This document shows, piece after piece, positions 1-17,561 of a stretch of DNA of 17,561 bases (within the stretch, counting starts at the first letter, position 1; each line of letters opens with the position of its first letter). Under the pieces are notes generated by a model. The model did not search any database. It was not told the origin of the DNA and was given only the letters and a program-made list of their open reading frames with translations. Source of the DNA: an uncultured Clostridia bacterium (lineage in GTDB: Bacteria; Bacillota; Clostridia; Christensenellales; Aristaeellaceae). A program made the position numbers and the translations under genes. The stretch lies in assembly GCA_934647235.1 (NCBI GenBank), contig CAKUFG010000038.1:1-17561 (forward strand). The letters are read 5' to 3'.

Positions 1-239
1 ATACCGGAGCAGCCGATGGTTTCCACCAGGGCTTCTTCGATCACGCCGTTTTTGACGTTCAGGGTCAGCTTGCAGGCGCCCTGCTGAGGAGCGCACCAGC
101 CAACGCCATGGGTATAGCCGGAAATATCGCTGATTTCCTTGGCCTGAATCCACTTGCCCTCTTCAGGGATGGGGGCGGGGCCATGGTTGGGGCCCTTCAT
201 CACGCATACCATTTCTTCGACTTCGCGAGAGTATTGCAT
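1..239 (-). CDS. NifU/IscU-like Fe-S cluster scaffold-domain protein, N-terminal 79 codons (3' end runs off the window)
   Basis: ATG at 239-237 lies 9 nt downstream of AAGGAGG (rc of 249-255). My translation is MQYSREVEEMVCVMKGPNHGPAPIPEEGKWIQAKEISDISGYTHGVGWCAPQQGACKLTLNVKNGVIEEALVETIGCSG. The Cys-containing motifs (GWCAPQQGAC, TIGCSG) resemble clostridial NifU-like scaffold proteins I recall. The ORF is absent from the track because it is truncated. Confidence 0.5.
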   Translation of the reverse strand, partial: MQYSREVEEMVCVMKGPNHGPAPIPEEGKWIQAKEISDISGYTHGVGWCAPQQGACKLTLNVKNGVIEEALVETIGCSG

Positions 240-284
240 GAAATGATTCCTCCTTCGGAATGAGTTGTGAACTTCCACCGGGTC

Positions 285-293
285 ATTATAGCA
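285..293 (-). promoter_or_regulatory. Extended -10 promoter (TGcTATAAT) for the NifU-like gene
   Basis: rc of 285-293 reads TGCTATAAT, about 45 nt upstream of the ATG at 239. No good -35 is present, which is acceptable for extended -10 promoters. Confidence 0.35.
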
Positions 294-344
294 TATTTCG
301 CGTCATAAAAAAAGGGGATATAGAAATTTATTCCCGTGTTATCG

Positions 345-388
345 ATTAAAAAAGCACCGCCTGCTTTTTTATTCCGCAAACGGTGCTT
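345..388 (-). terminator. Probable intrinsic terminator downstream of the GT-C gene
   Basis: On the minus strand AAGCACCG (rc of 381-388) pairs with CGGTGCTT (rc of 352-359) and is followed by TTTTTTAA. It sits 12 nt after the stop at 400-402. The 21-nt loop is large, so confidence is moderate. Confidence 0.4.
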
Positions 389-399
389 ATTTGAGCTGA

Positions 400-2517
400 T
401 TATTTTGTTGTATAAGAATTAATTATCAATTCTTCCGTTGAGACAATTGTAAATTTCCAAAACTCATTCTCTGTAAACGGCAAAGTAATTTCGTAGGTTT
501 GGCTTTGTCTTGTAGCCATAACTGTTTTAGACTCATTTCCAGCAGCAAAAGTTACCTCACAGCTATCCGCGGTGCTGCATCGCAGCGTAATTGTCAGCGT
601 TACTTCTCCTTTTTCCAGTATTCCTTTGTCAAATATCAGCAAAGAGCAAATATCGCCTTTACGAAGATAATAGGCATCTAAGCTTGCCAAAGCAGATTTC
701 AAGAATGGTTTTCCAGGTTCTATTTTTGCAACTGTATAATAGCCATTCTTCGTTTTATTCAAAACTACATTCGATGCGAATTCTACGTTTTCCGCTACAG
801 CAACGTCAAATACCAATGTATCCGTATCAATCAGCGGCAAATTCTCTGTATTAGGCGCTTGCACTAACGGCGTAAATGACGTATATACGCCGTTAGTTTC
901 AACCGCGTTTAAAAGCAGATTATTCACCACTACCATCTGTGCTGGCCGATGCAAATGTGTATCCAAAAGATAACCGCGGAAATCGTCATATAGATTATTA
1001 GTTACGATTACCACATCTTGATCTGCAATGATTTGCGCAATTTCCTGCGCATCCTGCTCTACTTCCCTTTCCGCTTGCCTCCGATTTGAATAGGTCATGC
1101 CACCGTTGATTAAGAATGAGGCAGCACATACTATGCAGGCCATTTTTTGCAGTTTCGCATTCCATCCCTTTTTGTATACAGTATACAAATAATAAACAGT
1201 AGCCAAAGACAGAATGCAAATCATCAGCGTCCCCAGCGTTTTGCCGGCGCGTTTTCCATAATAAGCATTGAGCGACGGCGCAGCAAAAATTCCATTGTCT
1301 GGAACCATATGAAAAGGACTGGGGAAAATAAAGAATGCTGCAAAAAAGGCCATTACAATAACCCACGTTTTGCTTGGGCGAACCCCTTTAAGCCGATCAT
1401 CCAACAATAAAACCGTCATCAACGGGAAATAATACATCAGATAACGCAAATGCACCGCCGAAGTTCCTAAAGATCCCGTAAAATTAAACGGAACAATCAA
1501 AATTGCAATGCCAACACAACTGCTTATTATTGCTACGACCAGTGTTTCCAATAACGTTTGCTGCTGACCCGGCAGCTTTTTCCTGCCAATCAGCGGCATG
1601 AGCACATATACGCCGCCGGTTCCAAATACAATCGCCGCAATATGAAACACAAAGCCCTGCGCCATGATGCCAGTATTGCGCCAATCCAACGTAGGAATTT
1701 GCTTTTCGTATAGATTCATCACGCTTGCAGCGCCAAAAAGCATATGATATGCAGCATATCCTACGCCAATGACCGTCCCAACTGCAGCAAGCCCCAGAAT
1801 GCTCCATTGAATGGCAGCACGCTCTTTTCTTTTGCACCCATTCAGCAGCAATACCAGCAAGAAACACACACCAAAGATAATACATACTGGTTTGATAAAA
1901 TATAGCAAACCCGTGAGCATGCCAAGCGCAACATAACGGCTGCCCTTTTGCTGCTGCGCACAAATATCTACCGCAAGCACAAAATTCCACATCATCAAAG
2001 GGTACAGCAAAGCTTCTGCTGTAAGATGCGTGGATAAACAGGTTTCAGGAATGAGCAATGTCAAAAGAACAACAACCCATATACCTGTTTTGCTCAATCC
2101 CATTTTCTTGCCAATTAGATATGCAGGGAATACCGAAGATGCCATCATCAACGCATTGTATAGCTGTATGGCACGATACAAGTTAACTCCTGCAGGCAAC
2201 GCAAACAATGGCAATAGCACCATTGGGTATAGCAAATACACATACTGTACCGGCTGCGCACGAAACATTACCTTTCCATTCGTGTATATATTGCGAGCCA
2301 GGTTAATGTATAATCCTTCATCAATATATACAGTTGGATTTGTAGAAGTCAGATAACTCAGTCCAAAGCGAATACCAGCTGTCAGCAAAAATAGCAATGG
2401 TAATAACACCTTTGGCTGCAACGCCAAAGAATATCTCGTTTTAGACCTCTTTCTCGCTTTTGTGCTCAGGCTTATGCTTGGCAAAGTATATTCATTCCTT
2501 TCGACCATTATTTCCAT
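400..2517 (-). CDS. GT-C fold, polyprenol-phosphate-sugar-dependent membrane glycosyltransferase (PMT_2/ArnT-like) with a ~230-aa soluble C-terminal domain
   Basis: The track gives a 721-codon ORF. Many hydrophobic helices cover the first ~470 aa. The first extracytoplasmic loop carries YIDEGLYINLARNIYTNG, the DE..Y...A motif typical of PMT_2/ArnT-type enzymes. I moved the start to ATG 2517 (MEIMVERNEY) because a near-consensus promoter lies inside the first 16 track codons. ATG 2508 is equally possible. Confidence 0.6.
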   Translation of the reverse strand: MEIMVERNEYTLPSISLSTKARKRSKTRYSLALQPKVLLPLLFLLTAGIRFGLSYLTSTNPTVYIDEGLYINLARNIYTNGKVMFRAQPVQYVYLLYPMVLLPLFALPAGVNLYRAIQLYNALMMASSVFPAYLIGKKMGLSKTGIWVVVLLTLLIPETCLSTHLTAEALLYPLMMWNFVLAVDICAQQQKGSRYVALGMLTGLLYFIKPVCIIFGVCFLLVLLLNGCKRKERAAIQWSILGLAAVGTVIGVGYAAYHMLFGAASVMNLYEKQIPTLDWRNTGIMAQGFVFHIAAIVFGTGGVYVLMPLIGRKKLPGQQQTLLETLVVAIISSCVGIAILIVPFNFTGSLGTSAVHLRYLMYYFPLMTVLLLDDRLKGVRPSKTWVIVMAFFAAFFIFPSPFHMVPDNGIFAAPSLNAYYGKRAGKTLGTLMICILSLATVYYLYTVYKKGWNAKLQKMACIVCAASFLINGGMTYSNRRQAEREVEQDAQEIAQIIADQDVVIVTNNLYDDFRGYLLDTHLHRPAQMVVVNNLLLNAVETNGVYTSFTPLVQAPNTENLPLIDTDTLVFDVAVAENVEFASNVVLNKTKNGYYTVAKIEPGKPFLKSALASLDAYYLRKGDICSLLIFDKGILEKGEVTLTITLRCSTADSCEVTFAAGNESKTVMATRQSQTYEITLPFTENEFWKFTIVSTEELIINSYTTK

Positions 2518-2521
2518 TTTT

Positions 2522-2549
2522 ATTATAGCGTTTATCTGGTATATGTCAA
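2522..2549 (-). promoter_or_regulatory. Near-consensus sigma-70/SigA promoter, TTGACA-16 nt-TATAAT
   Basis: rc of 2544-2549 is TTGACA and rc of 2522-2527 is TATAAT. The spacer is tataccagataaacgc (16 nt). The -10 ends 4 nt before ATG 2517. Confidence 0.55.
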
Positions 2550-2608
2550 TATTTAGGCATATCATCCTGTCATATAAGTACTTTTTATTGAAATACCCGC
2601 AGTGTCTC

Positions 2609-2637
2609 TTGAGATTTTAACCAATTAATGATATGAT
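2609..2637 (+). promoter_or_regulatory. Promoter for the GT2-GtrA/lepA/prfA transcription unit, TTGAGA-17 nt-TATGAT with a TGn extension
   Basis: TTGAGA at 2609-2614, a 17-nt spacer, TATGAT at 2632-2637, preceded by TGa at 2629-2631. It is back-to-back with the divergent minus-strand promoter. Confidence 0.5.
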
Positions 2638-2699
2638 ATAAAAGTTGAGGATTGCTCATTTTTACGCACTCAGAAAAAGCAAGGAGAATGGATTGCGCT

Positions 2700-3835
2700 A
2701 TGCAGGCAAAGCAACTATGCGTTCTGATTCCCTCCCTGGAGCCGGACGAGCGGCTTCCTGTTTATGTAGACGCGCTGCTGGCGGCGGATTTTGGGCAGAT
2801 CGTCATCGTCAACGACGGTTCCTCCGCCCAGTACGATGCGATTTTTGATTCGCTCGCCGCGCGGGAGCGCTGCGTGGTGCTCAAGCACGAGGTCAACCGC
2901 GGCAAGGGCCAGGCGCTGCGCACAGGCGTTGCCTATATCCGCGACCATACCGCCTTTTCAGGCGTGATCACCGCCGACGCGGACGGGCAGCATACGGTGC
3001 ACGATACCCTGCTGCTGGCCGACGCGATGGACGAAAAAAAGCCCGAACTGCTGCTGGGCTCGCGCGATTTTTCGCACAAGAACAAAAACATCCCCGGCCG
3101 CTCCCGCTTTGGCAATCGCGCCACCAGCACGGTATTCGCCCTGCTGTACGGACACTGGCTGCCCGATACGCAGACCGGCCTGCGCGCCGTCAGCCGCGCG
3201 TGCTTTGACGACCTGCTGGCCATCACGGGCGATCGCTTTGAGTATGAAATGAACATGCTCATCTATTTCTCCATCCACAAGATTCCCTTCAAGATCATCC
3301 CCATCGAAACCATTTATCTGGAAGAAAACAAGTCCTCGCACTTCCATCCCCTGCGCGATTCGTGGCGCATCTATAAGCTGCTGCTGGGCTCTTTTCTGCG
3401 CTTTTCGGCTGCGGCCATCGTATCCCTGCTGGTGGATTATGCCGTGTTGAGCCTGCTGATGCTGCTCTGGCACGATATGGATACGATCGTGCTCCCCGTT
3501 TTCGGGCTGCTTTTCAGCGCCAAGGCGCTCATTGCCACGCCCATTGCCCGCCTGTGCTCGGCCCCATGCAATTTCCTGCTGAACAAGAATTTCTCCTTTA
3601 AGGTAAAGGAAAGCCAAGGCGCAGCATGGCGCTATGCCGCGCTTGCCTTGGGCGTGCTGATCGTCACGACCTTGCTCTTTGGCTGGCTGAACCACTTTAT
3701 CCCCGCGCATCATGAGGGGCTGAGCCTGCTGCTCAAGGGCGCCATTGATATTGTGCTCTACTTTGTCAATTACCGCATTCAGCGCAACTGGGTATTCAAG
3801 GAAAAATCCCGCAAAAACGAAACGGAGTGTGCCTG

Positions 3836-3836
<1 letters not shown>
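2700..3836 (+). CDS. Bifunctional family-2 glycosyltransferase (GtrB/CsbB-like polyprenol-phosphate sugar synthase) fused to a GtrA-family membrane domain
   Basis: GT2 motifs are [23 protein letters not shown] and ITADADGQH. Hydrophobic helices follow, carrying [11 protein letters not shown] and [14 protein letters not shown] (GtrA-type signature). AAGGAG lies at 2681-2686. ATG 2700 (13-nt spacing) is preferred over ATG 2688 (1-nt spacing) and over the track TTG at 2652. Confidence 0.8.
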
Positions 3837-5641
<1,805 letters not shown>

Positions 5642-5655
5642 AAGCAATTAACTGC

Positions 5656-6726
5656 ATGGACGCTAAATATCTGGAAAAATTTGATTGGATGGCCCGGCGG
5701 CTGGAGGAGCTTTCCATCGCCGTGGCGCAGCCGGATATCATTGCCGATCTGCCGCGCTGGCAGTCGCTTCTGAGGGAGCGCGCCGCGCTGGAGCCGGCTG
5801 TTTCGGCGTACCGTGATTATCAGAAGCTGACGGGCGAGATTGCCGATGCGCGCGAATTATCCGAGGATCCGGAGCTTGGCGAGACCGCCCGTGAGGAGCT
5901 GAAGCGCCTGGAAGCGCAGGTTCCGCCGCTGGAGCAGGCGCTTTTGCTGCACCTGATTCCCCGCGATCCGGACGATGACCGCAACGTCATCCTGGAGGTG
6001 CGCGCGGGTGCGGGCGGTGATGAAGCCAGCCTGTTCGCCGCCATGCTGGTGCGCATGTATCTGCGCTATGCCGAGCGGCATGGGCTGACCGCCGCCGTGC
6101 TCAGCGTAAACGATACCGAAATCGGCGGGGTCAAGGAGGCCGTGCTCTCAGTCACCGGACGCGGCGCGTTCAGCCGCCTCAAATATGAAAGCGGCGTGCA
6201 CCGCATCCAGCGCGTGCCCGTCACCGAAGCCAACGGCAAAAAGCAAACCTCCACCGCCACCGTGGCCGTGCTGCCTGAAATGGAGGATGTGGAGGTCGAT
6301 ATCAAGCCCGACGATCTGCGCATTGATACCTACCGCGCCTCGGGCCACGGCGGGCAGTACATCAACCGCACGGACAGCGCTGTGCGCATCACCCATCTGC
6401 CCACCGGCCTGGTCGTTACCTGCCAGGATGAAAAGAGCCAGCTCAAGAACCGCGAGCAGGCCATGAAGGTGCTCAAGAGCCGCCTGTACGATCTGTACCG
6501 CACCAAGGCGGACAGCGAGTATGCCAGCAACCGCCGCGCGCAGGTGGGTACGGGCGAGCGCAACGAGCGCATCCGCACCTACAATTTCAACGAGGGCCGC
6601 GTGACCGATCACCGAATCGGGCTGACCCTGTATCGCGTGGACGCCATTGTGGACGGCGATCTGGACGAGATTATCGACGCGCTGACGCTGGACGAGCAGG
6701 CGCGCAGGCTACGGGAGCTGCGTTAA
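5656..6726 (+). CDS. prfA: Peptide chain release factor 1
   Basis: The RF1-type tripeptide anticodon PVT (RVPVTEANGK) and the GGQ motif (SGHGGQYINRTDSAVRITHLPTG) are both present. The ORF is 356 aa. No clear SD precedes ATG 5656, so ATG 5689 (MARRLEEL) is an alternative start. Confidence 0.9.
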   Translation: MDAKYLEKFDWMARRLEELSIAVAQPDIIADLPRWQSLLRERAALEPAVSAYRDYQKLTGEIADARELSEDPELGETAREELKRLEAQVPPLEQALLLHLIPRDPDDDRNVILEVRAGAGGDEASLFAAMLVRMYLRYAERHGLTAAVLSVNDTEIGGVKEAVLSVTGRGAFSRLKYESGVHRIQRVPVTEANGKKQTSTATVAVLPEMEDVEVDIKPDDLRIDTYRASGHGGQYINRTDSAVRITHLPTGLVVTCQDEKSQLKNREQAMKVLKSRLYDLYRTKADSEYASNRRAQVGTGERNERIRTYNFNEGRVTDHRIGLTLYRVDAIVDGDLDEIIDALTLDEQARRLRELR

Positions 6727-6785
6727 AGCCAGGCTCCCGCTTTAGACGCTTTGGGGGAGACGGGGGAACCGGAACGAGGGAAAAC

Positions 6786-6812
6786 GGTACTTTCTTGAGT
6801 CAAGAAAGTACC
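6786..6812. repeat. 27-nt perfect palindrome (13-bp stem), outer hairpin of the left arm
   Basis: GGTACTTTCTTGA g TCAAGAAAGTACC. On the minus strand it is followed by GTTTTCC. Confidence 0.85.
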
Positions 6813-7464
6813 AAAGAACCTGTGTTGTGGACGGGAAAGCTGCTGGTTTTAAGCTGGGAGTGGCCCTGGCCACCCGTGGCAGGGAAAATTCGCGTGTCCG
6901 GATCGGCGCAAGCGCCATCCGTCCCCTTGAATATTTCCCCTTTGGTCTGGCTTCGCCAGCCCTGCGCCGATTGCATCGGCGTGCCACGGGGGCGATGGTT
7001 GTACGCATTTGTCATTCGTAGCTATTTGCGATTGTTGGATAGAGCGGCCATCAAAAGGCTTCTCCTTGAGGAGAGGCTCCGCCGCAGGCGGTGGTGAGGT
7101 GTAGGCCATGCAATGGCCGTTAGCAAAGCTATATAATAGAGGTAACGCCGCTGCGGCGGCTACACCTCATCCGCTTCACTGCGTTCAGCACCTTCCCCTC
7201 CGAGGGGAAGGCTTGGGTGGATGGTCTTGCCGACTGCTGCCAATCGCTACGTTTGTTTTTCGTATCCAACTATGCCCCGTGGCACGCTGATCGCAGATCA
7301 GCGCAGGGCGTGCGCAGCACGATCATGGGGGAAAGCAGGAAACGAACGGAGGAAAGCTTGCTTTCATCCGGGCGGTTCAGGCTTTCACCTGCCACGGTGG
7401 CGGGCGGCAGTGCCGCCTTCCAATTTTATTCCAGCAGCTTTTTTGTCCACAATACCGGTTCTTT

Positions 7465-7491
7465 GTTACTTTCTTCACTGAAGAAAGTAAC
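7465..7491. repeat. 27-nt perfect palindrome (13-bp stem), outer hairpin of the right arm; terminator/attenuator-like on the + strand
   Basis: GTTACTTTCTTCA c TGAAGAAAGTAAC, followed by gTCTTTTCC. It lies 62 nt upstream of the topB SD. Confidence 0.85.
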
Positions 7492-7564
7492 GTCTTTTCC
7501 GTCTCCCTCGTCCCCCCGCGCCATTGAGCGCATTGCCTGTATTATTGAATGCCGAGGTGAAGCC

Positions 7565-9760
7565 ATGATCGTCGTCGTAGCGGAAAAGCCCAGCGTGGGC
7601 CGCGATATTGCCCGCGTGCTGGGCTGCAGAACAGCTGGCGAGGGCTGCCTGTCCGGTGAGGGCTACACCGTCACCTGGGCCGTAGGCCATCTGGTTACGC
7701 TGTGCGAGCCGGATGAAATAGACGAAAAATATAAAAAATGGCGCATGGCCGATCTGCCCATGCTGCCTGAAACCCTGCCCACCAAGGTAATCTCCAAAAC
7801 AAAAAAGCAGTTCACCATCGTCAAAAAGCTGATCAACGCCCCCGATACCGAGCGGCTGATCTGCGCCACCGACGCCGGGCGCGAGGGCGAACTGATCTTC
7901 TACTATATTTATCAGCAGGCCAAGTGCAAAAAGCCCGTCGATCGGCTGTGGATCTCCTCTATGACAGACGAGGCCATCCGCGAGGGCTTCGCCCAGCTCA
8001 AGCCCGACAGCGAGTACGAAGGGCTGCGCAAAAGCGCCGTCTGCCGTTCCGAGGCCGATTGGCTGGTGGGCATGAACGCCAGCCGCGCCTTCACCCTGCG
8101 TTATGACGTGCTGCTGTCCGTCGGCCGGGTGCAAACGCCCACGCTGGCCATCCTGGTTAAGCGCAGGCGAGAAATCGACAGCTTCAAGCCCGAGGAATAC
8201 TATACCGTCACGGCCAATTTCGGCGATTATACCGGCCTGTGGTTTGATGAAAAAGCCCAGGATGAAAAGACCGCTCAGCGCATCGCTGCCCGCGAGCGCG
8301 CGGAGGAAATCGCCCAGGCCGTGCGCAAAAAGCCCGCCACGGTGCGTTCTGCTCAAAGCGAGCTCAAACGCGAGCTGCCGCCGCAGCTGTATGATCTGAC
8401 CTCGCTGCAGCGCGACGCCAACCGCATGCTGGGCTTCACCGCCGATAAAACGCTGAAAATCGCCCAGGCGCTCTACGAAAAGTGGAAGCTGCTCACCTAT
8501 CCCCGCACGGACAGCCGCTATCTGCCCCTGGATATGGTGCCCAAGCTTTACCAGACACTCAAGGCGCTGCCCTCTCCCTACCGCGAGCTGACCGCCGGCA
8601 TGGAGCGCAAGGAGGACGGCAAGCTCTATATTTCAAAACGCATTTTTGATAACAGCAAGGTGTCCGATCACCATGCCCTGCTGCCCACGCCCAAGACGGC
8701 CAATCTGGATCAGCTGCCGCCCGACGAACGCGCGCTGTACGATCTGGTAGTGCGCCGCATGCTGGCCGCCTTCCATCCTGCCTATGAGTACGACGCGCTC
8801 AAGGTGATTACCGATTGCGAAGCCCACGCCTTCCGTTCCACCGGGCGCACGGTGCGCAATCTGGGCTGGAAGGCGCTGTATCAGCAGGATCAGCCCGCCA
8901 GGAAGACCCGCAGCCGTAAAAAGGGAAGCGACGCAGAGGAAGGCGACGAGGGCGCGCTGCCGCCGCTGCAGCCCGGCGATACGCGCACGGTGGAAAAGGC
9001 TGATGTGCAGCAATGCGCCACCAAGCCGCCCGCCCCGCATACGGATGCAAGCCTGCTGGCCGCCATGGAGCACGCGGGCCGCGATATTGAGGACGAGGCG
9101 CTGCGCGAATCGATGAAGGGCGCGGGCCTGGGCACCCCGGCCACGCGCGCGGCGATCATTGAGCGGCTGCTGCAGGTGGGCTATGCCCAGCGCCGGGGCC
9201 GCGCCATCAACGCCACCGATAAGGGCATGCAGCTCATCGCCATTGCGCCGGATGAAATTGCTTCCCCCGAAACCACCGGCAAGTGGGAGCTGGCGCTGGA
9301 TGAAATTGCCCGCAATCAGCGCGATACCCAGCGCTTTATGGAGGGCATCCGCCGCATGAGCGCCTTTCTGGTATCCTATGCGCGCGATAACGCCCCCAAT
9401 GTGGATTTTCCCGAGGACATGAAGCGCGGAAAGCGCGGCGCGCGGCGTTCCTCCGCCATGCCTGTGCTGGCGGATGTGGTATGCCCGCTCTGCGGCAAGC
9501 CTGTGCAGGAGTCGGCCCGCGCCTTTGGCTGCACGGATTGGCGCAACGGCTGCGCCTTTACCCTGTGGAAGGATTGCCTCACCCGCGCCGGAGGGCCGGA
9601 GCTGAACGTCAGGATCGTGCAGCTGCTGCTCAAGAACGGCTCGGTCAAGGGCAGCACCGGCGCCCTGGCCCTGGCGGACGGTTATCTCACCTTTACAAAA
9701 AACGGCGAGGACGCCCCTGCCGCGCGGGTAAATATCCGCTATCAGCGGCCCAATAAATAA
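7565..9760 (+). CDS. topB: DNA topoisomerase III (type IA) with a C-terminal zinc-ribbon region
   Basis: The N-terminus MIVVVAEKPSVGRDIARVLGC (Toprim) and TWAVGHLV are typical of Firmicutes TopB. Cys motifs CPLCGKPV...GCTDWRNGC lie near the C-terminus. GAGGTGA at 7554-7560 sits 4 nt before ATG 7565. The track start at 7217 is an in-frame open stretch running through the repeat. Confidence 0.9.
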   Translation: MIVVVAEKPSVGRDIARVLGCRTAGEGCLSGEGYTVTWAVGHLVTLCEPDEIDEKYKKWRMADLPMLPETLPTKVISKTKKQFTIVKKLINAPDTERLICATDAGREGELIFYYIYQQAKCKKPVDRLWISSMTDEAIREGFAQLKPDSEYEGLRKSAVCRSEADWLVGMNASRAFTLRYDVLLSVGRVQTPTLAILVKRRREIDSFKPEEYYTVTANFGDYTGLWFDEKAQDEKTAQRIAARERAEEIAQAVRKKPATVRSAQSELKRELPPQLYDLTSLQRDANRMLGFTADKTLKIAQALYEKWKLLTYPRTDSRYLPLDMVPKLYQTLKALPSPYRELTAGMERKEDGKLYISKRIFDNSKVSDHHALLPTPKTANLDQLPPDERALYDLVVRRMLAAFHPAYEYDALKVITDCEAHAFRSTGRTVRNLGWKALYQQDQPARKTRSRKKGSDAEEGDEGALPPLQPGDTRTVEKADVQQCATKPPAPHTDASLLAAMEHAGRDIEDEALRESMKGAGLGTPATRAAIIERLLQVGYAQRRGRAINATDKGMQLIAIAPDEIASPETTGKWELALDEIARNQRDTQRFMEGIRRMSAFLVSYARDNAPNVDFPEDMKRGKRGARRSSAMPVLADVVCPLCGKPVQESARAFGCTDWRNGCAFTLWKDCLTRAGGPELNVRIVQLLLKNGSVKGSTGALALADGYLTFTKNGEDAPAARVNIRYQRPNK

Positions 9761-9819
9761 AAAACGCGCCGTAAAATAAGAAAAAACGCCGTTGCTGGCA
9801 ATTCCAATCGCAATTTTTC

Positions 9820-9848
9820 TTGACTTGAAACCAACTCTATGCTATATA
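9820..9848 (+). promoter_or_regulatory. Promoter TTGACT-17 nt-TATATA for the aldo/keto reductase gene
   Basis: TTGACT at 9820-9825, spacer tgaaaccaactctatgc (17 nt), TATATA at 9843-9848. This leaves a leader of about 90 nt before ATG 9944. Confidence 0.5.
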
Positions 9849-9943
9849 CGAAATGAAAAGCCGCAAGCGTCAGGCGGACTTTGCAGGCGCGGGGAAGCGT
9901 GTGCTCTGATTACAGGGATGACAGTAAAAAGGAGAAAACCAGC

Positions 9944-11080
9944 ATGATTTACAAAGAATTTCAGGGATTGAAGCTATCTGCCCTTGGTATGGGCAACATG
10001 CGTCTGCCTACGCTGGAGGGCGACGACAGCCGCATCGACGAGGCTGCGGCCGAGCAGCTTCTGGATTACTGCATGGCCCACGGCGTCAACTATTACGATA
10101 CCGCCTGGGGCTATCACAGCGGCAATTCCGAGCTAGTGGTGGGCAAGCTGCTGGCCAGGTATCCGCGCGGCAGCTTCTACCTGGCCTCCAAGTTTCCCGG
10201 CTACAGCCTGAGCAACATGGGCAAGACGGAGGAAATCTTTGAAAAACAGCTGCAGAAGTGCCGCGTGGATTACTTTGATTTCTATCTGTTCCACAACGTG
10301 TGCGAGATGAACATCGACGCCTACCTGGATCCCAAGTACGGCACCTATGATTACCTGATGGCGCAAAAGCGCAGCGGCCGCATCCGCCACCTGGGCTTCT
10401 CCGCGCATGGCGATATTCCCACCATCCGCCGATTCCTGGAAGCCTATGGCAAGGATATGGAGTTTGCGCAGATCGAGCTGAATTATTATGACTGGAATTT
10501 CCAGAACGCCAAGGGCAAGCTGGAGCAGCTGCGGCAGTGGAACATCCCCGTATGGGTGATGGAGCCGGTGCGCGGCGGCCAGCTGGCTTCGCTTGCGCCC
10601 GAGGATGAAGCGCTGCTTAAGGCCGCCCGCCCCGATGAGAGTGTGCCCGCCTGGGCGTTCCGCTTTCTGCAAAGCCTGCCGGATGTTACCGTTACGCTGT
10701 CGGGCATGAGCAATCTGCAGCAGGTTAAGGAAAACATCGCTACCTACGAGCAGGCCAGGCCCCTCAATGAGCAGGAAACGGCGCTGGTGCTGTCCATTGC
10801 GGACGGCATGATCCGCCGCACCACGGTGCCCTGCACGGCCTGCCGCTACTGCGTAAGCCATTGCCCCAGGCACCTGCCCATTCCCGATCTGCTCAAATTG
10901 TACAACGAGGCCATGGTGGCGGGCTCGGGCATGTTCATCGCGCCCATGGCGCTGTCGGCCATTCCTGCCGGGCATCAGCCCTCCGCTTGTATAGCCTGCC
11001 ATAGCTGCGAAAAGGTCTGTCCCCAGCAGATTCATATTCCCGACGCGCTGGCGGATTTTGCCCGCCGGATGGGAAAGTAA
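9944..11080 (+). CDS. Aldo/keto reductase with a C-terminal 2x[4Fe-4S]-type cysteine domain (COG1453-like)
   Basis: The N-terminus MIYKEFQGLKLSALGMGNMRLP and YYDTAWGYHSG are AKR-like. Two CxxCxxCxxxCP motifs are present (CTACRYCVSHCP, CIACHSCEKVCP). AAAGGAG at 9928-9934 lies 9 nt before the ATG. The track start at 9881 lacks an SD. Confidence 0.8.
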   Translation: MIYKEFQGLKLSALGMGNMRLPTLEGDDSRIDEAAAEQLLDYCMAHGVNYYDTAWGYHSGNSELVVGKLLARYPRGSFYLASKFPGYSLSNMGKTEEIFEKQLQKCRVDYFDFYLFHNVCEMNIDAYLDPKYGTYDYLMAQKRSGRIRHLGFSAHGDIPTIRRFLEAYGKDMEFAQIELNYYDWNFQNAKGKLEQLRQWNIPVWVMEPVRGGQLASLAPEDEALLKAARPDESVPAWAFRFLQSLPDVTVTLSGMSNLQQVKENIATYEQARPLNEQETALVLSIADGMIRRTTVPCTACRYCVSHCPRHLPIPDLLKLYNEAMVAGSGMFIAPMALSAIPAGHQPSACIACHSCEKVCPQQIHIPDALADFARRMGK

Positions 11081-11096
11081 AAGCAGAAAGCGCGCG

Positions 11097-11126
11097 TTGA
11101 CTTATAAATCCGCTTCATGCTACAAT
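11097..11126 (+). promoter_or_regulatory. Promoter TTGACT-18 nt-TACAAT
   Basis: TTGACT at 11097-11102 and TACAAT at 11121-11126, about 24 nt upstream of ATG 11150. Confidence 0.5.
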
Positions 11127-11149
11127 ATCAGGACAAGGAGGCGAAAGCA

Positions 11150-11800
11150 ATGAAGCAAAAGCGTTTCGCGGCTTTTCTGATGGCGGCTGTCCTGCTGCTG
11201 TGCGCGGGCAGCGCGCAGGCGCTGGGCAATAAGATGATGGGCAATATCAAATACGGCGTGCCGGTGCCCTATGAGAACCTGGTGTATGGGTATGCGCTGA
11301 ACGTTCATGCGCGCTTTGATATGTACGGCGACGCTGTGATGGAGTACTACCTTAAGCAGCTTGACGAGGAGCAGGATGAGAACGATGATTATATCTATGA
11401 CGCGCGCGTCTGGCGCTCGCCGGATGCTAAATATTTGCTCGAAATCCAGGTGAAGGAGCCCACCTATGAAACCTTTGCGCAGGAGATTGAGAAGGCGCCG
11501 TATTATGCAGAAGAACTGCTGAAAAGGCAGGAGGATACGCAGAAGCAGCAGGTTAAGCAGCTGCACGACGGCATCCTGCGCGATACGCCTGCGGGACAGA
11601 TGCTGGAAATGGCCATATCCTATCTGACGACGGCGGATGACGACAGCACCGTGCCCACCACCGCTGTGTATTATGATTTTTACGCCAACGGCTATGAGTA
11701 TGTTTTTATCCTGACAAGCTTTAACGGCACCTATGAGGATACGCAAAAGCTGCTGGACAGCATCATGCAGACCGTAGCGATCTGGCAGGTGGCTGCGTGA
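11150..11800 (+). CDS. Secreted acidic protein of unknown function
   Basis: Signal peptide MKQKRFAAFLMAAVLLLCAGSAQA with an AxA cleavage site. AAGGAGG at 11135-11141 lies 8 nt before ATG 11150. I recognise no domain. Confidence 0.6.
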   Translation: MKQKRFAAFLMAAVLLLCAGSAQALGNKMMGNIKYGVPVPYENLVYGYALNVHARFDMYGDAVMEYYLKQLDEEQDENDDYIYDARVWRSPDAKYLLEIQVKEPTYETFAQEIEKAPYYAEELLKRQEDTQKQQVKQLHDGILRDTPAGQMLEMAISYLTTADDDSTVPTTAVYYDFYANGYEYVFILTSFNGTYEDTQKLLDSIMQTVAIWQVAA

Positions 11801-12459
11801 TGGAAAAGCCCGTTCGCAGCGCGGCGGCCTTTGATTTTGACGGCACGCTCATCCGCGGCGACAGCATTGCGCAGCTGGTGATCTACGGCCTGAAAAAGGG
11901 CAGAATCAGCCTGCCTGCGGCGCTTTGGTCGGCGCTGGCCGGCGTGCTGTATCATATGCATCTGGTGGGCGAAATGACGGCCAAGCGCGCGGGGCACGGC
12001 TTCCTGGCGCGTATGGAAGCGGCGGAGCGCGAGGCCTTCCTTCAGAACTTTGCCGGCCTGATCTGCAAAAAAATCCGCCCCCAGGGGCTGGAGGCGATCA
12101 GAAAGCATCAAAGCCAGGGCGATGCGGTGATCCTGTGCAGCGCCAGCTGTGCGTGCTATATGCGCCATGTGGCGCGGTATCTGGGCGTGGACGCGCTGCT
12201 GTGTACGCCCACGGACGCGCAGGGGCAGCCTCAGCCGCCTAACTGCAAGCGTGGCGAAAAGGTGCGCCGCATCACACAGTGGTTGGAGAAGCAGAGCAGC
12301 AATATCAGCGCGCTGCGTACCGCCTATGGCGACAGTGCGGGTGACGTGCAGATGCTGTCCGCCTGCAAAACTCCTGTGCTGGTGCATCCCAGGCGCGCGC
12401 TGCGCAGGGCCTTCCCAAAGGCCGAGCGCGTAAGCTGGCCCGAGCCGAATCATCCATAA
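11800..12459 (+). CDS. HAD-superfamily hydrolase, subfamily IB (PSPase-like)
   Basis: AAFDFDGTLIRGDS (DxDxT motif I) and YGDSAGD (motif IV-like). ATG 11800 shares its A with the upstream TGA at 11798-11800. GTG 11797 is the track alternative. Confidence 0.75.
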   Translation: MEKPVRSAAAFDFDGTLIRGDSIAQLVIYGLKKGRISLPAALWSALAGVLYHMHLVGEMTAKRAGHGFLARMEAAEREAFLQNFAGLICKKIRPQGLEAIRKHQSQGDAVILCSASCACYMRHVARYLGVDALLCTPTDAQGQPQPPNCKRGEKVRRITQWLEKQSSNISALRTAYGDSAGDVQMLSACKTPVLVHPRRALRRAFPKAERVSWPEPNHP

Positions 12460-12467
12460 AAACAACT

Positions 12468-12512
12468 GAGCCCTCGCATTTTATCTGCGAAGGCTCGGCT
12501 TTCTTTATTTTT
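12468..12512. terminator. Bidirectional intrinsic terminator between convergent genes
   Basis: GAGCCCTCGC (12468-12477) pairs with GCGAAGGCTC (12487-12496), giving a 10-bp stem with one C/A mismatch. It is followed by ggcTTTCTTTATTTTT on the + strand and preceded by an A-rich run that gives TTGTTTTTA on the - strand. Confidence 0.65.
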
Positions 12513-12957
12513 CCTTCTTTTCCCGCCAATGCTGCAGCTGGGGCAGCTGTGCCTCAAAGTAGGCGCGCGCCTGCTCGGCAGGCCAATTCTCATTGGACAT
12601 GTGCTCCACCAGAAAATCGGTCAGCGTTTGCAGATCCTGATAGGCAAACTGCCCGTCGGCATAGCACCACTTGCAGTAGTCCTCGTTGAAGGCGCCGTCC
12701 GGCTCGCGGCTGAGCAGCGAATCCTCCAGCGGCATGCCGCAGCACTGGCAGATCAGCTTGCGCGGCGCGCCCAGCAGCGTGTTGATCGATACGTCAAACA
12801 GCGCGGACAGGAGCTTGAGCGTGTCCGGATTGGGCACGGTTTCGCCGTTTTCCCAGCGGGAAACCGCCTGACGGGTAACAAATACCTTTTCGGCCAGCTC
12901 ATCCTGAGACAGGCCGTTTTTTATGCGCAGGGACAGGATTACATCCTTGGTAGCCAT
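12505..12957 (-). CDS. XRE-family HTH transcriptional regulator with a C-terminal zinc-ribbon domain
   Basis: LSQDELAEKVFVTRQAVSRWENGETVP (HTH_3-like), followed by CQCCGMPL...YCKWCY (CxxC...CxxC). GAGGTGA lies 6 nt before ATG 12957. Confidence 0.8.
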   Translation of the reverse strand: MATKDVILSLRIKNGLSQDELAEKVFVTRQAVSRWENGETVPNPDTLKLLSALFDVSINTLLGAPRKLICQCCGMPLEDSLLSREPDGAFNEDYCKWCYADGQFAYQDLQTLTDFLVEHMSNENWPAEQARAYFEAQLPQLQHWREKKEK

Positions 12958-13025
12958 TGCTTATCACCTCGCGTATAGAATACCGCAGATTACGGGATAA
13001 AACAAGCAACTATCTGTTGCGCAGG

Positions 13026-14000
13026 TTAATTCTGATGGGCGATCTGCTGCTCCGTGATCAGCGGATAGCGAATCAGTGCGGAGCCGTTCAGGTTCTCGCG
13101 GTGCATATCCACGGCGGTGATCTGCCTGTTTTCGTAGGTGGTGTAATAGTAAATGCCGCGCGCGGCGTTGAAGCAGGAGGTGTACAGGGTGATTTCATAT
13201 TGCCCGTCGCGTACTTCACAGCAGCCGCGCTGCTGCTCCACCGCCCCTAATATATGGAAAAACTGGCTGACGCTTTCGGTTTCCGAATTGCCGGAGGCGG
13301 CATTCATCCGCGTGAAAGCCACCCGCACAAAGCGCGATGCGGAGGACAGATCGCCCGGCAGCCCCAGCGCGCCCATGCCGCGGCTGTAGGGAGCCAGCGG
13401 CAGCTGCGGCGCAAAGCGGTTTTCAGGCTGCCTGGGGGAAAGGCTCATATAGTTGTTCAGCTGAAATAGCTGCTGCGGAAAGGGCGGATTGTTGGTCAGC
13501 ACGCCCACCGGGTTATCATAGATGTGCAGCCCATCAGCCATGGATTCAATCACCACGGCCTGATGCTGATCGGCCAGCAGCCAGTGCAGCTGCGCGGCGG
13601 GAAGCTGCGCGCTGAAGGGCGTGCCGACCAGATTGAGCCGCGCCAGCCTGTCGCGAGCCTCCGCTACGCTGGCGCACTGCCCCAGAAGATAGGGGATCAG
13701 CTCAAACTGCGCCACGTTTTCGCGGCCTGGAATCACATCGGCATAGGCGGCGCTGCCCACAAAATTCAGCCCCGCCATGCACAGGCCATGTTCATTCATG
13801 GCATCGTAATACAGCGGATAATCCTGCGCCACATGCGCCATGCCGATCATGGCATAGGGATGCTCCAGCAGTCCGGCATGGCGAAACGCAAAGGCATAGC
13901 CGCGCGGGGTGATCGTCACCTCGTCGCCATAGGAAAACTCATAATCCAGCGTTCGGCCAAAGTAAAAGTCGCGGGTTTGATAGGTTGCCGCCGTGCACAT
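13026..14000 (-). CDS. bsh: Choloylglycine (bile salt) hydrolase, Ntn-hydrolase family
   Basis: The protein starts MCTAATY (Cys2 nucleophile). It carries GRTLD, VLTNNPPF, LPGDLSSASRFVRVAF and YYYTTYENRQITAVDMHRENLNG, which closely parallel the Clostridium perfringens CBAH sequence as I recall it. Length is 324 aa. Confidence 0.9.
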   Translation of the reverse strand: MCTAATYQTRDFYFGRTLDYEFSYGDEVTITPRGYAFAFRHAGLLEHPYAMIGMAHVAQDYPLYYDAMNEHGLCMAGLNFVGSAAYADVIPGRENVAQFELIPYLLGQCASVAEARDRLARLNLVGTPFSAQLPAAQLHWLLADQHQAVVIESMADGLHIYDNPVGVLTNNPPFPQQLFQLNNYMSLSPRQPENRFAPQLPLAPYSRGMGALGLPGDLSSASRFVRVAFTRMNAASGNSETESVSQFFHILGAVEQQRGCCEVRDGQYEITLYTSCFNAARGIYYYTTYENRQITAVDMHRENLNGSALIRYPLITEQQIAHQN

Positions 14001-14027
14001 GCGCCGTCGTCCTCATTTCTTTTTTGA

Positions 14028-14792
14028 TTAGCTTTTGCTGTTTGCCCCTGCGCTATGCAGCCTGCCCGCATAGCAGCGGGTGATATAAGGATAGGCAACT
14101 GTGCCGTCCTGGCAGTAAGCGTCAAACAGCTTTTCCAGCGCGGCGCGATAGGCGGCATAGCCGTCCTCCTGCGGCGCGGGGGCAAAGGAGGAGGACAGGC
14201 TGCGCAGCACAAAGGCTTCGCGGTCGTAAAGCTGGAGATAATCCAGCGAAATCAGCTGATAATCTCCGCCGAAGAAGCTGCGAAAGGTTGCGTCGTCAAA
14301 ATTCAGCCCGTTGGAAAAGCCCCGAAAGCGCGGGCAGTATTGGCGGTTTATGGCATAGTTTTCCGCAATCAGCGGGCTGGCTTCATCGCGCACGTTCCAG
14401 ATCAGCAGCACGCGCCCGTTTGAACGCAGCAGCCGCAGGCATTCTGACCGGAACACGGCAGGATCAAACCAGTGAAACGCCTGCGCGGCGGTGATCACAT
14501 CCACGCTGCAATCGGGCAGGGGAATGCTCTCGGCGCTGCCGCACAGGGGAGACAAGATGACGTCTGCCTGCATGGAGGCGCGCATATCGTCGTTTGGCTC
14601 CACAGCATATACTTTGCCAACATAGGCGGCCAGTTGCCTGGAAAAGATGCCCGTACCCGCGCCTACATCCGCGGCGATATCCGTGGGGGCAAGCAGCTCG
14701 GCGCTTTGCAGGCGCGCAAATAACGCCGGCGGATAGGCAGGCCGCCCCTGCTGGTACACGCCGCCTTTGTGATCAAACTGCCGCTCGTTCAT
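14028..14792 (-). CDS. Class I SAM-dependent methyltransferase (Methyltransf_11-like)
   Basis: Motif I is DIAADVGAGTGIFSRQLA. I set the start at ATG 14792 (MNERQFDHKGG) because GGAGGA lies 7 nt upstream. The track start at 14897 would run through the upstream terminator. Confidence 0.75.
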   Translation of the reverse strand: MNERQFDHKGGVYQQGRPAYPPALFARLQSAELLAPTDIAADVGAGTGIFSRQLAAYVGKVYAVEPNDDMRASMQADVILSPLCGSAESIPLPDCSVDVITAAQAFHWFDPAVFRSECLRLLRSNGRVLLIWNVRDEASPLIAENYAINRQYCPRFRGFSNGLNFDDATFRSFFGGDYQLISLDYLQLYDREAFVLRSLSSSFAPAPQEDGYAAYRAALEKLFDAYCQDGTVAYPYITRCYAGRLHSAGANSKS

Positions 14793-14826
14793 GCCAGAAT
14801 CCTCCGTAAAAAGAATGCTATCTTTT

Positions 14827-14855
14827 ATTATAGCCGATTCTGGTTGAAGCGTAAA
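14827..14855 (-). promoter_or_regulatory. Candidate promoter TTTACG-17 nt-TATAAT for the methyltransferase-bsh operon
   Basis: rc of 14850-14855 is TTTACG and rc of 14827-14832 is TATAAT, with a 17-nt spacer. It overlaps the U-tail of the upstream terminator. Confidence 0.4.
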
Positions 14856-14880
14856 GCAAAAGCCCGCCGGAAAGGCGGGC
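14853..14880 (-). terminator. Intrinsic terminator of the HMA gene
   Basis: GCCCGCC (14862-14868) pairs with GGCGGGC (14874-14880) around a 5-nt loop. On the minus strand it is followed by TTTTGCTTT. It lies 27 nt after the stop at 14907. Confidence 0.75.
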
Positions 14881-14906
14881 TGAGGCTTGGCGGGCAACGG
14901 GCTGCA

Positions 14907-15164
14907 TCAGCGCTTGAACATGCCAAACAGCCCCTTCTTTTCAAAGGGCCGCAGGGTTACGTCTGTTACGGTGTAGCCGGTATCACCGATGGCTTTGCGC
15001 AGGGCGGCCTCATCCAGCGGGCCATCGGACAGGATAACCGCCTGCCCCTTGCTGTGGGAAGCGGACACTTTTTTGATGTTAAACTTGCTGCGGATCACAT
15101 CGCTGACATGCGCTTCGCACATGCCGCACATCATACCGTCAATTTTTACGGTGGTTTCAATCAT
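14907..15164 (-). CDS. Heavy-metal-associated (HMA) domain protein, CopZ-like metallochaperone
   Basis: The 85-aa protein carries GMMCGMCEAHV (MxCxxC metal-binding motif) in a ferredoxin-like-sized domain. AAAGGAG lies upstream of ATG 15164. Confidence 0.8.
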   Translation of the reverse strand: MIETTVKIDGMMCGMCEAHVSDVIRSKFNIKKVSASHSKGQAVILSDGPLDEAALRKAIGDTGYTVTDVTLRPFEKKGLFGMFKR

Positions 15165-15214
15165 GGGAGACAGCTCCTTTCAAAGCAATGATTAGATTTC
15201 TCTAACCGATGCGT

Positions 15215-15243
15215 AGTATACAACACGGAAGGGGATGTGTCAA
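15215..15243 (-). promoter_or_regulatory. Strong promoter TTGACA-17 nt-TATACT for the HMA gene
   Basis: rc of 15238-15243 is TTGACA and rc of 15215-15220 is TATACT, with a 17-nt spacer. Confidence 0.6.
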
Positions 15244-15245
15244 GA

Positions 15246-15281
15246 TAAAAACCCCGCCGGATGTCTTACCACCTGGCGGGG
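15246..15281 (-). terminator. Intrinsic terminator of the low-GC secreted-protein gene
   Basis: CCCCGCCGG (15252-15260) pairs with CCTGGCGGGG (15272-15281). On the minus strand the hairpin is followed by TTTTTAT. Confidence 0.7.
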
Positions 15282-15305
15282 GAATGCGTTCAGCGCAAAG
15301 GCGCG

Positions 15306-16226
15306 TCACGGCGTGGACGATTTCTCGCTGTTTTGAAAGTAGGGCGTCAGCAATTGACTATTTGCAGCCCAAGGATGCGTTTTGCACCAGGCTTCAAACA
15401 CTGGTTTCCATTCGGTTAGGTATGCTTCAGCTTCTGCTTGTGAAAGATTTCCACTGAAAAGCTTATCGTATTTAGATATTTGCTCATACCAATCGTCTCC
15501 GTATACTGAATCAAAAAAACTTTGATCTTCTGTAAAGTAAGATGTGTAATCCTGCTGAGCCGGAGTTAGGCTCATGCAGCTGCCGTCATAACCATATGCC
15601 GCCTTCCAGGCTACCGCGCCATTGCTGTAAGCGTATACGATCCAGACGGGGATTTCACCGCTGTTAAAGTGCCGCTCAAACAAGAACTTTGCCTGATAGC
15701 TGAACTTTTCCGGCGCTAAGCCATATTCCGTCGCCATACCATCCTTCATTTTCTCGATAACAGCGCTTTCCTGTATATCGCTGGGCAAAGGCGTTACCTC
15801 TGTGCCACAAAGCATAATATCTTCCGATTCGCCGGCCTCATAGTGAGCGCCATGTGCTTGCCAGTACACCAGATCTCCATTTCGGCTAAGATATAGCAAA
15901 TGAAAGCCTCGGTGTTGACCGTTATATCCAGGAAAGGTTTTTACATGAACCTGCCACTTGGCGGCTTCATCAGCTACGTATACATTCTTTCCGTTAATAT
16001 TCCGCAAGCTCTGATGCTGCAGTAACCGGATATTCATTTGTGCTATCTGAAGTGTTTCAAAAGGGATACCGCACTTCACCGAGAAAAATGCCGCTGCACG
16101 GGCGTGTACTTCTTCTATCGTCAGATCGTCAGGACCTGGTTTGAGCTCTACTTCAGTATCTGCCAATGCGCCTGCCGTCAGGCAAAGCAGCAGAATCGTT
16201 ATCAATAAAACAAGCGTCTTTTTCAT
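15306..16226 (-). CDS. Secreted protein of unknown function, low-GC gene
   Basis: Signal peptide MKKTLVLLITILLLCLTAGALA with an AxA site. AGGAGGA lies 8 nt before ATG 16226. The 306-aa protein appears to contain two similar alpha/beta modules, and I recognise no family. Confidence 0.65.
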   Translation of the reverse strand: MKKTLVLLITILLLCLTAGALADTEVELKPGPDDLTIEEVHARAAAFFSVKCGIPFETLQIAQMNIRLLQHQSLRNINGKNVYVADEAAKWQVHVKTFPGYNGQHRGFHLLYLSRNGDLVYWQAHGAHYEAGESEDIMLCGTEVTPLPSDIQESAVIEKMKDGMATEYGLAPEKFSYQAKFLFERHFNSGEIPVWIVYAYSNGAVAWKAAYGYDGSCMSLTPAQQDYTSYFTEDQSFFDSVYGDDWYEQISKYDKLFSGNLSQAEAEAYLTEWKPVFEAWCKTHPWAANSQLLTPYFQNSEKSSTP

Positions 16227-16299
16227 AATCTCTATCCTCCTGTTCTGTGTAGGTAGGGGAATACTGCCCTTTCACAAATAAAGACGAAATGAATAGACA

Positions 16300-16328
16300 A
16301 TTTTATCCACATTTTAAAGAATTTACAA
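16300..16328 (-). promoter_or_regulatory. Candidate promoter TTGTAA-17 nt-TAAAAT for the secreted-protein gene
   Basis: rc of 16323-16328 is TTGTAA and rc of 16300-16305 is TAAAAT, with a 17-nt spacer. Confidence 0.4.
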
Positions 16329-16344
16329 TTGCTGTTTTCCTCAA

Positions 16345-16380
16345 TAAAAAACACCCGCCGGTTGGCCCAACAACCGGCGG
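16345..16380 (-). terminator. Intrinsic terminator ending the DUF3793-flavodoxin transcription unit
   Basis: CCGCCGGTTG (16355-16364) pairs with CAACCGGCGG (16371-16380), a 10-bp stem with a 6-nt loop. On the minus strand it is followed by gtgTTTTTTATT. Confidence 0.8.
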
Positions 16381-16546
16381 ATAGAAAACAGTATTGATAT
16401 TGCCCTTCAAAGGTCTGGTATAGGGATTGGTATATCAGATACAAGCAAGGCAGTGTCTTTCAAGGATCAAAAAGGCGGGTTCACAGTTTATTCGGACGCA
16501 AGGAGGACGCCCGGGGCAGCAGTATCAAATACTGATTTTCTTGGAT

Positions 16547-16654
16547 TTATGCGGGCAGAATGCCCGGACACAGCTGGGACAGCAGACAGCCAAGGGCCGT
16601 CAGGGCAATCGCCAGCGCAAGGGTGGACAGCTTGCTTTTGAGCATGCGCGTCAT
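16547..16654 (-). CDS. Candidate small membrane peptide (35 aa; 32 aa if started at the second ATG)
   Basis: My translation is MTRMLKSKLSTLALAIALTALGCLLSQLCPGILPA: a basic N-terminus followed by one hydrophobic helix. Third codon positions are strongly G/C, as in neighbouring genes. It begins 19 nt after the flavodoxin stop, and AAAGAG lies about 9 nt upstream of the second ATG (16645). It is too short for the ORF track. Confidence 0.35.
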   Translation of the reverse strand: MTRMLKSKLSTLALAIALTALGCLLSQLCPGILPA

Positions 16655-16673
16655 CTCTTTTTAAGCAAAGTGT

Positions 16674-17081
16674 TTATTGCAGCGCCTTGCCCAGCGCTTC
16701 GCACTCGGCCAGCGCGCTGTCGTCGGGATCATCCTGACAGATGACGCTGCCGCAAGCCAGCGTCGCGCCGGCGGAGATGCAGTCCTCTTCCCAGCTGCGC
16801 ATCCATTCGCCGTCGCCCCAGCCATAGGAGCCGAACAGCGCGATCTTTTTGCCCTGCAGATGGGGCTTGCAGGCGTCGAACATCGGCTGGAATTCGCTTT
16901 CCTCCAGCACCTCCGCGCCCATGGCGGGGCAGCCGAAGGCGATCGCATCATACTTGGCTACCTGATCGGCGGAGAATTCCTCCGCGGTAAAGAGCTGCGC
17001 GCCGCACGCCTTGGCAACAGCCTCGGCCATGGCCTGGGTATGGCCCGTGCCGCTCCAATAAACAACAGCAATCTGACTCAT
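16674..17081 (-). CDS. Short-chain flavodoxin
   Basis: MSQIAVVYWSGTGHTQAMAE (the S/T-x-T-G-x-T FMN phosphate loop) and GSYGWGDGEWM. Length is 135 aa. AGGAGG lies 7 nt before ATG 17081. Confidence 0.9.
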   Translation of the reverse strand: MSQIAVVYWSGTGHTQAMAEAVAKACGAQLFTAEEFSADQVAKYDAIAFGCPAMGAEVLEESEFQPMFDACKPHLQGKKIALFGSYGWGDGEWMRSWEEDCISAGATLACGSVICQDDPDDSALAECEALGKALQ

Positions 17082-17111
17082 GACAGAACCTCCTGAAATG
17101 TTGGTTGTATG

Positions 17112-17561
17112 TTAAGCGGCCACAGTCAGCCGCGTAACACCGTATCCTTTATTATGGTAGCAGGCCAGGTAAACCATGCGGCACTTGCGATACAGCGCAA
17201 AGGTGCGCCGCGCCTGCTCCTCGTTGGTATAGGCCTTCCAGTAGCCCACGCAGCAGAAGGCCGCGCCCTGATGCCGGATAAAGCCGATCACATCCGCCAG
17301 CGGGTAATCCAGAAAAATCCCGACCTCATGGGGAAACTCCTCCCCGCAGTGGATGTGGCGCGCCAGCGTTGCCAGCGCGTCGGACAGCCTGAGCGAGGCA
17401 TAACCCTGCCCATGCAGGAAGTCCGCAATGTCTGTGCGTTCCAGCCGCTTTTGCAGCATGGCCGGGCGGTAGACATATACCAGCGCGCCCGCCGGGCAGC
17501 ACTTGAGCAGCCGCACGCGCACGCCCTTTGGCTGAAGCAGACGGTTGACGCTGCTCAGATC
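17112..17561 (-). CDS. DUF3793-like protein, C-terminal part (5' end beyond the window)
   Basis: The frame is open to the window edge (DLSSVNRLLQPKGVRVRLLKCCPAG...). It contains FPHEVGIFLDYPLADVIGFI and CVGYWKAY, which I recall from clostridial DUF3793 proteins that usually sit next to a flavodoxin gene. Confidence 0.5.
   Translation of the reverse strand, partial: DLSSVNRLLQPKGVRVRLLKCCPAGALVYVYRPAMLQKRLERTDIADFLHGQGYASLRLSDALATLARHIHCGEEFPHEVGIFLDYPLADVIGFIRHQGAAFCCVGYWKAYTNEEQARRTFALYRKCRMVYLACYHNKGYGVTRLTVAA

Follow-up and report, generated by a model that had tools for sequence, protein, structure and literature searches.

The spacer between prfA and topB in the window, by which we mean the whole stretch of 17,561 nt from an uncultured Clostridia bacterium that was analyzed, is a 780-bp palindrome formed by two inverted and diverged copies of a hairpin-rich element. 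It is very probably one copy of a dispersed, non-coding and modular palindromic repeat that is carried by a clade of uncultured Clostridia from the human gut and by at least one of their phages, and the family is best read as a non-autonomous repeat of REP/BIME/MITE-like character. Searches of the literature, by sequence string and by concept, returned no earlier description of this repeat family.

The palindrome is flanked by the gene for RF1 (prfA, 5656-6726) and the gene for a type IA topoisomerase (topB), which starts at 7565 and not at 7566. Local alignment of the reverse complement of 6727-7132 with 7133-7565 gave a score of 129, far beyond the 19.7 +/- 2.6 (maximum 32) reached by 200 dinucleotide-preserving shuffles. 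Aligned in this way, the two arms span about 6754-7123 and 7142-7518 and share 268 identical positions in 395 columns (68%), 46 of which contain gaps; an independent repeat search returned the arms 6781-6876 and 7401-7496 (96 nt, 76% complementary) together with collinear inner pairs. The first-pass annotation had described the spacer as two inverted, diverged copies of one hairpin-rich element, and this structural reading was right: the 52 matches in 61 positions that it gave between the reverse complement of 6786-6846 and 7431-7491 were recovered exactly and without gaps, and the reverse complement of 6961-7000 aligns with 7268-7307 in 35 of 42 columns, with small indels. It had also argued against a foldback or assembly artefact, as is borne out by the presence of the spacer at 95-100% identity in five independent assemblies (L001, L002, L004, L005, and L006), and against a fresh duplication, in agreement with arms that are only about 68-71% identical to each other. 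Parts of the spacer are present in the assemblies L003 and L007-L010, and a diverged orthologous copy of the element is found in a sister species (L011). Transposases, recombinases and reverse transcriptases are, as noted before, all absent from the proteins encoded in the window, and no other copies of the spacer element were found within its 17,561 nt. The parts of the window copy are given in Table 1.

Table 1. Parts of the palindromic repeat in the prfA-topB spacer, with positions in the window.
Part	Position	Strand	Composition and matches
Left tail	6752..6785	(-)	+ strand G-rich; outward on - strand CGT TTTCCCT CGTTCCGGTTCCCC CGTCTCCCCC, degenerate CGT(C/T)CCC-type units
Left terminal hairpin	6786..6812	(-)	GGTACTTTCTTGA-G-TCAAGAAAGTACC; 13-bp stem, perfect 13-nt arms
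Conserved 7-9-mer	6812..6820	(-)	CAAAGAACC, reverse complement of GGTTCTTTG; always precedes the terminal hairpin
Left outer module	6757..6878	(-)	GC hairpin GTGGCCCTGGCCAC, then CCAGCAGCTTT..GTCCACAACACAGG, then terminal hairpin and tail; matches module profile (nhmmer, E = 1.5e-30)
Left inner domain	6873..6992	(-)	Long-range stem CCCGTGGCA (6873-6881) / TGCCACGGG (6982-6990) around smaller hairpins; predicted fold is the consensus of 28 non-redundant arms; segments 94-97% identical to copies elsewhere, e.g. L166, L202, L146, L129
Left innermost arm segment	6993..7094	(-)	Includes hairpin CTTCTCCTTGAGGAGAGG (about 7058-7075); collinear with right arm; recurs in L176, L125, L218
Asymmetric centre module	7095..7169	(+)	Closing stem TGAGGTGTAG (7095-7104) / CTACACCTCA (7160-7169), three hairpins inside; 79-89% conserved at 11 further loci, where stem variants are compensated
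Centre hairpins	about 7105-7118; 7119-7146; about 7147-7160		Second hairpin with AT-rich loop
Right innermost arm segment	7170..7274	(+)	Includes perfect hairpin CCTTCCCCT-CCG-AGGGGAAGG (7191-7211); collinear with left arm
Right inner domain	7275..7397	(+)	Long-range stem CCCCGTGGCA (7275-7284) / TGCCACGG (7390-7397) around three hairpins; predicted consensus fold of 28 arms; segments 92-96% identical to L146, L218, L205, L228, L156
Right outer module	7397..7522	(+)	GC hairpin GGCGGCAGTGCCGCC, then TTCCA..CCAGCAGCTTT..GTCCACAATACC, then GGTTCTTTG (7457-7465), terminal hairpin, tail; matches module profile (nhmmer, E = 8.9e-34)
Right terminal hairpin	7465..7491	(+)	GTTACTTTCTTCA-C-TGAAGAAAGTAAC; 13-bp stem; differs from left hairpin by compensated pairs only
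Right tail	7492..7518	(+)	GTCTTTTC CGTCTCCCT CGTCCCCCC

The same modules recur widely outside the window. A metagenome scan returned at least 179 terminal modules at no fewer than 120 loci, many of them at contig ends, and at least 50 near-full-length arms. Since one exact motif served to select this sample, diverged members are missed, and it is by construction that the hairpin core and CGT do not vary in the set. The density amounts to about one further element per ~25 kb of flanking DNA, a figure from which the copy number per genome can only be extrapolated. As its basic unit the family has the single arm, about 200-390 nt long, which consists, from the outside inward, of a tail of 8-10-nt CGT(C/T)CCC units, a 13-bp hairpin, a GC hairpin, and a domain closed by CCCCGTGGCA/TGCCACGGGG, while long forms add a three-hairpin centre. 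The core of the terminal hairpin is CTTTCTT/AAGAAAG (in the large copy set a consequence of the search pattern) and has GGTTCTTTG (TTCTTTG) on its inner side; a 7-9-mer of this type is present in all four arm copies as well as in the copies on the phage contig L074. The 126 distinct tails of the family contain 1-10 units measuring 8-10 nt from CGT to CGT, with a median tail length of 27.5 nt. Arms stand alone or are joined head-to-head with their tails outward, sometimes around the three-hairpin centre, and the window holds a long pair of this kind. The question whether copies occur singly or as inverted pairs, raised by the first-pass annotation, is answered by more than 100 copies in which both arrangements occur: among the matches listed 41 modules are paired, 31 solo and 71 not scorable, the 22 complete pairs are 165-860 bp long, and outside the tails each copy has flanks unrelated to those of the others.

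Other copies contain the inner arm segments and the centre at 74-97% identity, and the arm segments of the window are 94-97% identical to copies elsewhere. Each arm thus resembles copies at other loci much more than its own partner, so that the pair did not arise by local inverted duplication. Since different copies combine the arm types in mosaic fashion, faithful copying of the whole unit of left arm, centre and right arm was rejected. Short forms lack the inner arm altogether, and at one locus two alternative forms were found, of 195 nt and 832 nt, whose flanks are identical and whose tails differ by 18 nt. In the sister species L011 about 110 nt of extra sequence lie beside the centre module, and this extra segment is itself found in other copies. 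The genes next to the copies, read from their translated sequences, are presumably ordinary housekeeping genes.

Comparison of orthologous prfA-topB spacers, which the first-pass annotation had proposed, brought to light empty as well as differently filled sites. The site is filled in the window and in L011; prfA and topB are separated by about 40 bp in L013 (TopB 87%, RF1 91% identical) and by about 15 bp in L052, and in other relatives protein genes occupy this position. The comparison is one between species, and the proteins of the empty-site species have diverged by 9-13%. The arms of the window copy share 88% identity with those of L011 and the four-fold degenerate sites of prfA 86%, which suggests that the element has drifted at about the neutral rate since the two sister species separated. 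Since it is absent from the nearest outgroups, orthologous in two sister species and apparently neutral in its drift, the spacer element looks like an old insertion, although the short junctions of the outgroup species may also have resulted from deletion of an ancestral element.

The element encodes nothing. The mirror-image open reading frames in the arms, 6742-7008(-) and 7221-7481(+), are broken or frameshifted in L011, their products are rich in Arg and Pro, and the BLASTP match is weak; they were discarded as genes. Secondary structure is maintained through compensation. Each arm is predicted to fold better than shuffled sequences (z = -5.2 and -4.5), compensated changes are found in 12 of 36-40 pairs across the arm in 28 non-redundant arms, and the family alignment of the terminal hairpin predicts 13 pairs, four with compensatory double changes and almost none broken. 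Both strands fold equally well, and the counts of G.U to A.C pairs (10:14 and 29:11) reveal no bias that would indicate the strand of function. An intramolecular triplex, in which TTCTTT would lie as third strand on AAGAAA/TTTCTT, was considered from the mirror repeat and rejected because three base pairs needed as linker covary and are thus paired. A sigma-54 site TGGCACGCTGATCGCA (7280-7295) was likewise rejected; it lies inside a stem and its GG is lost in L011.

The placement of the copies relative to genes is REP-like. Among the matches listed, 76 of 114 tails face the 3' end of a gene and 37 the start of one, the facing stop codon is usually 3-45 nt from the hairpin, and solo arms between co-directional genes have their tail against the stop codon of the upstream gene in nine cases and in the other direction in one. 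The centre, oriented with the flanking genes in six cases and against them in three, has no clear bias. Together with the compensated stems, the orientation of the solo arms could point to a function selected in the host and not to an element that is purely selfish. On this view the hairpins would be retained by the host in the manner of REP/BIME elements, where they would protect or end the upstream mRNA, insulate neighboring genes, or bind nucleoid or topology proteins, and the window copy would serve the 3' end of prfA. We consider such a role possible but rather doubtful, and it overlaps with the best explanation without excluding it. REPs do show the same placement (PMC3733652). However, the arms of the sister species have diverged as much as four-fold degenerate sites, one long-range stem is disrupted in the right arm of L011, and close relatives with the same genes do without the element. 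The terminal hairpin has no U-tract in either reading direction and the tails of the family are C-rich, so that it is not a canonical intrinsic terminator, and the orientation bias of the solo arms could equally result from a replication-strand bias of insertion.

Among known systems, the closest likeness is to the REP, REPIN and BIME repeats, which are reportedly found in Enterobacteria and Pseudomonas (Bertels and Rainey 2011; Di Nocera et al. 2013, PMC3733652). Like these, the family consists of high-copy intergenic hairpin repeats that occur singly or as inverted head-to-head pairs able to fold into a larger structure, it is mosaic in composition, and it has a short conserved motif beside a stem that is kept by compensated changes; the common inverted doublets and additional singlets of REPs correspond to the paired and solo modules counted above. 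Enrichment after gene 3' ends and between co-directional or convergent genes is a further shared feature (PMC3733652). REPs are defined as GC-rich hairpins of 20-40 nt with a conserved unpaired 5' GTAG (or CGTC) tag (PMC3733652), and have an 8-9-bp stem and a CCA tail, whereas the terminal hairpin here is 27-29 nt long with an AT-rich core, is flanked by TTCTTTG on the 5' side, and carries CGT 3' of a 13-bp stem. Moreover, the arm of 200-390 nt with several nested hairpins is about 10 times longer than a REP unit, pairs, in some of which a conserved asymmetric centre lies between the arms, are up to 860 bp long, and the ends carry variable tandem 8-10-nt tails. For the CGTC-class REPs, too, no dedicated transposase is known, and the survey of tagged REPs makes no mention of Firmicutes or Clostridia (PMC3733652).

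The family also resembles MITEs such as Correia/NEMIS, RUP, bcr1, and MITEAba12, as it is non-coding, has terminal inverted repeats and no enzyme of its own, occurs in many dispersed copies with unrelated flanks, and is present or absent between relatives. It differs from them in that the inverted repeat spans the entire element instead of short termini, with single arms being common and complete units. At the variable tails no target-site duplication could be seen, and among the loci listed no parent IS with matching ends was found. Another modular intergenic repeat of Firmicutes is the BOX element of Streptococcus pneumoniae, whose end modules are partly complementary and whose internal modules vary in number. 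Stable folding, a modular build and an unexplained way of spreading are common to both, but the sequences are unrelated, and BOX is a direct A-Bn-C array that has neither a nested palindrome nor microsatellite-like tails. Elements of the IS200/IS605 group and PATEs (palindrome-associated transposable elements) are recognized by subterminal single-strand hairpins, which would fit the hairpin with its motif, the lack of a visible target duplication and the orientation bias; unlike those of the present element, the ends of IS200/IS605 are not inverted repeats of each other. A PATE or omega-RNA remnant of IS200/IS605 was rejected, as no TnpA or TnpB is encoded near the copies listed and Rfam gave no HEARO or omega-RNA match.

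An enzyme that could move the family was sought in the loci that bear it. In 0.79 Mb of DNA from these loci, with 807 ORFs, no transposase-like protein was recurrent or bracketed by modules and no RAYT (Y1 HUH transposase) was seen, and in 1.97 Mb an IS200-type probe had no tblastn match above chance level. In L202 and L182 two modules facing outward at a distance of 2.27 kb enclose a protein that we take to be an ordinary FMN/FAD flavoprotein. No autonomous parent element was found among the matches listed, where the bracketed or recurrent ORFs read as housekeeping genes and none as a transposase. No direct repeat is evident at the ends of 17 complete elements, where variable low-complexity tails blur the boundary, and for the same reason no target motif could be defined there.

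The phage contig L074 encodes a large terminase, portal, major head, and tail proteins and holds three copies of the family, one of which shares 90% identity with the left end of the window copy over 103 nt. No match to the element was found in annotated phage and plasmid records. The exact combination of the 7-mer TTCTTTG with the terminal hairpin is present at 51 viral loci, compared to 0 and 0 for two composition-matched controls, and TTCTTTG with a CTTTCTT...AAGAAAG hairpin extends over about 20 unrelated phage or prophage families with a GC content from 0.32 to 0.66. Some of the phage copies of the motif lie just upstream of an ORF on the same strand, in L074 ahead of the genes for the portal and tail-terminator proteins. 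The phage-wide motif, TTCTTTGGTTCTTTCTTGCACAAGCAAGAAAGAA, also occurs in a Haemophilus prophage. That a terminal hairpin is common to the family and to phages of distant hosts is an unexplained lead.

This hairpin signal might be a functional site read by a recognizer common across phyla, with the Clostridia family as a new type of non-autonomous element, a reading that we regard as improbable. The recognizer would then be either a widespread, previously unrecognized single-strand DNA enzyme or the conserved host transcription machinery, and the tandem CGT(C/T)CCC tails would be made or extended by the mobilization process and not by simple slippage. Still less likely is that the terminal module, GGUUCUUUG with its hairpin, is a putative nut-like or rrn-like boxA antitermination signal read toward the downstream gene. 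The resemblance of GGUUCUUUG to boxA is partial. It has G and UCUUU in common with E. coli rrn boxA UGCUCUUUA (PMC2724277), which it matches at six of nine positions, and a conserved primer site in mollicute spacers, GTTCTTTGAAAACT, agrees with it (PMC3019172); the recurrence of motif and hairpin in phages of very different hosts, at times upstream of a same-strand ORF, would also fit. A boxA should, however, lie on the sense strand upstream of its gene, and among the matches listed the motif lies antisense to its neighbors in 9 of 10 solo arms that stand between co-directional genes, and two thirds of the tails face gene ends, not starts. Literature searches on a boxA consensus for Gram-positive bacteria yielded mostly noise from primers and siRNAs.

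The first-pass annotation had offered three identities for the spacer, namely a MITE/PATE-like non-autonomous insertion, two ncRNA genes, and a leader of topB, and only the first was supported, by empty sites, dispersed copies, and single as well as paired arms. If the arms were divergently transcribed paralogous ncRNA genes of about 360 nt each, with central promoters and outer hairpins as terminators, the TATAAT at 7132-7137, the two outward-facing terminator-like sites at the outer hairpins, and the folding and compensated stems described above would be accounted for. Yet promoter-like sites in the region number 0, the two terminator-like sites are no excess over the 1.2 +/- 1.2 of shuffled sequences, and the central TATAAT is conserved neither in L011 nor in other copies. 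Nor do C-rich tails in place of U-rich ones, equal folding of both strands without G.U bias, single arms, short forms without inner arm, a centre free of orientation constraint and near-neutral divergence agree with such genes. ARAGORN found no tRNA in the region, and the earlier failure to recognize an RNA family is in line with Rfam, which was empty at gathering thresholds and gave only chance-level matches at E of 0.26 or higher. We therefore hold a pair of ncRNA genes to be very improbable. A topB-specific regulatory region or long structured leader, suggested by a spacer that lies directly upstream of topB and whose right hairpin and tail end 47 nt before its start codon, is the least credible reading and is refuted by distribution, with species whose TopB is 79-87% identical lacking the element, the same modules adjoining many unrelated genes, and a copy in L012 lying downstream of topB.

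Read as a REP/BIME/MITE-like repeat, the family would be non-autonomous and would owe its spread to an enzyme acting in trans, whose recognition site would be the terminal hairpin with its flanks. By analogy with REP/REPIN and the ends of IS200/IS605, mobilization may tentatively be placed on single-stranded DNA. The internal modules would be cargo, which copies frequently lose or swap with one another. At prfA-topB the effect is probably passive, a 780-nt structured insert in a junction that is tight elsewhere, and any role as mRNA 3'-end structure at this site would be secondary.

For the annotation of gut Clostridia MAGs, these results mean that long hairpin-rich spacers call for a repeat census before they are named riboswitch, leader, or ncRNA gene. 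Because many copies lie at contig ends, the family probably breaks contigs in these organisms, and it may also cause chimeric joins, as in L177 a short element joins topB to a different neighbor. The family adds to the Firmicutes a REP/BIME-like system with nested-hairpin arms of 200-390 nt, pairs of up to 860 bp, and microsatellite-like tails, to which come single arms that follow a strong orientation rule, copies in a phage, and the lack of any transposase among those sought. How such repeats spread is an old question, which these features make testable in a new lineage.

The spacer between prfA and topB, 838 bp long, forms a diverged palindrome. Alignment of the reverse complement of 6727-7132 with 7133-7565 gave a score of 129, against 19.7 +/- 2.6 (maximum 32) for dinucleotide-preserving shuffles (n = 200), which bears out the first-pass annotation of two diverged, inverted copies of a hairpin-rich element. 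The arms are identical in 268 of 395 alignment columns (68%), 46 columns being gaps, and collinear arm pairs were also recovered by a separate repeat search of the window; the two blocks singled out earlier align at 52 of 61 positions without gaps and at 35 of 42 columns with small indels. A foldback artefact, already doubted, is excluded because nearly identical spacers are present in several independent metagenome assemblies.

The element recurs widely. A metagenome scan identified the family in at least 120 loci, in which a profile of the outer module detected at least 179 copies, many at contig ends; at least 50 near-full-length arms are present in the metagenome loci listed. The outer end is highly conserved across four arm copies, while inner arm segments and the centre recur at 74-97% identity among the matches listed, where the flanks outside the tails differ and are unrelated from copy to copy. 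The contigs carrying these copies have a GC content of 0.48-0.66 and are, among the matches listed, mostly from the human gut. From their translations, the neighboring genes are presumably ordinary core genes (dnaN, pgk, rsgA, glmM, nagB, ssb, and ribosomal protein genes). With the seed matches left out of the count, the density among the matches listed is about one element per 25 kb, which fits the single copy in the 17.5 kb of the window. The first of the three identities proposed earlier, a non-autonomous MITE/PATE-like insertion, was thus essentially right.

Each arm is built of the same ordered parts (see table). In the terminal hairpin, four pairs are fully compensated (GTTAC/GTAAC, GGTAC/GTACC, GTTTC/GAAAC, and GATTC/GAATC), the loop-closing pairs show compensated variation likewise, and compensated variants also occur among copies of the centre module. 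Across 28 non-redundant arms, compensated variants were seen at 12 of the 36-40 consensus pairs, the folds of both strands are about equal, and G.U pairs are not consistently above A.C. The outward strand of the tail is rich in C, and tail length varies widely, up to about 10 tandem CGTTCCC-type units over ~90 nt in one metagenome locus (L170). The canonical (C3+ N1-7)x4 pattern is present in 24 of 126 tails among the matches listed; judged by this pattern, the complementary strand of such tails could form a G-quadruplex.

Features of the window, of the arm, and of copies elsewhere
Feature	Location	Description
lepA	window 3827-5641	
prfA (RF1)	window 5656-6726	
Small hairpin	window 6712-6739	GGGAGC-TGCGTTAAAGCCAG-GCTCCC; across the prfA stop codon, shortly before the left tail; chance-level Rfam match to sX12 (E = 3.3)
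topB	window, start 7565	type IA topoisomerase
ORF (+)	window 11117-11800	227 aa; good coding signal; no Pfam domain found; unrelated to the element
ORF (-)	window 15306-16226	306 aa; good coding signal; no Pfam domain found; unrelated to the element
Arm part 1, tail	outermost	tandem CGT(C/T)CCC units of 8-10 nt; 1-10 units, median 27.5 nt
Arm part 2, terminal hairpin		13 bp; core CTTTCTT/AAGAAAG
Arm part 3	abuts inner side of hairpin	GGTTCTTTG
Arm part 4		spacer CCAGCAGCTTT..GTC.ACA.CA, then GC hairpin
Arm part 5, inner domain		closed by CCCCGTGGCA/TGCCACGGGG; three hairpins inside
Arm part 6, centre module	long forms only	~75 nt; closing stem around three hairpins; middle loop AT-rich
Outer module copy	L012:6241-6317	just downstream of topB
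Long tail	L170:86-200	
Short-form element	L177:645-899	255 bp
Mini-palindrome	L074:6390-6620	230 bp; two outer ends; between neck and tail-terminator genes
Single outer module	L074:10540-10700	between terminase and portal genes; 90% identical to window 6771-6873
Viral motif sites (examples)	L080:4428-4461, L078:1364-1395, L076:7037-7067, L083:11949-11979	

Among the matches listed, 41 scorable modules are paired, facing outward, and 31 stand alone. Solo elements are single, complete arms 200-390 nt long; pairs that are complete span about 165, 190-255, 306-370, 495-636, or 730-860 bp. At one locus the element measures 195 nt in two samples and 832 nt in another, with identical flanks and terminal hairpins and tails that differ by 18 nt. 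Long forms thus lose sequence to become short ones, or short ones grow into long, and tails lengthen or shorten stepwise. Different copies combine the arm types in a mosaic fashion. Local inverted duplication is ruled out as the source of the palindrome, because each arm of the window resembles arms at other loci far more than it does its partner.

Placement relative to genes is biased. With gene calls from a codon-usage model trained on the genes of the window, 76 of 114 distinct tails among the matches listed point at the 3' end of a gene transcribed toward the tail, usually with 3-45 nt between stop codon and hairpin, and 37 face a gene start. Solo arms between co-directional genes have the tail against the stop codon of the upstream gene in 9 of 10 cases among the matches listed, the sole exception being the prfA-topB locus of the sister species (L133). 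This orientation could reflect a role at mRNA 3' ends, or it could reflect a replication-strand bias of insertion, as most genes of these bacteria would be expected to run in the direction of replication. Cases between convergent genes, on short contigs, are compatible with both explanations, and the asymmetric centre is oriented 6 vs 3 among the matches listed, without clear bias.

Annotated phage and plasmid collections yielded no match to the family; a search with the outer-end motif retrieved six viral contigs, including L074, which encodes a phage structural module (large terminase, portal, major head, neck, tail terminator, and tail protein). Its solo copy points to the start of the downstream gene, whereas bacterial solo arms follow the opposite rule. 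TTCTTTG followed by the CTTTCTT...AAGAAAG hairpin, as an exact pattern (TTCTTTG-N-T-N-CTTTCTT-loop-AAGAAAG-N-A; IMG/VR contigs L075-L124), occurs at 51 viral loci from about 20 unrelated phage or prophage sequence families with a GC content of 0.32-0.66, and two composition-matched control patterns gave 0 matches each. One large prophage cluster among the carriers contains AAGTGCGGT, which we take to be the Haemophilus uptake signal. In the homologous contigs L076 and L083 a stem change is compensated (TAC..GTA vs TGC..GCA). GGUUCUUUG partly resembles boxA of the E. coli rrn operons, UGCUCUUUA (PMC2724277), and its mollicute spacer counterpart, GTTCTTTGAAAACT (PMC3019172). That bacterial solo arms run antisense argues against a nut-like function of the family in bacteria.

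A pair of ncRNA genes, the second identity proposed, is very unlikely. At gathering thresholds Rfam gave no match to the element, with chance-level matches only under permissive settings, and none to element-rich loci elsewhere; no tRNA or tmRNA genes and no sigma-70-like promoter were found. Both outer hairpins score terminator-like, a count of two that is not above shuffles. The element is also non-coding: the mirror-image ORFs of its arms are not conserved in the sister species (L011). The stretch TGGCACGCTGATCGCA (7280-7295), which falls within the right arm's long-range stem, is close to the sigma-54 promoter consensus (TGGCACG-N4-TTGCW); the spacing is shifted in the left arm, the GG is missing in the right arm of L011, and the match is probably coincidental. 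Nor is the element a topB leader, the third identity.

Among 63 related topB loci in species-representative genomes, BLASTN placed the element at this locus in L011 only (SFIM01000024; TopB 98% and RF1 99% identical to the window), where the centre is longer by ~110 nt. Because the arms of the two are 88% identical (gaps excluded) and four-fold degenerate sites of prfA 86%, the element was already present in their common ancestor and has drifted about neutrally since. Within the clade the prfA-topB junction varies, holding 15-40 bp (~40 bp in L013, with TopB 87% and RF1 91% identical; ~15 bp in L052), a ~460-bp stretch with a ~150-aa ORF (L012, L014, L017, and L050; about 3540-4000), presumably a small acetyltransferase, or 1.3-2.3 kb of genes (L018, L019, and L047). 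In L012 (another species; TopB 81% identical), where this ORF fills the junction without an element, an outer module downstream of topB points its tail at the stop codon of that gene and obeys the solo-arm rule. On a 2.3-kb contig (L177), a short-form element links the L011-type upstream flank of topB to a non-prfA neighbor, either through recombination between element copies or through chimeric assembly across the repeat.

Concerning mobilization, no transposase-like protein recurs among 807 confident ORFs of the family-bearing loci listed, and none lies in their module-bracketed segments; two outward-facing pairs of 2.27 kb each enclose one protein, presumably a flavoprotein. An IS200-type probe gave chance-level matches only, and no target duplication is visible. 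The CGTC-tagged REP superfamily has no known dedicated transposase and favors head-to-head dimers and gene 3' ends (PMC3733652). The element resembles it in its head-to-head pairs and its bias toward gene 3' ends; it differs in its 13-bp stem, whereas theirs are of 8-9 bp with the tag on the 5' side (PMC3733652), and we regard the superfamily as an analogue rather than as its parent family. We conclude that the element belongs to a dispersed REP/BIME/MITE-like family, previously undescribed within the literature and databases searched, with an unusual long, nested, and modular architecture.

Follow-up and report, generated by a model that had tools for sequence, protein, structure and literature searches.

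A dispersed, mosaic fold-back repeat of uncultured human-gut Clostridia whose hairpin stems vary through compensated changes

Among described systems, the REPINs and the fold-back repeats of the MITE type come closest to the element reported here. REPINs, inverted doublets of REP sequences, form hairpins 'in ssDNA or mRNA'; 'compensatory changes ... are common' among them (PMC3116915). Like REPINs and REP-BIMEs, the present element is extragenic and of high copy number, a profile search with nhmmer giving 240 arm matches in 837 kb (0.84 Mb) of human-gut contigs. Its inverted, palindrome-bearing ends form a long hairpin in which compensatory changes keep the pairing, singlets occur alongside doublets, and motifs are combined in a mosaic fashion, as in BIMEs. 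The alternative between a 'clover' fold and a long hairpin, which has been discussed for REPINs, arises here also. With the MITEs and fold-back repeats (Correia/NEMIS, ERIC, RUP, BOX; Petrillo 2006; Cozzuto 2008) the element shares a non-coding nature, a length below 1 kb, inverted-repeat ends, an intergenic position with co-transcription with neighbours, modularity, size variants and absence from the orthologous site of a relative.

The copy studied here fills the 764-bp gap between a release-factor gene (prfA) and a topoisomerase gene (topB) in the window, that is, the whole stretch of 17,561 nucleotides that was analysed. The gap (6754-7517) is a single imperfect palindrome with two inverted arms of about 380 nt each, 6754-7132 and 7134-7517 in the arm-to-arm alignment and the inverted-repeat search, and the nhmmer arm matches in the window are at 6754-7132 (+) and 7517-7134 (-). 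It represents one copy of a previously undescribed family of mosaic, non-coding fold-back repeats that are dispersed in uncultured Clostridia (Oscillospiraceae-like) from the human gut; literature searches, whether on the topic or with sequence strings, turned up no account of the family. The copy has the following parts.

6754 to 7517, unstranded: whole fold-back element, A+T-rich centre near 7133 (inverted repeats I1-I4 and I8; arm alignment)
6754 to 6785, plus strand: left outer tail of degenerate G-rich octads, GGGGACGA-like, last letters ACG
6786 to 6812, unstranded: left terminal hairpin, 13-bp palindrome, allele GGTAC/GTACC (inverted repeat I6)
6861 to 6872, unstranded: left hairpin 3, allele GTGGCC..GGCCAC
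6873 to 6992, unstranded: left multi-branch domain, closing helix 6873-6883/6982-6992, enclosing hairpins 6900-6920, 6947-6959 and 6965-6981
6900 to 6920, unstranded: left hairpin 5, GGATCGGCG-CAAG-CGCCATCC
6947 to 6959, unstranded: left hairpin 6, CTGGC-TTC-GCCAG; the opposite strand reads CTGGCGAAGCCAG and includes GCGAAGC
6965 to 6981, unstranded: left hairpin 7 (the inner hairpin of the original prediction), CGCCGAT-tgc-ATCGGCG
7040 to 7230, unstranded: central core, a CTTCTCC..GGAGA(G/A)G hairpin in each arm, two small G+C hairpins and the A+T-rich centre AGCTATATAATAG
7275 to 7400, unstranded: right multi-branch domain, closing helix 7275-7284/7390-7399, enclosing hairpins 7285-7303, 7309-7321 and 7348-7369
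7285 to 7303, unstranded: right hairpin 7, CGCTGATC-gca-GATCAGCG, allele TGATC, found in 18 of the 51 aligned arms
7309 to 7321, unstranded: right hairpin 6, CGTGC-GCA-GCACG, allele CGTGC, with GCGCAGC on the plus strand
7348 to 7369, unstranded: right hairpin 5, GGAGGAAAG-CTTG-CTTTCATCC, allele AAAG
7403 to 7417, unstranded: right hairpin 3, GGCGGC-agt-GCCGCC
7465 to 7491, unstranded: right terminal hairpin, allele GTTAC/GTAAC (inverted repeat I7)
7492 to 7517, plus strand: right outer tail, C-rich, mirroring the left tail

In the family the unit is an arm of about 390 nt, comprising a G-rich tail, a terminal hairpin of 12-13 bp, a multi-branch domain of about 120 nt (three hairpins closed by a long-range helix of 9-10 bp) and inner core hairpins. 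Two arms placed head to head are the commonest architecture: 41 inverted arm pairs of 152-815 bp were found alongside solo arms. Nearly every arm bears the tail at its outer end, its octads varying in number and sequence. A 22-nt arm motif matches six contigs of one Clostridiales MAG and one Oscillospiraceae MAG, and a second motif matches at least 120 human-gut contigs. Many contigs terminate within a copy. Every examined copy is intergenic, lying among housekeeping genes, adjoining gene ends and even within pgk-tpiA. The element has no blastn match in plasmid and phage collections. A loose pattern scan of viral contigs gave 60 matches, of which one (L024) is real, the pattern being too low in complexity.

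The original prediction held that hairpins in the two arms of this one copy differ by compensatory substitutions, and the letters agree. Both outer hairpins are present (6786-6798/6800-6812, GGTACTTTCTTGA/TCAAGAAAGTACC; 7465-7477/7479-7491, GTTACTTTCTTCA/TGAAGAAAGTAAC), their 13-nt halves are 100% complementary, and the differences between them, at stem positions 2 and 12, are both compensated. The inner hairpins (6965-6981 and 7285-7303) and a third pair (TGGCC-ct-GGCCA at 6861-6872, GGCGGC-agt-GCCGCC at 7403-7417) are likewise read directly. The members of each pair occupy matching places in the two halves of the large imperfect inverted repeat. Beyond these, covariation extends to hairpins 6900-6920/7348-7369 and 6947-6959/7309-7321 and to the long-range helix of 6873-6883 with 6982-6992. 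The hairpin motif occurs twice in the window, against 0.00 expected from 200 shuffles, the terminal palindrome being 27 nt long with invariant flanks ACG and CAAAGAA. In the central core, for which inverted repeat I3 is evidence, GAGGTGTAG (7097-7105) pairs with CTACACCTC (7160-7168). Folded as a whole, the strand would favour a rod in which the two arms pair with each other, at -425 against -324 kcal/mol for RNA and -223 against -173 for DNA, which counts against the reading proposed below. As a conserved feature, however, the rod was rejected: linker subfamilies mismatch within elements, and the identity of the two arms is that of random pairs.

Covariation was assessed across the family in an alignment (A1) of 51 non-redundant arms drawn from about 120 loci. 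Standard pairs fill 98.4% of the cells over 39 predicted pairs, compared with 87.5 +/- 0.5% after shuffling (0/500). Covariation scores 0.288, whereas shuffled alignments give 0.107 (0/500) and sliding of the partners gives no more than 0.112. Both-side changes are seen in 15 of the 39 pairs and are spread over five helices, one of which spans about 105 nt; the covarying cells are inherited alleles, two to six per helix, so they stand for few independent compensation events. In helices defined by Watson-Crick pairing, 2.6% of the cells are non-Watson-Crick. The closing helix of the multi-branch domain was found by RNAalifold (columns 170-180/286-297) and in single-sequence folds, and both-side changes in four of its pairs interconvert CCGTGGCA/TGCCACGG and CGCAGGGCA/TGCCCTGCG.

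The individual hairpins follow the same pattern. In the terminal hairpin the covarying pairs are alignment columns 55/81, 57/79 and 65/71. Position 2 of its stem is UA in 35 arms of A1, GC in 13 and AU in two, with CG seen too in a wider census; position 4 is AU in 37 and UA in 13; and position 12 is GC in 28 and CG in 19. The census of terminal hairpins gave 22 variants among 187 ends, nearly all perfect. Hairpin 5 has five stem alleles (GGCG, AAAG, GGAGC, GGAGT, GAAGC), every one self-complementary, with covariation in three of four pairs. Hairpin 6 has two (UA/GC 27:24, GC/UA 27:24) and a conserved loop, hairpin 7 has three with covariation in three of four pairs, and hairpin 3 has two main alleles together with compensated variants such as GTAGCC..GGCTAC. 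Most loops are of 3 nt, and GNA loop sequences are kept across differing stem alleles.

Self-folding of the single-stranded arm is thus preserved, and the stems change only through compensated double changes. A larger alignment had been put forward in the original prediction as the test that could refute it. In A1 each hairpin is present wherever its arm segment exists, and variation in the stems takes the form of compensated double changes, the reverse of uncompensated variation. The open reading frames within the gap have no Pfam match, no family copy encloses an open reading frame, and the indels in A1 are not multiples of three; the first and last of these observations exclude coding. The proposal of selection on base pairing, in RNA or single-stranded DNA, rather than on coding is thus supported by the 51 arms. 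Its companion, that primary sequence is not the target, needs qualifying, since some loops and linkers are conserved in sequence too. The constraint would be selection acting on single-stranded DNA in replication or transposition, on read-through RNA, or on both, although hairpin-templated repair or survivorship could yield a similar pattern. The conserved GCGNAGC triloops hint at DNA.

Perfect dyads of 12-13 bp with 1-7-bp centres, present at both ends between the invariant flanks, might suggest instead that the palindromes owe their symmetry to a dimeric protein that binds them as duplex DNA, as operators or recombinase core sites. At least five symmetric dyad variants coexist in one genome, even in one element, and matched changes at degenerate positions are not what a single protein would impose. 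Moreover, the covariation of the long-range and irregular helices cannot come from a dyad site. This explanation is the least probable of those considered and is hardly credible.

The left terminal allele of the window copy (GGTAC/GTACC) is found in 36 family arms, and the right one (GTTAC/GTAAC) is the commonest, with 100 arms. Within one element the terminal-hairpin alleles are unlike in 33 of 35 cases and alike in two (36% alike expected), and those of hairpin 5 are unlike in 18 and alike in none (27% alike expected); several of these elements are orthologues of one locus, leaving about 18 independent loci, and the breaking of short-read assemblies at inverted repeats that are nearly perfect may have inflated the rule. 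Arms of the same element are 73-90% identical, no closer than arms from different elements. The arms in the window carry differing family-wide alleles, and their divergence did not happen in place. Because the differences between them are alleles common to dozens of copies, compensation took place earlier, and less often, than a count of cells would imply. Stem alleles recombine freely between copies.

These data bear on the possibility that no structural selection is involved, template switching (quasipalindrome correction) and gene conversion copying half-stem changes so that the alleles would be neutral by-products of this copying. Palindromes that are nearly perfect and have very short loops are favoured substrates of template switching, as known from quasipalindrome studies in E. 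coli, and the stems are of this kind. Rearrangement junctions, insertions of a three-hairpin module (module B) and allele swaps are all located at hairpins, and at one orthologous locus the hairpin 3 allele switches between strains whose flanks are about 100% identical. However, compensated changes are found also in the helix whose halves lie about 105 nt apart. Conversion should homogenise the arms, but these differ as random ones do and carry unlike alleles. Nor is conservation of GNA loops across stem alleles predicted by repair alone. A purely repair-based origin of the alleles is accorded a low probability.

The history of the gap is indicated by a relative (L199, RF1 91% identical) in which only 36 bp separate prfA and topB. 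The element is therefore an insertion, which by comparison with this empty site extends over no more than 6727-7539. A direct repeat that would mark a target-site duplication is not apparent there, this single empty site having a spacer too diverged to place the junctions. The insertion polymorphism is one between species; among strains of one species no presence/absence polymorphism was found, as about 19 orthologous groups are all occupied and only length varies. At orthologous sites with flanks 96-100% identical, the lengths are 740 vs 113, 657 vs 389, 618 vs 300 and 557 vs 120 bp. The deletion junctions fall in short direct repeats derived from hairpins, some at hairpin 6, and the shorter members lack the core and retain the outer ends. 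The shorter copies came about through clean central deletions at such repeats. One solo chimeric hairpin bears both tails and looks like a collapse product. Two candidates for an autonomous copy were rejected: the widest arm spacing (L118, 163-2618) turned out to be two separate elements flanking a FAD-binding gene, and the other (L175, 2165-3241) to be a tandem duplication of the core.

Length variation also bears on a function in RNA. The repeat could be a cis-acting structured RNA of benefit to the host in neighbouring mRNAs, serving in 3'-end protection, as processing or RNase III sites or as a cistron insulator, with spread being secondary; covariation would then be due to selection on the RNA fold. 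Copies lie inside operons that need read-through (pgk-arm-tpiA), sites are occupied in every strain compared, covariation extends to the long-range helix, and classic stable RNA loops are found, G(CUUG)C in hairpin 5 reading outward and GUAA/GCAA in module B reading inward. That no transposase was found, and that a simple terminator scan picks up the ends of the window copy in the outward direction, also agree with this proposal. However, a close relative lacks the element at the same site, and a length ranging from 113 to 740 bp at one site between near-identical strains implies that most of the element is dispensable. There is no strand bias of G·U over A·C (20 vs 13), the consensus energy is similar on either strand, and 3-nt loops predominate. 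In Rfam 15 the window has no match at gathering or permissive thresholds (best sub-threshold scores 13-17 bits) and module B gives nothing; a tRNA/tmRNA scan of the window found none. The family consensus after the terminal hairpin is C-rich and not U-rich, so the resemblance of the window copy to a terminator is not shared by the family. Identity of the hairpin as an intrinsic terminator was rejected, the stem being A+T-rich and followed in most copies by CGTCCCC-type tails. On balance, a structured RNA of this sort is unlikely, if less so than the repair-based origin.

A related proposal is that the gap holds two divergent, paralogous sRNA genes of about 350 nt with a central promoter region and with the outer hairpins as outward intrinsic terminators. 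Terminator-like matches are indeed found at 6813-6785 (-) and 7464-7492 (+), a TATAAT lies within the A+T-rich centre, and single arms fold better than shuffles (z = -3.5 to -6.3). But the two terminator matches compare with 1.8 expected in shuffles, the tail is C-rich and not T-rich in most copies, and a promoter scan of the region found none. The centre, moreover, is not conserved and is lost first in shorter members, in which the outer ends are kept. The idea was dropped because shorter copies lack the centre, and its probability is very small.

No transposase was found in or beside any copy, no autonomous IS with matching ends was found among the collected loci, and tblastn with IS608 TnpA and E. 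coli RAYT gave no match below E = 0.29 in 0.95 Mb of loci, a weak test with approximate query sequences. The only IS nearby, an rve element in L201/L203, was rejected as a parent, its TIRs (CATAGGTAACACAAA) being unrelated to the element ends.

We hold with moderate confidence that the element is a very large, mosaic, REPIN/MITE-like selfish or commensal repeat residing between genes, in which intra-arm folding is constrained. On this reading, the unlike alleles of the arms weaken arm-to-arm pairing and remove the short direct repeats by which a palindrome collapses. Where such repeats persist, slippage removes the centre and leaves the element symmetric, and symmetric central loss gives rise to the nested size series of about 150 to about 800 bp. 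Spread may occur via an enzyme supplied in trans that recognises the folded ends, an HUH/RAYT-like protein being the candidate. A more specific version is possible but rather doubtful. In it the arm of about 390 nt would be a structured mobile unit of a new kind, a multi-hairpin module of single-stranded DNA (or RNA) in which six or more helices covary and the GCGNAGC loops of the mini-hairpins are invariant. A putative enzyme that reads the fold and not the sequence would move it; arms would dock head to head, only pairs with unlike alleles would persist, and module B (about 93 nt) would colonise the terminal-hairpin loop. If true, this would be a mobile system that is nested and targeted by structure, of which no counterpart is known in Firmicutes, and if a fold-reading enzyme moves the family, it would be a candidate for a new ssDNA recombinase from the human gut.

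The family, taken as a selfish or commensal repeat, is of interest in other respects. It provides a natural data set, hundreds of copies strong, in which a bacterial repeat conserves secondary structure as opposed to sequence or coding; each stem has several alleles, and one helix is long-range. The data also show by what means long palindromes persist in a bacterial chromosome, namely unlike arm alleles and symmetric loss of the centre by slippage. The repeats also break metagenome assemblies of an abundant uncultured gut lineage and mark synteny breakpoints, and recognising them aids assembly, strain typing and annotation.

In spite of the likenesses to REPINs and MITEs, the element departs from each of the systems compared in some respect. 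It is 5-10 times longer than REP doublets, its arm being about 390 nt long with at least six hairpins, compared with a REP of about 20-40 nt; its terminal palindrome is flanked by ACG and CAAAGAA and not by a GTAG-type head. It differs from REPINs further in its G-rich octad tails, its Firmicutes host and the lack of a RAYT in the 0.95 Mb, by the weak test described. Unlike in MITEs, the whole element and not the termini alone is an inverted repeat, no target-site duplication was detected at the diverged L199 site, and no parent IS with matching ends was seen among the collected loci. Intra-arm covariation that includes a long-range helix goes far beyond what is usually reported for MITEs. The integron attC sites and the attP hairpin of the CTX phage are similar in that structure and not sequence is conserved and imperfect palindromes are read as folded ssDNA; however, the element is much larger, has core housekeeping flanks in place of cassettes and lacks an integrase or Xer context. 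Compared with IS200/IS605, neither TnpA nor TnpB was found in the 0.95 Mb (again a weak test), and there is no omega-RNA-type match in Rfam. The solo arms nevertheless resemble the ends of IS200/IS605 and the PATEs: their two ends carry different hairpins, terminal inverted repeats are absent and no duplication is evident. A hairpin flanked by invariant short motifs is common to the element and the IS200/IS605 ends. The architecture of solo arms is that expected of ssDNA transposition by an HUH enzyme, whereas pairing of the arms head to head is a feature of the element and not of IS200/IS605.

The non-coding gap at 6754-7517 aligns over its full length to its own reverse complement, with a centre near 7133, so that each half, or arm, spans about 380-390 nt. 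Its surroundings in the window are ordinary chromosomal (lepA, glycosyltransferases, a bile-salt-hydrolase-like gene), and its immediate neighbours are:

5656-6726, prfA, upstream of the gap
7565-9760, type IA topoisomerase gene, downstream of the gap

All three hairpin pairs named in the original prediction are present in the window sequence, at equivalent positions within this one large imperfect palindrome. The outer hairpins (6786-6812 and 7465-7491) are perfect 13-bp palindromes with two differences between them, at positions 2 and 12 of the stem, each matched in the partner half-stem. One C-G pair of the inner hairpin 6965-6981 is T-A in its counterpart 7285-7303, which also has one extra pair, and the third pair (6861-6872 vs 7403-7417) is unrelated in sequence, each member being self-complementary. 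Beyond the outer hairpins lie tails (6754-6785 and 7492-7517) of degenerate, GGGGACGA-like G-rich octads, variable in number. The short ORFs of the gap have no protein-family match, and Rfam, tRNA, plasmid and phage searches gave no match.

Contigs from human-gut metagenomes that encode an identical RF1 (the prfA product) also have this element, with 97-100% identity, and several of them terminate within it. Among 185,579 species representatives scanned, 6 contigs contain a 22-nt arm motif without mismatch; they belong to a 'Clostridiales bacterium' MAG and an Oscillospiraceae MAG, one of each. A second motif occurs in at least 120 contigs, and human-gut metagenomes are the source of nearly all of these. 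A profile built from both arms of the window copy detected 240 arm copies in 837 kb, including 41 head-to-head arm pairs, which fall into rough size classes and measure 152-815 bp in total. True solo arms also exist, ending at a conserved ...GACGGATGAGGGGGAA followed by unique DNA; their inner side ends with a G-rich motif similar to that of the tails. Copies occupy the spacers of housekeeping genes, right up to the gene ends, as between pgk and tpiA, and none of the copies examined encloses an ORF. Two copies (L024, 6394-6607 and 10594-10772) lie on a contig filed as viral (IMG/VR contig IMGVR_UViG_3300029718_000400). This contig may represent a prophage from the host lineage of the repeat, or else a piece of chromosome that was misclassified.

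That compensatory substitutions keep the hairpins in both arms, as was proposed from the window, also holds in a larger alignment (A1) of 51 arms with mutual identity below 96%, where stems vary with compensation. RNAalifold predicts 39 pairs in seven helices, 15 of which have both sides changed with the pair kept. Standard pairs fill 98.4% of 1975 cells, against 87.5 +/- 0.5% in shuffles (0/500), although the pair changes are inherited as few alleles per helix and independent events are far fewer than cell counts. The covariation score is 0.288, compared with 0.107 in shuffles (0/500) and at most 0.112 when partners are slid by 1-3 columns. Base pairing inside each arm is conserved.

Alleles of helices in A1
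Terminal hairpin, position 2: UA 35, GC 13, AU 2
Terminal hairpin, position 4: AU 37, UA 13; position 12: GC 28, CG 19
Long-range helix closing a domain of about 105 nt: CCGTGGCA/TGCCACGG versus CGCAGGGCA/TGCCCTGCG
Hairpin 5: stems GGCG, AAAG and GGAG
Hairpin 6: stems CTGGC versus CGTGC
Hairpin 7: stems CGAT, TGATC and CCAGC

A census of 187 terminal hairpins yielded 22 variants, few of them imperfect, including GTTAC/GTAAC, GGTAC/GTACC, GTTTC/GAAAC, GATTC/GAATC, GCTTC/GAAGC and GTTCC/GGAAC. An explanation of the perfect stems by mutational processes alone, namely template switching and conversion, is distinctly unlikely, given the long-range helix, the conserved loops and arms that are not homogenised. 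The family-level data also contradict divergent sRNA genes, which are very improbable, and dyad sites for a protein, which are slightly more so.

The two arms of an element are not diverged duplicates. Their identity within an element is 73-90% (mean 79%), that of random arms across elements averages 81.5%, and every allele present in the window's arms is shared with many other copies. Terminal-hairpin alleles are unlike in 33 elements and the same in 2, where allele frequencies predict 36% the same; by independent locus, about 16-17 of 18 are unlike. For hairpin 5 the counts are 18 unlike and 0 the same (27% the same expected), and 31 of the 35 elements carry GTTAC at one end only. Since the two arms are nearly always unlike in allele, the differences between the window's arms represent a family rule. 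We considered three sources of this rule. Identical small palindromes in both arms could provide direct repeats across which the intervening DNA is deleted, leaving only unlike pairs to persist; a solo chimeric terminal hairpin (in L083), 1 against 209 normal ends, resembles such a collapse product. The element might require two distinguishable ends for its function. Finally, short-read assemblers break at near-perfect inverted repeats and could bias the sample, but L201 and L203, long-read-like assemblies from the window's species, likewise have unlike alleles. That solo hairpin of L083 (about 4946-4972) has mismatched halves (GATTC...GCACC), lies between a G-rich and a C-rich tail, and is probably the remnant of a whole element after recombination between its end hairpins.

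In a contig with a 91% identical RF1 the gene order is preserved, but prfA and the topoisomerase gene are no more than 36 bp apart, and the element is therefore not ancestral at this locus. Homology to the window restarts there 25 nt upstream of the topoisomerase start codon, and no target duplication is readable from the diverged spacer. In the window's species the site downstream of prfA is occupied in all contigs compared (gap 847, 882 or 957 bp). The copy in L202 (11100-11954) has a partly deleted right arm and is followed by a gyrB/parE-like gene, in contrast to the topoisomerase gene in L201 and L203, which implies a rearrangement or synteny breakpoint at the element. The same species carries an unrelated IS of 1.2 kb that encodes an HTH+rve transposase, has the ends CATAGGTAACACAAA / TTTGTGTAACCTATG and is located at different places in two contigs (approximately L201 5717-6922 and L203 14241-15446).

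Among about 19 groups of orthologous sites with flanks 96-100% identical, none is empty and about half vary in element length, the extremes being 740 vs 113, 657 vs 389, 618 vs 300 and 557 vs 120 bp.

Same-site copies with flanks 99-100% identical
L132 4653-5270 versus L139 4251-4550
L011 6737-7393 versus L138 1193-1581
L126 2745-3484 versus L160 6132-6244

Aligned base by base, the L132/L139 and L011/L138 pairs differ by clean, symmetric central deletions. The junctions fall in short direct repeats (e.g. CTGGC-TTC-GCCAG, with CTGGC-GAA-GCCAG in the opposite arm), which exist because the same small palindrome is present in both arms. The product is still a palindrome, only shorter, and such deletions thus generate a nested size series of copies. 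Hairpin 3 changes between its two alleles at one deletion-pair locus, which indicates conversion among copies. In L175 (2165-3241) a copy of 1077 bp has a central core of about 190 bp tandemly duplicated. Substitutions between near-identical strains cluster in the outer tails; the right tails of L132 and L139 have 4 differences in about 30 nt, against almost none elsewhere in the shared element sequence. The operon position and stable occupancy of sites would suit an RNA fold useful to the host, but most of the element is dispensable and a close relative lacks it, leaving that explanation possible but unlikely.

Some terminal hairpins contain a second unit, module B, a nearly invariant sequence of about 93 nt with three hairpins (ATAGCGCCGCCGCAGGCGGCTGAGGGCGCGCAATTTTGYAAATTGCCGCCCGAAACCCGCGCTTGCCGYAAGGCAGNAGCGCGGGGCGTAC). 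It sits exactly in the terminal-hairpin loop and halves the hairpin (e.g. GATTCTTTCTTGGAGCC / module / AAGGAAAGAATC); module and host stem together are predicted to fold as a four-way junction. It has no Rfam match and 19 BLAST matches, one of them partial, and is either a tiny mobile element targeting the hairpin loop or an optional expansion segment.

Module B copies, among others
L165 4434-4509; L160 5959-6034; L126 2666-2741
L118 3621-3696 and 2622-2697; L180 4207-4282; L014 1763-1838

In helices defined by Watson-Crick pairs, the inward-reading strand has 20 G·U and 13 A·C out of 1823 cells, A·C on this strand being G·U on the other. Consensus folding energies are also alike on both strands, and therefore neither strand can be called, the test being low in power because a paired element puts both arm senses on each transcript. 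In 50 of 51 arms the loop of hairpin 6 is TTC, TGC or TAC, which the outward strand reads as GAA, GCA or GTA, within an invariant core, GCGNAGC, and a covarying outer stem. Hairpin 7 has mostly a GCA loop, across three stem alleles.

Hairpins with GNA loops
A1 columns 250-262 and 271-285, centre-to-outside strand, almost all arms: hairpins 6 and 7
Window 6947-6959 and 7309-7321: hairpin 6
Window 6965-6981 and 7285-7303: hairpin 7

Among DNA mini-hairpins, d(GCGNAGC) is the classic case of extraordinary stability, and loops of three bases are more typical of hairpins in DNA than in functional RNAs. We take the GCGNAGC core of hairpins 6/7 to be this ultra-stable sequence, and the GNA loops hint at single-stranded DNA, but in module B the GCA and GUAA/GCAA loops read in the reverse sense. 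Whole-strand folding is predicted to favor an arm-to-arm rod over local hairpins, which would therefore form kinetically, during strand exposure.

Taken together, the analysis indicates that the element is most likely a large REPIN/MITE-like repeat. Non-coding element DNA would have entered intergenic sites and been tolerated there, its persistence, and probably also its spread, depending on self-folding of each arm as a single strand, while slippage would continuously trim the whole palindrome. No description of the repeat sequence was found in the literature searched. The kind is familiar, namely structured intergenic repeats; the architecture is unusual in four respects: six or more helices are conserved within a 390-nt arm, the two arms follow the unlike-allele rule, strains differ by series of symmetric deletions, and a second mini-element is lodged in the terminal loop. 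The closest precedent is provided by REPINs, REP doublets in inverted orientation whose hairpins arise 'in ssDNA or mRNA'; in them compensatory changes are common, singlets are defunct and a clover has been proposed as an alternative to the hairpin (PMC3116915). The element differs from REPINs in its size, multi-hairpin arm, G-rich octad tails and Firmicutes host, and the collected loci have so far yielded no RAYT or other transposase for it.
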